IMG/VR virus record: IMGVR_UViG_3300013005_000033
Location: 1-64,000 of that record
DNA length: 64,000 nucleotides
Direction: 5' to 3' (one strand)
Source of the DNA: an uncultured virus (IMG/VR IMGVR_UViG_3300013005_000033)
Taxonomy: Duplodnaviria; Heunggongvirae; Uroviricota; Caudoviricetes
A program made the translations under genes and the position numbers. Numbering within the stretch: position 1 is the stretch's first letter; every line of letters begins with the position of its first letter. A model generated the notes under the pieces. That model made no database searches and was not told the DNA's origin. It saw nothing but the letters and a program-made list of their open reading frames with translations. Of the stretch, positions 1-64,000 are shown in pieces.

Positions 1-165
1 CTCAGTGGGTGTCGGAGACTCAGTGGGTGTCGGAGACTCAGTGGGTGTCGGAGACTCAGTGGGTGTCGGAGACTCAGTGGGTGTCGGAGACTCAGTGGGT
101 GTCGGAGACTCAGTGGGTGTCGGCGTAGGGGTATCCGTGGGCGTAGGGGTATCCGTGGGCGTAGA
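1..165. repeat. 18-bp coding tandem repeat GTGGGTGTCGGAGACTCA (at least 6 copies) plus degenerate copies
   Basis: Directly visible; encodes TESPTP on the minus strand. Confidence 0.95.
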
Positions 166-219
166 GTCTAAGCCTAGGCCCCTAACTAAAGGAGCATTTT
201 GATGAGTGCCAGATCGCAT
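1..219 (-). CDS. Pro/Thr-rich repeat protein, 5' part (runs off the window edge)
   Basis: ATG at 219 just after the phoH stop; reads [35 protein letters not shown](TESPTP)n; not in the ORF track. Confidence 0.7.
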
Positions 220-222
220 AAA

Positions 223-948
223 CTACTCGCCTATTTTGGATAGTATCTTAGAAATCACGGGATTTCTGATTATATCTATGTTCTCTAGCTTGAAAGTGCC
301 GACATCTTGTATGCCTTGAAGTTTATCATGCCAATATGGAAGGCCCGACTTTCCAGACATAAGATCGGACTGTTTGTCATCGCCTACCAAAACGGCTTTG
401 CTATTAAATCCGACTCTTGTAATGAAAAGTTTTATTTGCTCTTGAGTGCAATTTTGAGCTTCATCAAGTATCATGTAGGCATCGTGGTAGTTCATTCCGC
501 GCATATAGGCCAAAGGGGCTATGATTATCTCTTGCGACCCTCTATATCCGGCTCCGTTATTGATAAATTCTTGAAGTTGAGCCTTGGAAAGGTACTGGAG
601 AAGTTCATAATAAATGGGCTGAAGATACGGGTCTATCTTCTCTGAGAAACTTCCTGGGAGATAGCCCAGTTTTTCTCCCGCCTCAACTACCGGCCTGGTG
701 ATGACCAGCCTCTTGTATTCGCCAAGCAAAAGTTTTTCTATGCCGTAGGCGACAGAAATTTTGGTCTTGCCGCACCCAGCCGGACCCATTGCGAGGGTGA
801 CGGTATTCTCGGCTAGTGTTCTTATGAGCTCAGCTTGGTTTTCAGTCTTTGGTTTCAGCCTTGACCTAAACGGCTTGTCTTGATGTTGATTCTGCTGCTG
901 TTGTTGTCTTTGCTTTGGTCTAACGGACTTTTTCTGCTTGTGGCCCAT
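223..948 (-). CDS. phoH: PhoH-like ATPase
   Basis: GPAGCGKT Walker A, TRPVVE, LGYLPG, AYMRG, ILDEAQN, GDxxQSD motifs. Confidence 0.95.
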   Translation of the reverse strand: MGHKQKKSVRPKQRQQQQQNQHQDKPFRSRLKPKTENQAELIRTLAENTVTLAMGPAGCGKTKISVAYGIEKLLLGEYKRLVITRPVVEAGEKLGYLPGSFSEKIDPYLQPIYYELLQYLSKAQLQEFINNGAGYRGSQEIIIAPLAYMRGMNYHDAYMILDEAQNCTQEQIKLFITRVGFNSKAVLVGDDKQSDLMSGKSGLPYWHDKLQGIQDVGTFKLENIDIIRNPVISKILSKIGE

Positions 949-1045
949 TTATCCTCGTTGTTGAAATTATTGAACCTGCTTAGCTACAGAACGCAGAACG
1001 TTTTCAATATATACCCCGGAGAGTCCAAATTACCAGGAAGCCCAG

Positions 1046-1492
1046 ATGAGATTTGCGGAATACTTGAACGAACAAACCGAGTCCGAAAAAGACATCAAAA
1101 GGACAATGAAAAAACTACCCTCCGAGCACGCCAGACTAGTGCGGGGCTACAAAGTGGTTTTTCAGCCTTCGAACTCGCTCAAGGGCGATAAAAAGCACAT
1201 AGGGCTAATAGACGAAAAAAACAAAACCATAACGATATCATCCCCATGGCATTACGGAAGAGAATACACATTGCTTCACGAAATCGGGCACGCAGTTTGG
1301 AAATATTTGGTGAGCGACGAAAAAAAAGAAGAATGGAAAAAAATACTTTCCAAAGTAAAAGCGGAAAACAAAAAAGACTTGAATCAAGATGAAGAGGAAA
1401 TTTTCTGCATGTCGTATGCTCAGTACTATGCTAAAAACAAGATTAAAAAATATGATCACAAAATCCTAGTGGATTTTATATCAGAAATCTAA
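1046..1492 (+). CDS. Zincin-like metallopeptidase
   Basis: LLHEIGH (HExxH) with downstream EE; N-terminus MRFAEYLNE. Confidence 0.65.
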   Translation: MRFAEYLNEQTESEKDIKRTMKKLPSEHARLVRGYKVVFQPSNSLKGDKKHIGLIDEKNKTITISSPWHYGREYTLLHEIGHAVWKYLVSDEKKEEWKKILSKVKAENKKDLNQDEEEIFCMSYAQYYAKNKIKKYDHKILVDFISEI

Positions 1493-1505
1493 TTGTGGAG
1501 AAAAA

Positions 1506-1841
1506 ATGAGCGAAGGAGAAGTATACTGCGTAATCAATCTGGAGAAGTATGCTGAGTACATGAGAAAAAATGCAGCCATTTCTTTCGCAGAGAATTACGA
1601 AGATTCGCTGGATGACTTTGTAACGATACCTCAATCGTGCAACATAATTAAAGAAAATTCAATAGGTCAAGACGAAGAAGGAAGATGTCTTTTAGATGAC
1701 AAAGCCCATGAGAAAATTTCAGAGGCGCTAAGGGTCAGAATATACAATGTCGGCGTATCAAAACTAGCGGCGGAAGGTCACTTGGAGTGTGCTTGGGACG
1801 ATGAAAAAAATGAAATGATCTTCTGGGCGAAAGAAGAGTGA
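1506..1841 (+). CDS. Hypothetical protein
   Basis: ORF preceded by GGAG RBS. Confidence 0.7.
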   Translation: MSEGEVYCVINLEKYAEYMRKNAAISFAENYEDSLDDFVTIPQSCNIIKENSIGQDEEGRCLLDDKAHEKISEALRVRIYNVGVSKLAAEGHLECAWDDEKNEMIFWAKEE

Positions 1842-1866
1842 AATTCGCCCAACAAAATTTTCTTAT

Positions 1867-2595
1867 TTAAATATCTCTGCCCTGTTTTTCCCTGACAACC
1901 TGAGGGATCATTACCATGGCTTGCTCTATAAGCCTCTCATACTCGTTTATGTCCAAAGAAAAGATTCTGTAGTGGTGGGCAATGATGTTCTTCATTATCT
2001 GCGGCTTGAAGCCCTTGTTTTGAGCCTCTACCGTAAAAACAAATGGAGCTCCTATTTGAGGAAGTCTTTCTTCAAAAGGCCCGACCTTTTCCCAACAATT
2101 TCTCGTAACAAGCATGCACCATTCTTGAATAAAGTCAACCTTCTGAGATTGCATATAGTACGACTGAAGTTCCAGCCCTACCAGACCTGAGTTAGAGGAT
2201 TCGGAAACATTAATCAGAAGATCCATCCAAGCAGGATTGGTGATGACGACATCGCAATGAAGGAAAATAAGATACTTGGACTTTTTATTGGCTCTTTCTG
2301 CGCCTTTATTCGCTGCTGCGCTCCAGAACAGATTCTCCTTGTTTTTTATTACTGTGACCTCATTCTTGATATCATCCAAGAAGTCCTGGGAGTCTGCCCC
2401 AGAATTATTGTCTACGACTATTATTTCATAGTTATTGTTCATGCTTGTTACAGCAATTGACTGGAGACATATATTCAGGTACTCCGGTCTGTCTTTGTGA
2501 ACTATGATTATGGAAACTTGCTCATCGCTGTTGCTTTCCAAGTTCAAAGTAAGTTCTGGTCGCTCGCCTTCAAGTGGATTGTGGGGTATCATCAA
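1867..2595 (-). CDS. Glycosyltransferase family 2
   Basis: VSIIIV, EIIVVDNNS, AANKG, LIFLHCDV GT-A motifs. Confidence 0.85.
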   Translation of the reverse strand: MMIPHNPLEGERPELTLNLESNSDEQVSIIIVHKDRPEYLNICLQSIAVTSMNNNYEIIVVDNNSGADSQDFLDDIKNEVTVIKNKENLFWSAAANKGAERANKKSKYLIFLHCDVVITNPAWMDLLINVSESSNSGLVGLELQSYYMQSQKVDFIQEWCMLVTRNCWEKVGPFEERLPQIGAPFVFTVEAQNKGFKPQIMKNIIAHHYRIFSLDINEYERLIEQAMVMIPQVVREKQGRDI

Positions 2596-2764
2596 TATCT
2601 CCTTCGGTTTTGTTCGGAACGGAACTCAAGTCTATTTTAGCTTTGAGGCTATCTATTTGATTATTGGTCGCTGGAAAAAAAACGGAGGATATGGGCGGAC
2701 AAACAGGTCCGATCTCTACAAACCCATCCCCGCACTTAATTTTAATCACCTTGTCGTCAATCAT
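2570..2764 (-). CDS. Hypothetical protein
   Basis: Operon-packed ORF. Confidence 0.5.
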   Translation of the reverse strand: MIDDKVIKIKCGDGFVEIGPVCPPISSVFFPATNNQIDSLKAKIDLSSVPNKTEGDIDDTPQST

Positions 2765-2999
2765 TGTCTACCTCTATTTCAAAAACACCAGCCTCTAGTT
2801 GGCAAGTGGCATCCCCTTGGGGCGTGGATATAATCTTTGGCTTCCACTTTCCGTCTTCGGTCACAAACTGCGCCTTGAGGGTCTTCAAAAAAGAGTCTGC
2901 CTTTTGTGCAGACTTAAATGCTTTTTCAGTTTTTATGAAAACATATTCTCCATCAACTTGTCTCCCTACAGTGACCACGGCGTATAACTTGTCCATCAT
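2757..2999 (-). CDS. Hypothetical protein
   Basis: Start overlaps the upstream stop codon. Confidence 0.6.
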   Translation of the reverse strand: MMDKLYAVVTVGRQVDGEYVFIKTEKAFKSAQKADSFLKTLKAQFVTEDGKWKPKIISTPQGDATCQLEAGVFEIEVDND

Positions 3000-3445
3000 T
3001 CTTTCACTATCCATTCAAAGAAGTAAATAGGCTCTATCCACATTTTAGCAATTTTTTGCTTGTGTCGCAACATGATTTTGCTGCCCGAGTTAAAGACCTT
3101 AAGCTTAAAACGCTTAGATTCTAAAGTTTCCACAAACAAGCCAGGAACCAAACTTGAAACACAACACTTGTATCCGACGGGAATCTTCAAAGAAAATCCG
3201 CAATCAAAAGTGTGAGACCCCGACTCCGAAAGCAAAACCTCTTTTTCCGGTATGTTTGCAATCAATTCGGCCTTGCCGGCCTGCTCGAGGGAATGTTTCG
3301 GAATGAACTCTTCCTCGTCGCTTTCTATGCACACAGCAACTTTCTTGACATCTAAATAGATATAGTTAGAGGCGGGACTATGCGGCAGTTTTGACGAAAC
3401 TTTGATTTTGTGCTCAGAAGACCAACTATCTTTCTTTTGTTCCAT
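2996..3445 (-). CDS. Degenerate trimeric dUTPase-like protein
   Basis: DCGFSLKIPVGY and VFNSG..LRHKQKIAKM resemble the dUTPase fold; RSG and GxIDxDY motifs absent. Confidence 0.5.
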   Translation of the reverse strand: MEQKKDSWSSEHKIKVSSKLPHSPASNYIYLDVKKVAVCIESDEEEFIPKHSLEQAGKAELIANIPEKEVLLSESGSHTFDCGFSLKIPVGYKCCVSSLVPGLFVETLESKRFKLKVFNSGSKIMLRHKQKIAKMWIEPIYFFEWIVKE

Positions 3446-3453
3446 ATTTTAAT

Positions 3454-3702
3454 TCAAGGCTTCAAGTATTTCTGGTAGTTGGATCTAAAGTACGAGAGCG
3501 ATCCATTAGGTATAGAACGGGCTGTTTTTGAAAGATGGGCCTTGTCATTGGATCCTACATTCAAGTTTTTGATGAACAATAATATGTCATCTAAAGTGGG
3601 ATTGTCATACCTAGGATTTCTAACTATTCTTCTTTTGTCTTTGCCAGTGTCCGGCCTCTTCATGTGACCTACACTAAAATTTATTCCCTCCGCGTCCATC
3701 AA
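3454..3702 (-). CDS. Hypothetical protein
   Basis: Operon-packed ORF. Confidence 0.55.
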   Translation of the reverse strand: MMDAEGINFSVGHMKRPDTGKDKRRIVRNPRYDNPTLDDILLFIKNLNVGSNDKAHLSKTARSIPNGSLSYFRSNYQKYLKP

Positions 3703-3971
3703 ACTCTCCTGAAAATGTGTTTGTTGTTTTCTTCGGAAAGTTTTTGCTCGGTCCGAAGCACTTCCCGTATTTTGTCGTGCGGCATATTAAAAGCAGAATT
3801 GGCCTGCTGTTTAAACAAGGCAGAAATGATCTGCGCTGTTGAGTCTTGATCTAATTCGCACCCGTCAAGACAATAAGCCTTCTGATTCTCTACATCCAAG
3901 AACGCTATCATTTCTCCGGATTCTAAAGACGCCCTGACGGCCATGAGCATATTGACCAATGTTTTCACCAA
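3699..3971 (-). CDS. Hypothetical protein
   Basis: Operon-packed ORF with AAGGA RBS. Confidence 0.6.
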   Translation of the reverse strand: MVKTLVNMLMAVRASLESGEMIAFLDVENQKAYCLDGCELDQDSTAQIISALFKQQANSAFNMPHDKIREVLRTEQKLSEENNKHIFRRV

Positions 3972-4006
3972 TCCTTTGTTTTGAAGCCTAAGCGATATAT
4001 AAGAGT

Positions 4007-4441
4007 ATGAACTTCAGACAATTCTTAGAGCACAACCCGCTTAAGATATATTTCCCCTCAAAAGGAAACACAGTCGGAATGCACAACGACGGCAATAGGG
4101 ACGGGTCTGTTGGGTCTTTTTTGCCCTCGACATGGACAGGGAGCGAAGACTTGGGAGTGTATGGGTATGGGATGCCAGGGACCGACATACAGCTGCCCAC
4201 CGTTTCGGTAGAATCTGCGATTCGCTCAATAGAAGGCTACGATCCGAAGCCTGGGGGGAAGTGCAAAGATCCGATATGGATTACAATGATGAATGGAACT
4301 AGGTTCAGCGTGCCTCGTAAATATTTCAGAGCAAACTACAAAGGAATCAAGGAAGGAGATAAGCTAAAAATCGTTTTCCGCAGAAATCCAGGCTATACCG
4401 GCGAAGAAGCATCAAGAATAATACAAGTATCTAAAATTTGA
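4007..4441 (+). CDS. Hypothetical protein, possibly virion-internal
   Basis: MNFRQFLE N-terminus; TATATA at 3996-4001. Confidence 0.65.
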   Translation: MNFRQFLEHNPLKIYFPSKGNTVGMHNDGNRDGSVGSFLPSTWTGSEDLGVYGYGMPGTDIQLPTVSVESAIRSIEGYDPKPGGKCKDPIWITMMNGTRFSVPRKYFRANYKGIKEGDKLKIVFRRNPGYTGEEASRIIQVSKI

Positions 4442-4444
4442 ACA

Positions 4445-4648
4445 CTACTCAAAGTTGGAGGTAGGCCTCTTCGGGGGGACCTTGTCGGGGTCAAAACCAG
4501 GATCATAAGGGCCCGGAACATATTCTCTCTTCAATGTTTCTATTACTCTATCGGCAACCTTTTTGGTTAAAAAAAGGTTATTTACAAAGAGCACTCCGAT
4601 AAGTGCTGTGAGGATAATCGCCAACATTTTCAACTGTTCTTTATTCAC
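4445..4648 (-). CDS. Small membrane protein
   Basis: N-terminal hydrophobic helix; AAGGAG RBS. Confidence 0.65.
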   Translation of the reverse strand: MNKEQLKMLAIILTALIGVLFVNNLFLTKKVADRVIETLKREYVPGPYDPGFDPDKVPPKRPTSNFE

Positions 4649-4673
4649 AATAATTCTCCTTGGTGTAAAATAG

Positions 4674-5672
4674 TTAGTTCTTATCCATTTCTAAAAGACG
4701 AGATAACATTCTCTCATGAGACTTGCTTATTTCTTTAGGCATTTTTAATCTAGCTTCCACCAACAAGTCTCCCTTTATGCTTGGATTACGAATTGATGGC
4801 ATTCCTTGACCCTTGACTCGCAACCTCGTTCCGGCCATTGTCCTCGGGGGTATTCTTATCGATAGTTTCGTTCCGAATATATCGTAGGAAATTTCACCTC
4901 CCAGCACGAGAACGGAATATGGAACATTGACATGTCCGACAAGAAAATTGCCGTCCCTGGAGAGGGAATCGTCTTTTTCCACATTTACCACAACAAACAA
5001 ATCATTTCCATCCGCCGCAGCACCGGCCATTCGAATTTGGGTAGCATCCTCTACGCCAGCCGGTATTTTCACCTCTACTTCTTTGACAAAATCAACCAAA
5101 AATCCATTGCCGACGCACTCCTCGCATTTCTTAGCAGGGACTGAGCCCCGGCCCAAGCATACAGAACAAGAAGTTTGAATCCTCAAAGGCCCATTGTTTG
5201 AAAACACAAAGCCTTTGCCCGAGCAGCTGCCGCAAGCATCCCAAGAGGTCGAGCCTGTTCCTTTGCAAGAATCACAAGACTTTCTCTTTTCGGTCTTGAC
5301 ACTCTTTGTGGTGCCTAAATAGGCTTCCTTGAGGGAAACCTTCACCCTGACCTTTGATCCTCCCAAGGCTGACTTTTGATCACCAAAAAAATGATGAAAG
5401 ATGTTGTCAAAAACATCGTCCACGGAGTTTCTGCTCCTGAAGCTGAAACTTGGGGCGCTTGAGCCTCCAAAAAAGTCAAACTTTTTGCGCCTTTGCTCAT
5501 CCCCTATCAACTCAAAGGCGGCCGAGATCTCTTTGAACTTCTCGGCCGCCTCGGCTGTATTTTCCGGATTCTTATCGGGATGATATTTGGCCGCCAAAGA
5601 CCTGTACGCCTTGGCTATCTGATCTTGAGAGGCGTCTCTGCTTACTCCCAAAACAAGGTATGGATCCATCAT
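4674..5672 (-). CDS. dnaJ: DnaJ chaperone
   Basis: J domain with YHPDKN, four CxxCxGxG repeats, C-terminal GDL. Confidence 0.95.
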   Translation of the reverse strand: MMDPYLVLGVSRDASQDQIAKAYRSLAAKYHPDKNPENTAEAAEKFKEISAAFELIGDEQRRKKFDFFGGSSAPSFSFRSRNSVDDVFDNIFHHFFGDQKSALGGSKVRVKVSLKEAYLGTTKSVKTEKRKSCDSCKGTGSTSWDACGSCSGKGFVFSNNGPLRIQTSCSVCLGRGSVPAKKCEECVGNGFLVDFVKEVEVKIPAGVEDATQIRMAGAAADGNDLFVVVNVEKDDSLSRDGNFLVGHVNVPYSVLVLGGEISYDIFGTKLSIRIPPRTMAGTRLRVKGQGMPSIRNPSIKGDLLVEARLKMPKEISKSHERMLSRLLEMDKN

Positions 5673-6031
5673 CCTTCCAAAAACACTGCCTTTATCTGGA
5701 TGGGTTCAACCAAAATCCAAGGCCTGTGCGGATTCTTACGCTGCAGCTTCTGACCTTCGGGCAGAGGCGTATAATTTCCGTGAAGGGTGACTCTGTCGCC
5801 CTCCTTGAATCCCCAGTCAGAAGCGACCTTGGGACCAAGCTTGATTACATAACCTTGGGGGGCTCCATTTACAGAAGCGGACGAATCTATCTGGAGGACG
5901 GTTCCAAGCGCCTCTTGAGCAGTAAGAAGCTCAACGAGCACCTGCGATCCGCAAGGGTTGACATCAACCACTCCCGGAACTCTTGTAGCACTTTCTCCAT
6001 CCGCTCCCAAAATCGTCGTATTTTTAGCCAT
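5669..6031 (-). CDS. groES: GroES-like co-chaperonin
   Basis: PCGSQVLVE, GYVIKLGP, KEGDRV, IKAV pattern of Cpn10. Confidence 0.7.
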   Translation of the reverse strand: MAKNTTILGADGESATRVPGVVDVNPCGSQVLVELLTAQEALGTVLQIDSSASVNGAPQGYVIKLGPKVASDWGFKEGDRVTLHGNYTPLPEGQKLQRKNPHRPWILVEPIQIKAVFLEG

Positions 6032-6057
6032 TTTTTTCCTTTATGAGTTTTGGTTCT

Positions 6058-6237
6058 TCAACTATCATAGTGTTGCTTTTCAAAAAGCATCAAATTCTTT
6101 CTTGGAAGGTTTTCAAATAGTTTCAATTGTTTGTCTTTGCATGATCTCTCATCTACGCTCTTCCTATCTCTGCAAATAAAGCAACGATCATCATCACAAT
6201 CAGAAACAACCCCTCCACAGCGAACACAATTGATCAT
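6058..6237 (-). CDS. Small Zn-ribbon protein
   Basis: MINCVRCGG..CFIC; start after GGAAA RBS. Confidence 0.5.
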   Translation of the reverse strand: MINCVRCGGVVSDCDDDRCFICRDRKSVDERSCKDKQLKLFENLPRKNLMLFEKQHYDS

Positions 6238-6254
6238 TCGAGTTTCCTTTTCAA

Positions 6255-6602
6255 TCACGAGCAAGATCCCTTGGAGCATCCACAACCCGTTTTGACATTC
6301 GGGTTGTTGAAAACAAATCCTTTCTGATCGTCCTCGTCCTTCCAATCAATCATCACTCCGTCCAAATAAAAGGCAGACCTCTTATCTACGACCAGCTTCA
6401 TTCCGTCATAATCCTCGATAATGTCGCGACTTGCGTCAAAATCTTCTTTGTCCACAAAGAACAAACTATATTTGAATCCGGAACAGCCGCCTCCTTGCAC
6501 AGAAACCCTAACCAGATCATTTTGGTTTGAATTCTCTAGCAAGGCCTTCTTGAATTCATTGATGGCCGAGTCCGCGATCTTAAAATCTATATCAATTTTC
6601 AT
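6255..6602 (-). CDS. iscA: A-type Fe-S cluster carrier (IscA/ErpA/HesB family)
   Basis: GGGCSGFKY, GFVFNNPN, CGC motifs. Confidence 0.92.
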   Translation of the reverse strand: MKIDIDFKIADSAINEFKKALLENSNQNDLVRVSVQGGGCSGFKYSLFFVDKEDFDASRDIIEDYDGMKLVVDKRSAFYLDGVMIDWKDEDDQKGFVFNNPNVKTGCGCSKGSCS

Positions 6603-7137
6603 CTTGATCCTTAATTTCTTTTGGTTCTATAAGGCAAAAAATATTTCTTCCTTCCATTTTGGGCTTACTGACGATCTCCCCAAAATCTTTCAATCTTTCC
6701 ACAAAAGAGCCAATAACATCAAACCCTATTCCTTGATGAGCCATTTCCCTCCTCTTGAATTCAAGCTTCACGCTGACCTTCTGGCCGGAGGAAAGAAACT
6801 TGACCGCAGATTTGGCTTTCGTCTCTATGTCATGCTCTTGAATAGATGGGGAAAGATGGATCTCCTTAGTCTGTGTGTTCTTCTGGTGCTTTTTGCGCTG
6901 CTTTTTCTCCTTGACAGCTTGGTTGAATTTGAATTTTCCAAAATCCATTATTCTACAAACCGGCGGCCGGCTGTTGGGTGATATTTCCACGAGATCCAGG
7001 CCAACATCCAAGGCCAAGCCCTTCGCACTCTGGAGAGGCATCGCGCCCATGTTTTTGCCGTCTTGATCGATCACTATTACGGGTGACAACTTTATCATGT
7101 TGTTGACCCTGTAAAACTTTTCGTTTTCTTGTCTCAC
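6592..7137 (-). CDS. infC: Translation initiation factor IF-3
   Basis: LDLVEISPNSRPPVCRIMDFGKFKF, KEI, HDIETK, KMEGR. Confidence 0.95.
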   Translation of the reverse strand: MRQENEKFYRVNNMIKLSPVIVIDQDGKNMGAMPLQSAKGLALDVGLDLVEISPNSRPPVCRIMDFGKFKFNQAVKEKKQRKKHQKNTQTKEIHLSPSIQEHDIETKAKSAVKFLSSGQKVSVKLEFKRREMAHQGIGFDVIGSFVERLKDFGEIVSKPKMEGRNIFCLIEPKEIKDQDEN

Positions 7138-7228
7138 TTTTTAAGCCAACCCCGAGAGATCATGTCGTATTGTAGCCATAGATTGATAATAGTGACAACC
7201 CAAATAAATTAAGAACGATCTATTTCAT

Positions 7229-7921
7229 CTATATTTCAGAGGTTGGCGAATCAACCACACTTATCAGAAAACCTTCGCCAGAAAGCGGGAATCTTTTTGT
7301 CCAATCCACACCGCCGGATGACATCATTATCAACTTGAATTCAAGCCAATAACATCCCGGAAGACTGGTGTGGTTTCCGCTCCACTTGAAAACCAAGAAT
7401 GTATCGGTAAGTTCTGTTGTTACAGTTCCGTCTAATTGCATCAAATCGCTGAATACAGATTCTATCTCGGCTGGCTGGTCTCTGAATCTGAATATCTTAA
7501 GACCATCACCCTTAGACCAAGGTTGGGCGGTCGTTCCTTCATAACCTCTCTCCACAATGATGGACTTTGAGGATTCATCTATTGATGTGACGAGCATTTT
7601 TTCTGGGTTTCTTGGGCGATTCGTAGAAATCACATCGCCCACAAGAACACTGTTAAACCCGATGCTGTCGGCAAAAAGAATGTCAGTGTCGGTCGGAGAG
7701 ATGTTGGCCTTTAGCTTGGCATTGAACCACATGCTTGCCTCAAGAACCAAATTTTCGTCTGTCAAATCCACGACGCCATCACAGTCCGAAACGGCGACCT
7801 TGAAATAAGGCCTTCCGTCATGCCTCTTTATGCAAAGATCGGGGGTTCCAGGGCATCCACTAGAATCTTGACATCTATTCTGCGTAGGGTTGCAGCCAAC
7901 TCCCACTTCTGCGTTATACAT
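7229..7921 (-). CDS. Hypothetical protein, possibly structural (BppU-like N-terminus)
   Basis: IKRHDGRP..VDLT..GCYWLEF..FP pattern; TATATA upstream. Confidence 0.5.
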   Translation of the reverse strand: MYNAEVGVGCNPTQNRCQDSSGCPGTPDLCIKRHDGRPYFKVAVSDCDGVVDLTDENLVLEASMWFNAKLKANISPTDTDILFADSIGFNSVLVGDVISTNRPRNPEKMLVTSIDESSKSIIVERGYEGTTAQPWSKGDGLKIFRFRDQPAEIESVFSDLMQLDGTVTTELTDTFLVFKWSGNHTSLPGCYWLEFKLIMMSSGGVDWTKRFPLSGEGFLISVVDSPTSEI

Positions 7922-7960
7922 GCGGCAAAGCCTCCAAAAATTATATACTGAAAATATGAT

Positions 7961-7990
7961 AAAAAACGGCAGGACCTAAGTCCTGCCGTT
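7961..7990 (-). terminator. Intrinsic terminator
   Basis: AACGGCAGGAC/GTCCTGCCGTT stem followed by a T-run on the minus strand. Confidence 0.75.
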
Positions 7991-8464
7991 CGAATGGGGG
8001 CAAAAATGTGAAAAATCACCTCCTTCAATGCCCTCCAATATGACACTTGCTAAATTAGCTATGCTCATGCTTATTTGCCAATCTTTTTCATCTACGCACT
8101 GACTGGATCTTGGGCCGTACACGACTCTGGTTATGCCAGAATGCGCTATCCTGAGCATACATCTGCTGCACGGGGGGCCAGTCACATAAATGGAACATCC
8201 ATCAAGATCCTTTCTGTCGGCAGTCCATAGACTATTTTCCTCGGCATGAAGAACATAAGAATATTTTGATGGTCTAGACCAATCTATTAGATTGTCATCT
8301 ATTTTTCTGCAACCGCCATTGTATCCTGTGCTTATTACCCTGCGGTGCTCATCTACAAGGACCGCTCCGTGTTGGGTTGAGGGGTCTTTGCTCCTCCTCG
8401 AGACAACATCTGCCATCTGGAGGAAATAAATGTCCCATTCGGGGACTTTTCTAGGTGCAAGCAT
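7976..8464 (-). CDS. dCMP deaminase
   Basis: SKDPST, STGYNG, HAEEN, PCSRC. Confidence 0.93.
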   Translation of the reverse strand: MLAPRKVPEWDIYFLQMADVVSRRSKDPSTQHGAVLVDEHRRVISTGYNGGCRKIDDNLIDWSRPSKYSYVLHAEENSLWTADRKDLDGCSIYVTGPPCSRCMLRIAHSGITRVVYGPRSSQCVDEKDWQISMSIANLASVILEGIEGGDFSHFCPHSNGRT

Positions 8465-8496
8465 TTGAATATTTTAATGCTTGGATCTATCGCAAG

Positions 8497-8946
8497 TCAA
8501 GTCTTATTTTTAGACTTCTTGGATCTAATCTCTTCCTTTTTGGAGGGATCCTTTTTCTCGCTCTCCTTATCTCCATCAAGATCTTTGTTTTTGATGGGGG
8601 AATTGTCTTTTTTTTGCTTGTTGTCTTCTGCTTTCTGTCTCTTGGAACCATTTATGGCCCCAAGCCTCTTCAAGTCCTTTTCCAACTCCTCCACGGATCG
8701 AACGAAAACATCTATTGATTTGTTTTGAGGCGCGTTATCGCCCTTCTTTTTGCCGCTCTTCCTTTTTTTACGACGCTTTTTCTTGGCGAGCAGTTTCTTC
8801 TGTTGCCATTCCGGGGCGGTTGAATGGCTGTTTATTGAGGCCGAAGGAATAGGAGGCATAAGACCCAAGGCAGAAGCATTTCTTAGCCTCGTGGCGGGGC
8901 TGGACTCCCTGGCTATTATCCAATCGCAAAATTTGACAAAACTCAT
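8497..8946 (-). CDS. Lys-rich basic protein
   Basis: KKKRRKKRKSGKKK tract; N-terminus MSFVKFCDWIIARE; TAGATA upstream. Confidence 0.65.
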   Translation of the reverse strand: MSFVKFCDWIIARESSPATRLRNASALGLMPPIPSASINSHSTAPEWQQKKLLAKKKRRKKRKSGKKKGDNAPQNKSIDVFVRSVEELEKDLKRLGAINGSKRQKAEDNKQKKDNSPIKNKDLDGDKESEKKDPSKKEEIRSKKSKNKT

Positions 8947-8954
8947 GAAAATAT

Positions 8955-9137
8955 CTAGAGGAAAGACTCAAATTTTGAAACGCACAAAATCATCTCGGAT
9001 TCCAAAGACTCTATCGACTTGAACACTTCGGGAGCCGATTCCGGGTCTCTTTTTAATTTTTCTCTTAGAATTTTTGCCTTCATGCAAATTTCAGACATCA
9101 TCCCAAGCAAAACAGATCTTTTTTCTCTCTTTTTCAA
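8955..9137 (-). CDS. Hypothetical protein
   Basis: Short ORF with GGAG RBS. Confidence 0.5.
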   Translation of the reverse strand: MKKREKRSVLLGMMSEICMKAKILREKLKRDPESAPEVFKSIESLESEMILCVSKFESFL

Positions 9138-9176
9138 TTATCTTATGCTCCCGTAAAACACTATTATAGTGGGAAA

Positions 9177-9482
9177 ATGAAGATAACAGACAGAGATCTG
9201 AAATTTACATCTGAATTTCTAGAGGAGCCCGTTCCGCAAGATCAATCTTGGCGGCTTAAATACTTTAAAACAAGTATAAGGAACGACTTCTTAAGGTATT
9301 TCATGACATTCGGAAATTCCATAAGGTTTCGCGAACATACAGGTTTTTGTTGCTCGGAACGATATGTAAAAAAGATGAAGAGCGACTTGCTCATTTTGGA
9401 GAAAAAATACGCCTCGGCAAAAAGAGAATTAGACTTTGAGCTTGTGGCGGAGATAGAAATGGGCATGCTGAAACTATCATAG
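9177..9482 (+). CDS. Hypothetical protein
   Basis: ORF divergent from the 9137 gene. Confidence 0.6.
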   Translation: MKITDRDLKFTSEFLEEPVPQDQSWRLKYFKTSIRNDFLRYFMTFGNSIRFREHTGFCCSERYVKKMKSDLLILEKKYASAKRELDFELVAEIEMGMLKLS

Positions 9483-9537
9483 AATGTGCCGGTTCTGGAT
9501 GAATGGGAATTCATGAGTATATGAAAGAGAAAGAGAG

Positions 9538-10188
9538 ATGCCCCGAGCAACAAATATTCAAATAAGAAGAGGCAGCTCCACAGAATGGGCCAACGAAAAT
9601 CCGGTACTCAATAGCGGCGAGCCAGGGTACGATAGTACGAAAAGTGCCCTGAAGATAGGAGATTCAGCAAACGAGTGGAGCAAGCTGCCCTCTGTTGTTC
9701 TGAGCGCCAATCCCGATCTCGCTTCCGGAAGCGCGCAATACAATGTGATATCGTTGAGATCTCAAATAGTAGATTTCAAGTCTGTCGGCGACACAACAAT
9801 ATTTACAGTGCCGGAAGGGCACATGTTTTTCATAGACAAAATGGAAGTCGTGACAACTTCCATATCGTCTCCAAACAGTGCTCCGCACATAAGATTTGGA
9901 AAATACGATTCTCTAAGCGAATTTTATGCCTCTTCCCAAGTGAGCTCCAACGCATTGGGAGAAAGACACATAATTGAGCACCCGCAAAACGGAATAACAG
10001 CGGGATCCGCAATAACCTTTGGGGTAACTGTGGCCTCTACCGCAGGATCTCATTATGGATGCGGAATAATTGTGGGGTTTCTTTTGATGGTGGAGACAAC
10101 AAACTCAAGCTCTAGCAGTTCAAGCAGCGGAGTTTATGGAGCAAATTACTTTAGAAGCGGCTCGAAAAAACTTGATCTGTCTTGGTGA
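9538..10188 (+). CDS. Tail-fibre-associated protein with Mtd_N/hyaluronidase-type N-terminal module
   Basis: IQIRRG..EW..NPVLNSGEPGYD..LKIGD..WSKLP. Confidence 0.7.
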   Translation: MPRATNIQIRRGSSTEWANENPVLNSGEPGYDSTKSALKIGDSANEWSKLPSVVLSANPDLASGSAQYNVISLRSQIVDFKSVGDTTIFTVPEGHMFFIDKMEVVTTSISSPNSAPHIRFGKYDSLSEFYASSQVSSNALGERHIIEHPQNGITAGSAITFGVTVASTAGSHYGCGIIVGFLLMVETTNSSSSSSSSGVYGANYFRSGSKKLDLSW

Positions 10189-10197
10189 GAGTTGAAT

Positions 10198-10608
10198 TCA
10201 GTCTATTAATACGCCATCTATTAATTCTAGATGAACCAAAAGCATTCCTGCAGAAAAATCTTGCGGAACAATTCTTCTTATATCTCCCAAAGTTCTTATC
10301 ACATGCCTTATGTCTTGTGAAATCATATGCTCGCTGGAGGAGGTGTCAAACTTTCCGCTTTTTGCCATGCAATCATACGCCTTGTCAACAGCTCGGCATA
10401 TGTCCATCCCAACGCAGAAATCTATGTATTTTGGAGAAAAAATGTCAAGGCCTTCTAGAATGGATTTGTCTTCAAAATATTTTTCAATATGAAGACGAGC
10501 CATGTCCCTAATTTCTTCGCCGTTTAAGGCCGGAGCGACTTCGCACACATCAACGGACTCATCACCCAATTCGTCCAATTCATCGTACTGGTCAAAACTG
10601 AAATTCAT
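10198..10608 (-). CDS. Hypothetical acidic protein
   Basis: ORF with AGGAGG RBS. Confidence 0.65.
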   Translation of the reverse strand: MNFSFDQYDELDELGDESVDVCEVAPALNGEEIRDMARLHIEKYFEDKSILEGLDIFSPKYIDFCVGMDICRAVDKAYDCMAKSGKFDTSSSEHMISQDIRHVIRTLGDIRRIVPQDFSAGMLLVHLELIDGVLID

Positions 10609-10687
10609 TTAAGGCCTCCTTTGTTCCCACAAGATATCTAAAAAAAGAGACGCAGTCAATAGATACCCATAGAAATCTGGAGACGAG

Positions 10688-11164
10688 ATGAAAATGAAAA
10701 AAGTAGCCTTGGTCGTACTGCTTGCCGCATCAATTTCCGGATGCAATGTTTCGCCGCTGAGTCCTTCCAACAAGCCAAGAATTAAAAATAGCGGAGAAAT
10801 AGGAGACATAAAGAACAACCAGAACGGCATAATGGCGGAAATCATGAGCCTAAAGAACAAGCTTGATCTCGTCGCTAGGGATGTGGAAAACTTGCAGAAC
10901 GGACTGATCAACAGCAACAACAAGAATTTCGGCGTTCAAATATTTCAAGGCGACGGCGGCTTAGCCGTCGGCCTCTCTCTCTTAACGATACTTGCATTAT
11001 TAGTCATAAACTACAAGCTTAAATCGGAAAAGTACAAAAAAACCGCGGAACTATTCGGAAAACAAATAAGAGAATTGAAAAATCCCAGCATAGAAGATGA
11101 AATTTTCAAGGCAGCACTTGCAAACAAAGTTGAAAAGGATGTTTACAAAATACTGAAAAATTAG
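10688..11164 (+). CDS. Lipoprotein with coiled coil and internal TM helix
   Basis: Lipobox ISGC after a signal peptide; hydrophobic LAVGLSLLTILALLVI. Confidence 0.7.
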   Translation: MKMKKVALVVLLAASISGCNVSPLSPSNKPRIKNSGEIGDIKNNQNGIMAEIMSLKNKLDLVARDVENLQNGLINSNNKNFGVQIFQGDGGLAVGLSLLTILALLVINYKLKSEKYKKTAELFGKQIRELKNPSIEDEIFKAALANKVEKDVYKILKN

Positions 11165-11412
11165 TCCACATCATATCCTTGATGTATGTGCTTGAGAAGT
11201 GGATATCCGCAGCAATTGTCGCCCGAAGGAATAATTGAATCCCTAGATGCAGACTCAACATGCTTATCTATTTTTATCTTGGCATTATGTTGAAGTTTTT
11301 GGCAGTACCACTTGTTCTCGTCAAACTCGTCATTCCTTAAATAACGACATGTTTTGCTTTTGCTTGGGCTTCCAAGAAGACAAACGTCTATTAGATGCTT
11401 ATAACTTAACAT
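11161..11412 (-). CDS. Hypothetical Cys-rich protein
   Basis: Operon-packed ORF. Confidence 0.55.
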   Translation of the reverse strand: MLSYKHLIDVCLLGSPSKSKTCRYLRNDEFDENKWYCQKLQHNAKIKIDKHVESASRDSIIPSGDNCCGYPLLKHIHQGYDVD

Positions 11413-11891
11413 GAAAGATAAATTCGCTTTCCTATGGAGTCTATCATCCTGTCTCTTCCAAAATTATGGTCTATCTCGTGCTGCAATATCACTGCGCAAA
11501 TTCCGGAAAAACTACTTTCAAAGTCTTCTATTCTTAGCTTATCCTCATCGCAAACCAGCCTTTTCCCCTTTACAATTACTTCGCCATACCTTTGAAGCCT
11601 GAAATGCATGCCTTTCAAAGACAAGCACCCTTCTATGGAGTCCGATTTAGCTCCTATGCCTTGATAATCGCAATCAATTAGGCAATCATACTTACGAAGC
11701 TTTTCTGGGTAGTTGGACCAATACACGAATAGCCTCCAAGGAATTCCGACTTGAGAGGCAGAAAGGCCCATCCCATCAAGTTCATCACACAAAATCTCCA
11801 TACCTTTTGCGGCAACATACAAATCTTTAAGATTTTGCAAAGGAGTGTGAGATTCCGGTTTTGGTATCTTATCAAGAGGAACTATTTCCAT
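11406..11891 (-). CDS. def: Peptide deformylase
   Basis: GLSASQVG, EGCLS, QHEIDH. Confidence 0.92.
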   Translation of the reverse strand: MEIVPLDKIPKPESHTPLQNLKDLYVAAKGMEILCDELDGMGLSASQVGIPWRLFVYWSNYPEKLRKYDCLIDCDYQGIGAKSDSIEGCLSLKGMHFRLQRYGEVIVKGKRLVCDEDKLRIEDFESSFSGICAVILQHEIDHNFGRDRMIDSIGKRIYLSC

Positions 11892-11892
11892 G

Positions 11893-12165
11893 TCAATTTG
11901 CCAAAGCTTTGGTTATCGCCTCAGACTTTTGATTCAACCATGCTCTCAGGGCCTCCGGATTGTCTTTTAACTGACCCGGAATCCTTAATATCACGGGAAT
12001 GTCATCAGAGTCATTCACAAGCAGCCCGAGATATTTGGAGACCAAATCCCTGATCACTTGTGATACATTTTTGTGACCAAGCTTTCTTGCCGAACTTTTA
12101 ATCTGTTCGTGCATCTCGGGATCAAGAGACAAACTTATAATTTTTATCTTGCTATCTTTGCTCAT
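11893..12165 (-). CDS. Ribbon-helix-helix DNA-binding protein
   Basis: IISLSLD..QIK..A..NVSQVIRDLV CopG-like pattern. Confidence 0.7.
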   Translation of the reverse strand: MSKDSKIKIISLSLDPEMHEQIKSSARKLGHKNVSQVIRDLVSKYLGLLVNDSDDIPVILRIPGQLKDNPEALRAWLNQKSEAITKALAN

Positions 12166-12174
12166 GATGCCTTT

Positions 12175-12417
12175 CTAAAAATGCGATCTGATTTTTTCTT
12201 TACGGCGCTCTATCTCAGATTCCTTTCTCTTTCGCTTCCTCTTTGCACTTGGACTTTCGTAGTACTGTCTCTCTTTATATTCCGAAAGTATTCCCAACTC
12301 GTTCACTTGTCTCTTGAAAATTGACAACATCGTCTTGAATGCCCTTTCACGCTCGTAGTACGAAGCATTCGGAGGCAGATCTTTCAATTCAACCCTAACT
12401 AAAGCTTTCCTAGCCAT
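12175..12417 (-). CDS. rpsU: Ribosomal protein bS21
   Basis: FKRQV..GILSEYKERQYYESPSAKRKRK. Confidence 0.85.
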   Translation of the reverse strand: MARKALVRVELKDLPPNASYYERERAFKTMLSIFKRQVNELGILSEYKERQYYESPSAKRKRKRKESEIERRKEKIRSHF

Positions 12418-12498
12418 TGTTCAACTCTAATTATTGACCGATGAAATGTTATAGTACGGAGCCAATGCGACGAGCATTGGGCATACAAAAACACACAA

Positions 12499-13635
12499 TC
12501 AGTCCCTTTGTACTTTAATAAATCTTGAACCCAACTTCTTGTTCTTGATTCTTCTGACCGAGTCGTAAGGAACTATCTCCTCAAACTCCGCAGAAGAAGG
12601 CCAAGAATCCCTATCCATCTTGCCGTATATCTTGTTCAACTTCACGATAAGATGATCTAATAGGTTTGAATTCCAAGAAGCCCTATCTCCACTCTCTATG
12701 ATAGCTCCAAATCCAAAAATATACTCCTTGGGAACCTTGTGTCCGCAAAGATCATTTAATTCGTAGTCCTTCAAACCGTTGAATTTAGCCCTCTCGTCAA
12801 AACAGACGAAGGGCGTCCTTGCTGCAATTGCGTATCTTGATATTCCACTGAACATGTCAACTACACAGCCAGTTGCCCTCATGGCCCCCAAGCACTTCAT
12901 TAGGTCTATGTCTTTAAGATGAAGGCAATCGTTCGTGAACTCAGCAGAAAGATCGTAAGAGAATATGTCGTTATAGACGACCGGAAAGAATTTATTCTTC
13001 AAAAGCCTGTCGATCAAATCCGTCCAAAACTCTTTCGGAACGGAAAGTTTAGCAAGCCCTCCAAATCTCCATGAAAAAATGGTTCTTGAAGGATATATGA
13101 AAACCTTAGATTCTCTCTGGGCGAGTACGCGGGCGGACTCAACGCCTAAAGATGCACTTGAGGGTATTGCAGGCAGATATGTTTTGACATGTTTAAGCCG
13201 TTCAAAGAATTCCTTTGTTATGCCATTATTGTAAAAAGGCAAAAGATCCTTGTCTGACATGACATCGTAAAAATACTGATTTAATGCCCTGTGGATCAGC
13301 GTAGCTACAGATGAGTTATTAGAAAATCCAGATGTCTCTGTTCTCAATTTGTCCAGGGAAGTCTCGTCTTCGACCTGCCAGTATTCGTCAACATAGGGAA
13401 ATAAACCCTCGTGCCCCGGCCATGAAGCAAGAATGAAATACTTGGAAGCCTTCAATTCATCTTTTATTCTTTTCAGCAAAAGAGAAGAAAGCACAAAAGA
13501 GGAGCGGTGATCGCCAAAGAACGGAAGAATTACTATGTTTTCCACAGATGTGGGCAAGTTTCTTTCTTTGAAGCGAACTCGGATAAGACCCGATTTTTCT
13601 GCGGACTTTTTGAGAAGGCTTTGCGTGTCAATCAT
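12499..13635 (-). CDS. GT9 (heptosyltransferase)-like protein
   Basis: C-terminal FW..LI..L, SGISRYAIAARTP typical of GT-B/GT9; paralog of its neighbour. Confidence 0.55.
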   Translation of the reverse strand: MIDTQSLLKKSAEKSGLIRVRFKERNLPTSVENIVILPFFGDHRSSFVLSSLLLKRIKDELKASKYFILASWPGHEGLFPYVDEYWQVEDETSLDKLRTETSGFSNNSSVATLIHRALNQYFYDVMSDKDLLPFYNNGITKEFFERLKHVKTYLPAIPSSASLGVESARVLAQRESKVFIYPSRTIFSWRFGGLAKLSVPKEFWTDLIDRLLKNKFFPVVYNDIFSYDLSAEFTNDCLHLKDIDLMKCLGAMRATGCVVDMFSGISRYAIAARTPFVCFDERAKFNGLKDYELNDLCGHKVPKEYIFGFGAIIESGDRASWNSNLLDHLIVKLNKIYGKMDRDSWPSSAEFEEIVPYDSVRRIKNKKLGSRFIKVQRD

Positions 13636-14816
13636 TTGTCGCCCACCCTTTTTCTGTTGTCCTCTCTAAGCTTTGAAACAATAGACTCTTCCACCAAACC
13701 GATATGATCTTCAAAATCTCCCAATTCCATTTCCTCTATGCATTTCTTAACTATTTCCAAACCCTTGGCATTATCTTGATATACATTCAAATAGTGATTT
13801 ATTGACAGTTTTCTCGGGCCAAAATCACAAAGATTTCTTCTTATGCCTTCCTGCCCTTGTCCCCATATCTGTTCCGGGCTCTCAAAAAGCAAGTAGGGAA
13901 CGCCCATCATTCCGGAAAGTCTAGTGGACGCAGTCCAGAACTGGACAGTAAAACTGCACTGTTTGATGATCGCAAGGGTCGATTCCAGATTCTTGGATTC
14001 GTCCATCCTAGAAAAATCAACAACATCAGGAACGGGACAGGGCATAGTACTGACCTTCTCGCCGAGCCAAATAGGGTCATACCCCATGCCTCTCATAAGT
14101 TCTATCAAACCAACATAAAATTCAGGCTGCAGGTTCCTTCCGTAGCACTTTCTTGCCCTTGCGAAGATTCCCACGGGCTTTTTACCTAAATATTTCCTTA
14201 CGCTCTCGAGACAAGATTCATCGGGCGGAGGGATCCTTATTGCCCTCGGCTTCCAATAGGAAACATCTCCCGATATGGAAGGCATTATGTTTGAACTATG
14301 GCATTGGGGGCAAGTTTTCTTTTCGTACCTACCGTCCAAGAAAACAGTGTTGTAAAAAAGCTTACAATCAAAGCACTTGGCTGATATGAATATCCTGCCT
14401 AGGTAAGAGGATGGGACTACAACACCAAAGTTCTCCAAGGTCTTTTCTAGCCTATGCAAATTTTTTGAATCGTGATGGAATGCCCTTGCATACTCGCGAA
14501 GCCACATGTGTTCCGGCTTGACTGCCCAGAATTCATCAACAAGATGCCTGTAAAGGTATTCCCTGCCGTGCCATCCGACAACTATTTTGTACTTTCCCGG
14601 ATGATCCCTCATTATTCTTGGCAAACAATAAATGACCCCGGTGGTCTCGCAGCCGAACTCAGAAAAGCAACTTACAATTATGACTTGTCTAGGATCATTT
14701 GGTTTGGGCCTGTCGTTGAGCTTAAAGACATCAAATTTTATGTCTTCAATCCTCTCCTCTGCTATGAAGTCTTTTTGATCCCCAGGATTTCTTTTTGCGG
14801 TCTTTAAAAGTTTCAA
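13632..14816 (-). CDS. GT9-like glycosyltransferase with Zn ribbon
   Basis: EFG, RNL, TASTRLSGMMGVP; CFDC..CPQC; TTG start overlaps the upstream stop. Confidence 0.55.
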   Translation of the reverse strand: MKLLKTAKRNPGDQKDFIAEERIEDIKFDVFKLNDRPKPNDPRQVIIVSCFSEFGCETTGVIYCLPRIMRDHPGKYKIVVGWHGREYLYRHLVDEFWAVKPEHMWLREYARAFHHDSKNLHRLEKTLENFGVVVPSSYLGRIFISAKCFDCKLFYNTVFLDGRYEKKTCPQCHSSNIMPSISGDVSYWKPRAIRIPPPDESCLESVRKYLGKKPVGIFARARKCYGRNLQPEFYVGLIELMRGMGYDPIWLGEKVSTMPCPVPDVVDFSRMDESKNLESTLAIIKQCSFTVQFWTASTRLSGMMGVPYLLFESPEQIWGQGQEGIRRNLCDFGPRKLSINHYLNVYQDNAKGLEIVKKCIEEMELGDFEDHIGLVEESIVSKLREDNRKRVGDK

Positions 14817-14998
14817 GAGATTTTCCTTGTCATCTTCGCCATTCTCTTGCAAGAGGGGCATCTAAAACGCCTTGGACGCCCACAATTAGAACAAGAATTA
14901 TTAATCTCCACTAAATGAGATAAATCTTTAGAAAAACCAGTGGACTCTTCAAACCACTTGCAATAACAGCACTTTATTATGAAATTATTCTGTGACAT
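14813..14998 (-). CDS. Small Zn-finger protein
   Basis: CCYC, CSNC, CPSC. Confidence 0.6.
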   Translation of the reverse strand: MSQNNFIIKCCYCKWFEESTGFSKDLSHLVEINNSCSNCGRPRRFRCPSCKRMAKMTRKIS

Positions 14999-15368
14999 TC
15001 AACTTGGATATTTTGTGGGGTCTCTTCACGATTCCAGAATTGCTTATGGTCTCATCACCCATCCAGATGTGACAAAATCCAGAAGTTCTGTCCTTTCCTA
15101 GGGCCAGTATTCCATTCTGATCAAGCCCAACCACGACATGGGTTCCGAAATAACCCATAGGCATCTCGTTCCGATATTTATCAATCCACACCGGACCGCC
15201 CGAAACCTTTATGTAATCCCCGGGATGCAGAGTCCTCCAGTCGGAAACGGAAGATCTCCTAGGCCTTTTTTTCTTGACTTTGAAGGCAAATTTAGCGTCG
15301 CACTTTTTGCACTGCCTGAGTCTGGGCGCGCATTTTGTTCCGCAATTCGGACATGTTTTCAAAGGCAT
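14985..15368 (-). CDS. Zn-ribbon protein
   Basis: KTCPNCG..CKKC. Confidence 0.65.
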   Translation of the reverse strand: MPLKTCPNCGTKCAPRLRQCKKCDAKFAFKVKKKRPRRSSVSDWRTLHPGDYIKVSGGPVWIDKYRNEMPMGYFGTHVVVGLDQNGILALGKDRTSGFCHIWMGDETISNSGIVKRPHKISKLNVTE

Positions 15369-15369
15369 G

Positions 15370-16437
15370 TCATTTATTCCTTATAATTCTGAATACTCTC
15401 TTGGTCTCTTTGTACTCAAAAAGATCCCAAGCCTTTTTTTTGATTTCCTCGTCCTCATCCTCATCTATGGACGCCCCAGCCAAATCATATCGGTACGCCC
15501 CCTTGCCCAACTTTCCGCCTCCCTTGCCAAACTTGCCCGCAAGATCCTGGCAGAGCGCAGGAACCGAAACGGACGAGGCTTTGGTTCGAACGCTTCCCTC
15601 CATCTTATTTCCATCAACAAGAGCAAAAACTACCGCCGTGTTGACATCCTCCCAAGTAACCATCTCATCGGCCATGTCTGCGATCATATCTCTGTGCTTG
15701 GCTGGTATGATGCCCATTCCAACCACACCCACACTGTCTTCCACCGTGGCCTCAGAGCATGCCAAGGCCTTGGATTCTGTCCAGAACTTTGGGCGCTCAA
15801 AATTTATTATCTGCTTGAGGAGCAGAGGATCCCTGTATGGGAACATTTTGCTCCAAGCGTTGAATTCAAATTCGCTACAGTCATCAGACATAAGAAAGTC
15901 AGTGTCCGTTGTGATTCCAACCATCATTCCGGTCGTGACAAGCGAGTCGTTTTCATCAAACTCGAGGCCAAAATACTCAATGATTGAGTAAATCGTCGCA
16001 CAAGCACTCCCGGCTTTAAAGTTCATATAAAGACCGTCAAAATTCCTCGGCATTTCCTTGTGATGGTCTATAACAACATCAAATTTAAAATTCGGATCGG
16101 GAACCCCCGCATTCTCAGGGATGCAATCAACAGTGACCCTCAAGCAATATTGCGAGTCTGAGTAGTCGCCCAAGAGTTTAAGATCGGGCTCCAAAAGGTT
16201 AACCATGGATCTGTTCTGGGGGTGGGATATGGTTCCCGTATAAAATAAATCCGATGATATGCCGAACCTTCCCAGCAGCCACTTTAGACCCATCATGGAG
16301 CCTATCGCATCAGGATCAGGATATGGATGGGTGAATATGGCAACCTTTCCAGAGCAACCACGAATCAATTCCCTGAGCTTATCCATGCTGGCTACATCGG
16401 GCCTTTCGCAAGCCAAATCTACCATTTTTCTTTCCAT
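15370..16437 (-). CDS. DHH/DHHA1 phosphoesterase (NrnA-like)
   Basis: HPYPDPDAIGS, IDHH, GITTDT, GSVR, GGG. Confidence 0.9.
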   Translation of the reverse strand: MERKMVDLACERPDVASMDKLRELIRGCSGKVAIFTHPYPDPDAIGSMMGLKWLLGRFGISSDLFYTGTISHPQNRSMVNLLEPDLKLLGDYSDSQYCLRVTVDCIPENAGVPDPNFKFDVVIDHHKEMPRNFDGLYMNFKAGSACATIYSIIEYFGLEFDENDSLVTTGMMVGITTDTDFLMSDDCSEFEFNAWSKMFPYRDPLLLKQIINFERPKFWTESKALACSEATVEDSVGVVGMGIIPAKHRDMIADMADEMVTWEDVNTAVVFALVDGNKMEGSVRTKASSVSVPALCQDLAGKFGKGGGKLGKGAYRYDLAGASIDEDEDEEIKKKAWDLFEYKETKRVFRIIRNK

Positions 16438-16443
16438 GAAAGG

Positions 16444-16962
16444 CTATTTCTTAATTCGACCCATCTTGTCGCTGAGTTCATCAATCTTGGAAATCAAGGA
16501 CTTGATCTGAGACTGGTAGTCCTTGTCGTCCATGACCGCCACCTTGCACTCCAGATCGTGAAGTTTTTTCTTCATATCTCCCAGATCATCAATGTCCTTC
16601 TCGTCAAAGGTGGATGCAAGGGCACCGGCGTCAAGATTCTGGTCTTTGCCCTCTGTGCCTCGACGTACGGGATTTGGCGGATCTTCGGAAACGGTAGATA
16701 CACTTACGGCCTCGTCAATTCTCTGTACATCCACGCCCCCGTCAGCGACGGCATTTATAGCTCGCCAGTAATCGGAATCGGAGGAATCAATTGAATCAGT
16801 CGGATTAGACTGTTGCAGACCAAAAAAACTATCGCTCGAGGTGTGCTTGCAAGTAGAAGGAGGCTTGGGAGCGTCCTTGAAAATGTCGCTCTGTAAGGCT
16901 TTGTCCCACTTGTCCACCCAATTATCAAAATCTTCCTTGGATGCCTCAAACGCGTCTTTCAT
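16444..16962 (-). CDS. Hypothetical acidic coiled-coil protein
   Basis: ORF with GAGG RBS; TATATA upstream. Confidence 0.7.
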   Translation of the reverse strand: MKDAFEASKEDFDNWVDKWDKALQSDIFKDAPKPPSTCKHTSSDSFFGLQQSNPTDSIDSSDSDYWRAINAVADGGVDVQRIDEAVSVSTVSEDPPNPVRRGTEGKDQNLDAGALASTFDEKDIDDLGDMKKKLHDLECKVAVMDDKDYQSQIKSLISKIDELSDKMGRIKK

Positions 16963-17003
16963 TTTGCCTTTTTCCTCAATTAAAGTCCTTTGTATATAGA
17001 CCC

Positions 17004-17975
17004 TCAGTTCCCAAAACCGACTATGCCCAAATTTTCCTTTACAGAAGGAATCAAGGACTTGACGACATCCACGACTATGCTGTTACCCAAATAAAATATT
17101 TTTTGCTCATCTCCTATCTCTAAAAAATCAAAATCATTGGGGAAGCCGAACATCTTGAGGCACTCTCCGACATTGAGCCTTCTGATGTTGTTCCCGACCT
17201 TGTAGAGACCAGTCTTTGCCCCAGGACCGCCCGAAGAAGCACAAATTGTCACGCCGCATGATCCAACGTCATAGATCCTCTCGCCTTGCCTTCCGCCCTT
17301 CTTCTTTTCGTTAGAGAATATGTTGAAAAGGATTCTAGGCTTGAACGGACGGGCCTTGGAGTTCTTGGCCACAAGATAGTGCTTGCTTCCGTCCCAACAC
17401 GAATTATCAGATCTGTCCAAGATTGAAGACACGGCACGATGTTTAGATGTCTTGTCCGGGAAGACAAAGTCGCCGGACTTTGTGGCGACCATGAAAATTC
17501 TTTGGCGACATTGGGGCGAGCCGTAATGCGCAGAATCCATCACCTTAGAAAAGAACCCATAACCTCTGTCTTCAAATGACTTCTTAATGGTTGCGTAGGT
17601 TCTTCCGTCGTCATGCGTCTTCAAGTTCTTGACATTCTCAAGAATTGCCATGGCGGGCTTTTTCGCGTCCACAATCCTCAAAATGTCATAGAATAGATTG
17701 CCCCTGTCGTCTCCGAAACCGAGCTTGGATCCAGCAATGCTGAAGGGCTGACAAGGGAAGCCCGCACAAAGAATTTCAAAATCAGGCAAGGATGAGGCAT
17801 CAACGCTTTTGATGTCGCCATGGGGATCAAGGCCGTAGTTGGCCTTGTATATTTGCCTGACCTTGTCGTTTATATCGCAAGCGAAAACGCATTTGAACTC
17901 GGGATGTTCTTTAAAGGCTTGGTGAAACGCACCCAGTCCGCAAAAAAGATCCACATACCTTGTTTGTTCCATCAA
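17004..17975 (-). CDS. DNA (cytosine-5) methyltransferase
   Basis: DLFCGLG, GFPCQPFS, ENV, QCRQR, GNS motifs. Confidence 0.95.
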   Translation of the reverse strand: MMEQTRYVDLFCGLGAFHQAFKEHPEFKCVFACDINDKVRQIYKANYGLDPHGDIKSVDASSLPDFEILCAGFPCQPFSIAGSKLGFGDDRGNLFYDILRIVDAKKPAMAILENVKNLKTHDDGRTYATIKKSFEDRGYGFFSKVMDSAHYGSPQCRQRIFMVATKSGDFVFPDKTSKHRAVSSILDRSDNSCWDGSKHYLVAKNSKARPFKPRILFNIFSNEKKKGGRQGERIYDVGSCGVTICASSGGPGAKTGLYKVGNNIRRLNVGECLKMFGFPNDFDFLEIGDEQKIFYLGNSIVVDVVKSLIPSVKENLGIVGFGN

Positions 17976-18535
17976 GGCCTCACTAAAAGTCTTTCTATCT
18001 GCTGCTGACTAGTCATCTTGGGTTCTTCAGGAGATCCTCCTCCCCATCTAAACTGGTTGTACCAGCCTCGGCGCTTGCCTGTATATCTGGTGTGGCCTTC
18101 CAAAAATCTGCGGACTGCGAATTCGGTGTGCTTGGTATAAAGCACGCTGAAAAGAGCGTCCTCAAAGTCGTCTATTTTAGGATGGTAATTCTGTCCGCAT
18201 CTAAGCAAAATTGTAAAAAGAGACCTCTTCATTGAGGTTGAAGTCCACCATAGCGAAGATCTTATCCAAGATATGTTATTTCTCTGTGTCGGGCCTACAA
18301 CAGACCTCTTGAAAAGGCCAAGTCGCTCCTCAACCTTGTTCATGAAGGCCGCTATGTTTTTAGATTTATTGGGCTTGTGACAAAAAAGAAAACGCCTTAT
18401 GCCTTGGGATTCATCTTGAAAATATTCTCTGCAATACAGCCACTCCATCGCAACAAGTGTACCGTCGGGCCTAATTTTCTCTATCCTAGAGAAAGATCCC
18501 CTATTCAACCTCTGGTACTGGGACGCTTTGGGCAT
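17972..18535 (-). CDS. Hypothetical protein
   Basis: ORF; start uncertain (MPKASQ after GGAG). Confidence 0.6.
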   Translation of the reverse strand: MPKASQYQRLNRGSFSRIEKIRPDGTLVAMEWLYCREYFQDESQGIRRFLFCHKPNKSKNIAAFMNKVEERLGLFKRSVVGPTQRNNISWIRSSLWWTSTSMKRSLFTILLRCGQNYHPKIDDFEDALFSVLYTKHTEFAVRRFLEGHTRYTGKRRGWYNQFRWGGGSPEEPKMTSQQQIERLLVRP

Positions 18536-19085
18536 CTCCACCCGACGCATCTTGCCAAGATTCGGAATCAAAACGCTCACGGCTATCCTCCCGGAACTCA
18601 AGATTCAACTTTTCGGATTCCTCCTTTGGAAGAATCCTTGATTCTATCTGTGGTTCGTTTGTTTTATCAAGAAACTCATCAAGATTCAATACCGAAATTG
18701 TGCTCCAATGAGGATCGTTCTTCGGCATGTTCTCTGGCTTTGTGTAGAAAAACATTTCTAGAGTGTACTTGTACGGCTTTTGAGCGACTTCGTCCTCGCT
18801 CATTCCCGAGAGAATGTCCTCGGCCATCATCCTGGGAACCCTGTAGGCGTCCAGCTCGGAAGCGTAAAGAAGCTTCCTCATGACTTGGGCGGTGGCCTCC
18901 ATCTTGTTCTCCGTGGATGTCAAAAGAGATATTATCTGCCTCTTCTCGTTACCCTCCACGAACTCCGCAGTGGCCGAATACTGCGCTATTATCTCGCCCT
19001 TCTCGGGAGAGCTGTTTCTTACATCTCTGAAGTAGGAGGAAAAGTTCTCCTCCGTGATTTCAATATCTTCAACTGCTGATTCCAT
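18501..19085 (-). CDS. Hypothetical acidic protein
   Basis: ORF track. Confidence 0.65.
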   Translation of the reverse strand: MESAVEDIEITEENFSSYFRDVRNSSPEKGEIIAQYSATAEFVEGNEKRQIISLLTSTENKMEATAQVMRKLLYASELDAYRVPRMMAEDILSGMSEDEVAQKPYKYTLEMFFYTKPENMPKNDPHWSTISVLNLDEFLDKTNEPQIESRILPKEESEKLNLEFREDSRERFDSESWQDASGGDAQSVPVPEVE

Positions 19086-19112
19086 GATTTAAAATAGTAA
19101 TTTTGCACAAAT

Positions 19113-21683
19113 TCAAATAGGAGACTCCATTATTTGCAACCTGGGGTCGTTTTTCTTGTCGGCAGGCACGACCTTGTATCGTATCGCCTTGGGAGGAGAC
19201 TCAAAAGTATAGGATTTAAATCCTGAGCCGGGGCGCGTCAGCCTCATTCTCATAAAATGGCCACGGTTCTGCTCCTCGTTCCAATACTCTAGCTCTTCCT
19301 TGAATCTCGTGTAGTCCTCAGACCAGAATGTGACAACCTCCACATTCCAATCCTCATCCTCCACAAGTACAAAGTGGTACTTGTTGCCCTTCTTTGAGCT
19401 CTTTTCCTGAGGCCTTTTGACGATCATCACCTCCACGCCGGCATTCACTATGTCGTCGTTCTCCTTGAATATTCCAAAAGAATGGCCGCCTATGTAGTCA
19501 GGGCTCTTCTGTATGGGGTGCTCCCAACTGAACCCGTAGTGGCGCCTTTCCAACTCAAATATATTGGGCCATTTATCTAGGGGGTATCTGTTCTGAGGGT
19601 TCCAGTTCTCCAAAGATATTGAATTTGACTTGCTGAAGTTGGCCTTGTGTTCAAAATCAAGAACGGACTTCGCATACTTCTTAACAATGACAAAAACATC
19701 AGAGGTGTCAAATTCGGGCGATATTGCAGTCTTCATAGGCGACGCGTCGCCGCCCTCAAAGACCCTCATCAGAAAATCATGGTCAAGATAGGAGTCAGAT
19801 CCCTCCCTCAGCATGGATCGTATGGACTGTTTGAGCTCATCACGGCGCTTCATCTGCCTTTTTTCTTTGTCGATGTTGCCCTTGGACCATTTTTTATAAT
19901 CCTCATAAAACTCAAGCAGAACATTGGGAGGCGCGTCTTTGAAAACGCCAAGGCAAATAAGCGGCTCTACTATTCTCTTGTCCGTGCCGAACCTGTCCAA
20001 AAAATCGGGGAAGCCGGAGAAAGGTTGCAACGATACTATCCTCTCAGCGACCTCCCTGCCTACGCCCTTAATGTTAGAGAAGCCGACATAGATCTCGTCG
20101 CCGACAATCTCGTAGTTGACCTTGCTCTTGTTGAGGTCGCATCGGTTAATCTTTATTCCGCTGCGTTCCGCTTCCCTCTTGTACATCTTCACCTTGTCCT
20201 CGTCTCCTTCAAGGCCAAGCGTGGAGCAGAAGAACTCAAGAGGATAGTGAGCCTTTAAATAAAGAAGCCTAGAGGATGTAAATGTATAGGCCACTGAATG
20301 GCTTCGATTAAATCCGTACGAAGCGAAGGATTCTATCAAGTTGAAAAGAAAGTTCATGTTCCTTTCGTCATCGGACTCTATCGGCCAACCAGTCTTCTTG
20401 CTGCCGTTCTCAAGGAACATCTGCTTGTACTTGATGAATTCGGCCGTCTTCTTTTTGCTGATTGCCTTTCTGATTTTCTCACAGTGGATGAGGGGAATGT
20501 CGCCAAGGATGTTCAATATCTTCATGACCTGCTCTTGATAAACAAGAACACCGTAGGTTCTCTCGAGAACATCCCTTATGCAACTTGGAACTTGATCCTC
20601 CCAGTCCTCCTTTCCCCTCTTTCTCTCCACATACCTTTCGTGCATCTTCATGCCAAGCGGGCCGGGTCTAAAAAGAGCAGAATAGGCGACGAGATCCTCA
20701 AATCTCTCAACTCCACCAGCTTTTATAAGCTTTCTCATTCCCTCGCCGTCGAACTGGAATATGCCTCTGGTCTCAGCCCTATTTGCAAGCTCCAAGGATT
20801 TTGGATCATTCAGATACGAAGTATCGCTCCAGTCAGACCCGCCAGGGACAGCAGAAATGCTCGCGATATCGGGATGTCTGGTCTTTACAAGATTGCAGCA
20901 GTGGGCGATTCTTAAAAGATCCTTCACCGCCAACACGTCAAACTTGATGAGTCCGACAGGTTGAAGGTCTTGGTCGTGCAAGCCTTCAGTCCACCCCGAG
21001 ACGGGGTTGCCATCGGTATCAATCATGACCGGCACAAGGTCAGATATGTTTATGTTAGAGACCACAGTGCCGCCGGCGTGCTTGCCGCGACCCCTGTTCC
21101 TGTCTATAAGGCGGCGGGCTGCGTCTGCTATCTCGGGATTGCGCTCACAGTAGGAAGAAAGGTCGGGCGTGGCTTCCAAGGCCTTCTCCCAAGTAAGAGG
21201 GCGACCTTCTTCGTCTTTATCTTGAAGATTTTTGGTTATGGTCTGAATTTCTTGGTAGTCGGCACCGTGAACCCTCGCCATGTCCAAAAGGGCAGACTTG
21301 ATTCCAAAGGTTCCGTAATTACCTATATTAACAACCTTATCCCGGCCAAACCTCCTAGGACACCAGTCCTTTCTCAAGTATTCTTGAACAACCGGGAGGT
21401 AGTCCACGTCTATGTCAGGAAATTCGCCTTGGACATAAGCAGGCTCGGAAGCGATGTCAAATTCATCGGTCAGCCCCAAGAGGTACGGAACAAGCAGATT
21501 ATTCTCATTTTTCTTGAATTTGGCTCGTTTTTCTACAAGTTCCAAAAAATACTCATGTTCCGCTTGATTGTCTATTTCTTTTATTTCAGATTTGAGCCGA
21601 TCCTTGAAATCTTTAGGATCAAGGCCTCTTTTGGAAATGCCGTCTATGCAAAGCTTGAGCAGTTTCTCTCTAGAATCTTCCAT
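19113..21683 (-). CDS. dnaE: DNA polymerase III alpha, catalytic part (no PHP domain)
   Basis: FPDIDVD, GKHAGG, GLIKFDVL, GIFQF, LFRPGP, YQEQVM, YGFNRSHS. Confidence 0.93.
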   Translation of the reverse strand: MEDSREKLLKLCIDGISKRGLDPKDFKDRLKSEIKEIDNQAEHEYFLELVEKRAKFKKNENNLLVPYLLGLTDEFDIASEPAYVQGEFPDIDVDYLPVVQEYLRKDWCPRRFGRDKVVNIGNYGTFGIKSALLDMARVHGADYQEIQTITKNLQDKDEEGRPLTWEKALEATPDLSSYCERNPEIADAARRLIDRNRGRGKHAGGTVVSNINISDLVPVMIDTDGNPVSGWTEGLHDQDLQPVGLIKFDVLAVKDLLRIAHCCNLVKTRHPDIASISAVPGGSDWSDTSYLNDPKSLELANRAETRGIFQFDGEGMRKLIKAGGVERFEDLVAYSALFRPGPLGMKMHERYVERKRGKEDWEDQVPSCIRDVLERTYGVLVYQEQVMKILNILGDIPLIHCEKIRKAISKKKTAEFIKYKQMFLENGSKKTGWPIESDDERNMNFLFNLIESFASYGFNRSHSVAYTFTSSRLLYLKAHYPLEFFCSTLGLEGDEDKVKMYKREAERSGIKINRCDLNKSKVNYEIVGDEIYVGFSNIKGVGREVAERIVSLQPFSGFPDFLDRFGTDKRIVEPLICLGVFKDAPPNVLLEFYEDYKKWSKGNIDKEKRQMKRRDELKQSIRSMLREGSDSYLDHDFLMRVFEGGDASPMKTAISPEFDTSDVFVIVKKYAKSVLDFEHKANFSKSNSISLENWNPQNRYPLDKWPNIFELERRHYGFSWEHPIQKSPDYIGGHSFGIFKENDDIVNAGVEVMIVKRPQEKSSKKGNKYHFVLVEDEDWNVEVVTFWSEDYTRFKEELEYWNEEQNRGHFMRMRLTRPGSGFKSYTFESPPKAIRYKVVPADKKNDPRLQIMESPI

Positions 21684-21689
21684 GCCTTG

Positions 21690-21718
21690 ATTCTACACGA
21701 ATGATCTCGCCGGTGCAA
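21690..21718 (-). promoter_or_regulatory. Sigma70-like promoter for the dnaE catalytic gene
   Basis: TTGCAC-17 nt-TAGAAT, ending 6 nt before the ATG. Confidence 0.6.
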
Positions 21719-21773
21719 GCTCGAAGGCTTTAAAAAAGCTGCGGGGGCTATCTATATAACTAGCGATTCAAAA

Positions 21774-23195
21774 ATGGAGCTAAAAATGGCAAAATTACCA
21801 TCTTTCCTAGAGTACTTGAACGACAAGGGCGCCGTGGTGGAGAAACCAGAAACGGAGACTGTGTCGGACTACAACGGTCCGGACGAAAAGAGCCCTCCGA
21901 ACAGCAAGGTTCCGTACAAGACACCGGTGGCGAACAAGGCCGCGGAAAAGGGAGAGAGCGGACTGGCCGAGCTCGGCGACAAGGCTCTGAAGTACGAGCC
22001 GAAAGTAGACGCAAAGACCGAGGTCAAGAAAGAGGTAATGAAGGAATATGTCGACGAAAACGGAAAGGTCGGCAAGCCAAAGGTAGACATAAACGCCAAG
22101 TATACAGGCAAGGTTCCGGAGTGCCCGCCGGGCAAGGGATCAAAGCCGTACATAAGTCCCGCCATCAAAACAGGAAAGTCCGAAAAAGGGTTGGGGGAGC
22201 TTGGACACAAAGAATTTGAATACAATCCGGACACCAAGGCTGCGTCCAAGGTTACAAAAACAGAAAATTTCTTAAACAAAACAAAGGGAATGTCGCTGGC
22301 TGAGTTCACAAAGTACATGATGGACGAGTGCGGCTGCGGACAAGTAGACGACGATACGCTGCCTTTCATAACAGCATACACCACCGGAAAATTTCAACCT
22401 CACCCCCCGGAAGTGATAAGATATGTTTCGGTTCTTGCCGACAAGAATCAAGGCATACTCAACAATCTTGTTTCAACCATGATAAGCATGGGGTATTTAA
22501 ACAAACTTCTAAAAGCCATATTTGAGCACCCAGAGGCCTACGAAGAGTTGACAAATCTGCTCAACGACGATGAAGAGGGGCCGTCCAGGTGCGACTCTCT
22601 CGTTGGATCAATAAATAATGCTTATTCAAAATTCGTCTCGGATCAAGAGGGAATGTATGAGTCCGTGAGTTCTCCGGTAGGATTCGATATGGATGACATG
22701 GACACAGAAGAATCGGACTCCACGGAAGATGAAGAAAGTGAGATTGACGATGAGCAAGAGGATTCCGAGGATTCCGACTTCGAAGACGAGGAAGATTCCG
22801 ACTTCGAAGACGAGGAAGATTCCGACTTCGAAGACGAAGGCGAGGAAGATTCCGACTTCGAAGACGAAGGCGAGGAAGATTCCGACTTCGAAGACGAAGG
22901 CGAGGAAGAAATTGCTCCAAAAAGCGAAAAGAAACTAAAAAAGAAGTTTGCTCACCATCACATCTTGGATGCCATGAGGAAGCATGGACACATGATGAGT
23001 GCGATGCAGTCAGAGTCGGTAGACAGAGAGGCCCAACTCAAGAGAATGCTGAGCCAGGTTAAGCGAGACCCCAAAATGGACAAATTCTTCTACCTGATGC
23101 CAGGGAAGTGCCCTCTGTGCGGGAAAAGAAAGAAGTCGGGAGATCCTTGCAATAATCCAGAATGCAAGGAAAGCTACGACAGAATCGAGAAGTAA
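21774..23195 (+). CDS. Large protein with acidic repeats, possibly head-internal or scaffold-like
   Basis: KLPSFLEYLND N-terminus, internally duplicated N-region, EDSDFEDE repeats, C-terminal CPLC..C..C. Confidence 0.75.
   Translation: MELKMAKLPSFLEYLNDKGAVVEKPETETVSDYNGPDEKSPPNSKVPYKTPVANKAAEKGESGLAELGDKALKYEPKVDAKTEVKKEVMKEYVDENGKVGKPKVDINAKYTGKVPECPPGKGSKPYISPAIKTGKSEKGLGELGHKEFEYNPDTKAASKVTKTENFLNKTKGMSLAEFTKYMMDECGCGQVDDDTLPFITAYTTGKFQPHPPEVIRYVSVLADKNQGILNNLVSTMISMGYLNKLLKAIFEHPEAYEELTNLLNDDEEGPSRCDSLVGSINNAYSKFVSDQEGMYESVSSPVGFDMDDMDTEESDSTEDEESEIDDEQEDSEDSDFEDEEDSDFEDEEDSDFEDEGEEDSDFEDEGEEDSDFEDEGEEEIAPKSEKKLKKKFAHHHILDAMRKHGHMMSAMQSESVDREAQLKRMLSQVKRDPKMDKFFYLMPGKCPLCGKRKKSGDPCNNPECKESYDRIEK
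22768..22908. repeat. 24/30-bp coding tandem repeat GAGGAAGATTCCGACTTCGAAGAC(GAAGGC)
   Basis: About 5 copies visible. Confidence 0.9.
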
Positions 23196-23231
23196 AACAA
23201 GTGCCCGCAATGACTTGCGGGCACTTGTTTT
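23194..23231. terminator. Bidirectional intrinsic terminator
   Basis: AAAACAAGTGCCCGCAA-TGAC-TTGCGGGCACTTGTTTT perfect hairpin between convergent genes. Confidence 0.9.
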
Positions 23232-23234
23232 TAA

Positions 23235-23516
23235 TCAAGGCGTGAGAAGGCCAGAATTGGGCAAAATGATTGCGCCTATTTGATTCAAATAGGAATTCTT
23301 GATTTCGTCCTCGGGCTCTGCTTCAAAAAGAACATTTTGGGCAGAAATTTCATAATCTTCGCTCTTGGCGAAGGGACAGAGCGGCATAGAGGCCAAGCCT
23401 TCTCTAGAAAAAATAAGCCTGTGGGGCTTCTTGAGAACGACCACCTCTCCTTTTCTCTCTATCTCGCATATCACATCGTCTCCAGTAACCAATCTAATAA
23501 GTTTGATCATGTGCAT
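23235..23516 (-). CDS. Conserved phage hypothetical protein (Sm-like)
   Basis: IKLIRLVTGDDVICEI..LKKP..PF pattern resembling small proteins of T4-like phages. Confidence 0.65.
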   Translation of the reverse strand: MHMIKLIRLVTGDDVICEIERKGEVVVLKKPHRLIFSREGLASMPLCPFAKSEDYEISAQNVLFEAEPEDEIKNSYLNQIGAIILPNSGLLTP

Positions 23517-23558
23517 TCATTCTCCTTGATCTAATACAGTTCTTGGGAATCGTTTTCG

Positions 23559-24946
23559 CTAATCCAATATTTCTGGGTCAAAAGAAAAACGAAGCTTCAT
23601 CTGCTTGCCACCTCGGGCTGGACTTAAAAACCTCGAGAAAAGAAGATCGTGCTCTATGGGGTCAACATCCGTTATGCCCAGACAATAACAAACCAAAGCC
23701 CCCACGGCAGAACCTCGGCCAGGACCCACCGCTTCAGATCCGTCACCATATCCAAGAAGTTGCCTAGAAACCCTCCTGGCCTCATCGGTCATCATCTTTT
23801 GAATGATGAAGTATGATGCGAAGCCCTTGCTACATATGAGGTCATACTCCTCCTTGATCCTACCCATATATGTCGCGTTACGGGGAAGCCGCCTCTTCTT
23901 GAAGCCAATTGAAATATATTCAAGGAGTTTCTGTTCGGCATCCTCTATGTAGGGCAACTTGACGGAGCGGTCCAGCTTAACACCCTTGGCCCGCTCGGCA
24001 ACCTTGACCGTGTTCCGCTTGGCCTCCTCAAAGAACTCAAGCGGTATCGTTTCGCTGTAGTCCGAGGCCCATTTTTCGTTGAGTTCCTCCTCGCTCTTCA
24101 TCCAGAGGTTCGTGTCTTGGAGTTCAAACAAGTCGGAAGTGTCCTCCCTGTCCATCTTCTCCTGTATCTCCTGGAGGGTCTTGCGAGTCTGCACCATGAG
24201 CATGAGACGCTGCATCTTGCTATCCTCGCGCTGGGCGTAGTGACAGTCCTGCGTCAATATTACTGGGAGCCCGTACCTCTCGTGGGCCCTGATTATGAAC
24301 TGGTTGTAGGGCTTCTGCTTGCTGAAGTCCAGAAGCATGATCTCAAGGAAGAAGTTGTCCTTGCCGAACATGCCGATGTACTTCTCAACCATAGTAAAGC
24401 CCTCGTCGTCGCCTCCTCGCTCAAACGCCTGGCCGATCTCGGAGTTATAGCAGCAAGAGGTAAATATAATCCCCTCCTTGTGCTTCAAGAGCATCTCGTG
24501 GTTGACCCTTGGCTTGTAGTAGAAGCCTCGCGTCCACGCCAATGACGAGAGATTCACTAGGTTGCTATAGCCCTTCTGAGAGGTAGCGATGGCTAGCAGA
24601 TGGTAACTCTTACCGAGCTTCTTCTTTTCCTCGGGGCTCATATCCTCCGTGCGTTCCGAGGTCTTCTCGCCCGGATTCAGTTCGGGCTGCATCGGAGAGA
24701 CATATAATTCGCAACCAAATATAGGATCCCTGCCGTACTCCTCGCAGGCTTGTATCTGCCTCGGCACGGCACCCATGGAGCCATGGTCGGTCACACAGAG
24801 AAAATTTTGATTTATTTCCTTGGCTCGGCTCGCCATTTCATGGCAGGTTCCGAAACCGTCCAAGACACTGAAATCCGTGACGGCTAGTGCAGGTGAAGAT
24901 GTTCAAATCCGACAATCTTCACCTGCGAGCCCCCTTTCTCTATCAT
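23559..24946 (-). CDS. dnaE: DNA polymerase III alpha, N-terminal PHP part; frame interrupted by 8 nt at 24879-24886
   Basis: HLHLH | TDFSVLDG, VTDHG, GCELY, FYYKPR, DCHY, GPGRGSAVG, LLFSRFL. Confidence 0.88.
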
Positions 24947-24996
24947 TTTAGGTTCCTTTAAGTTGATAATAGCCATCAAATTCTACGAATCTATGT

Positions 24997-26316
24997 CTAC
25001 TTAGTCCAGAGCACGGGACATCTATTTTTTTCCTCTTCAGTCATATCCTTGTTATTCCTAGCAAGATTTTCTAGGGCATTTTCAACCCTCACTGTATTTT
25101 CGCCGTTTTCAGAAAATGACTTTTCGTGACTAGCATGAAATCCCTTTCTGACGAAGGAGGCTTTTTTTCTTTTTTCTGGTGTGGCTTCTTGCAAGTCAAA
25201 ACCTATCAATCGAGCCAGATGAGTTATCTTTGATATGTTGCTCATGGCACAATTAGTATTGTTTTGTTTGCCATCCTTATCGTCATAGAAAAAAGCACTT
25301 CTGCCCTTATTGTTTTTCAAGAATTTTTCAGTGAAGTCTTTTATTCTTGATACTGGGACTCCCAAGTTGGACAAGTGAATCTTAGCTATCAGCCACCATC
25401 TGAAGTTAACCTCAGCAGGAATGATTCTTTTTCCAACGACCTCTTCAAATATCTGATTGTAAAATTGAGTTGCGTTTTCAACCATGTTCTCGAATTGATC
25501 AAGTTTTTTGTCAAACTCTTCATGATCAAATTCTTTCAGAATTTTCGTCAAAGAAGACTCCAAAGCAAGAGAATTTTTATCCTTGTATATGGGCTCTGCC
25601 ACTCTGTAACTCTTTGTGGTTTTATCCTTAGAAATGAACTTCAGAAAAATTGACAAATTGTCCCTTTTTTCTTTATGTTCCCTTATTCTCTTTTGGGCTT
25701 TGCTTTTTTTACAACCAACATTCAACACCGCCTTTTTAACTATTTCATGAATTCTGTTGAGCCTATGCTGCCAGAAGGAGCTAAACTCAGACAATTCTTG
25801 GCAAAATACGGTCTTGCCCAATTCAAAAGGAGTTGTAATCGTACCTTTATTGGCTCCGACAAAGCCACTTATTGCTTGCTCTATATTTTCATATTCTACC
25901 CGTTGAACTTCTAGTTTAATTTCTTGCATCATATCCTTGAAGTCTTTTGACTTTCCTTGATCAAACATTTTCTTAAACTTGTTTTGGAATCTCAAAGATT
26001 CACATATTTGCTTTATTGAAAAAAAAGTTCTCTGCAATCCGTCATTGACATATATGACATCTTCTCCTTTATAGTTATAAACTTGTATGGTGCCTGTCAT
26101 CTGGCCGCCACCCTCATTATAAAATTTGATTAGGTCTGCGTAATAGTCTTTTATTGCCTTTTCATCCCAGGCTCGCTCCCTCTGATGTTCTGGGGCTCTC
26201 CATATGTTGGGTCTGGAGGGGTACTTCTTTCCCTCCTCACTATAAATTTCGCCCGGATGAATATTTGTAAAGCATTCCCATAAAGAAAACATTGTATTCG
26301 AAATGACTCTGGTCAT
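24997..26316 (-). CDS. DUF262/ParB-like (GmrSD-type) protein with a possible C-terminal HNH-like motif
   Basis: PEHQRERAW, GTI, VNDGLQR; C-terminal HASH..N..N; visibly AT-rich. Confidence 0.6.
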   Translation of the reverse strand: MTRVISNTMFSLWECFTNIHPGEIYSEEGKKYPSRPNIWRAPEHQRERAWDEKAIKDYYADLIKFYNEGGGQMTGTIQVYNYKGEDVIYVNDGLQRTFFSIKQICESLRFQNKFKKMFDQGKSKDFKDMMQEIKLEVQRVEYENIEQAISGFVGANKGTITTPFELGKTVFCQELSEFSSFWQHRLNRIHEIVKKAVLNVGCKKSKAQKRIREHKEKRDNLSIFLKFISKDKTTKSYRVAEPIYKDKNSLALESSLTKILKEFDHEEFDKKLDQFENMVENATQFYNQIFEEVVGKRIIPAEVNFRWWLIAKIHLSNLGVPVSRIKDFTEKFLKNNKGRSAFFYDDKDGKQNNTNCAMSNISKITHLARLIGFDLQEATPEKRKKASFVRKGFHASHEKSFSENGENTVRVENALENLARNNKDMTEEEKNRCPVLWTK

Positions 26317-26429
26317 GTCTGATCCTATTGAGTAGAGTGGCGATGACTAAGTGAGAGCATACACTATTTTCTAGTGCATTTCAATAAGAAAACCAAAAAG
26401 CACATAGCCGTGATAAGACTACCAGTGAA

Positions 26430-26735
26430 CTACGGCAAAAAGCCCAAAGCCAAAGCCCTCATTGCGAAATCTTTGGGGACATCCAAACATTTATCGCCCC
26501 ATATATTTCTTATTCTCACCACGCCTTCGGGTAAAAACATGGCTCCTCCCGGGGGCGGGAGGTCGGAGCGGCATTCCTTCTCGCAGTTGACAATCGCATT
26601 CAACTTCATTCCCAAGGTCTCACAATAGTCGCACAGAGCCTTGTCGTGCGTCTGGAGTCGCGGAAGCGAAGATCTGATCGCATAGAACTTGGCCTTGACC
26701 AGTTCATGCAACTTTTCCATCAACTCTTGTTCCAT
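26430..26735 (-). CDS. Paralog-family protein (KALVLG motif)
   Basis: Ends VPKDFAMRALALGFLP. Confidence 0.7.
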   Translation of the reverse strand: MEQELMEKLHELVKAKFYAIRSSLPRLQTHDKALCDYCETLGMKLNAIVNCEKECRSDLPPPGGAMFLPEGVVRIRNIWGDKCLDVPKDFAMRALALGFLP

Positions 26736-26760
26736 CACGGAATCTCCACGATGGCTGGGC

Positions 26761-28026
26761 CTAGAACAACTCTTTGATGACCTTGCCGGAGTTGGCAATC
26801 TTCATCGGGCGGCCGTTCTTGGCGGTGAATGTAGTCTCAAGAGATATCCCAAGAGACTTCAAGACGCTGGCCATGACGTCTTGGGACGAGTAGGGTTCGG
26901 TAACCACTTCCTTGCCGTCGGAGCTTGTTTCGCCGACCACCACGCCGCGCTTGAAGCCGGCGCCACCGACCACCACGCTCCAGCTCCTCGCCCAGTGATC
27001 CCGGCCGCCGTTGCCGTTGATATTGGGCGTACGGCCGAATTCTCCCATCCAGATGATGGCCGTGTCGTCCAGCATTCCCCGATCTGAAAGATCCGACACC
27101 AGGGCGGACATGGCTTTGTCCAATTCTGGGAGTTTTTGGTCGGACAGGGTGGGAAATATATCGGCATGGTTGTCCCAGCCGCCGAGATCAACCTCCACGA
27201 AGGGAACACCGGCCTCCACGAGCCTACGGGCGAGCAGACAGCCCCGGCCGAAGCCGGTGGCTCCATACCTATCTTGAACCTCCTTGGGCTCCTTGGCAAC
27301 CTTAAAGGCCTCCATTTGCTCGCTTGTCATGAGCCTCACGGTCTTGTCAATCACCTTCTTGTGATCCTCGGCGAAGCCGCCGCGCCTCTCGCCTATAAAC
27401 TTGTCTTCTATAGTCCCTAGCATCTTCAGTCGCTGTTCTATACGGGACGGATCAATCCCCATGTCAAGGTCTCTAACCTGGCCGTTGGAATTGACAACGA
27501 ACGGCGCCCAAGTCATACCCAGGAAGCCGGGGCCGACGCTCCCGCCGCCCACGGAAACAAAAGGCGGAATCTCAAGATTTGAGATCTGCTCGGAAAGTTC
27601 GTGCGAGATTACGGATCCATACCCCGGGTGTTCTATGTTGGGATTCGGCACATATCCCGTGTGCATGTAATAACGCCCTCGCATATGGTCGGCCTCGCGC
27701 GTACTCATTGACCGCACTATTGACATATGGTGCATCTGCTTGGACATCAGCGGAAGGTGCTCACAAATGGCTATTCCTTCTGCGCTGGTGGATATCTGCT
27801 TGAATGGGCCACCGGTCGCAGATCCGGGCTTCAAATCCCAAAGATCCATTGTGCTAGGTCCGCCGCCCATCCATAACAAAATTGCAGCCTTGTGCCGCTT
27901 CTTGATGTCAGCTGCATTTGCAAGGAGCGAATTGGTGAATGCCATTGCGGGCGCCGCCATCGCAGTCGCTCCCGCAAGGTGACTCATAAAATGGCGTCGG
28001 CTCATTCCGTCTGGTGTTTGAAGCAT
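26761..28026 (-). CDS. DUF1501 family protein with Tat-type leader
   Basis: SRRHF, LWMGGGPS..D.WD.KP, FGRGCLLARRLVEAGVPFVEV, GGWDNH, GEFGRTP, GRDHW. Confidence 0.92.
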   Translation of the reverse strand: MLQTPDGMSRRHFMSHLAGATAMAAPAMAFTNSLLANAADIKKRHKAAILLWMGGGPSTMDLWDLKPGSATGGPFKQISTSAEGIAICEHLPLMSKQMHHMSIVRSMSTREADHMRGRYYMHTGYVPNPNIEHPGYGSVISHELSEQISNLEIPPFVSVGGGSVGPGFLGMTWAPFVVNSNGQVRDLDMGIDPSRIEQRLKMLGTIEDKFIGERRGGFAEDHKKVIDKTVRLMTSEQMEAFKVAKEPKEVQDRYGATGFGRGCLLARRLVEAGVPFVEVDLGGWDNHADIFPTLSDQKLPELDKAMSALVSDLSDRGMLDDTAIIWMGEFGRTPNINGNGGRDHWARSWSVVVGGAGFKRGVVVGETSSDGKEVVTEPYSSQDVMASVLKSLGISLETTFTAKNGRPMKIANSGKVIKELF

Positions 28027-28062
28027 AGAATCATTCTCCTTGATTAATTCGTTGGTTAAGGA

Positions 28063-28602
28063 TTAAATTATTTCCCTACGGACAATGCATTCAAGGCAAG
28101 AGAATCCTAAGGCAAGAATCCTTTCGGCCAATATTTCTTCAGCATCCACTACGAGAACTCATGAGGCGGGAAAGTCTTTAAAGTACAGCTGGACCCACTT
28201 GTTGGCGGAGCCCAGAATCATGCGTCGTTCAAGAACTTCGGTCGCCCTAAATCCCAACTTGTACACAGCCTCGCACAGACCTTCGTATGTTATGGGACTA
28301 TTGTGGAAAGAAAAGCAAAGATCTTGCATGAAAGGACGAACTTTTCTGGGGGCCGATGACTTAAGCCAATCAATTGCGTCCCGAAAAAAACCCTCATCCC
28401 TAACGCAAGATGAAATCTTCTGAAGCATCTGCTCGTCCGTCAAGGCGGGCTGTGCAGGTTGTGCAGGGTTGCTTGTCCAAGTGGTATTTTTGTACTCCCA
28501 AGTAAAATTTTTGTTGTCATATATTTTTTTCATTTTTTTTTCAATCGGCATAGAATTATCTTGCCAAGTAGTGGCAATGTGAAAAATATCAAACTCATTC
28601 AT
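28063..28602 (-). pseudogene. Paralog-family gene with an in-frame TGA at 28159-28161
   Basis: The frame continues past the stop as VLVVDAEEILAERILALGF. Confidence 0.55.
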
Positions 28603-28754
28603 AAAACCTCCTCGTTGATCAGGCATAATTCAAAGCCAATCAACATGTCCCATCTCTTTAATAATTTGCTAGAGTTCTCTCGCCGCATCCTTGGCAAAAC
28701 GAACACATTTTCAAAGAACATGTTAAAATATTTTATGCAAAATGAACAAAGCCG

Positions 28755-29636
28755 TCAATAGATCAGCTCTTTGCCTTCATCCACAAATGTAGCCATGTGG
28801 GGCAAGTGCGAAAAAAGCATGCTCCACGACGGTTTGTCTCCGATATAAAAATCAGAAGAATTGAGCTTGTATTCGGCCCCATACTCCTTCATCATAGTGT
28901 CCATCCATCTGTCGTAGGAAGGAGAGTCTGGGGGCAGCTTTTTCAGAATTTCAACATGCTCCAATAAAAGATCTTTGCTATAGCCAAGCTGGGTCTCGTC
29001 CTCTAGAGGAAGCCTTCTTTGCCACTTATCAATTCTTTCCTTGGCGGGCCTCACGCACAAGTGCTTGAGAACAATATTGCACCACCCAGTTTTTTGGTTT
29101 TTGCAAAAAGGCTTGCAGTGCTGCGTGGGCTTGTTATTTTGAAAAGTGTATAGTGGGGCTATGTCGGCAAATCTCATAAGTATATTTCTCTTGAAAGGAA
29201 TCTTAATCTGATTTTTATTGAATTTTGGTCCGTAGCCCCAAAAAACCGCCTTGTTGTTCGTCTCGTCACAATACGGCCACATCAACGAAACTGAATTATA
29301 TTCTGAGTTGAAAATCTTTTCTTTGTGGGAATTAAATTGGTCAGCATCCAATCTTTCATCCACATCCAATATCAACACCCAATCGGGATCATAGGCTTGG
29401 GCTATAGTCAAAAGCGAAACATAGTCGCAACCCTCTCCCATACAACCATCTGTTCGCTGAAACGACTCCCAAGCCCTCAAAACAGCAGGATGAGATTTTG
29501 CTAAATAAAGGGATTTGTCGCTAGAGTGGTCGTCAAGCAAAAGAACGCCTTCGGATATAGAGCCGCACATATCCAAAAAATCACCGATCTGTCGCTCTTC
29601 ATTCCTACACCTCGTCAAAATAACCATACGACTCAT
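28755..29636 (-). CDS. Glycosyltransferase family 2
   Basis: RNEE, LDDHSSD, DWVLILDVDE. Confidence 0.85.
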   Translation of the reverse strand: MSRMVILTRCRNEERQIGDFLDMCGSISEGVLLLDDHSSDKSLYLAKSHPAVLRAWESFQRTDGCMGEGCDYVSLLTIAQAYDPDWVLILDVDERLDADQFNSHKEKIFNSEYNSVSLMWPYCDETNNKAVFWGYGPKFNKNQIKIPFKRNILMRFADIAPLYTFQNNKPTQHCKPFCKNQKTGWCNIVLKHLCVRPAKERIDKWQRRLPLEDETQLGYSKDLLLEHVEILKKLPPDSPSYDRWMDTMMKEYGAEYKLNSSDFYIGDKPSWSMLFSHLPHMATFVDEGKELIY

Positions 29637-30033
29637 GATTTCTCCCCCATCTCCATCAGGCGCTCCAACATCTTGTTTTTGTCGTATTTTTTATGGCAAA
29701 AATCCAAAAAGTTCTCGCCAATGCAATCTATAGCCTGCTGTTTGATGTGCCGAGGACTTTCATTTTCATATGGCGGAGAATTATCGGAATTCTCTTTTAT
29801 GATATTTGAATTCGCAGATATGTGATCCATTAAGTCCACATATTCCAAGAAATCAATCGAGGGAGCCACAACCTCATTAAAGTATGATTTCCTCATGAAT
29901 TTGACATGGTTCTCCAATTCGGGACCCAAACGAAGAGCAAGTTTGGACAAATGCCACGCGGCGGGCATTTCAATCATCAAGGTAGGCACTCCAATCTTGA
30001 TTATGTCCGCGAGCATGCTTTTCCATATTCTAA

Positions 30034-31552
30034 GTGAATGCTCCCACCCCCTAAAGGGAGTGGGCTTCTAAGACATTGCTGTCTAAAGAGTTCATTCCAA
30101 CTCTTAATATGTTTTTTGCAGCGTTAAGGTCTCGGCTCAACTTTAAACCGCAAGCGAAACAGTCGTGATTTCGCTCGCCCAGTTCTTTCTTAACCTTAAT
30201 TCCACAACCACTGCATATTTGACTCGTATATTCTGGTTTGACTTCCGCTACCACACAACCAGCCTCTTCCGCTTTGTAATGTAGCATATTGCGAAAATTA
30301 GTCCAGCCACTATCAAGTATGCTTTTGTTCAACTTACGCCAGTTATCCTTGAGCATGTTTTTTACGCTTAACTTCTCAACGCAGATAACAGAATATTTAT
30401 TTACAAGATTTCTACTTGTCTTATGTAAGAAGTCTTTTCTTTGATTTTTGACTTTGAGATGAAGGTTTACAAGTTGCTTCTTTAATTTGATTTTACTCTT
30501 ATCTTCTCTAGGCAGGGTCTTCAACTTGCTGTATTTTGATTGAACCTTTTTAAGTTCGTCTTCTGACTGTCTCAGGTAATGAGGATTCTTTATTGTTGAA
30601 CCATCACTCATAGTGGCAAAGTCTATACAACCAACATCAATCCCAACTGCCTTGGTTTCAATCCTTTCCTGCGGTGTTGTTTCCATGTCACAGGAGAAAA
30701 TCACATACCAATCGTTCGCTTCCCGTTTGATGGTACAAGTCTTTAACTTACCAGTTAGTTCTCTATGTTTGATTACTTTTACTTCGCCAATCTTTGAAAG
30801 GTAAAGTTTGTTGCCTGTAAGTTTGAATCCGGACTGTGGGAAGCAGAAAGAATCATACCTGTCGTAACTTTTGAATCTTGGATATCCAGCCTTTTCCTTG
30901 CTTTCTTTTAATCTTCGAAAGAACCCTTGGAATGCAAGGTCAACTCTTGCTGATACATTTTGTAAAACCTGCGAGTGGACGCCCTCTATCTTCCAAGTTT
31001 TAATGAGATTATGGCAGTCGTAAACACCAAGGCTTTTCTTGTCTTTTTCCCAACTGTTTTTTCGTGTTTCCAAAACTTTGTTGTAGGTTCTACGGCATAC
31101 ATCAAGGGTTTGTTGCAACCTTTTCAACTTGCCATTTTTGGCATATATCCTATACTTGATGTTCCGTGTGACCTTCATACCCTTTATATAGTAGGGTTTA
31201 TGTAAAATTCTCAAAGAATTTTTACTACATAAATGTATGGTTGAATACCACTCCAAAAATCGGCACAAATTCCTTATCAAACTGCACATCATATTTGTGG
31301 TCAAGTACAGGAAAAGACTGCTTGTGAATGACTTGAGCGACGATATCAAGCAGTGGTGTTATGATGTTTGCAACAAGAACAATGTGACAATTGACGAGAT
31401 GGAATCAGACAAGGATCATCTGCATTTGCTTGTGGATATTCCGCCCACACTGGCACCATCCAAACTGGTCATGCTGTTGAAGCAACAGACCACATTTAAT
31501 GCTTGGAAGAACTACGAAGCGTATTTGAAAAAGCACTTCTGGAAAGATAAAA
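30034..31552. mobile_element. IS200/IS605-family element with divergent tnpA and tnpB; left end apparently deleted
   Basis: Right-end hairpin GCCCACTCCCTTTAGGGGGTGGGAGC then ATTCAC on the minus strand; left boundary approximate. Confidence 0.8.
30051..31178 (-). CDS. tnpB: RNA-guided endonuclease TnpB
   Basis: GYPRFK, VGIDVG, ICVEKL, TSQICSGCG, CFACG, RDLNAAKN. Confidence 0.93.
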   Translation of the reverse strand: MKVTRNIKYRIYAKNGKLKRLQQTLDVCRRTYNKVLETRKNSWEKDKKSLGVYDCHNLIKTWKIEGVHSQVLQNVSARVDLAFQGFFRRLKESKEKAGYPRFKSYDRYDSFCFPQSGFKLTGNKLYLSKIGEVKVIKHRELTGKLKTCTIKREANDWYVIFSCDMETTPQERIETKAVGIDVGCIDFATMSDGSTIKNPHYLRQSEDELKKVQSKYSKLKTLPREDKSKIKLKKQLVNLHLKVKNQRKDFLHKTSRNLVNKYSVICVEKLSVKNMLKDNWRKLNKSILDSGWTNFRNMLHYKAEEAGCVVAEVKPEYTSQICSGCGIKVKKELGERNHDCFACGLKLSRDLNAAKNILRVGMNSLDSNVLEAHSL

Positions 31553-31593
31553 AAGTCGTCCCGCAACGACCCCATTTTGTTTCAAAAAAGTGA
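31237..31593 (+). pseudogene. tnpA: IS200 Y1 transposase TnpA, 3' truncated
   Basis: HIIFVVKYR, DKDHLHLL (HUH); homology stops at HFWK, so the catalytic Tyr helix is missing. Confidence 0.8.
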
Positions 31594-31735
31594 TAGTCAA
31601 CAGACTTTTCTTTAAAAAACCTTTTCAATTGGGAAACGAAACAGTAACCGACTCCAAGCGTGTAGCCTCCATCTAGACTAACCAACGAATCCCAGTCAGA
31701 AGAAGAAAGCCACTCTTGAGAAGGTTGCCTCTGCG

Positions 31736-32932
31736 TCATTTTGATTCCTTGACTAGGGACATCTCCGTAATGCACAGTTCTTTTGTGGAATCACCTTGGT
31801 TGTGACAAACAATGTCTATTCTTTTTAAAACACAAGAATCAATGTCTTCTTTGAAAAAATCCTTAAGTCTAAAGCATAAATTTGAAACATAATTTCCCTT
31901 CAAATCAAACAAGACTCTTTTTGACTCTAGTGTGCGTCCATTTGTATCTATAATTAGTGAAAATTCCGTTGGTGTTGGGTCTCCTTTGTAAAAAGCTCCC
32001 AAATTAAATGAATCATCGGAGCCCATATTTATGTCGCACCTTATGGAAGAGATGGCATAAAAGCATTTTTCCAATATGCTCAAAGACAAATATTTGATCC
32101 CATTTGACTCCTTTGCGATTAACTTCTTGAATTTGGAATTTATACTGAACGAGTCGTTGTAATAGGCAAACGGATAGTTTCCCGCACCAAAGAAAACAAA
32201 CTTGTCGCCAGAAGGGGCCGGATATTTCGGAAAAGGCAAAATAATTTCGCACCTTTGAATAAGGTCATTTCTTCTTTCTATAAAATTCATCCTTGTGGAA
32301 ATTTTCCCTTCCAAAGCGGCCGGAAGCTCTATATATCCGTTCTTATCCGGGATCGGAAGCACAAGAGGCATTTTCCCCGACAGATGAGAAACTATGTAAC
32401 TAAAGACTATGTCTTCCCCATTGAGGTTGGTATATACATCATAAAAAACAACATCGGAAAACTTGGCATACTCTGAGGCGTACAGCCTGTCGAAACAGGT
32501 GCTTCTGGTGAGCGCTATGGGAACTTCTGTGGGCTCGGAAACATCCTCCACTCTTCCCGGGCCGGGCGCACAAGTATATCCACCTCCTTGTGGAATTCTG
32601 CCTTCGTATGTGTATATCCTCGTATGATCAATCTCAAAATTTCTAATAAGATTTTGAATGTTGGGCTCCGACAGCAGAAGGTCGTCGTCGTGGACTATTA
32701 CACACCTGTTCTTGGCGAGAATGGATCCTACAAATCTTGAATCAAGTCCGAAGTCCGCGTTGCAATTCAGAACCTTTACCTTGCTAAGCCCCAAGTCAGA
32801 AATAAAAAGATGCTTATTGTTGTTCCAAACTATTATCTCGCCAATCGAATTGTAGGTTTCGTACGATTCAATTATTTTGCTCACATTTTCTGGTCTGGTC
32901 CAAGACATCATCACAACAGAACATTTCGTCAT
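31736..32932 (-). CDS. GT64/exostosin-like glycosyltransferase
   Basis: IIVWNN, LDSRF, VHDDD, NGEDI. Confidence 0.7.
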   Translation of the reverse strand: MTKCSVVMMSWTRPENVSKIIESYETYNSIGEIIVWNNNKHLFISDLGLSKVKVLNCNADFGLDSRFVGSILAKNRCVIVHDDDLLLSEPNIQNLIRNFEIDHTRIYTYEGRIPQGGGYTCAPGPGRVEDVSEPTEVPIALTRSTCFDRLYASEYAKFSDVVFYDVYTNLNGEDIVFSYIVSHLSGKMPLVLPIPDKNGYIELPAALEGKISTRMNFIERRNDLIQRCEIILPFPKYPAPSGDKFVFFGAGNYPFAYYNDSFSINSKFKKLIAKESNGIKYLSLSILEKCFYAISSIRCDINMGSDDSFNLGAFYKGDPTPTEFSLIIDTNGRTLESKRVLFDLKGNYVSNLCFRLKDFFKEDIDSCVLKRIDIVCHNQGDSTKELCITEMSLVKESK

Positions 32933-33728
32933 TGATCAACTCCTTAAAAATGGGACAGTCCACGGCCCATGGCTTAAAAGGACCCCAGTAGTGAATTATC
33001 TTAACGGGATCTCCTTCGTGGTTAACCGCCCTCCAGCCCAAGGGCCCTTTAAATGCCCTAACGCGTTCCGCACAAGTATTGTAGTGGACGCCGAACTTTT
33101 CGTGCCTGTATTGGTACCCTATGCTGTCGAAATAGGACTTCAAAACCGACTGGTCAGTTCCGGGTATATAAGCCCCGTTTTCCTTGAATCGGCAATTAAA
33201 TCCGCACTTGAACGCATGACCCAGCAGTTTGTCCCAGTTGATCAATAATTTTGATGGGTCGTTGACCATGAAGACCCCTGAGTTTATGAACGGGGGGAAG
33301 CCAACGGTATGGCCTTCTATATCGGGTTCGTGGTCTATGAATATCGCCGGCTTTTCATGAAAAAGGGGCTCAATTTCTTGTATGGAGTCTACCATAATCG
33401 CATCGGCATCCATAAAAATAAATGGAAAGTCCAAGTTGCATATTACATAGAGCTTGTAGGTCAGATTGTAGCCTTCGCTGTGCGTGCCGCAAATGGGAAA
33501 GAAAATGCCCCTAGTGTCCTTGAGTCCGTCCCTAACGCAAAACCTAAATCTTGAATCTTCCCCCACGAATGATTCTAAGGCTTTACTCGGAGGCTTTTTT
33601 GAAAATATGAAGCACGAGTCTCTGCGTAAGAGGTGAGTCTTGGCTTGTTTGATCCAGTTGCAGCACATGGCCAAATATTTTTTGTCAGAAATATCGTAGT
33701 TCATCACGGTGACTAAATTCAAAATCAA
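32868..33728 (-). CDS. GT8-like glycosyltransferase
   Basis: FMDADA, INSGVF, TDQ, YN, IIHYWGPFKPW. Confidence 0.8.
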   Translation of the reverse strand: MILNLVTVMNYDISDKKYLAMCCNWIKQAKTHLLRRDSCFIFSKKPPSKALESFVGEDSRFRFCVRDGLKDTRGIFFPICGTHSEGYNLTYKLYVICNLDFPFIFMDADAIMVDSIQEIEPLFHEKPAIFIDHEPDIEGHTVGFPPFINSGVFMVNDPSKLLINWDKLLGHAFKCGFNCRFKENGAYIPGTDQSVLKSYFDSIGYQYRHEKFGVHYNTCAERVRAFKGPLGWRAVNHEGDPVKIIHYWGPFKPWAVDCPIFKELINDEMFCCDDVLDQTRKCEQNN

Positions 33729-36589
33729 CCTCCTTCCGAGGAAGTGAATCCCTTGTGGAAAAGAACGGATTCGGGATAGAGAGCAGAAAGGTCTTCGGGA
33801 GAAAGGCTCTTTAGTCTGATAAATTTTTCGGCGTCCGGGTTTTTGTCCGGGTTCACACACCACCAGACCGGGTAGAAGTACTTATGGCTTGCGGTCTCCG
33901 TGAGAGAAAGTTCGTCCAAAACGCCTTGTACGAAGTCGGGGCCAGTGGAGGCAACTACGCCATGCCTGCGGCGTTCTGCGTATGACTTTCTCAGTCTTCC
34001 AATTAGAAAAGCTACTATTGGATTGGCTATGGAGGCCCCAAAAACACCATTAGCGCAACGAGTCGTATCCTTGTCCAGATATCCCTTGCCTATGGTCAAC
34101 CCCGCCTTTTCATAGGCTATCATTATTCCATTCTTGCTAGGTACCGAATTCAAAGGCTTGGTTCCCAACCAAACGCAGTCCGAGTCAACATAAAAACCTC
34201 CGAACCTGTTCAATATCTCAAGCCTGGCTATGTCGGACTTGCAGTCATACTCTTTCTCAGATTTGAAGATGTCATCGTTTATCATACCAAGAGACCTAAG
34301 TCTTTTTTCGTTCCATAGTATATACCTTGACCCAGGGTTCTTGCCTATATAGTCCTCCGAGAAGGTCGCCATCATTTCTTTTATCTTTTTAGGCACTTCT
34401 CCAAACCATATCTGGTGTATGATGGGAGGTATGGTCCACCTAAAGTCCTTAAAATAACTCAATGAAAATGACATGAACTGCTGCAAGTCCATTGAAGAAA
34501 TCTTGCGATCCATGCCCTCAAGAATGTAAACCTCCATGGCGCTGAGTGGATCATCAAATTTGGGATAAGGAGTCATCCAGCTTGGACTTTCGTGCTTGTT
34601 TCTTTCCGGAACAAAGAAAACTTCTGAAAAGTCACCGGTCGTTCCAGACTTAATGCCGGGAATATCAAACTGGACTCTCTTCCTGACTTTATAGAAGGCC
34701 TTGTCCCTGGCCCCGTAGACCAAACTCTTCAGATATGTGGCGTCATCGGACATCTTCAGGTGATCGGGTATGTTGTGGCATATAATTGCATGATCTATCC
34801 TCTTGATCTTTCCTAGCTTGAACGCAACTTGCGTGAACTCATCATCGCAGTAATATCCAATATAATCTTGATTATAAACATGTCCAAATCTTAGGTAGTA
34901 AGACTTGCCCATTACGGAAAGGGTGGCCGTTCGCTGGTTGCCGTCGCAAGTCTCAAACCAAAGTGCGCCATCCGTATCGGGGAAATAAAAACCCATGCAG
35001 TCCAATATAATCTGATCGTAGTCTTTTTCAACGGCGATCATGTCGTCCGAAGCGGCCACCAAAACATCAAAATCAAAATTTTCAATATCGGCGTTATACG
35101 CCTCTATCTTGGACTTATGATCTCCAAAGAAAACCTTTATGTTTTGATATTTGGATTTTAGCCCATTGACTACCTCTTCGGTCATGACATCGTCGTCTAT
35201 GTTGCATGTTATGCAAAAAAACACGACATTGTTTCCGGACATTTTTTCAACAAACGAATCCAAGCACTTGCACAACAACTCTGGGCGTCCTAGTGTTGAT
35301 ATCTTTATTAGGATCTGACACCTTGTCTTGAGGTTTTCCGAGGAGTTTTGAGGCCTTATGGATTCAAGTACGCTTGAAAATGATTCAAAATTAAGTTTGC
35401 CGGCCACATCCAAATTGCAGAGATCGTAGGTGGGTTCATGCTCGGTATGGATGAGCTGGTTCATAATCCTGAGTTTCCTTTTGCACGAAGAGCCGTACAG
35501 AGCAGAAACCGCATCGTCCCAGTATGGAGCCCCAATAAGAAGATCGGGCATTCGGCACTTTTGCAGAAGGCTTTTTCTTATGGCTATGCCGTCTATTCCC
35601 TTTTCTACCGACCCCTTATATCTCCCGTGCGAATCAACCTCCTGCCTTTGGAATTCAATATAGTCTCCATCAAATTCTCTTATGTCATTGTAGACGGTGT
35701 CCGCTATCCTGCAGTCGGAATTGCAATAAAAAACCCAGCCGTCACCGTGCAAATACTGCGTTGATATGTTGAATATGTCGTTGAGAAAAGGAAAGTCCTT
35801 GGAGTGTCCGAGCGACTTCGCATCCCTTCCCAGTCGCTCAGAAAAAATACCCTCGCGAAGCAAACAGTCACCCGAGTGGAAGTTGACAAGAATAACGCCC
35901 TTTCCTTGAGCGGCGGAAACATACGAGTCAACGGATTCAAGCTGCTCGCGATACAAGCGACTATTCTCGTCCACGCAGGCATAATTGAATGCATGGACAA
36001 TTCCGCTTTTGGCCCTATTTGCAAACAAACGGTCGCAGTACAATTTCACTGCGACGAGATCCAGAGCCTTGCCTTCTGTTTTGAATCCAGCGGAATCAAA
36101 ATCCAGCCACCAATCTTCAAAGTTCTCGCCGAAACGAACTAATCCAAAAGGATTGCCGGGCGTCAAAAAATCGGAATTTACGATGACAGCCGAGCTGCCC
36201 GGGGAAACTTTCGTGGTCTTTGCGGAAGAATTGACCGTTATATTTCTTTTTTCTATGAAACTCCTAGTCAAATGCTCGTCCAGATGGATGCGCTGCGAAA
36301 AAGGGATGATAACTTGATCCGAAAAAGAAACCAAATCGTTGATGAACTTGAAGTTGAAGAATGTGTCCGGATCAAGAAACATCACGAATTTACTGTCTAT
36401 ATTCAATTCGGAAATTCTAACAGCCTCAGCAAATTCGTTCGTGTACTGAACATCATTGAATGAGGCGATAAATGTTTTGTTTTGTTGCCCGAAAGCGTCA
36501 TTAAGCCTTGCGCACAGGAAGTCCAGATTCCTCCTCCTCTTGTGCGAAGGAGAACCGGAGAGAGGAATTATGGTAGTCAAAAAATTCAT
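33725..36589 (-). CDS. Multidomain glycosyltransferase (GT-A domains plus GT32-like C-terminus)
   Basis: CNSD, ASDDM, IPPIIHQIWFG, SDIARLEIL..FGGFYVDSD, TGP. Confidence 0.8.
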   Translation of the reverse strand: MNFLTTIIPLSGSPSHKRRRNLDFLCARLNDAFGQQNKTFIASFNDVQYTNEFAEAVRISELNIDSKFVMFLDPDTFFNFKFINDLVSFSDQVIIPFSQRIHLDEHLTRSFIEKRNITVNSSAKTTKVSPGSSAVIVNSDFLTPGNPFGLVRFGENFEDWWLDFDSAGFKTEGKALDLVAVKLYCDRLFANRAKSGIVHAFNYACVDENSRLYREQLESVDSYVSAAQGKGVILVNFHSGDCLLREGIFSERLGRDAKSLGHSKDFPFLNDIFNISTQYLHGDGWVFYCNSDCRIADTVYNDIREFDGDYIEFQRQEVDSHGRYKGSVEKGIDGIAIRKSLLQKCRMPDLLIGAPYWDDAVSALYGSSCKRKLRIMNQLIHTEHEPTYDLCNLDVAGKLNFESFSSVLESIRPQNSSENLKTRCQILIKISTLGRPELLCKCLDSFVEKMSGNNVVFFCITCNIDDDVMTEEVVNGLKSKYQNIKVFFGDHKSKIEAYNADIENFDFDVLVAASDDMIAVEKDYDQIILDCMGFYFPDTDGALWFETCDGNQRTATLSVMGKSYYLRFGHVYNQDYIGYYCDDEFTQVAFKLGKIKRIDHAIICHNIPDHLKMSDDATYLKSLVYGARDKAFYKVRKRVQFDIPGIKSGTTGDFSEVFFVPERNKHESPSWMTPYPKFDDPLSAMEVYILEGMDRKISSMDLQQFMSFSLSYFKDFRWTIPPIIHQIWFGEVPKKIKEMMATFSEDYIGKNPGSRYILWNEKRLRSLGMINDDIFKSEKEYDCKSDIARLEILNRFGGFYVDSDCVWLGTKPLNSVPSKNGIMIAYEKAGLTIGKGYLDKDTTRCANGVFGASIANPIVAFLIGRLRKSYAERRRHGVVASTGPDFVQGVLDELSLTETASHKYFYPVWWCVNPDKNPDAEKFIRLKSLSPEDLSALYPESVLFHKGFTSSEGG

Positions 36590-37197
36590 GGATTCACCGA
36601 AGGCGAATAAATTAAAACGGGTGGCGAAGTTTGAAGCCTCGCCTTTTGACGCACCAATTCCTTGAATCCCTCAAGCGTTATCCGAGGGCCGGCGAAAAAC
36701 GAAACCTTCCTGGCGTCTTCGGGAACACCCATTAAAGATCTATATTCGCTGCAATGGGAGTAGCATATGACCCCGTGGATCTCCTTGGGGCTTGAAACTA
36801 AAAACTCTTGAACCACATATCCGTCCTGGCGGTACTCCTGGTACGAGCCGTCAAGCACAATTGCAGACCCTTTTGCGATAACCCTCCTTTGAGGCGAACT
36901 TTCATTCATTTTCAAATAGCAAAGATCGGTACAATTTAGCCAAGAAGAAATATAAATCCCGTATCCGATATGACCCCTTGTCTCGGCGGAGGGTCGGGAT
37001 GTCTTGCCTATTTCCGCATAAATCGTGTTGGCTCCCACCGTCAAATCGGAATTTAAAATGAGTTCAAAACTACCCATCTCCGAGATGTCTTCAGCAAACG
37101 ATTGAAGGGAGGCCAAAAGCAAGGGAGCCAAAAGAAAGCAAGTAGATAGACGAGTCAATTTCACCTCCCCTTCTGAGAAGATTTCCATTCCTCCCAC
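36586..37197 (-). CDS. Hypothetical secreted protein
   Basis: Signal-peptide-like N-region; start probably near 37164. Confidence 0.55.
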   Translation of the reverse strand: MGGMEIFSEGEVKLTRLSTCFLLAPLLLASLQSFAEDISEMGSFELILNSDLTVGANTIYAEIGKTSRPSAETRGHIGYGIYISSWLNCTDLCYLKMNESSPQRRVIAKGSAIVLDGSYQEYRQDGYVVQEFLVSSPKEIHGVICYSHCSEYRSLMGVPEDARKVSFFAGPRITLEGFKELVRQKARLQTSPPVLIYSPSVNP

Positions 37198-37382
37198 TTT
37201 GAATTGGCCGCGGCGACCCTGGATTCCAATTCCTTTTTCTTGGCCTTGTATTCATCGAATTTGGCCTTGAAATCTTCCTCCAAAACCTTCTTCTCCTCGT
37301 GAACGGCCGCGATCACCTTGGAAAAAGATACAAACTCATCAGAAAGCAAAAGATCAGCATCTGTCATTTTATTAACCTCCAA
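37161..37382 (-). CDS. Small coiled-coil protein
   Basis: GGAGG RBS before MTDAD. Confidence 0.65.
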   Translation of the reverse strand: MEVNKMTDADLLLSDEFVSFSKVIAAVHEEKKVLEEDFKAKFDEYKAKKKELESRVAAANSKWEEWKSSQKGR

Positions 37383-37388
37383 TATAAA

Positions 37389-38081
37389 TTAGTTCTTTTT
37401 CTTCTTCTTTCCTGATCGTATTTTTGCATAGTTTTCAAATCCCTTTTCGCCAAATATCCCGTCGGCAAACCCGTAATAAACAGCCTCTTCTGGCATCAAG
37501 TACCAGTCGCCATTCTGGCGTATCTTCTGGTCTATGAAGGTCATGGCTCTTTTGATGCTGTACTTCCTTTCCTTGAAATAAGTGCCCATAACAGCACGCT
37601 CCGCAAAAATCTGGAGCATTCTCTTGCAATACTTCTCATTCTGGTCTACGGCGCTCTTTACGGCCATGGTCGTGTCCTCAATGGTTAACGAACCATGGTG
37701 TATCATTATCTCGCAGTCAGGCATGAGAACCCGCTTGTCTGCTGCCTGAAAGACAACGCCACTCATGCTGCTCGCTTGGGCATAGCCAAGTATCGTCACA
37801 GACGCCTTGGACATCTGGATAGCGTTGAACATAGCCATTCCGTCGCTCCAGTTTCCACCTATGGTGTGCATGTGGACAAGAATGTTGGCCGAACCATGCA
37901 TCTCCAGTATGTGCATGTTTTTCACGAACGAGGTGGCCATCCTGTAGTCAACCCCGGGCTCCTCATCAGCATCCGCATATCCGTGCAAGTAAATCTCCCT
38001 GCTCAGGTGATTTATGTGATGCTCGTGAATCTCGCTTATCAGCTGCTCGGCCGATATGTTTCGTTTGGCGATGGAATTCAT
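37389..38081 (-). CDS. clpP: ClpP-like protease
   Basis: HTIGG, ASSMS (Ser), IMIHH (His), DWYLMPEEAVYYGFAD. Confidence 0.85.
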   Translation of the reverse strand: MNSIAKRNISAEQLISEIHEHHINHLSREIYLHGYADADEEPGVDYRMATSFVKNMHILEMHGSANILVHMHTIGGNWSDGMAMFNAIQMSKASVTILGYAQASSMSGVVFQAADKRVLMPDCEIMIHHGSLTIEDTTMAVKSAVDQNEKYCKRMLQIFAERAVMGTYFKERKYSIKRAMTFIDQKIRQNGDWYLMPEEAVYYGFADGIFGEKGFENYAKIRSGKKKKKN

Positions 38082-38147
38082 GATCTCCCGTGTTTAATCT
38101 AGTCAAAAACCACACGGGTATTTAGGCATTTGGAAAAACAAAAAGGA

Positions 38148-38200
38148 AGGCCTTTTTCAATCAAAAAAGGCCTAAAAATAGGCCAAAAAAGGCCTAAAAA
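38148..38200. repeat. AAAAAAGGCC short repeats and hairpin, probable terminator
   Basis: AGGCCTTTTT..AAAAAGGCCT inverted repeat plus direct copies, downstream of spoVR. Confidence 0.45.
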
Positions 38201-41028
38201 AAGCCGTCCTCGTAATCTTCCCGGGGAATCATATCCACCTTGCAGTCGTCGGATCGGCACCTGTAAATAAATTCATTGCCCTCCTTGTCTCTAGTGGCCA
38301 GATAGACATCGTTCTTCCAAAGTCGCCTCAAGGACTCCAGAACGGGACCCACATAAGAGTCGTGCAGGCCACGGCCGTGCCAATTGTGCTGGAGAAACAT
38401 GATGCCCTTGTTTCTGTGGTTGGGATCCATGAGCCTGATTTCGGGCAATCCGCCATTCATGTATCTGGCCACCAGTTTGGCCTTGATCTTGGTGGGATCC
38501 TTGCTCTCAATCTTATATTCCCCGTTCGGATACTTCTTCCACTCAAAAAATTCATACTTTTCGCAAAACTCGGGCGTGAAGAATTCCATGATGAGGGTTA
38601 AATCGTTGTATAGTTTCCTAACCTCAAAGACCTTGTCGTGACCCAGTCCGAGTTTTAGATCCCAATCTTGTTTCTTTTTTATATCGGGGCACTCTTCCCA
38701 CTCGGTACCGAACTTGCCCTTGTCCCATCGCTCCTCTATGTCGCACAGAAGATTAAATCCAAGCTTATAGGGGTTCATTGAATATTTGCCTCCAAGCACC
38801 CCCATCTTGTGCTTTGCGTACTCTATGATGCCCGAACTTTCGTGCTCTTGGCCGAGTCCGGCAAGTCCTTGTTTTGAAATAATATGATAGTCAACCCAGC
38901 TGTTGTGATTTATAAATCCATGGGCCGCATAGCGATGGGTGTCGTCAACAGTCATGTCATAGACTGTTCCTTGGCCGAATTTTATGGAAACAATTTCATC
39001 AGACCAATTTTCCCTCGTGAACCACAACCTGTCGTTGATGTATTTGCCAAGGGAATCTTGCTTTCTTTTTAGGCCGAAACTTATCTGCTCCATGAATTTC
39101 TTGGCTTGAACGCCGCAAATACGAATTTGCCAAATGTGTGTTTTCTTTTCATCAGAGGCCTTGGCTTTCTTTCTTGAGGAAATTATCCCATAGTTGAGGA
39201 GAATGGTCTGGATCTGTTCTCCCATCTTTTCGCTGGAGGTGGACAAAATCACTCCGGCCTTGCCAGCATAGCCGTCACAATCAAAATAGGATCTAAGAAA
39301 GGCAGACACTACATTCTTGGGAGACCTCAATATACAATTGGGGACTGTCTTTTCTCTGGCGCAGACGCCCGTCTTTAATCCTATACTCTTCAAAAATTCT
39401 TGTAAGCTCTTGGAAGAACAAGAGACTCTCCACCTGCCATTCTTTGAGCTCCCGTCCCACTTCCTCTTGCCAACCAGACCAAAAAGAGATCCCAAAAGAT
39501 TTTCATACTCTTCAATCTGCTCTAGATCACCTGAAGTCAAACCAAAAGATCTACCGGATTCAGAAATATGACCATCGCCTATCATATAGCCCAGAAAACT
39601 AGCCAAACCTTCAGTGACCTCGGTCGGAATTGAGATTTTTTTGCGTCTTATGGTTTGAGTTTCTCCCAACCTTGAAACTTGCTCGTCAAAAATCTTACTC
39701 AACTCCACGACTTTAAGCCCGGCTTGTGCGTCAGTCTGCATTCCCATTCGGTAATAGTTGCATTTCCAGTACTTGGAGCCAAGAATTTCTCGTATCTTTC
39801 TTGTGTCCAGCCTCTCTTCTTCCTTGTAATCCAGACCGACCGGATCTTTAGGCCATACATTGGAACCACTTATCCTTACCTTGTCACCCTCATTTAGGTC
39901 TCTCATATGGATCCATTGACCCTCAGATTCCATAATTCTGTGGTTATCCGATCCTGTGATCTTATATCCCCTCCTTGTCTCTATCGTTACAGTTTTTCTT
40001 TCATTAAAAATGAACCAGTTGCTGACCTTTTTGTTGGAGTCGCCGTCCGAAACCAAGCATGAGATCTTCCCTTCAACAAGCTCTTTCGCTGTTATGATTC
40101 CATTGTCAGTACAAATCAAAGTATCGGGCCCGACACAAGCGTGTCCCTCATTTATAGTCTTTGTCATTCTCTGTGGGGCAAAGTACATGCTTTCCTCGTA
40201 GAGCATAGACACGATGTCGCTCTCCCAAGGCTTGAGAGGGGCGTTGTCCCTAATGAAGCCCATTATGTCCTTGGTGGAACCCACGAAGAGATCCAGATAT
40301 TCGGCAGCTTCAATTTTTTCTATCTCCAACTGCTGTTTCTTGATCCACTCCTCCGTGTTCACATACTCGTCCATGTAGTCGTGGCCGTCCTCGACCTTGA
40401 GTCGCTTAGGATGGCGGTACTTTCGCTTGTCCCTCGGAATGTTGTCCTTGTATTTCTTGGGCTGCCAAGCCTTGGAAGGATCTATCAAAGTCTCTATCCT
40501 GAGCACATGGTCTATAAACTCGGTGACCCTTTCCTTTCCCCAACGGCTCATGTACTTTTTGATCCTGGTGCCGTGGTTGGCCAACTCGTTCATCATGTTC
40601 TGGCTGGTCTGCGAGAAGTAGATGTTGTTTTTGAAAAAATCAGCGTGGCCGAGTGCATGAGCGACTACAGTCACATTGTCAAGAAGGCTGTTCGAGTCTA
40701 GGCAATAAAGGTATACGGGGGTGCAATTCGTGACCATTTCGTATATCCTGTGCATGCCATGAAGATATCCGCGCTGGAGCTCCTCATACTCCATGCCCCA
40801 TTTCCAATGAGGATACCTCACGGGAAAGCCGCCATAGGCTGCTATTTCGCTTATCTCGTCGTAGGTGAGCATTTCAACAACGGTCGGAGGGAAGTCACAG
40901 CCGAACTCGCTCACCTTTCTGAATATCTCGGGAAGGAGTCTCTTAAGTTCCTCGGGCATCGGCACGCCTGGAATCTTACTATTCCCCATCAATACTGGGG
41001 ATCCCATCATGAATTTTCTGTTGTTCAT
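38194..41028 (-). CDS. spoVR: SpoVR/YcgB family protein containing an intein
   Basis: GFPVRYPHW, RIYEMV, AHALGHADFFKNN, YFAPQ..TKTINEGHA|SW, NPYKLG. Confidence 0.92.
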   Translation of the reverse strand: MNNRKFMMGSPVLMGNSKIPGVPMPEELKRLLPEIFRKVSEFGCDFPPTVVEMLTYDEISEIAAYGGFPVRYPHWKWGMEYEELQRGYLHGMHRIYEMVTNCTPVYLYCLDSNSLLDNVTVVAHALGHADFFKNNIYFSQTSQNMMNELANHGTRIKKYMSRWGKERVTEFIDHVLRIETLIDPSKAWQPKKYKDNIPRDKRKYRHPKRLKVEDGHDYMDEYVNTEEWIKKQQLEIEKIEAAEYLDLFVGSTKDIMGFIRDNAPLKPWESDIVSMLYEESMYFAPQRMTKTINEGHACVGPDTLICTDNGIITAKELVEGKISCLVSDGDSNKKVSNWFIFNERKTVTIETRRGYKITGSDNHRIMESEGQWIHMRDLNEGDKVRISGSNVWPKDPVGLDYKEEERLDTRKIREILGSKYWKCNYYRMGMQTDAQAGLKVVELSKIFDEQVSRLGETQTIRRKKISIPTEVTEGLASFLGYMIGDGHISESGRSFGLTSGDLEQIEEYENLLGSLFGLVGKRKWDGSSKNGRWRVSCSSKSLQEFLKSIGLKTGVCAREKTVPNCILRSPKNVVSAFLRSYFDCDGYAGKAGVILSTSSEKMGEQIQTILLNYGIISSRKKAKASDEKKTHIWQIRICGVQAKKFMEQISFGLKRKQDSLGKYINDRLWFTRENWSDEIVSIKFGQGTVYDMTVDDTHRYAAHGFINHNSWVDYHIISKQGLAGLGQEHESSGIIEYAKHKMGVLGGKYSMNPYKLGFNLLCDIEERWDKGKFGTEWEECPDIKKKQDWDLKLGLGHDKVFEVRKLYNDLTLIMEFFTPEFCEKYEFFEWKKYPNGEYKIESKDPTKIKAKLVARYMNGGLPEIRLMDPNHRNKGIMFLQHNWHGRGLHDSYVGPVLESLRRLWKNDVYLATRDKEGNEFIYRCRSDDCKVDMIPREDYEDGFF
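38902..40137 (-). mobile_element. Intein (412 aa) with LAGLIDADG homing endonuclease
   Basis: Starts CVGPDT, block B TGSDNHR, LGYMIGDG and FLRSYFDCDG, ends VYDMTV..GFINHN followed by Ser. Confidence 0.92.
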
Positions 41029-41032
41029 TATG

Positions 41033-42235
41033 TCATCCCAGGTTGTTGGCCCAGTAGTTCTCCGTTCTTCCTCTTCTTCTTCCCTTTCCGAGAAGGTCTA
41101 TAATCGCGTCCTTAATGCCCCTGTCCCTTTCTTGGTCGGACAAGTTGGAGTCCGTGCCCACCTGCGTTGTCTTAAGGTTCGTCGACTTGCATTTTTCATC
41201 TACCGCCTGCTTGAGGCTGTTCTCGTACCTCCATGGAAGTATCTGGGTGATGCCCACCATGTTTACGAACTTAGGACCGAATTCCTCCTCCAGCGTCTTT
41301 ACAAACACATCGTTGTCATTGTCCCAATTCTCGCCGTCCGTGAAATAAAACAAATATATGTTCCACTTGATGGGATTGAACCTGTTCTCAAACATCTTGG
41401 ATATGAGTTTCAATGCGGTGGAGCAGGTCGTGCCTCCGCCGTACCGGTACTTGTAGAACTTCTTCTCATCAACCTCTTTCGCGACCGTGTCGTGCCAAAC
41501 ATAGACACGCTCTACCTTGTCATAAAACTTACGAATCCAAGTGTCTATCCACCAACTCATGTCGCTTACAATGTCGCACTTGTACTGATCCATGGACGCG
41601 GATCCGTCCCTGGCGAAGAATATTACGGCATTGCTAGAAGGCAATTTTATCTCATTAAACTGGCGGTATCGCTTGTCGCTGTTTATGGGGGTTATGAGCC
41701 TAATCGGGTTGGCAAAGCCCGGAATCTGGTAGAGTTTATTTATGGATCCGTCGGCACACTGCCGCTTCAGAGCTTGCTTAAGGGTTCTGGCGTTGTGCCT
41801 GAGCGATTCGGGCCCCACGAGGGCTATGTTGTTATATTTCTTGATTATCTGCTCATAGGTGTCACTCGGCTTGGGTTTCATATCAGGAAGTTCAAGTTCA
41901 TCCTGCATGAACTTTAGAACCTCGTCCATGTCCACGGCAATATCCATGCCGTCGCCCGCGTCTTGTCCGGCCTTATTGCCCTTTCCGTCGCCCTTCTGAT
42001 CGTCCTTGCCTATTACATCGCCCTTTTCGCCCTTTCCACGGCCGATACCGCCGTCGCTATCGCCGTAGACGATGTGCGGTATGTCAATCTTTGGAATTGT
42101 AACGACTATCTTTCCATTCTTTCCTCTATTTCGAAAGATGGATCCATTCTTGATGTACTTTTTAAGTTCTTTCCTTCTTATGCCTCCGTAGACATCTTGG
42201 AAGTCCTTATGATCGGAATCTATGCGGCGTGGAAT
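41033..42235 (-). CDS. yeaH: YeaH/YhbH (DUF444, vWA) protein with ATT start
   Basis: Open frame extends 96 codons above the track ATG to PRRIDSDH; DGSASMD, GGT, FTDGEN motifs. Confidence 0.85.
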   Translation of the reverse strand: MPRRIDSDHKDFQDVYGGIRRKELKKYIKNGSIFRNRGKNGKIVVTIPKIDIPHIVYGDSDGGIGRGKGEKGDVIGKDDQKGDGKGNKAGQDAGDGMDIAVDMDEVLKFMQDELELPDMKPKPSDTYEQIIKKYNNIALVGPESLRHNARTLKQALKRQCADGSINKLYQIPGFANPIRLITPINSDKRYRQFNEIKLPSSNAVIFFARDGSASMDQYKCDIVSDMSWWIDTWIRKFYDKVERVYVWHDTVAKEVDEKKFYKYRYGGGTTCSTALKLISKMFENRFNPIKWNIYLFYFTDGENWDNDNDVFVKTLEEEFGPKFVNMVGITQILPWRYENSLKQAVDEKCKSTNLKTTQVGTDSNLSDQERDRGIKDAIIDLLGKGRRRGRTENYWANNLG

Positions 42236-42249
42236 AACTCACCTCTTTT

Positions 42250-44328
42250 TCAGTCGTCTTCCGAAACGTCTCCGCGAGCGAATATGGAACTTATGTATTC
42301 CAAGACATCGGTCGCGCTCTGCTCGTTGTAGCCGTACTGGTCTATGAGCCTCTTCTTTACGGCGTCTATCTTCTCTTGGATATCCTTGTCCACGACGGTG
42401 GCTCCCTTGATATTTAGAGCCGACAACTTTATGTGATCCTTAGTGTCCTCAAAAAGCTTGGCCTCCAAGGCTTTCTTAAGCTGGGGGTTTGAGTCCCATT
42501 TGAACTTCTTGCCGCCATGGGCTAGGTGGCCAATAAAGCCAGCCAGCATCCTTCTGAAATCGTCGGCACCAACTTCAGGTATATCTATCTTCTCTTCTAT
42601 GGATCGCATCAATCTTTCGTCCGGCTCCTGATCTTGCTCCGTGAAGGGATTTTTTATCTTCGTGCCGTTGATGTAGGCCATGACATTGTCTATGTAGTTT
42701 CCGCAAAGCCTTTCTATGGCATGCTCGTCGCCAACAAGGGCCTTCTGGACTTCGGCCTTAAGTATCTCGTCCAGTTCCTTCCTGGCTAGGTCTATGCAAG
42801 CCACGAATTTGGACTTGTCCTCCTCGTTGTCAAAAAGGGACTGATGGTCTACCCCGGCCTTAAGTTCATTGAGAACCATAAAAAAGTTTATATAATCGTA
42901 GTGCGAACTCAAGCAGTTGCTAATCTTGTCCTGGGTGTAACGACAACTTATTCCCGTCATGCCCTCGTCAGGATATTTGTCCCGCAACTCCTTCACGCTA
43001 TCCTCCGTCCAGCCGGGAAGGGATCTGCCGTCGTACAACTTGGCCTTTTCCACGAGGCTTATCTTCCCGTCCTTGTCTTCTTGAAGTCTAGTAAGAACGG
43101 ACCACAGAGCGGCTATCTCTAAGGTGTGGGGCGCTATGTGCTGCTTGATCTTATCCTTGTTGTACTGGTGTTCCAGAATCTTGAGCTCCTCGCTCCACCT
43201 GAGCAAATAGGGAACATCTATCTTCACAGTCCTATCCCTTAAAGCCTCCATGGTCTGGTCGCTCTTTAGCCTCAAGAACTCAGGAGAGTTTGTATGGCCT
43301 ATGAGAACTGTGTCGACAGCCACTTGCGGGAACTTCTTTGGCTTGATCTGCTTTTCCTGAGAAGCCCCGAGGAGGTCGTAGAGGAACTCCTTGGCAAGCT
43401 TTAAAACCTCTATGAATTCGACAATTCCCCTGCTGCCAACACAGAATTCTCCGTCAAAATTGAACGCCCTAGGATCCGAATCTGTGCCAAAGTGCGGCAA
43501 CTTGCCCCAGTTTATATCACCAGTAAGTTCGGTGCTATCTTGGTTCTTCTCATCCTTGGGTTGGAAGGTGGCTATGCCACAGCGGTCGGCCTCACTGTGA
43601 GTCTTGCGCACGACCCGGATGTGATTTTCCACGACCTTGCCCCAATCCCCATCATTCCTAAGAAGCAGTTCTTGCATGAACTTCTTAGACCTTGGATCCA
43701 ACTCCCCGTCAACATTTAACCTGTATAGTGTCTTGCGATCCTTCTCAGGGGTGTTTTCTACAAGTATCCTGTTGAGATCAGCAACGACATCCTTTCTCAT
43801 GTCTGGAGGGAGAAGTTTGAGGGGATCTTCGTGCATGGGCGACTCGTCCTCGGACTGCGTGTATATGCCGTTTTCCTTATCGGTTGGCAGGTTGACCCAC
43901 TTGAATGTGTACCACGAGCCCTCGTCGGTGAGCGAGTACTTTTCCAAACCCTTTTTTATGCAACGAAGGATTGTGGACTTGGAACTGCCTACGGGGCCGT
44001 GCAACAGCAAGACCCTTCGCTCCGGGCCGTAACCGCCGGCGGCTCCCTTGAAAAACTGAACGAGTTGGTGAAGCGTTTCCGAAAGTCCGAATATTGGCGA
44101 ATCGGAACTGTCAAAAAAATTGTAGTGTATGTAGGTCTTCCTGTATCTCTCCACTTTTGAGGTGCCCTTGCTCATGATCATATCATAAAGATACTGATAT
44201 GCTGTCCTGGCAAGCTTTGGATTAGAATATACCAGATCAAGATATTCGGAGAACGACATCTCCTCGTTAAGTTTCTTGAACTTTTCTTTATCAAACTTTG
44301 AAGAAAGCTTCTTGAGAATTTCGCTCAT
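42250..44328 (-). CDS. prkA: PrkA/YeaG AAA+ protein
   Basis: LLLHGPVGSSKS, PMHEDPL, KDEKNQD, DPRAF, EALRDR. Confidence 0.95.
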   Translation of the reverse strand: MSEILKKLSSKFDKEKFKKLNEEMSFSEYLDLVYSNPKLARTAYQYLYDMIMSKGTSKVERYRKTYIHYNFFDSSDSPIFGLSETLHQLVQFFKGAAGGYGPERRVLLLHGPVGSSKSTILRCIKKGLEKYSLTDEGSWYTFKWVNLPTDKENGIYTQSEDESPMHEDPLKLLPPDMRKDVVADLNRILVENTPEKDRKTLYRLNVDGELDPRSKKFMQELLLRNDGDWGKVVENHIRVVRKTHSEADRCGIATFQPKDEKNQDSTELTGDINWGKLPHFGTDSDPRAFNFDGEFCVGSRGIVEFIEVLKLAKEFLYDLLGASQEKQIKPKKFPQVAVDTVLIGHTNSPEFLRLKSDQTMEALRDRTVKIDVPYLLRWSEELKILEHQYNKDKIKQHIAPHTLEIAALWSVLTRLQEDKDGKISLVEKAKLYDGRSLPGWTEDSVKELRDKYPDEGMTGISCRYTQDKISNCLSSHYDYINFFMVLNELKAGVDHQSLFDNEEDKSKFVACIDLARKELDEILKAEVQKALVGDEHAIERLCGNYIDNVMAYINGTKIKNPFTEQDQEPDERLMRSIEEKIDIPEVGADDFRRMLAGFIGHLAHGGKKFKWDSNPQLKKALEAKLFEDTKDHIKLSALNIKGATVVDKDIQEKIDAVKKRLIDQYGYNEQSATDVLEYISSIFARGDVSEDD

Positions 44329-44370
44329 CGTAATGCCTTTCGTGTTTAAATATTCTAGTGTAATCAAACT

Positions 44371-44400
44371 AAAAAAGCACGGCACAAAGGCCGTGCTTTT
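44371..44400 (-). terminator. Intrinsic terminator
   Basis: AAAAGCACGGC/GCCGTGCTTTT stem with T-run. Confidence 0.75.
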
Positions 44401-44432
44401 CATTTGAACCTAAAATGGTTAGCACAAACAAC

Positions 44433-44783
44433 TTACTTAACTTCTCCGAAATGATTTCCGCTGGATATGTCGTCTATCTTTCGATACGGCTCGGGGCCAA
44501 CCCTGGATGCCCTTTCGGCGGCCTTCCTCTGGTCGCGCACGCCGCCGGGCTTGTCCATGTTATGCTTGAACCTATAATCGTGACCCTTAGACTCGCTGTT
44601 CCACCTGTCAGTTCCGACCGGATTGGCAAAACTAACCGAGGGGCACCCAAATATTTCAAACTTCTTAGAAGAATTGCACTTGGGGCACTTCGCAGATTTG
44701 ACCGAATCTTCCTTTTCCGCTATCTTTGACCAAACATCATAGACTTCATTGCATTTTCCGCACTGCATCTCATATCTCGGCAT
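44433..44783 (-). CDS. FmdB-family Zn-ribbon protein
   Basis: MPRYEMQCGKC..CPKCNS. Confidence 0.8.
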   Translation of the reverse strand: MPRYEMQCGKCNEVYDVWSKIAEKEDSVKSAKCPKCNSSKKFEIFGCPSVSFANPVGTDRWNSESKGHDYRFKHNMDKPGGVRDQRKAAERASRVGPEPYRKIDDISSGNHFGEVK

Positions 44784-45042
44784 CGTTCTGTCCTTCTGTT
44801 AGTTTTTTTATCGTCGTGAAAGCCGTTTCAAAAGCTTTTAACTTGTAAGAAAGGCTTCTCAATCTCCAAAAAAGAGATTTTTCGCATATTTTTATGGCGC
44901 AATTAAGGATGTGCTGATCCGGGTTGTCAAACTGGGTCATGGATATCAACTCGGCGGCGTCGGGCATCAAGAACTTGGTCTCGTCAAATTCCTCGTCCTC
45001 TCCGCTATCCTCATCATCTTCACCGAAATAAAATCTCTTCAT
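44770..45042 (-). CDS. Hypothetical protein
   Basis: ATGA overlap; GGAGG RBS. Confidence 0.6.
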   Translation of the reverse strand: MKRFYFGEDDEDSGEDEEFDETKFLMPDAAELISMTQFDNPDQHILNCAIKICEKSLFWRLRSLSYKLKAFETAFTTIKKLTEGQNDAEI

Positions 45043-45509
45043 GAGCCTCCAGCGTGTAAATATACATTGTTGCACTGCTCCCACAAATTTAAAACCGCCA
45101 TCTCGTTGACGGTCAATCTACTTGTGCCGAATCTTTTGAGAGCCCTATAAAAAGGAATGTCCGATCTATCTATCCATTCTTTTAAAACAAAATTGCCACA
45201 ACCCTCACTATAGTCAACTAACATGCTTTGGATGCTAGATTTAGAAGAGGCAATGTCAAAGTTTCCTTCAAAGTCTCTCACGGCAACCACCGTCGGCCCT
45301 ATCTTTATCTCGGAGCCCGCTTGCTTGGAGATCTTGACTCCAAGCCTAGAAGCCCACTGAAAAAGGGGCTTGTCTAGGTTTAATTCTAGAACAACCTCCC
45401 AATCCGGCAGTCGCTTTCTGAGGGAGTACCAAGATGCAAACGCCATCCACTCTTGGTGCGGAGAGCAATCGCATGATATAGCTATCTTTAAACTTTGATC
45501 GGGCATCAA
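45039..45509 (-). CDS. Hypothetical protein
   Basis: ORF track. Confidence 0.6.
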   Translation of the reverse strand: MMPDQSLKIAISCDCSPHQEWMAFASWYSLRKRLPDWEVVLELNLDKPLFQWASRLGVKISKQAGSEIKIGPTVVAVRDFEGNFDIASSKSSIQSMLVDYSEGCGNFVLKEWIDRSDIPFYRALKRFGTSRLTVNEMAVLNLWEQCNNVYLHAGGS

Positions 45510-45510
45510 C

Positions 45511-45687
45511 TTAAGAATAGTTTGAAAAGCGCCGAATTTTAGTCTTGATCTTGAAAGAATGCGGGCTCGTCATCCGGAAGACCCTCCCGTGCTGGGCCAT
45601 TCCGCCGGTGCCGAGAGCTCCGGTTGCTGTTAACTTTGGGCCCGAACCTTTGCCACCCTCTGAGACCAGCCATTCCTTGAAGCTCAT
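45511..45687 (-). CDS. Small protein MSFKEWLVSE (58 aa, not in ORF track)
   Basis: ATGA overlap with the upstream gene; shared N-terminal motif. Confidence 0.6.
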   Translation of the reverse strand: MSFKEWLVSEGGKGSGPKLTATGALGTGGMAQHGRVFRMTSPHSFKIKTKIRRFSNYS

Positions 45688-45956
45688 CTTTTGTTCAGAG
45701 CGGTCAGTATGTCGCTTTTTGAGCGCGAAGCGTCCGCAATCTCCGTGGGATCCGTGCTGCTCTTCATTTTATTGTCATAAATTTGAGCAACTTGCTTGCT
45801 CGCCATCTTTGGGTTCTTTGACTTCATCAAAACAGATCTGATGTTGTCTACGGTAGTATCTTTCTTTTTTACGGAGGTCTTAATCCCCCCTCCAATCAAG
45901 GACTGGATGGGGTTGATCTGATTTTCTCTGATTACGATCCATTCGCTGAATTTCAT
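45684..45956 (-). CDS. Basic small protein MKFSEWIVIRE
   Basis: TACATA upstream; shared N-terminal motif. Confidence 0.65.
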   Translation of the reverse strand: MKFSEWIVIRENQINPIQSLIGGGIKTSVKKKDTTVDNIRSVLMKSKNPKMASKQVAQIYDNKMKSSTDPTEIADASRSKSDILTALNKR

Positions 45957-45968
45957 GAAATTATGTAT

Positions 45969-47318
45969 TCACATGGATCTTATTTTGTCCATCATCAAGG
46001 TTGTGGAATGACCCGAAACCATTGGAAAAAAGCAGACCTCGCGTGCAAATTCAGATCCGACGGGATCCGAGTATTCCGAGCCCTTGACGAGGACTTCCGG
46101 ACATACAAGTTTGACCAGATTATGCGGGGTGTCCTCATCAAATGAAACGACAAAATCCACGCATTCCAACGATGAAATCATCGCTTTTCTATGCTCCAGA
46201 CTGTTGACCAAACCGTGAGCCTTTTTCTGCCTCTTGACGCTATCGTCCGAATTGAGAGCGACCACAAGCTTGTCCGCACGAGATTTGGCAAACTTCAAAA
46301 GTTCCATGTGGCCCGGATGAAGAATGTCAAAGCAGCCATTAGCAAAAGATAATGAAAAGTCTCTTTTGGAAAAAATTCTGGGGTCTACAAACTTAGAAGA
46401 ACATATCTGATACGGGTGCAATGGGCTATTGTGATCCCGTTCAATATACCTAGAACATGCATCAAACGATATTTCTACGGCCTTTCTTATGTCTATAGAA
46501 TGAGCCATACACATTGAAAGAAACGCTATAAACGCATCGCCGGCTCCAATAACAGACCTGGGCGTCTTCTTTACAATGGGCCTATATTCAAACCATGAGC
46601 CCTGGACATTTCCCACCACCCCATCGCCGGCTTGAGTTATGACAACGGCTTGGCAATCCGTCTCTCTCATAAAATATTCACACTGAAGCCTCCAGTCAAA
46701 ATGGCCGCTCATCTCGGCAGCCTCCTTGGAATTGGGTTTTATTATGGTACAACCCTTCCACCTATCAATGGGGTGCTTTTTTGGATCAACTATTGTAATG
46801 GATCCCTCTCCAATGCTCCTTATAAAATCACTTCTTCCCTTCAGCAAGCCCTTGTCGTAATCGGAGAAAATCACGACATCAAACGGCTGGGATTCCGACA
46901 AATTTTGAAGCAACTTGTCTTGAAAAGATTTCATCAAGTCCGGCGAGAGATTATAGTTCTCGCCTTCTATGTCCAACCGACACAACGGAAAACCGCCACT
47001 GTAGAATCTCTTCTTCGTCGGGATGCCCTTAGAAAATATGCAGCCATCCATGTTTATGTCGCCAGCAAAAACCTTCATTGCCTCATTCGTCAAGGCAAAA
47101 AGACTCACATCAAAATTAAAATTTGAAAATTGCCTGCAGACATTAGCAGCTCCTCCAAGAACAATTTTTGGTATTTCATTTGGAGCCTTCATAACCGGTA
47201 TGGGGAACTCCGGACTGACCCTGTCCGCAGAGACATCATAGTATTCGTCCAGAATGGCGTCGCCGAAAACGGCAACTTTTGGCCTATAATCGTAAAGCCT
47301 ATCAATCAAAATACTCAA
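45969..47318 (-). CDS. hldE: HldE/RfaE-like bifunctional heptose kinase/adenylyltransferase
   Basis: RVSPEFP, GGAANV, SDYDKG, GAGD, ANGCFDILHPGH, NSDDSV, LVKG. Confidence 0.9.
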   Translation of the reverse strand: MSILIDRLYDYRPKVAVFGDAILDEYYDVSADRVSPEFPIPVMKAPNEIPKIVLGGAANVCRQFSNFNFDVSLFALTNEAMKVFAGDINMDGCIFSKGIPTKKRFYSGGFPLCRLDIEGENYNLSPDLMKSFQDKLLQNLSESQPFDVVIFSDYDKGLLKGRSDFIRSIGEGSITIVDPKKHPIDRWKGCTIIKPNSKEAAEMSGHFDWRLQCEYFMRETDCQAVVITQAGDGVVGNVQGSWFEYRPIVKKTPRSVIGAGDAFIAFLSMCMAHSIDIRKAVEISFDACSRYIERDHNSPLHPYQICSSKFVDPRIFSKRDFSLSFANGCFDILHPGHMELLKFAKSRADKLVVALNSDDSVKRQKKAHGLVNSLEHRKAMISSLECVDFVVSFDEDTPHNLVKLVCPEVLVKGSEYSDPVGSEFAREVCFFPMVSGHSTTLMMDKIRSM

Positions 47319-47965
47319 AGGCCAAACGCCTCCAGCGTGAATTTAAAAGGATCCCCAGGAATTTTCTTAACTAGATCGAGCATCATTGATGCTACATCCC
47401 TAGTCTCCTTCTGGGCGTCGGGCTTGAGCCTGAGTCTCCACAGGTGCATAAAAGCCGCCAGAGATCCCGTCCAAATAAACTGCGTCTCTAAACAGAGGGG
47501 CAGTATTACCCTGCATTGCTCCTTCGCCACTCCGGAGGACTCCATCTCCTCATAAATATCCTTGCAGACGCCAATTGCTTCCTTGATTTTATTGATAAGA
47601 TACGAATTCCTTTCGGGATCTATGTCGCCAGAACTTCCTTGCTTGCTATCCTTGGACTGAAGCCTCAATTGGTCAGGGATCCAGTACTCGTCTGAAAAAT
47701 CAACATATCTCCCGCTTATGCTGTTCGCCGTGAGTCCCACCTGATGCTTAAACAACTGCCTCTCCACAAAGACGGGGCATTGTATCCTAAATTGAAGCTG
47801 AGGGTGCCTGAAAGGCGAAGTATGGCCATGCTCCACAAGAAACTTTATGAGCCTAGAGTCCTTTTCATCCAAGGAGGCTTTGGCCTTTCCATAACTCACC
47901 CTGGCCGCATTAACGACCATAAGGTCGTCGCCGAAATGACTGAGAAGTTCTGCTTTAATTTTCAT
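47315..47965 (-). CDS. thyX: Flavin-dependent thymidylate synthase
   Basis: AARVSY, HTSPF, RQLFKH, NSISGRY, AQKE. Confidence 0.93.
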   Translation of the reverse strand: MKIKAELLSHFGDDLMVVNAARVSYGKAKASLDEKDSRLIKFLVEHGHTSPFRHPQLQFRIQCPVFVERQLFKHQVGLTANSISGRYVDFSDEYWIPDQLRLQSKDSKQGSSGDIDPERNSYLINKIKEAIGVCKDIYEEMESSGVAKEQCRVILPLCLETQFIWTGSLAAFMHLWRLRLKPDAQKETRDVASMMLDLVKKIPGDPFKFTLEAFGL

Positions 47966-48797
47966 TCTCCTTTGAAACTTCAGCCCAAGAAACAAAACTT
48001 GGACGGCTTGATTCTAATATCCGCTTGCCTCTTGAGGCGAGAGCACTTTTGCTTCTCATGGCATGGACTATGGCGGGATCAACGACTCTCCTCGTTCCCG
48101 TCATGTACTCTTGAAATTCCCAAGGCGAGCCGTCCGGGAGCCTGTCGCTCAAAACTCCGGTCCACTCGCTGGCCCATATGTCCTCGTGTCTGGCGTGGAA
48201 TCTGTCCTCGTAGTTCTTGCTGAACATGTGGGACAGAACGGCGACAAAGACTTCCTCCGGAAGGTCGAGACCCCTGTTCTTCTGAAATATCCTGAACCTC
48301 TCCGAGGTTTCCATGGCCATGCGAGCAAACGGCTTTTTGCACATCCAGAAGCCGCCATTCGTACTGTACTTTGTCCTTTGAACGACTCCGAAGTCGCGAT
48401 ACAAGTCCGCCATTAGGGCGTTGGGGAGTCCCCACCAATCGGGACGACGGGTTTGGGGCGAGTTCAAAGGAGACTCCAAAAAAGAGTGCCAAGGATCAAG
48501 CCCGATTATGTCGCAAAAGTCCTTGGGAGGCTTACGGACAAAGTAGTGATCGCTGTCTATGAAAACAAACAAGTCATAGTCAAGCTCACAGACTTTCAAA
48601 AGATATTTGAACTTCCAGTACTGCTTAAAGTCCAGGTCTATTCCCTTGTCTAGTTCGCACGAAGCTGTACCAAAGATAGGTTCGTCCGAAAAGGTCAGAA
48701 TATCGTGTTCCAAGCCCGATTCACGAATGGAACTCACAAGGCTCTGCAACATGAACCTGTATTCGCCCCACGCAACCGACCAAATTAAAGTCTTCAT
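47955..48797 (-). CDS. GT-A fold glycosyltransferase-like protein
   Basis: FIDSD, NGGF, IVH. Confidence 0.6.
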   Translation of the reverse strand: MKTLIWSVAWGEYRFMLQSLVSSIRESGLEHDILTFSDEPIFGTASCELDKGIDLDFKQYWKFKYLLKVCELDYDLFVFIDSDHYFVRKPPKDFCDIIGLDPWHSFLESPLNSPQTRRPDWWGLPNALMADLYRDFGVVQRTKYSTNGGFWMCKKPFARMAMETSERFRIFQKNRGLDLPEEVFVAVLSHMFSKNYEDRFHARHEDIWASEWTGVLSDRLPDGSPWEFQEYMTGTRRVVDPAIVHAMRSKSALASRGKRILESSRPSFVSWAEVSKENEN

Positions 48798-48803
48798 AAT
48801 TTT

Positions 48804-49841
48804 TCAACTCTGTGCGTAATTTAATACAGCGTTCCACTTCCTTTTTGCAGAGGCGGAATCGCACCATATTTCACGGGAACAAGCACTAGCCAGTCGGCTC
48901 ATTTTTCGTCTGAATTCATAGTTGGAAAGATCAATCATTGCCTCCCTAAGTTCATCAAGGTCGTTCCACAAGTATCCCGTTCGCTGATCCCACACCATAT
49001 TGGGAAAGTTCCACTTGTTGGGCGCAACCACAGGACAGCCCGTCAGCTGCGCCTCCACAACAGCACGGCTTTGGTTTTCTATAAACTCGCGATTGCAATT
49101 ATAAAGAAAAACATCAATAGACTTGAGAAAATCAACAGTTCCAACTTGGTTGGCTCCCAAAAGGCTCCACTTGTCGGAAAAGTCAAACCAATCGTACCTC
49201 TTGGCCAGAGGAGAACTCCACCCCATAACCTTGTAAGAAGCGGGAATTGAAATGGTGGCCGATTCATAAAAGACGGGAAAGTCCTCAGAAAACTTGAGGA
49301 AGTCATCGCGGCTTACCTTGCCACAGACAACCGTGGGGCGACGGGGTCTGTCAAAATAAGGCCAAGTGGAACTGTCAAAGTAGTTGTCCAGGATCGCAAC
49401 CTTCTGGTCGGGCTTTACAGAAAGTATTGTGGGCGACACATGGTTGAAGTGAAAGGGCGATGTGAACAGGCAGCAGTCAACCTTGCCCTTGACTATGCCG
49501 TCCAGCTCTTCGCTGGTCGTCCACATCATGTCGTTTGACCAAAGAAATTTAAGATCCAAAGATCTTATGAAATCCAGCCGCTCAGCCTCCTTAAAAAGCC
49601 TGAAGTTGCAATTGGCATATGCGAACCCCTTGGGATTTTTAGGAAGACCTGGGGGCATGCAGTACTTGATGCCCAAAGCGTCCAAGAAATCAGTGTTGTG
49701 CTTCTCGTTGAGCCTTCCAGCGTCGTTTGGTATGCAAGTAATATTGAAATCGTCCTTCAGCAAGACCAACAAGTCTTTCAGTCGCGTATCCGCACCACCT
49801 AGATCCGATATCCACTGAAAAACATAAAGATCGGTCTTCAT
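48804..49841 (-). CDS. GT4-like glycosyltransferase
   Basis: LGGAD, ENQSRAVVEAQLTGCPVV, TGYL. Confidence 0.8.
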   Translation of the reverse strand: MKTDLYVFQWISDLGGADTRLKDLLVLLKDDFNITCIPNDAGRLNEKHNTDFLDALGIKYCMPPGLPKNPKGFAYANCNFRLFKEAERLDFIRSLDLKFLWSNDMMWTTSEELDGIVKGKVDCCLFTSPFHFNHVSPTILSVKPDQKVAILDNYFDSSTWPYFDRPRRPTVVCGKVSRDDFLKFSEDFPVFYESATISIPASYKVMGWSSPLAKRYDWFDFSDKWSLLGANQVGTVDFLKSIDVFLYNCNREFIENQSRAVVEAQLTGCPVVAPNKWNFPNMVWDQRTGYLWNDLDELREAMIDLSNYEFRRKMSRLASACSREIWCDSASAKRKWNAVLNYAQS

Positions 49842-50180
49842 TCAGTCCCCCTTGACAATTCTTATGGAGTCCTCGGGCGTGTCGGGGGTAGAGAATTCAA
49901 ACAATTGCGAATCTTCAAGGGCTTCCATCTGGTGGCGTAGACCGAGAGGCACATGAAATATGTCTCCCGTATTCAGAACGGTTTCAGAAGCGGATTCCAA
50001 GTCGTCACAATACCCGTGCCGGACAATGACCTTGCCTACGCAATAAAAAGTTTCCACCTTAATTTTGTGATAATGAAAAGAGCACTTTTTCCCCTTATTA
50101 AAACACAATATCTTGCCGCAGTACCCATCCGCGTTGTGTATGATCTTCTCGTGACCCCAGCCCTTCTCTATCATTTGCAT
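49842..50180 (-). CDS. Cupin (sugar isomerase-like)
   Basis: KGWGHE, SFHYH..K.ETF, RHQM, EFST. Confidence 0.8.
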   Translation of the reverse strand: MQMIEKGWGHEKIIHNADGYCGKILCFNKGKKCSFHYHKIKVETFYCVGKVIVRHGYCDDLESASETVLNTGDIFHVPLGLRHQMEALEDSQLFEFSTPDTPEDSIRIVKGD

Positions 50181-50286
50181 ATCAATATTCCAAAAGATTT
50201 CAACATCATATAAGAAAGTTAATTTCAAGTCAACATTATACTTGACCGACGATCCGAAACAAAATACAATAGGCCAAGGTGCAAAC

Positions 50287-50970
50287 TTGAAGGATCTTTT
50301 CTACAAGCCCGTCAAGATACAGGACAAGGAAGACAATATCTTCTTTTGGTCTGATATGCACCTAGGACAAGAGTGCAGAAGTTGGGACGAACCCTTGTAC
50401 GCCAAAAGAGGATTCTCATCCTTAGAGGAGCACGATTCATCTTTGGTCAAGAGATGGAACGAAAAGATTTCTCAAAAAAGCACAATTTTCAACTTGGGGG
50501 ATATGCTGTTTGGGCACGACGGCGAACGAAGGCTCCTCAACTACTTCCAAATTCTAAATTTCAAGACCATGTACCTGCTTTTCGGAAACCACAATGCCGG
50601 CATTAAGCAGGTGTTTGATAGATTGGAAGAAAATGAACTCCAAATAAACTCCGAGAAGAAAGTGGTTTTCTGCCCCAGTTATCTAGAGGCCGTCGTGAAT
50701 GGAACAATGTGTGTTCTGAGCCACTACGCAATAGCGTCGTTCAACAAGCAAGGAAAGGGCGCCTTCATGATACACGGGCACTCTCACGGCAACCTGTACG
50801 GCTCCGAAATGGGAAAAGTCTTATACAAGGCCAGAGTGGTTGATGTGGGGGTGGAAAGATACCCGAGCCCGCCTTCGTTCAAGGAAATTAAGGAAAAATT
50901 TAAAAACGACCCGGTTAGTTTTGACCACCATGGCTTCAGCGAGCATTCATGCGAGCGTAGCCGTGGGTAG
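50287..50970 (+). CDS. Calcineurin-like metallophosphoesterase
   Basis: SDMH, LGD, GNH, HGHSH, DVGV, DHH; TTG start after AAGGTG. Confidence 0.88.
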   Translation: MKDLFYKPVKIQDKEDNIFFWSDMHLGQECRSWDEPLYAKRGFSSLEEHDSSLVKRWNEKISQKSTIFNLGDMLFGHDGERRLLNYFQILNFKTMYLLFGNHNAGIKQVFDRLEENELQINSEKKVVFCPSYLEAVVNGTMCVLSHYAIASFNKQGKGAFMIHGHSHGNLYGSEMGKVLYKARVVDVGVERYPSPPSFKEIKEKFKNDPVSFDHHGFSEHSCERSRG

Positions 50971-50975
50971 TTCAC
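50927..50975 (+). mobile_element. Orphan IS200/IS605 right-end remnant
   Basis: GGCTTCAGCGAGC..AGCCGTGGGTAGTTCAC matches the end at 58192-58241. Confidence 0.7.
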
Positions 50976-51038
50976 AACATTTTCGGCAACCACTGGGAGT
51001 TTAGTTCTAAAAACAAACCAATTAACGAGGACGACCTT

Positions 51039-51371
51039 ATGGAAGTGGCAGACACGCTGAAGGCGTTGAAAATGGATCCGGTGGAGAAAAAGCTGCGTGG
51101 CATTATTATAGACCACATGTACACGTGCATTGAAGAGGGGATCGGACTCAAACACTGGATGGATCATCTTGCAAGTATGGACATCTGCGTGCACACCACC
51201 CTCCCAGATCTGATAAGATCTTCGATAGGAATGGGCAAACAGAAGACATGTCCGTCAGATCCCGACAAAATCACGGTGGAGACAAATTTCGGACAAGTAT
51301 ACATGTCGCATGAGACGGCAGAAAAAATCATGACTCTAGGCTACATCCCCCTTCCGGAGAAAACAAAATGA
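51039..51371 (+). CDS. Paralog-family protein
   Basis: MSHETAEKIMTLGYIP. Confidence 0.7.
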   Translation: MEVADTLKALKMDPVEKKLRGIIIDHMYTCIEEGIGLKHWMDHLASMDICVHTTLPDLIRSSIGMGKQKTCPSDPDKITVETNFGQVYMSHETAEKIMTLGYIPLPEKTK

Positions 51372-51586
51372 CAAAAATTGAACTGCTTGAGTACCTCACA
51401 AGAATGGCCAAGGAATACAGATCCGGATGCGCAGCCTCCGTGATCAGGAACAGACACATGAACGAGACCAACGGCGAGTGCAACGCCGACCAGAACACAA
51501 TAGACGCCATCTTGGTAGATTTTATAAACCGCATCGGCGTGGACCAACATGTGGACTACGGCTTGTACACGAGGGATTTAAATTGA
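51368..51586 (+). CDS. Hypothetical protein
   Basis: ATGA overlap. Confidence 0.65.
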   Translation: MTKIELLEYLTRMAKEYRSGCAASVIRNRHMNETNGECNADQNTIDAILVDFINRIGVDQHVDYGLYTRDLN

Positions 51587-52149
51587 AAATATACATTGGA
51601 CCATATTTAAAATGGTGGGGTCCGTATCAGATTGCCGATTTGCTCAAGTTTGTCGGCGTTCCAAAAGAACTCCGGGAAAAGATAGGCAAGCGTCTTGCCG
51701 ATACTCCTCTCCTAGGAATATGCGAGTGGATTCACGCTCGCCGCAAGCGCACGGTCAAAATTCGCATAGACAACTACGATGTGTGGGGGATGGACAGCAC
51801 CATCGCCTTGATAGCCTTGCCGTTGCTCAAGAAACTTAAGGAAAAGAAACAAGGATCTCCCCACGTAGACGACGAAGATGTTCCAGAGCATCTTCGTGTC
51901 GCCGCCGCAACGCCCTTGACAGAAGAGGAACAACACTGCGGATATCCCGACAATAATTTTCACCTCCGATGGGAGTGGGTGGTCGACGAAATAATCTGGG
52001 GGTTTGAGAACATGATCGCGGATGACGAAGGAAAGACCGAATTCTACAAAGAAGGCAGGCTGGATCTTGAAGCCCATAAGAAGTTCCACGACAGAATCCA
52101 GAACGCTATGTGTTTGTTCGGGAAGTACCTTCAAGGAATGTGGGACTAA
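51583..52149 (+). CDS. Conserved phage hypothetical protein
   Basis: MKIYIGPY..WWGPYQIA..IDNYDVW.MD..LFGKY..WD pattern typical of T4-like phage proteins. Confidence 0.75.
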   Translation: MKIYIGPYLKWWGPYQIADLLKFVGVPKELREKIGKRLADTPLLGICEWIHARRKRTVKIRIDNYDVWGMDSTIALIALPLLKKLKEKKQGSPHVDDEDVPEHLRVAAATPLTEEEQHCGYPDNNFHLRWEWVVDEIIWGFENMIADDEGKTEFYKEGRLDLEAHKKFHDRIQNAMCLFGKYLQGMWD

Positions 52150-52180
52150 GTTCCTTTGCATCGCTAAAAAAGAGACTATA

Positions 52181-52489
52181 ATGGGCGTAGAAAAACTAAG
52201 AACACTGCTGCGTCGCAAACTTGGGTGCATAAGAAAGGATCTCTGGCTCGGGGGGGCTCACGGCGCAGATTGCGAATACCGCCACCAGATCGCCACGGAG
52301 AGGGCTTGGGCGGCTTACCTTGTCTCGATTGGATGTAAACTTGTAGAGGAGCACGCGATCCGAAGAGACTTTGAGAGCGCGTTTAACGATGTCGCCCCGG
52401 GCACGATGTGCGTCAAGGTAGAAAGCGACTTCGTATTTATCCCCGGAGAACTAGCCGCGAAGATTCTCGTATTGGGAGTTCTGCCGTGA
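52181..52489 (+). CDS. Paralog-family protein
   Basis: WAAYLVSIG; IPGELAAKILVLGVLP. Confidence 0.7.
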   Translation: MGVEKLRTLLRRKLGCIRKDLWLGGAHGADCEYRHQIATERAWAAYLVSIGCKLVEEHAIRRDFESAFNDVAPGTMCVKVESDFVFIPGELAAKILVLGVLP

Positions 52490-52531
52490 CAAAAAAAATG
52501 TCGCACATCAAAAACTACTGGGCGATCTGAA

Positions 52532-52750
52532 ATGAAACTCTTTGCTTGCTACGCGATCTTCGCCCTGTTTGTCTCTTCTTGCTTCATGTCTCACCGCCAT
52601 GAAGACTTCAAGTACTTGTCACTTTTCTCGGCGGGCGTCCTGCTGGGTTTCTTGGGCAACGAAATGTTCTCGACGGATTCCATAAAGACGAGAAGGGAGA
52701 TGCCCAAGGGACCTCCTCCAGCGTTGCGCCCCAAGAGGCAAATAACATGA
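52532..52750 (+). CDS. Small membrane protein
   Basis: Two hydrophobic segments. Confidence 0.55.
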   Translation: MKLFACYAIFALFVSSCFMSHRHEDFKYLSLFSAGVLLGFLGNEMFSTDSIKTRREMPKGPPPALRPKRQIT

Positions 52751-52873
52751 ACTTCAATGATTTCTGTATAGTGGTCATCGCATACCTCTATATTGACTCT
52801 TGGATGACGGCCTTTCGTTTGAGAGGCATGCAGAAGAAAATCGAGGAACTCCAGAAGGCACTGGGGATTAACG

Positions 52874-53098
52874 ATGAGTGACAAGAAAGATTGGAAACAG
52901 AAACAACTAGAAGCCATCCGATCCGGCTATACTCGCTCCAAAGAATTGGCAGAAGAAATATGGCTTGAGGGGAACCACGAGGGAACCCCCAATGATTTCT
53001 ATTATTTCCAGTGTGGTTTTGTGGCCGGGTTGAATTATCAACGGCTGAAGGCTTTGGAAAAGCTGAGCGAACTTGATCAAGAATTGGGGTTTCAATAA
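52874..53098 (+). CDS. Hypothetical protein
   Basis: Ends ALEKLSELDQELG. Confidence 0.6.
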   Translation: MSDKKDWKQKQLEAIRSGYTRSKELAEEIWLEGNHEGTPNDFYYFQCGFVAGLNYQRLKALEKLSELDQELGFQ

Positions 53099-53610
53099 TG
53101 AATAAGATACTTTACTTCTTGAGTACCGGGGTAATAATGCTCTCTATCTTTGACAGTTTCAAGACGAAAAAGGCTCCGGAAGACATCGTCTACCATTCCC
53201 TATCCGCCGAGGGCACCGTGGAATCCATCCACATCGGGGGCCGCACCGAGGTGGCGAAGGTCGTCGGAGCCAAGCTGACAAGGCACGGCAGATACTCAAA
53301 GACCACTAGATGGGGAAGAAGGACAGACCTCTGGACACTGGATGCGGAAATAATCCAGCCCGAGGGCGAGAAGAACTACTTCGCCCCGCACCTTGACGGC
53401 ATGGTGGATGTAAAACAGAAATCTGGGCAGTTGACAGAACACGGAGAGCGCCCTTGGGATGCACTGACCAATATGTGCGTTGGTTGGGATCAGTTAAGAT
53501 TCGCCAATATCGTATTCAAGGACGACAAACCCGTGAGCGTCTACTTCTCCCATTTGAAATTTTCTGAGGGTGAGTGGATAATGGTTGCCTCTTATGTGGC
53601 AAACTTTTGA
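53098..53610 (+). CDS. Hypothetical protein
   Basis: TAATG overlap. Confidence 0.65.
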   Translation: MNKILYFLSTGVIMLSIFDSFKTKKAPEDIVYHSLSAEGTVESIHIGGRTEVAKVVGAKLTRHGRYSKTTRWGRRTDLWTLDAEIIQPEGEKNYFAPHLDGMVDVKQKSGQLTEHGERPWDALTNMCVGWDQLRFANIVFKDDKPVSVYFSHLKFSEGEWIMVASYVANF

Positions 53611-53619
53611 AAGTACTAG

Positions 53620-54063
53620 ATGAGTTCTCACATCAAAATCCAGAAACCCGACTCGTGGGCCAACAATCCCGTGCTTGTCGCCGGAGAGTTGGCGTTGGAC
53701 ACTAACGCGAACATGCTGAAGGTGGGCGACGGCGTGACGGCTTGGACCGAACTTCCCTATATTTCTTCAGACCGTTGGCGCTCGCCCGGAGCCGAGGAGG
53801 CAGACAGGCCGAGGGAAAAATTAAAAGACATGATCTTCTTGAAATATGTCAACATGCTGCGGGAAGAACTCGGCAGGATTGTGATGCCTTCGGATCTGAC
53901 CGGTCCTGAGCCGAATGGTTGGCGAACTTGGATGGAGAGACATGGCCTGAAATACTTGAAGCCGACGAAGGATCATGTGGATGTTCCCTTCATGGGGGGC
54001 GAGTCCATATACATGCCAAGAGACTTCGCGGACAAGGCTCTGGTGCTGGGGTTTCTGCCATGA
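53620..54063 (+). CDS. Mtd_N-like module fused to the paralog-family domain
   Basis: NPVLVAGELALDT..LKVGDGVTAWTELPY then MPRDFADKALVLGFLP. Confidence 0.75.
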   Translation: MSSHIKIQKPDSWANNPVLVAGELALDTNANMLKVGDGVTAWTELPYISSDRWRSPGAEEADRPREKLKDMIFLKYVNMLREELGRIVMPSDLTGPEPNGWRTWMERHGLKYLKPTKDHVDVPFMGGESIYMPRDFADKALVLGFLP

Positions 54064-54203
54064 TCGCCGTTGAAATTTTCGTACTAGCCATCGCGATATC
54101 AATCGTCTTCTGGCTGTTCGCCATGCCGGTCATGATTCTTTGTTTATGGTTCATTCAGAGATTCTTTCCTTCCCCCGACACCACTGATCCGGGGCCGAAA
54201 TGA
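54060..54203 (+). CDS. Small membrane protein
   Basis: MIAVEIFVLAIA..; ATGA overlaps at both ends. Confidence 0.55.
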   Translation: MIAVEIFVLAIAISIVFWLFAMPVMILCLWFIQRFFPSPDTTDPGPK

Positions 54204-54502
54204 CAAAGGTAGAAAAAGCAGACAGGCTCTACCAGATATTCAAGCGTAGATTTGATGAGATCAAAGACGACATCGTTCGTGGCTCGGCGAAAAACCGAAT
54301 CTTCTTGATCAACGAAAAGATAGAAGAATACATGGAAAAACTGCATCCTCACGCAAGGATGATGCACCAAGAAACCCTTGTTTACTTGATCAACGAGCAA
54401 GTCGTGGACGCGATTGCCGTGATAAGCCCGGTCCACGAAAAAAAGGTCATCGTATTAGAAGTGGAATACGCAAATAAGATTTTGGTGTTGGGGCTGCCAT
54501 GA
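54200..54502 (+). CDS. Paralog-family protein
   Basis: YANKILVLGLP; close tandem paralog of the next gene. Confidence 0.75.
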   Translation: MTKVEKADRLYQIFKRRFDEIKDDIVRGSAKNRIFLINEKIEEYMEKLHPHARMMHQETLVYLINEQVVDAIAVISPVHEKKVIVLEVEYANKILVLGLP

Positions 54503-55059
54503 CCAAAAGGGAAAAAGCAGACAAGTTGCATCTGATGTTCAGAAACAGATTCGACGAGATCAAGTGCTATGGGGGTTTCGGCTATTCGGCCGGCGTCAAA
54601 GGAATTGACGAGTATATGGAAAGATTGAAGCCTGATGTTATAATGGTGCGTTGTGTCCATCTTGTATCCGTGATCAACAACGATTTCGTGGATTCAATCG
54701 CCGTGAGGAATCCTTATGACGGCGACAAGGCCATCGTTATGGATGCGGGGTATGCCGACAAGATACTCGTGCTGGGACTACCACGAATAAAAAAAATAGA
54801 GTTGGGGCTGATCGGACTGGGTTTCGCCACCTTGCTTTTTCTGACGCCTTTTCTGAACGAAATCCACAAGAAAAATATTGAATCCCTCCGGGAACCGCCG
54901 GTCTTCAGAATCGAGGAACACCCGAGACTTCAGGCCCACTGCAAGACATGCGAGCGTTGCAGGGAAATGGTATATAATCCCGAAAAGCCTACCCCGCCGA
55001 TTTGCGACATCGGCATGGGCCTCATGGTAGAGGACGTCAAGGAAAGGTGGGGAAAATGA
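54499..55059 (+). CDS. Paralog-family protein with C-terminal TM and Cys extension
   Basis: YADKILVLGLP then RIKKIELGLIGLG..CKTCERC. Confidence 0.7.
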   Translation: MTKREKADKLHLMFRNRFDEIKCYGGFGYSAGVKGIDEYMERLKPDVIMVRCVHLVSVINNDFVDSIAVRNPYDGDKAIVMDAGYADKILVLGLPRIKKIELGLIGLGFATLLFLTPFLNEIHKKNIESLREPPVFRIEEHPRLQAHCKTCERCREMVYNPEKPTPPICDIGMGLMVEDVKERWGK

Positions 55060-55472
55060 CCGAAGAATGCGCCGATCCCGAAGCCCCGAAAGAGAATTGC
55101 GTCTCCTGCGGGAAGATCGTCCACACGTGCGAGAGGAAGACCCCCGTCAACGACAGTTATCTCTGCCCGGCACACGGAGAAGGATGGCAGTTGGACGATG
55201 GAGTCTGGGTCTGCGGCGCGGAATGCGAAGAAAAATACTTCAGGAGGGAGTCTTTCAAGCGGGACATCAAATTTTTCCATCCGTTCAACTTTCTGGTTTT
55301 CAGAAAGCCCAAGATGGACGACCCCGAATGGCACCCCAGCGATGATCTATGCCAGTACGGATTCAGTCTGGATTTGACCACCGAATTGTACTACTACACA
55401 TACGATTGGGGTCGTGGCATCAATTTCAGAATTCTGGGCTTCGGATTTGAATGGACGAAGGTGAAAATGTGA
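55056..55472 (+). CDS. Cys-rich hypothetical protein
   Basis: CVSC, CPAH, CGAEC; ATGA overlap. Confidence 0.6.
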   Translation: MTEECADPEAPKENCVSCGKIVHTCERKTPVNDSYLCPAHGEGWQLDDGVWVCGAECEEKYFRRESFKRDIKFFHPFNFLVFRKPKMDDPEWHPSDDLCQYGFSLDLTTELYYYTYDWGRGINFRILGFGFEWTKVKM

Positions 55473-55723
55473 AAAACTGGGAATTCACCCTAGAACTGAC
55501 GGGCGCGGAAGACTTGACCACCGAACTGGCCGACGCTTTGTTCCTTGCGGGGTGCGCCGACGCAACCCTCAGCAAGTCCGGAGGCAAGTTGTGGCTGGAC
55601 TTTGACAGGGACTCTGAATCCTTGGAAGAGGCCGTTCGGACTGCCATTGATAATGTGCGCCGTGCCGGCGAGAGGCTGGGTTTTTCTTTGGACGCCAAGG
55701 AGGCGAGAGATGGAGATCGGTGA
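55469..55723 (+). CDS. HicB-like small protein
   Basis: FTLEL..LADALFLAGCADAT..LDFDR..SLEEAV.TAIDNVRRAG. Confidence 0.55.
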   Translation: MKNWEFTLELTGAEDLTTELADALFLAGCADATLSKSGGKLWLDFDRDSESLEEAVRTAIDNVRRAGERLGFSLDAKEARDGDR

Positions 55724-56117
55724 TAAGATAGAGGGAGTTTCCGGCCGCTTCGGGGATTTCGTGGGCTCGTTCAACAAGAGCGACATGGAGCCCGACCCGA
55801 ACTTGGAGTACATCTACGATCACGGCACTGTCTTCTGCGAGGAGGCTCCGTACAATCTTCCCACAGAATACGCTTGCCGTGGGCGCAAGATCGCAGTCAA
55901 TGTCAGGAAGCAGAAAGGATATTCTTGTAAATACAGCTTCAACTTCATAGACGACGAGACCAAAAAGGAATACCATACCCACTACGGATGGAGCCTCATC
56001 CCCAACACCTCCGAGAACTTGCTGAGGCTTGAGGAGATCAGAGGGCTCAATGATCAGATTAATCAGCTCGGAATTCGCATAGGGGCGGTCAGGAAGGAAA
56101 TGGGTCACCTGGGGTGA
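55710..56117 (+). CDS. Hypothetical protein
   Basis: MEIGDKIEG after AGGAGG RBS. Confidence 0.6.
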   Translation: MEIGDKIEGVSGRFGDFVGSFNKSDMEPDPNLEYIYDHGTVFCEEAPYNLPTEYACRGRKIAVNVRKQKGYSCKYSFNFIDDETKKEYHTHYGWSLIPNTSENLLRLEEIRGLNDQINQLGIRIGAVRKEMGHLG

Positions 56118-56121
56118 GAAG

Positions 56122-56376
56122 ATGACACGCAGTTTGATAGCAATTTCAATACTTTTCCTCTCCGCTTGCGGAGTGAACCAAGAAAAAACTTATAGAGTCT
56201 ACGATGTGACAGACGCTAGTGGCAAAACATATCGCAATCTAAATCATTCAGGCGGCGATGTTTTCATAGACTACGACGGAAATCAATACATTTTCAACGG
56301 AAACTACACGGTAATAACCAGAAAAGTTTCGGGCGAACAGTTTTTGAGGGAAGTTCAACACCGAGAAAAGCCTTGA
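56122..56376 (+). CDS. Small lipoprotein
   Basis: Lipobox LSAC. Confidence 0.65.
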   Translation: MTRSLIAISILFLSACGVNQEKTYRVYDVTDASGKTYRNLNHSGGDVFIDYDGNQYIFNGNYTVITRKVSGEQFLREVQHREKP

Positions 56377-56645
56377 GAGAAATTGAACAAAAACTCAATC
56401 AGATGATGATCAAACTTATGGCCTTTCTTTTTGAGAGCGCCCAGAACGGAAGTTTCGGCTGGGATGACTGGCTGGCGACGAACGGAATAACGACGACGCC
56501 CGAAAACAAGGACGAATATTGGGCGGTGACAATCAATACTGCATTTTCTAACAAAGGAGAATGCTATGCGCGGCATGAGGCGACCACATTCCATGTCCCC
56601 AAGGAACTTGCCACGAAAGCCCTCGTGCTGGGGTTCTTGCCATGA
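56373..56645 (+). CDS. Paralog-family protein
   Basis: WDDWL..NG; VPKELATKALVLGFLP. Confidence 0.75.
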   Translation: MREIEQKLNQMMIKLMAFLFESAQNGSFGWDDWLATNGITTTPENKDEYWAVTINTAFSNKGECYARHEATTFHVPKELATKALVLGFLP

Positions 56646-56893
56646 ATCTTGATCGTCTTGAAGCCGCCGAGAAGATTGAGAGCCTCCTGGCCCTCAAATA
56701 CGACCGTGACTTCTACATGACGGGGAAGTCATGGAGTGACTACCTTGAGTCCATAGGGTGCTTCTCCGACCCCCATTATTCGTTCTTCAAGGTGGTAGAT
56801 CCGGAGAGTTTCCACAAGCGCGGCGGCCTTACTTTCGTGAGAATACCCGAAGAATTCGCCTTCAAGGTCTTGGTGCTGGGCGAGTTTCCTTGA
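56642..56893 (+). CDS. Paralog-family protein
   Basis: WSDYLESIG; IPEEFAFKVLVLGEFP. Confidence 0.75.
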   Translation: MNLDRLEAAEKIESLLALKYDRDFYMTGKSWSDYLESIGCFSDPHYSFFKVVDPESFHKRGGLTFVRIPEEFAFKVLVLGEFP

Positions 56894-56943
56894 ACTTTAC
56901 ATCTATAAAAAAGGGACTACGAGAAAAGCACGCATAGACCCGT

Positions 56944-58224
56944 ATGGATAAACGGGTCTCCAAAAGAAAAGAAACGAAGAAGCGTCGGTCAAAAATGGAC
57001 TGCCGAGTCTTCGAGTTGAAACTGGACCGCTCCAAGATGTCAAAGAAGACCCGTACGCACCTTTCGCAACTGTTCACGGAGGCGAAGTGGTTCTACAACT
57101 ACTGCCTGTCCATGGATGACATCAACGAGTCCGACACCACAGCCAAGACCGTCCCCGTCAAGGTAGAGGACAGGTACGAGGATCGGCCACTGATTGTTTT
57201 CGGCGGAGAGATGAAGCAGGCGATGAAGGCAAGAATATTCGGGTCTTTGTCCTCGCTCAAGGCCCTGAAGGAAAAGGGACACAAGGTCGGAAGACTAAAG
57301 TTCAAGAGCAGGATCAACTCCATACCTCTGAAACAGTATGGTGCGACCCACCAGTTGGATAAGAAAAAGTCAATGGTCAAGATCAGGAGCGTGAGGAAGT
57401 GGCTCAAGGCATCCGGACTCAACCAAATTCCCGACGATGTTGAGATCGCCAACGCCAACCTCGTGCGGAAGGCCGACGACTTCTACCTCAAGGTCACCAC
57501 CTTCGGCGAGAAGAAGGAGAGGGTCGTGCCGGAGGCGAGCATCGGCATAGACTTCGGGTGCGAGACCCAGTTGACGTTCAGCGACGGTACGAAGGTCGAG
57601 TTCCAGGTCCCCGTGAGCAAGCGGCTCCGCCGATTGGACAGGAAGATCATGAGGGACAGACGTCCCGACTCCAAGAAGAAGAACCAAGACAGGATCAAGA
57701 GACAGCGGGAGTACGAACGTATTTCCAACAGGAAGAAGGACATAAGGAACAAGATCGTTCATGCGATAACCAGCAGTTTCAGGTATGTGTGCTTTCAGGA
57801 CGAGAGCGTCCACGCTTGGCAAGCAAGTGGTCACGGGAGGAAGATACAGAATTCTGGCATCGGCGGGATAATCTCCGACTTGAAGAACAAGTCGGTAACG
57901 CCGTGTGAGGTTCCCAAGTTCTTCCCCTCGACCAAGCTCTGTCCGAGTTGCGGCAGTTTGAATAGGCTTTCTTTGGGGGAAAGGACATACCGGTGCGGTT
58001 GTGGTTTTGAGCGTGACCGTGACTGGAAGTCGGCCTCTTGTATAGAGACCGAAGGTTTGATACAAAAAAGAGTACCTGTGGAACGCAGGGATTTTAAGGT
58101 GCAGGAGAGTTCCGCCTCTGCCTTCGTCGGGCTGTTGAGTAAGATCAACGGAATCCGCGTGAAGGCAAGCGGGTTCAATGAATGCAGGAAGCCCACGGCT
58201 TCAGCGAGCCTGAGGGCTCGCTGA
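56944..58224 (+). CDS. tnpB: RNA-guided endonuclease TnpB (solo, no transposase)
   Basis: LFTEAKWFYN, IGIDFG, FQDE, STKLCPSCG, CGCG, DRDWKSA. Confidence 0.88.
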   Translation: MDKRVSKRKETKKRRSKMDCRVFELKLDRSKMSKKTRTHLSQLFTEAKWFYNYCLSMDDINESDTTAKTVPVKVEDRYEDRPLIVFGGEMKQAMKARIFGSLSSLKALKEKGHKVGRLKFKSRINSIPLKQYGATHQLDKKKSMVKIRSVRKWLKASGLNQIPDDVEIANANLVRKADDFYLKVTTFGEKKERVVPEASIGIDFGCETQLTFSDGTKVEFQVPVSKRLRRLDRKIMRDRRPDSKKKNQDRIKRQREYERISNRKKDIRNKIVHAITSSFRYVCFQDESVHAWQASGHGRKIQNSGIGGIISDLKNKSVTPCEVPKFFPSTKLCPSCGSLNRLSLGERTYRCGCGFERDRDWKSASCIETEGLIQKRVPVERRDFKVQESSASAFVGLLSKINGIRVKASGFNECRKPTASASLRAR

Positions 58225-58241
58225 AGCCGTGGGTAGTTCAC
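58188..58241 (+). mobile_element. Right end / omegaRNA 3' hairpin of the tnpB element
   Basis: Perfect 19-bp stem CCCACGGCTTCAGCGAGCC with TGAG loop, then TAGTTCAC. Confidence 0.8.
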
Positions 58242-58242
58242 A

Positions 58243-58488
58243 ATGAGCGCAGACAACTTTGTCATCGTCCGCAAGTTTGAGGACGGGTGGCGTTGGGCCA
58301 TGGGCTTCGCCACCCATTGTGTTGAAAACAACCTCTCTTTTGGAGAGGGGGTCAAGGACCGGAGTTTCGTCAACGGCCCATTCGGCACGATTGAAGATGC
58401 GTCAAGCCACGCCGAAAAAGAACTCGGAATCATCGAGTACGGAATAATCGTGGACAACCATAAAGAGATCCATAATGACCACGCTTGA
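58243..58488 (+). CDS. Hypothetical protein (paralog of 63474-63692)
   Basis: MSADNFV..GPF.T.E.A..IIEYGI. Confidence 0.75.
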   Translation: MSADNFVIVRKFEDGWRWAMGFATHCVENNLSFGEGVKDRSFVNGPFGTIEDASSHAEKELGIIEYGIIVDNHKEIHNDHA

Positions 58489-58744
58489 ATATTGGGTTGT
58501 TCGTGTGGCCTATTTGGTCGAGGGCGCCGCCGGAGTCGCCGGACTGGCCGCTATGGTGCTTGTTCCTTGGATTCTTCTGATCGGGTTTGTTTCGTGCTGG
58601 CTTTGGCGCCGATCAAAGTATTCAAAACTCCGTTCCGCCGTCAGGCGCCTCTTGGACGATGTCAACTCCCGCTACCCGGACAAGAACCCAAGGGAGTGGA
58701 GTTGTCCCTATATGCAGGCCTTGGACGACATGACCCATACATGA
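58475..58744 (+). CDS. Membrane protein with shared C-terminal module
   Basis: TM segment plus RLLDDVNSRYPDKNPREWSCPYMQALDDMT. Confidence 0.65.
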   Translation: MTTLEYWVVRVAYLVEGAAGVAGLAAMVLVPWILLIGFVSCWLWRRSKYSKLRSAVRRLLDDVNSRYPDKNPREWSCPYMQALDDMTHT

Positions 58745-59118
58745 AAAACCAAGCCATCAAACTCTTGCTGTGCCGGATGCACGAACTTTCTTGTTGGTAT
58801 CGGACCAACTTCAGGAACCATAGCCAATTAGACGGCTACAGGTCCGAGTATGACTTGCACCAAGCCTACCTTGAGGAGATCGGATGCTCTTGCGTCCGTA
58901 GAGAGAAAATCATCGTCCGAGAGTTCTTGCAGAATCCCGACAAACAAACCTTGGAATCCCTCGGGCTTCCGGAAGGACGATTCGTCGCTTTGGCCCACCC
59001 TTGGGAGGCGACTACGATCATACTTATACCCGAAGACCTCGCCATGAAGGCCGTCGTTCTCGGGGAGTTCCCGGCAATGGATGCGTTCGGGCAACCAAGG
59101 AGCCATCAACTTGCATGA
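58741..59118 (+). CDS. Paralog-family protein
   Basis: AYLEEIG; IPEDLAMKAVVLGEFP. Confidence 0.75.
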   Translation: MKNQAIKLLLCRMHELSCWYRTNFRNHSQLDGYRSEYDLHQAYLEEIGCSCVRREKIIVREFLQNPDKQTLESLGLPEGRFVALAHPWEATTIILIPEDLAMKAVVLGEFPAMDAFGQPRSHQLA

Positions 59119-59354
59119 GAGTCTATATCGTCATCGGAACGACGGAAGGCGTCTACCAAGACGAAATCGGCGGGCCTTTTCTCCCTCATCCCGACAAGGA
59201 AATCGTTGAAGTATTCTCAAAGCAGGAGGATGCGGAGAATTTCGTCAAGAACAGGAAGTTGAAGAAGCCGGAAAGAGGGAGTTACGGCGACACCTCCTTC
59301 TACAAGGGCGGATACTACGAACTTGAGGTAGAGGAACATGAAGTCAGAGGATGA
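59115..59354 (+). CDS. Hypothetical protein
   Basis: MRVYIV..VFSKQEDAE..VEEHEV. Confidence 0.65.
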   Translation: MRVYIVIGTTEGVYQDEIGGPFLPHPDKEIVEVFSKQEDAENFVKNRKLKKPERGSYGDTSFYKGGYYELEVEEHEVRG

Positions 59355-59655
59355 CGACGGACGCTATTTGCTCTTGGGAGGAAGATCCTCGCCCGGCCCT
59401 CTGTCGGCTCAAGGCCCCATCTACGACAGGTTCCAGAATTTTTTGTACGACATGGTGGCCCTCGGTACGCCGCAGCCGAAGGGGAGGGCGGATGCCTTGA
59501 AGACGAGACTAGAGGGTGTCGGGGTCAGATTTTCAAATAACCCATGGCCTCCGACCCGAAAGCCAAACGAATGGGTGTTCGCATCGCCCTTCGGAGCGCA
59601 CCTCGCAATTGACAAGGAAACCGCCGAGAAAATATTGGTGCTGGGACTGCCATGA
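59338..59655 (+). CDS. Paralog-family protein
   Basis: IDKETAEKILVLGLP. Confidence 0.72.
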   Translation: MKSEDDDGRYLLLGGRSSPGPLSAQGPIYDRFQNFLYDMVALGTPQPKGRADALKTRLEGVGVRFSNNPWPPTRKPNEWVFASPFGAHLAIDKETAEKILVLGLP

Positions 59656-59966
59656 GAGACCTTATTGACATCGTAAAGATCGCAAATCAGCATCCCCACC
59701 AAGGCTATCCGAGGAAAATGAAGGTCTATGACATTCTTCAAAGAAAGTATACCGAATCCTTTGAAAACAAAGAGATGGATGTGTTCAGCCATGTGGCCTA
59801 CGCAATGGCAAAGACGAAGTGGCACGAATATCTCAAGTCGCTCGGCATGACTTTTGACATAGAGGAAGGCATACTTGATCCTTCCTGTCATCTGGAATGG
59901 CAGCAGAGATGGATCAAGATTTCCGAAGAAACGATGAACAAGATATTGACATTGGGGTTGCCATGA
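59652..59966 (+). CDS. Paralog-family protein
   Basis: WHEYLKSLG; ISEETMNKILTLGLP. Confidence 0.75.
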   Translation: MRDLIDIVKIANQHPHQGYPRKMKVYDILQRKYTESFENKEMDVFSHVAYAMAKTKWHEYLKSLGMTFDIEEGILDPSCHLEWQQRWIKISEETMNKILTLGLP

Positions 59967-60256
59967 GATGGGAAAGACGATCCATATCAAAACTTGAACT
60001 GATTCTTCGCGAGAGGTTTTCAAAACTGCACGCAGAACGCTTGCCCGTGACCGTCGGCCGGCACTTGAACATCGTCAAGGAGTGGACCAAGCTCCTTGAG
60101 GAATCGGGATGTCTTTTTTCTTCAAAGGGCTGTCTCGTGGAGCCCGTGAATCATCCGAAGGGATTCGTCGTCGTGTCCGACCCCATCAAGTGTAGGACGA
60201 TTGCCGTTCCGGAAGAACTCGCCTTGAAGGCGATCGTTTTTGGGGAGATCCCGTGA
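59963..60256 (+). CDS. Paralog-family protein
   Basis: WTKLLEESG; VPEELALKAIVFGEIP. Confidence 0.75.
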   Translation: MRWERRSISKLELILRERFSKLHAERLPVTVGRHLNIVKEWTKLLEESGCLFSSKGCLVEPVNHPKGFVVVSDPIKCRTIAVPEELALKAIVFGEIP

Positions 60257-60618
60257 AAGAAAAACTCTACCAAATCCTCAACGACAAGTGGCTTGACATA
60301 GGTGTTCTCTGGCGAGCCACCTTCCGGCGTCAGATCGGCCTTGAAGGACTGCCCCGCAAAACAAACAGAGGACAATTTGATCAACATTTGTGGGACGAAT
60401 ACTTGCGGGAAATGAACATAACCCATCCGGCGGTAGAGGTTCATTTCCTCGGAAGAGAGACCGAACATTACTTCATCGAGAACCCGGCGGCGAAGGAGAA
60501 GTTGGTGGGAGTCCCCAAAGAACTCGCCATGAAGGCCTTGGTGCTGGGGCACTTCCCCGACAGCCCCTCGATTGAGAAAATGCGGGACTGTTTCCATGAA
60601 CCATCAAAAGCTCCTTGA
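60253..60618 (+). CDS. Paralog-family protein (PDSPS subfamily)
   Basis: WDEYLREM; VPKELAMKALVLGHFPDSPS. Confidence 0.78.
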   Translation: MKEKLYQILNDKWLDIGVLWRATFRRQIGLEGLPRKTNRGQFDQHLWDEYLREMNITHPAVEVHFLGRETEHYFIENPAAKEKLVGVPKELAMKALVLGHFPDSPSIEKMRDCFHEPSKAP

Positions 60619-60910
60619 AATATTCATCGCCAAATTGGACAAGGTCTGTCCGCCGAAGAGCGGACAGAATGTCCGCAATGACGCTTGGTGGTCAATCATA
60701 GAGAAGTATGGATGCAAGATGATACCATCTGGGCAAATAGCGGACCTGGTCAACAACGGACCGAACGACTATGTGTGCATGAAGTCTTTCAATGTATCGG
60801 TGGTGAATGCCCACTGGGTGCTTGTTCCCAAGGAACTTGCTTTGAAGGCCCTGACGCTCGAATACCTTCCCGACAGCCCCTCGGCAGAAAGACCTCGTGA
60901 ATCCACATGA
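60596..60910 (+). CDS. Paralog-family protein (PDSPS subfamily)
   Basis: VPKELALKALTLEYLPDSPS. Confidence 0.75.
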   Translation: MNHQKLLEIFIAKLDKVCPPKSGQNVRNDAWWSIIEKYGCKMIPSGQIADLVNNGPNDYVCMKSFNVSVVNAHWVLVPKELALKALTLEYLPDSPSAERPREST

Positions 60911-61371
60911 CAAAAGACAAACTCTACCACATCCTCAACGAGAAGTTGTTTGACATCGCCGATCTGTACAAAGGTCACGAGTTGGAGCATTCCCGGCCTG
61001 GGCCGAAGCCGAACTGGATGCCCGTTATCTCAAGTGCGATAAAAGGAATCTTCACAGAACAGTTTGATCTTGAAATCTGGAAATTGTATCTTGAGGAGAT
61101 TGGAGTTATCAAATTTGTTCGCTCCGGATGGTTCAGGGAGAACGATATGGAGGACGAAATCGAGAACCTCTCCTTCGCGGACCTCCAGGGCCAGAAGGTT
61201 GATATTGAATGGATCAAAGAAAATCTTACGATAATTCCGGATCCGCTCGCACAGTTTCATAGGGTCGGAATCCCCAACGAACTCGCCACGAAGGCGTTGG
61301 CCCTCGGGTACTTCCCCGACAGCCCCTCAATTGAAAGAATGCGGGAGGCCTCCCTTGGACACAGCGGATGA
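60907..61371 (+). CDS. Paralog-family protein (PDSPS subfamily)
   Basis: WKLYLEEIG; IPNELATKALALGYFPDSPS. Confidence 0.78.
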   Translation: MTKDKLYHILNEKLFDIADLYKGHELEHSRPGPKPNWMPVISSAIKGIFTEQFDLEIWKLYLEEIGVIKFVRSGWFRENDMEDEIENLSFADLQGQKVDIEWIKENLTIIPDPLAQFHRVGIPNELATKALALGYFPDSPSIERMREASLGHSG

Positions 61372-61648
61372 ACTGTACGAACTGTACAAAATGCTTGAGA
61401 GGAGACACCGCGACCTCATGGTCTTCTTCAGCAATATTTGTTGCGATCCGAACCGCTGGCCGATACATTTGAGGCCGATCTGGGACAAGTACTTGCTGAG
61501 TCTGGATTGCAAAAAAGGCCTCCAACCAGGCGACTTCCTGTACATCCCCAGTCCCTCGAACGAATGGAAGGAGACGGTAGCCTTCCCCAAGGATGTGGCG
61601 TTCAAAGCCTTGGTTCTCGGCGAACTGCCGGAAATGGACCTGGAATGA
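61355..61648 (+). CDS. Paralog-family protein
   Basis: TTG after GGGAGG; WDKYL; FPKDVAFKALVLGELP. Confidence 0.72.
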   Translation: MDTADELYELYKMLERRHRDLMVFFSNICCDPNRWPIHLRPIWDKYLLSLDCKKGLQPGDFLYIPSPSNEWKETVAFPKDVAFKALVLGELPEMDLE

Positions 61649-61956
61649 CAGACAAGATCAACGACGAGACATACAGGCTTCTCAAGAAGAGGTTTGACGA
61701 ACTGGCGGGTGTCATGGGCTTAAAGGGTCGCCTTGGCGATCTTTGGCTCAACTACCTTGAGGGCTTGGGATGCGCCGTAGTTGAAAACATTCGCCCAACC
61801 AACCCACCTTCGGAATCGGAGAACTTCGTGGTCTGTCGCAACCCATCAAGCCCCCCGTTCGGCAAAGGGTTTGTCGAGGAGGTGCGGATTCCCAAGGAGA
61901 CCGCGCTCAAGGCTATTTTGATAAGCGATTTTCCACCCGGAACCCAGCAAAAATGA
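61645..61956 (+). CDS. Paralog-family protein
   Basis: WLNYLEGLG; IPKETALKAILISDFP. Confidence 0.75.
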   Translation: MTDKINDETYRLLKKRFDELAGVMGLKGRLGDLWLNYLEGLGCAVVENIRPTNPPSESENFVVCRNPSSPPFGKGFVEEVRIPKETALKAILISDFPPGTQQK

Positions 61957-62282
61957 CAGACAAGATGAGCAAAAAGATATACGCGCTCTTGAAGAAGAGG
62001 TTTGACGACCTCATAGACTTGTACATAAAAAAGAGCGGCTCGCTCTCCATCTGGACTCCAAACATAGACCAGATGTGGCGGGACTATCTTGACGAGATCG
62101 GGTGTTTACGATACCACAGTTCAGATATTCTTGACCATGTCATTTCAAACATTGACGATTATGTGGTCTGTCTGAATCCCCAGAGTAGTTTCACGGGCTA
62201 CATAGCGGTTCCCAAAGAGACCGCGTTCAAGGCCGTCGTCCTCGGCGAGTTTCCGGAGATTTCGTTTGAGGTTGCGAAATGA
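61953..62282 (+). CDS. Paralog-family protein
   Basis: WRDYLDEIG; VPKETAFKAVVLGEFP. Confidence 0.78.
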   Translation: MTDKMSKKIYALLKKRFDDLIDLYIKKSGSLSIWTPNIDQMWRDYLDEIGCLRYHSSDILDHVISNIDDYVVCLNPQSSFTGYIAVPKETAFKAVVLGEFPEISFEVAK

Positions 62283-62566
62283 ATTCTGAAATGGGCTCCA
62301 CCAAGCTGCACCAACTTCTAGAGGAGAAGTGGGAAAAGGTGTTTGGACAGTACCGCTCCCTCCAAAAATGGGCGGAATATATCAACGAGATGGGCTTCAA
62401 GACAACAAGAATCGTATATGCTCCCGACGGACATGCCGCATATGCGATGAAATTTCCCGACCACGAGGATGTCTTCTTCGTCCTTGATCCATTGAGCAAA
62501 TTGCATCTCATTTCAATTCCCAAGGAAGTCGCCTTCAAGGTTCTGGCCTTGGGAGGGTTCCCGTGA
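62279..62566 (+). CDS. Paralog-family protein
   Basis: WAEYINEMG; IPKEVAFKVLALGGFP. Confidence 0.78.
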   Translation: MNSEMGSTKLHQLLEEKWEKVFGQYRSLQKWAEYINEMGFKTTRIVYAPDGHAAYAMKFPDHEDVFFVLDPLSKLHLISIPKEVAFKVLALGGFP

Positions 62567-63477
62567 ATGAAAAACTCTATGACATCCTGAACAAGAAACT
62601 TTTTGACATCGCGGACTTGCACTACGAAAAAGCCAATTCTCCGCACCGCCAAGAACCCCGCCACGAGCGCCTTGGCAAAAAGATTGTTTCTAGTTCCCCG
62701 GTTTCTACCTCGTTTGGCCCGAAGATCATGTTCCCCAAGCATGTTTGGCGCTCATATCTCGACGAGATGGGAATCGTCAAAGCCGAGGGGGTTGAACAGC
62801 GAGTCCTTCCTGTCGGAAAATTTTTGATCGTGGCGGATCCTCTTGTTGCATACGAAAAGTTGGGCGTCCCCGAAGAACTCGCCATGAAGGCCTTAGCCCT
62901 TGGATACTTCCCCGACAGCCCCTCAATCGAGAATATGCGGGAGACAGCCTTAGAAGAACCAGTTTACACGATCAAAAGTCGGGGCTATAATGCTCTAGGA
63001 AAAACTCAAATGATCTACCTCGTGCTTGCAGTCGCGCTACTTCTCGCCATCCCGATAGGGCTGGAATGCTTGTTCGCCTATCTCATGGACGACGCCGAGA
63101 AAAACCGCCACCTTCGGGAAACAAGTGATAAAATCATGAAAGAAAATCGCCATGACGCTCTCCTTGAGGCCGCGACGCGACTTTATGAGTGCGATTTTTG
63201 GAAGCCAACTAGAATGTCGGAGGATGAGGCATCTAAGGCGTGGGAGGCGTTGCGTGACGCAATTGGGCTTTCGCCGGGAACAGCCACTCAGTGCGACGGG
63301 CGCATCGGCTCCTCGACTAATGGAGCCTCATCTCTCACCGACGCGGAGCGGGCTGCGATCCTTTTCTTCGTAGACAAGCATCGCAAAATCCAGAAGGATG
63401 GCGAAAATTACTGCTGTATTGAGGCGAGTCTGCACGCCGATGCGCTTCAGGGCTTGCTTGAAAGGGAGTCCCGTTGA
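62563..63477 (+). CDS. Paralog-family protein fused in frame to a downstream gene (second start 63010)
   Basis: VPEELAMKALALGYFPDSPS near residues 102-121, then MIYLVLAVALL. Confidence 0.65.
   Translation: MNEKLYDILNKKLFDIADLHYEKANSPHRQEPRHERLGKKIVSSSPVSTSFGPKIMFPKHVWRSYLDEMGIVKAEGVEQRVLPVGKFLIVADPLVAYEKLGVPEELAMKALALGYFPDSPSIENMRETALEEPVYTIKSRGYNALGKTQMIYLVLAVALLLAIPIGLECLFAYLMDDAEKNRHLRETSDKIMKENRHDALLEAATRLYECDFWKPTRMSEDEASKAWEALRDAIGLSPGTATQCDGRIGSSTNGASSLTDAERAAILFFVDKHRKIQKDGENYCCIEASLHADALQGLLERESR
62963..62991 (+). promoter_or_regulatory. Sigma70-like promoter inside the ORF
   Basis: TTTACA-17 nt-TATAAT, then AGGA RBS and ATG at 63010. Confidence 0.65.
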
Positions 63478-63692
63478 GCGCCGACAACTTCGTGGTCGTC
63501 CGCAAATTTGATGACGGGTGGTATTGGGCCATGGGATTCGCCACCAACTATGTGGAAAACGACAAGCCCTTTGAGGCAATTGAACCAGATCAGTTCGTAA
63601 ATGGCCCGTTCGGCACGGCCGAAGAAGCCGAGGAACACGCCAGCAAGGATTTGGGAATCATAGAGTACGGAATAGTGGTGAGTCATGATTGA
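63474..63692 (+). CDS. Hypothetical protein (paralog of 58243-58488)
   Basis: MSADNFVVVRKF..IIEYGI. Confidence 0.75.
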   Translation: MSADNFVVVRKFDDGWYWAMGFATNYVENDKPFEAIEPDQFVNGPFGTAEEAEEHASKDLGIIEYGIVVSHD

Positions 63693-63969
63693 AAAACAAG
63701 TCCCCCTGCACGAGCTTCTGGCGTCCGTCCCGGAAGACCACCGATTGGTCATCCACGGGGAGGGAAGATACCCGTCCAGCACCAGCATCCCTGTGGGAAG
63801 GCTGTGCCAAGAGGCATCCAAGGAGTTAGAGAAACAATTTGAACTCCGTTTCGCCGTCAAGAGACTCCTGGATGACGTCAACTCCCGCTACCCGGACAAG
63901 AACCCAAGGGAGTGGAGTTGCCCCTACATGCAGGCTTTGGACGACATGACACGCGAGAAAACGATATGA
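63685..63969 (+). CDS. Hypothetical protein with shared C-terminal module
   Basis: RLLDDVNSRYPDKNPREWSCPYMQALDDMT. Confidence 0.7.
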   Translation: MIEKQVPLHELLASVPEDHRLVIHGEGRYPSSTSIPVGRLCQEASKELEKQFELRFAVKRLLDDVNSRYPDKNPREWSCPYMQALDDMTREKTI

Positions 63970-64000
63970 AAAGGACTTAAATTGTATGGAATCAAAAATT

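Follow-up and report, generated by a model that had tools for sequence, protein, structure and literature searches.

A probable programmed short translational bypass at the interrupted 5′ end of a phage dnaE gene

The dnaE gene of the window and its interruption

The window analysed here is a stretch of 64 000 nucleotides from an uncultured tailed phage. On its minus strand, the 5′ end of dnaE consists of a short open reading frame (ORF1), a TAG stop codon that opens an 8-nt gap, and a long open reading frame (ORF2) in another frame. ORF1 translates as MIEKGGSQVKIVGFEHLHLH and is followed by TAG. As a previous reading of the sequence alone had pointed out, deleting the gap (24886–24879) fuses CAC to ACG GAT TTC and restores HLHLH-TDFSVLDG, which places the interruption inside the first metal-binding motif (HxH) of the PHP domain. 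The features of the locus, in the order in which they would be transcribed, are as follows.

24997–26316, minus strand: upstream neighbouring gene, 439 aa, weakly GmrSD_N/DUF262-like; a possible nuclease
24954–24958, minus strand: Shine–Dalgarno-like AAGGA, 7 nt upstream of the ATG at 24946, read from the sequence
24944–24946, minus strand: upstream in-frame ATG, first candidate start of ORF1 (20 codons), from the sequence
24930–24937, minus strand: internal Shine–Dalgarno-like AAAGGGGG, candidate ribosome-binding site for the GTG at 24922 or candidate recoding stimulator
24915–24926, minus strand: hairpin 5′ arm GCAGGTGAAGAT; 96 of 96 cells paired, one compensatory pair
24920–24922, minus strand: in-frame GTG within the 5′ arm, second candidate start of ORF1 (12 codons, VKIVGFEHLHLH), from the homologous GTG
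24901–24914, minus strand: hairpin loop of 14 nt, with a small 3-bp inner stem predicted by folding
24889–24900, minus strand: hairpin 3′ arm ATCTTCACCTGC, coding for part of HLHLH, with its end at base 1 of the take-off codon
24887–24889, minus strand: candidate take-off codon CAC, last His of the HxH metal-binding motif, from the sequence
24884–24886, minus strand: UAG stop, in the A site at the proposed take-off, from the sequence
24879–24886, minus strand: putatively untranslated 8-nt gap TAGCCGTC, closing with GTC, on which the P-site tRNA presumably lands, from the sequence
24877–24879, minus strand: decoy CAC, a perfect but out-of-frame match to the take-off codon, from the sequence
24876–24878, minus strand: resume codon ACG (Thr), codon 1 of ORF2, from the junction, selection and structure alignment
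24854–24860, minus strand: GACGGTT, possible 3′ partner (7 bp) of the gap bases AGCCGTC (24885–24879)
23559–24878, minus strand: ORF2, of 439 codons and a stop, the DnaE N part (PHP domain and beginning of the palm); PHP E = 3.4e-37
19113–21683, minus strand: DnaE C part (remaining palm, fingers, HhH), 856 aa, encoded as a gene of its own, from profile matches

ORF2 codes from 24878 to 23562 and stops at 23561–23559. The approximately 440 intact codons of the earlier reading are thus real, but they hold only the N-terminal part of DnaE, the rest being a separate gene (21683–19113). The two parts match successive portions of the DNA_pol3_alpha profile, positions 10–98 of 260 for ORF2 and 100–260 of 260 for the C part, which also matches the finger domain (E = 3.7e-40) and HHH_6 and contains FPDIDVDY, taken as the palm motif with the catalytic aspartates. 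The best solved relatives are Pol III α chains (E = 1.3e-45). The window dnaE therefore encodes DnaE (Pol III α, a C-family polymerase), with its domains spread over two genes. The alignment of ORF2 to the solved Pol III α chain 5lew_A begins at the residue right after the HxH of 5lew_A, and the later DHG, E, H, C and DxH motifs, which we take to be PHP metal ligands, are retained in ORF2.

ORF1 has two candidate starts. The AAGGA (24958–24954) and the ATG (24946–24944) noted previously are both present, followed in frame by the TAG, and an in-frame ATG lies 8–10 codons before the GTG in all eight window-type relatives. This ATG is not the only good candidate: the GTG at 24922–24920, located 7 nt after the internal Shine–Dalgarno-like run, is at least as good a start, or a better one. 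The homologous GTG is the start of the uninterrupted relatives L004 and L061, and AAAGGR is kept in 8/8 window-type sequences, as AAAGGAG or AAAGGAA in the relatives. An in-frame ATG or GTG lies within the hairpin 5′ arm in all 16 interrupted genes described below.

Reassignment of TAG, or an alternative code, was rejected as an explanation of the interruption: TAG terminates 14 of the 56 ORFs of at least 200 codons, neither the window nor the 78 kb record yielded a tRNA gene, suppressor tRNA included, and the frame changes across the gap.

The interruption recurs in related phage genes

Confronted with a lone 8-nt indel in a single metagenomic contig, one would normally assume an assembly or sequencing error, or a recently inactivated gene. 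On the assembly error, which the earlier reading had proposed to exclude by mapping reads, independent assemblies gave a clear result: Logan contigs from four lake-water runs (2018–2024), some of which may be the source of the window, cover 24600–25200 with no differences and no indels, and so carry the 8 nt unchanged. Word depth was 19–61 in three of these runs and 2.9 in the fourth. A further gap variant, TAGTTCTT, was found in a run contig; no RNA run was among the sequencing runs that hold the window stretch.

We classified 98 unique dnaE 5′ ends by script, 48 of them phage-like and 50 bacterial-like in our own classing. Sixteen of the 98 are interrupted, which corresponds to 16/48 phage-like and 0/50 bacterial-like ends. 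The sixteen come from many samples and several phage dnaE clades, with gaps of 5–11 nt at the same HxH motif, and the gap opens with TAG, TAA or TGA in 16/16 and also in L003. Conservation of the stop, the short gap and the hairpin, suggested earlier as a check, was thus found in 16 unique relatives. In the window clade, the gaps are TAGCCGTC (window), TAGCTAAC (L006, L054, L060), TAGTTAAC (L059 and L008, the latter with 60% identity) and TAGTTTTTT (L055), together with the shorter TAGCTT (L005) and TGAAT (L007). L019, from another clade, has the gap TAGTTTAC. A clade with serine take-off codons, ∼29% identical to the window, carries TCT-TAAGTGGG-TCA, TCT-TAAGTGAG-TCT, TCC-TAAGTG-ACT and TCC-TAGAGA-TCA, and L003 reads CTC-TAA-CTT-GAT six codons further downstream. 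In the search for cultured relatives, none above 35% identity was found for the serine clade, and a search of the L019 protein against viral contigs matched only L019 itself.

In the uninterrupted relatives L004, L061 and L062, HLHLH-T/S-DFS is unbroken, and the closest match to the window DnaE N part in the phage collection, from an uncultured 595 kb phage (53% identity), is also uninterrupted. At least seven changes of gap state are needed on the tree, a pattern that would fit mobility.

With dS above 1 between interrupted lineages, dN/dS of ∼0.06 and invariant hairpin arms, an error or a decaying gene is hardly credible, and the architecture is real, conserved and stable in nature.

A hairpin ends directly in front of the stop

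The perfect 12-bp inverted repeat with a 14-nt loop reported previously is confirmed: the window arms, of 12 nt each, are 100% complementary and end 2 nt short of the stop, on base 1 of the final His codon. It folds with −23.2 kcal/mol (z = −4.2), and 0/200 shuffles were as good. The 64 kb window contains only six inverted repeats of at least 12 nt with arms at most 40 nt apart, two of which are intergenic terminator-like hairpins. Among 5775 stop triplets scanned on both strands, 118 have a stem of at least 8 bp ending 2 nt before them; inspection of these by eye, which was not systematic, gave no second case of a short ORF followed by a continuing one. In an Rfam scan of 18000–27000, the only matches were two below threshold, attributed to chance, and both fell on the terminator hairpin at 23193–23285.

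The same structure is found in the relatives. The 60 nt before the stop fold with −17.2 to −23.9 kcal/mol in 16/16 interrupted genes, and in 15 of these exactly 2 nt separate the stem from the stop. In contrast, the strongest fold among the uninterrupted phage-like genes (n = 32) is −10.0 kcal/mol, with a median of −5.8, and only 1/82 uninterrupted genes (phage-like and bacterial-like) reaches −17 kcal/mol or below. The z-scores are −2.9 to −5.0 for interrupted genes versus +0.1 to +1.2 in three uninterrupted ones. Such a hairpin 5′ of the take-off site is present in 16/16 interrupted and 0/32 intact phage-like genes, a comparison between sequences that share kinship and are not phylogenetically independent; the hairpin co-occurs strictly with the gap. 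The arm sequence varies between clades while its position is kept. Pairing within clades holds in 100% of cells; L055 and L022 show double changes from G-C to A-U, and L005 and L041 show G-U intermediates. This covariation is thin, one compensatory pair per clade, and its score was reached by shuffle controls in 75/500 and 192/500 trials.

A second pairing could involve the gap itself. The AGCCGTC/GACGGTT pairing in the window (7 bp) is marginal, with P ∼0.07, and in most His-type relatives pairing of the gap with downstream codons shows no excess over chance. It is clearer in the serine-take-off clade than in the window, with 6–8 bp at one fixed offset and covariation.

Both sides of the gap are under protein-level selection

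ORF2 has a median dN/dS of 0.06 at dS ∼1.2 (36 pairs) from the first post-gap codon on. Third positions vary in 9–11 of 12 codons in every 36-nt block of ORF2, compared to 4/12 in ORF1 and 0/6 inside the hairpin arms. TDFSVLDG, the eight codons right after the gap, is conserved as protein while synonymous change is saturated, its Ser codons switching between AGT, TCG and TCC and its Leu codons between TTG, CTT, CTA, CTG and CTC. In ORF1, the HxH amino acids are kept across clades with different codons. The codons on both sides of the gap are thus under selection at the protein level.

These data bear on the possibility that no recoding takes place, with ORF1 acting as a leader peptide that controls a DnaE started downstream and devoid of the HxH ligands, or with ORF2 translated by termination–reinitiation. 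The hairpin holds the start codon and could be a translational switch, an in-frame TTG is available at 24863 in the window and in L007, and E. coli-type PHP domains work without the full metal site. However, no post-gap start codon is conserved among the window-type relatives. That Leu codon is TTG, and hence a potential start, in only 2/8 window-type sequences (CTT, CTA, CTG or CTC in the others), and the ATG at 24836 is specific to the window. A downstream start is also difficult to reconcile with the protein-level conservation of the eight post-gap codons, with the HxH residues retained in ORF1, or with the integrity of all later PHP motifs. Once the hairpin is folded, 12–18 nt separate the Shine–Dalgarno-like run from the resume codon, and none of the resume codons is a start codon. 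We consider this explanation unlikely.

A split ribosome-binding site, in which the hairpin would bring the Shine–Dalgarno-like run close to a post-gap start, was also tried and rejected, given this folded spacing and resume codons of ACG, ACT, ACC, TCT, TCG, AGC and AGT.

Gap lengths favour a hop over a frameshift

The earlier reading had left a hop and a −1 shift side by side; the hop is favoured, whereas the −1 shift finds no slippery site. A −1 frameshift at CAC-UAG in the window, combined with stop readthrough in relatives with in-frame gaps, would insert two or three extra residues (HLHLH-LAV-TDFS). Frameshifting is known to be stimulated by a stop codon in the A site, all variants with gaps of 8 nt or 5 nt keep the −1 frame open through the gap, the inserted residues would begin with Leu every time, and tblastn aligned L006, L007, L008, L054 and L060 from residue 1 of the read-through frame. 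However, C CTG CAC TAG does not offer a slippery X XXY YYZ heptamer, and GCA gives tRNA-His no way to re-pair; the strong structure is found upstream and not 5–9 nt downstream of the site; and readthrough would lack an encoded suppressor tRNA. Furthermore, HxH directly precedes the T/S residue in the 82 uninterrupted 5′ ends, with no inserted residues, and to our knowledge this spacing holds across the wider PHP family. Finally, gaps of 5, 6, 8 and 9 nt stand behind an identical hairpin in sister lineages; the in-frame gaps of 6 or 9 nt (L005, L055, L041, L022) would need another mechanism and no single frameshift explains the set, which is why we favour a hop. The frameshift explanation is accordingly improbable.

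A classical hop between matched codons was rejected for the window. As had been cautioned, CAC to CAC lands out of frame: the second CAC (24879–24877) leads into a dead frame that stops after 13 codons. This decoy is also present in relatives whose resume codon is ACN. The in-frame landing triplet GTC matches the take-off CAC at the third base only, with the perfect CAC 2 nt further on, so that matched take-off and landing codons are not found in the window. In the eight His-type gap variants the landing triplets are GTC, AAC, AAC, TAC, CTT, CTT, TTT and AAT, with a pyrimidine end in 8/8 and a match at position 2 in only 4/8. The serine and leucine cases have synonymous take-off and landing codons (UCU to UCA, UCU to UCU, CUC to CUU), as is classical for bypassing.

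A model for the bypass

Taken from the sequence comparisons, the probable explanation is that ribosomes perform a short programmed bypass ('stop-hop') near the beginning of phage dnaE. The earlier proposal of programmed recoding, as opposed to decay or error, gains support from the 16 relatives, the absence of the arrangement from uninterrupted genes, the independent assemblies that carry the 8 nt, purifying selection on the codons directly behind the gap, the covarying pairs and the suppressed synonymous change in the arms. Ribosomes would initiate on ORF1 at the GTG at 24922 and/or the ATG at 24946 and translate to the His codon CAC (24889–24887), at which point UAG enters the A site. Instead of terminating, a fraction of them would retain the peptidyl-tRNA, move ahead by 8 nt across TAGCCGTC and take up translation again at ACG (24878). 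The product would read HLHLH-TDFSVLDG at the junction and be a DnaE N part whose PHP metal site is complete. At take-off, the hairpin 3′ arm would be the mRNA between the P site and the mRNA exit, and its last pair would include base 1 of the take-off codon. Re-formation of the hairpin behind the stalled ribosome could destabilize the codon–anticodon pairing and pull the mRNA forward, comparable to what has been proposed for pairing at the exit in T4 gene 60.

Since the start codon sits in the 5′ arm, the hairpin would probably also throttle initiation, and the device may set a low polymerase level. Peptidyl-tRNA drop-off should compete with bypass because the nascent chain is short, at 12–20 residues. 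A point against the bypass is that the same hairpin serves gaps of 5–9 nt; hairpin geometry alone therefore cannot set the landing site.

A broader reading, which we regard as tentative, is that minimal bypass devices of 5–11 nt are widespread in phage dnaE and have been repeatedly gained or exchanged, the hairpin being a ratchet that needs no matched landing codon. The start-region, pre-stop hairpin would peel the P-site codon off its tRNA and drag the mRNA forward, and a newly loaded ribosome may push the stalled one across, because the stalled ribosome uncovers the start codon 33–36 nt behind it. If true, ribosome sliding would gain a new mechanistic class, and the phage replicase would have a built-in throttle or a sensor of release-factor activity.

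Comparison with known bypass systems

Very few natural cases of bypassing are known. They comprise T4 gene 60 with its homologues, the mitochondrion of one yeast and, as a candidate, a Streptomyces phage terminase. Our full-text literature searches found no published description of a dnaE gap or bypass.

The window site resembles T4 gene 60 and its MobA-linked homologues in having two ORFs of one enzyme subunit separated by untranslated bases. As in gene 60, the stop codon directly follows the take-off codon, the break lies at a metal-binding motif of a replication enzyme whose gene is split in two, the distribution among relatives is patchy, and mRNA structure at take-off and mRNA pairing behind the ribosome are implicated. 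Exit mRNA pairing is discussed as a driver of forward bypassing in gene 60 (bioRxiv 10.1101/2024.12.09.627546). The differences are also clear. No sequence homology with gene 60 would be expected. The gap is 8 nt here (5–11 in relatives) and 50 nt in gene 60, the window is without a matched landing codon, and ORF1 has only 12–20 codons, which makes a long nascent-peptide signal impossible. Here a 12-bp 5′ hairpin with the start codon inside it dominates; a preprint describes the 5′ stem-loop of the gene 60 family as poorly conserved (bioRxiv 10.1101/2022.08.31.505936), and a dominant 5′ hairpin is therefore not an established rule.

The terminase of Streptomyces phage phiHau3 (and a prophage) is similar in its very short non-coding blocks in a conserved phage enzyme and in the argument for bypass over frameshift from junction conservation; the gaps there are 10 nt and 7 nt, and a 5′ stem-loop and a flanking Shine–Dalgarno sequence are proposed as the stimulator (PMC10732093). 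The slow codon there is a rare sense UUA tied to the host bldA tRNA, in contrast to the stop codon here; gene and hosts also differ, with 3/100 terminases compared to 16/48 unique phage-like dnaE 5′ ends.

The byps of the yeast Magnusiomyces capitatus are mobile elements of 27–55 nt in a mitochondrial system, with matched take-off and landing codons. As proposed for the gaps here, they are short untranslated inserts in conserved genes, many in number, that ribosomes bypass (PMC5009743), whereas our gaps are 5–11 nt and lie in phage genes read by bacterial ribosomes. In the synthetic E. coli 'stop-hops' (Weiss et al. 1987, as summarized in PMC5009743), a peptidyl-tRNA likewise leaves a stop-adjacent codon, and translation picks up again several nucleotides downstream. 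This matched-codon form is exactly what L003 (CTC TAA CTT) and the serine clade (TCT…TCA/TCT) show. The synthetic cases were engineered and of low efficiency; the window site is without matched codons and comes with a hairpin dedicated to it. According to the review (PMC5009743), natural in-frame stop-hops are not known.

The cassettes are tiny (∼70 nt) and easy to synthesize, and with their natural variants in gap length, stop, landing triplet and hairpin, one could test directly which rules govern take-off, sliding and landing. Gene callers mis-annotate such phage replicases as truncated or broken. The arrangement suggests that phages can set or sense polymerase production through the choice between termination and hopping.

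Genes around the site

The genes directly upstream of dnaE in eight window-clade relatives encode an RNA ligase (two cases), a nucleoside deoxyribosyltransferase-like protein (two), an FGE-sulfatase-like protein (one), proteins of unknown type (two) and an HNH-like protein (one, L008). The RNA ligase genes, in the close relatives L054 and L055, bring up removal of the 8 nt from the RNA before translation, by cleavage and ligation or by editing, and the gap does lie between two possible helices. However, no RNA ligase stands beside the window's site, every gap begins with a stop codon, which is sensible for a ribosomal signal but not for an RNA-processing one, and we know of no splicing system that removes 5–9 nt from bacterial or phage mRNA. 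RNA-level removal is thus very unlikely.

The parallels with gene 60 (break at a metal motif, split host gene and patchiness) prompt one to ask whether such devices arise repeatedly out of conflict with homing nucleases, and by the same analogy the gap may protect the site from a homing nuclease. Unlike in gene 60, no MobA-type HNH gene adjoins the window's site. For the upstream 439-aa protein, relatives were absent among the viral contigs searched and a solved-structure profile search gave nothing useful. PF03235 is carried by one relative, the Atlas values for the neighbouring gene are 0.93 and 0.91, and all six members of its family match PF03235 with a best E = 4.8e-5, below the cut-off.

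The interrupted 5′ end of dnaE

In the window, dnaE opens as a short reading frame (ORF1) that ends in HLHLH and TAG, and resumes in a different frame as ORF2 after a gap of 8 nt. As the sequence-only reading had stated, removal of these 8 nt gives HLHLH-TDFSVLDG, and a perfect 12-bp inverted repeat is seen ahead of the stop.

Features of the site
24958-24954, minus: Shine-Dalgarno-like AAGGA
24946, minus: ATG opening ORF1, MIEKGGSQVKIVGFEHLHLH
24926-24915 / 24900-24889, minus: perfect 12-bp inverted repeat, 14-nt loop
24922, minus: in-frame GTG in the 5′ arm, with AAAGGGGG ahead of it
24886-24884, minus: TAG stop of ORF1
24886-24879, minus: gap, TAGCCGTC
24878 (ACG) to stop at 23561-23559, minus: ORF2, TDFSVLDGFGTCHE…, 439 codons
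24946-23559, minus: dnaE N gene, break at palm profile position 98/100

The fold energy of the 60 nt ahead of the stop is −23.2 kcal/mol (z = −4.2), a value equalled by 0 of 200 shuffles, and the 64 kb window holds six inverted repeats of at least 12 nt with close arms, two of them terminator-like. The sole other perfect 12-bp hairpin in coding sequence (5516-5551, in a 332-aa ORF at 4674-5672) has no in-frame stop adjoining.

The gap is not an artefact. Independently assembled contigs from four lake-water runs (2018–2024), from some of which the window itself may derive, cover 24600-25200 with no differences and no indels, so that the 8 nt, for which an assembly error had been considered, are present in each. 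The genetic code is standard, with TAG terminating 14 of 56 long ORFs, and no tRNA genes were found in the 78 kb viral record to which the window belongs; with an estimated completeness of 16% for this record, the phage would be very large and the record a fragment of it.

ORF2 is under selection from its beginning: over its first 120 codons the median dN/dS of 36 pairs is 0.06 (dS about 1.2), and the eight post-gap codons are held as TDFSVLDG or SDFSVLDG through multiple synonymous changes. Aligned to a solved Pol III alpha chain, ORF2 begins at the residue directly after the HxH of the chain and keeps the later conserved PHP motifs, which we take to be metal ligands; a complete site therefore requires the two histidines of ORF1.

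Gaps and hairpins in related genes

Homologous dnaE loci (L-numbers) were collected from viral contigs using ORF2 (23), a distant interrupted relative (27) or another relative (1) as query, and from metagenome contigs (79). Of these, 98 unique 5′ ends were classified by script; for L061 (intact) the upstream sequence was too short, and L002 (intact) and L003/L058 were judged by eye. L024 and L025 were set aside as too divergent, and L064, L120, L124, L130 and L131 because the 5′ end is missing. The gene is interrupted in 16 of the 98 ends (16/48 phage-like, 0/50 bacterial-like), all with a hairpin, so the combination of stop, short gap and hairpin that the sequence-only reading had proposed to look for does recur.

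Take-off codon, gap, resume codon and gap length in interrupted genes (close relatives of the window, 85–93% identity; serine clade, ~29%)
Window: CAC, TAGCCGTC, ACG; 8 nt
L054, L006, L060: CAY, TAGCTAAC, ACG; 8 nt
L059: CAC, TAGTTAAC, ACT; 8 nt
L055: CAT, TAGTTTTTT, AGC; 9 nt
L005: CAC, TAGCTT, AGC; 6 nt
L007: CAC, TGAAT, TCG; 5 nt
L008 (60% identity): CAT, TAGTTAAC, ACC; 8 nt
L019 (25% identity): CAT, TAGTTTAC, TCT; 8 nt
L009, L027, L029 (serine clade): TCT, TAAGTGGG, TCA
L030 (serine clade): TCT, TAAGTGAG, TCT
L041 (serine clade): TCC, TAAGTG, ACT
L022 (serine clade): TCC, TAGAGA, TCA

In the serine clade the break lies one codon later, past HVHS. One short run contig carries an extra gap variant, TAGTTCTT, and no break is present in L004, L061, L062/63, L002 and 25 members of the other clade.

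Hairpin and gap go together. In all 16 interrupted genes the 60 nt ahead of the stop have fold energies between −17.2 and −23.9 kcal/mol, and the strongest fold among the 32 phage-like uninterrupted genes is −10.0 (Mann–Whitney P = 2.7e-10 over all 98 ends, which are not phylogenetically independent). The stem ends exactly 2 nt ahead of the stop in 15/16, and its position is unchanged among the window clade, L008, L019 and the serine clade, with differing arm sequences. Within clades all cells pair, each alignment having one G-C to A-U double change and G-U intermediates; the covariation score is not strongly above shuffles, being reached in 75/500 and 192/500 trials for the two alignments. 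Third-position variation among the eight sequences of window type affects 9–11 of 12 codons per 36-nt block of ORF2, 4/12 in ORF1 and 0/6 inside the arms. An in-frame ATG or GTG lies within the 5′ arm of every interrupted gene. This is partly a matter of chemistry, because a His codon has a start codon as its complement, but the ATG or GTG is in frame in every case, and in the serine clade no other start is available. A second helix of 6–8 bp between the gap and downstream codons, at one offset and with covariation, has good support in the serine clade and is marginal in the window.

Possible translational bypassing

Comparison among relatives gives strong support to what would be a new form of programmed translational bypassing. 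With one and the same hairpin, gaps of 5, 6, 8 and 9 nt occur, which a single frameshift cannot explain, and no slippery site is present; readthrough of the stop is incapable of changing frame. Internal initiation would lose the conserved, selected codons and has no conserved start, a start-type codon occurring among the post-gap codons in only two of eight window-type genes. A short bypass accounts for all gap variants and is thus preferred.

On such a bypass, the ribosome would stall on the stop and the hairpin would re-form behind it, powering the slip, a proposal borrowed from work on T4 gene 60 (bioRxiv 10.1101/2024.12.09.627546; 10.1101/2022.08.31.505936) and phiHau3 terminase (PMC10732093). 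The 3′ arm corresponds to the mRNA between P site and exit, and the last pair involves the first base of the codon at take-off. In the serine and leucine cases the ribosome would leave from and land on synonymous codons. In the His cases the landing triplet (the last of the gap) is not cognate, being GTC in the window and AAC, TAC, AAT, CTT or TTT in the others, with a pyrimidine at the third position in all. The device may plausibly throttle polymerase synthesis. Our literature search found no published description of a gap or bypass in dnaE.

L003 (3008-3022; also L058), closely related to the window, has no gap at the window's site and reads CTC TAA CTT GAT six codons on, a candidate matched-codon in-frame stop-hop; according to a 2016 review (PMC5009743), no natural in-frame case is known. 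L003 has its own long-range hairpin enclosing a GTG start (z = −3.5), with the stem ending 3 nt ahead of its stop.

N and C parts of dnaE

The sequence-only reading had counted about 440 intact codons; 439 are open, but they encode the N part of DnaE only. ORF2 contains the PHP domain (E = 3.4e-37) and positions 10–98 of the 260-position Pol III alpha palm profile, and an 856-aa gene (21683-19113, minus) has positions 100–260, the fingers, an HhH domain and FPDIDVDY; dnaE is thus also divided between an N gene and a C gene. No intein-like sequence was found at the break. A weak resemblance (E = 0.055) between N part residues 319–366 and the first ~47 residues of the C part suggests a partial duplication there. 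The split is common to relatives down to 60% identity and absent in LR756511; the most distant relative (53% identity, a 595 kb uncultured phage) has a contiguous single dnaE.

The two parts are separated by a 93-aa gene, a perfect 17-bp hairpin (23194-23231, 4-nt loop) and a convergent gene whose product has acidic repeats. The hairpin, between convergent genes, is likely a bidirectional terminator, and gave only two chance, sub-threshold matches in Rfam. The convergent 473-aa ORF (21774-23195, plus) has a Cys-rich C-terminus and an acidic 30-nt tandem repeat (22781-22909, 4.5 copies); it matched no family, and homologues occupy the same place in L003, L004, L006, L008 and L060.

Origin and neighbouring genes

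In a tree of 48 unique N parts of phage DnaE, at least seven changes are required to account for the interrupted state, six of them forced by well-supported branches, and interrupted genes of different subclades carry the same 5′ cassette. Together these point to exchange of the cassette by recombination, which we liken to the mobile element around the bypass of T4 gene 60. Among the upstream genes examined in the window and its relatives, a linked homing nuclease was not evident at the window's site; these genes vary, and only L008 has an HNH-like one. The window's upstream gene (24997-26316, minus) encodes 439 aa with a DGLQRT motif, has only five relatives in a large protein database and weakly resembles GmrSD_N/DUF262 (6/6 family members, best E = 4.8e-5, below the cut-off).

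Other neighbours were recorded. L059 has a TnpB/Cas12f-like fragment (1-681; TNB domain E = 9e-5; PHROG transposase) ~0.6 kb upstream of its interrupted dnaE. Upstream of the interrupted dnaE of L022, a PD-(D/E)XK exonuclease (1829-2926) is in two ORFs (217 + 148 aa), either another break or an error; its relatives have one ORF of 354–361 aa. The window encodes a C-5 cytosine DNA methyltransferase (17004-17975, minus; E = 7e-71), and a related methylase lies directly upstream of the uninterrupted dnaE of L004. Finally, a DUF1501 protein (26761-28026, minus; E = 4e-103), with a weak, sub-threshold twin-arginine signal match (E = 0.0094), is encoded in a region of G+C 0.52 compared to about 0.44 nearby, and is unusual as phage cargo.
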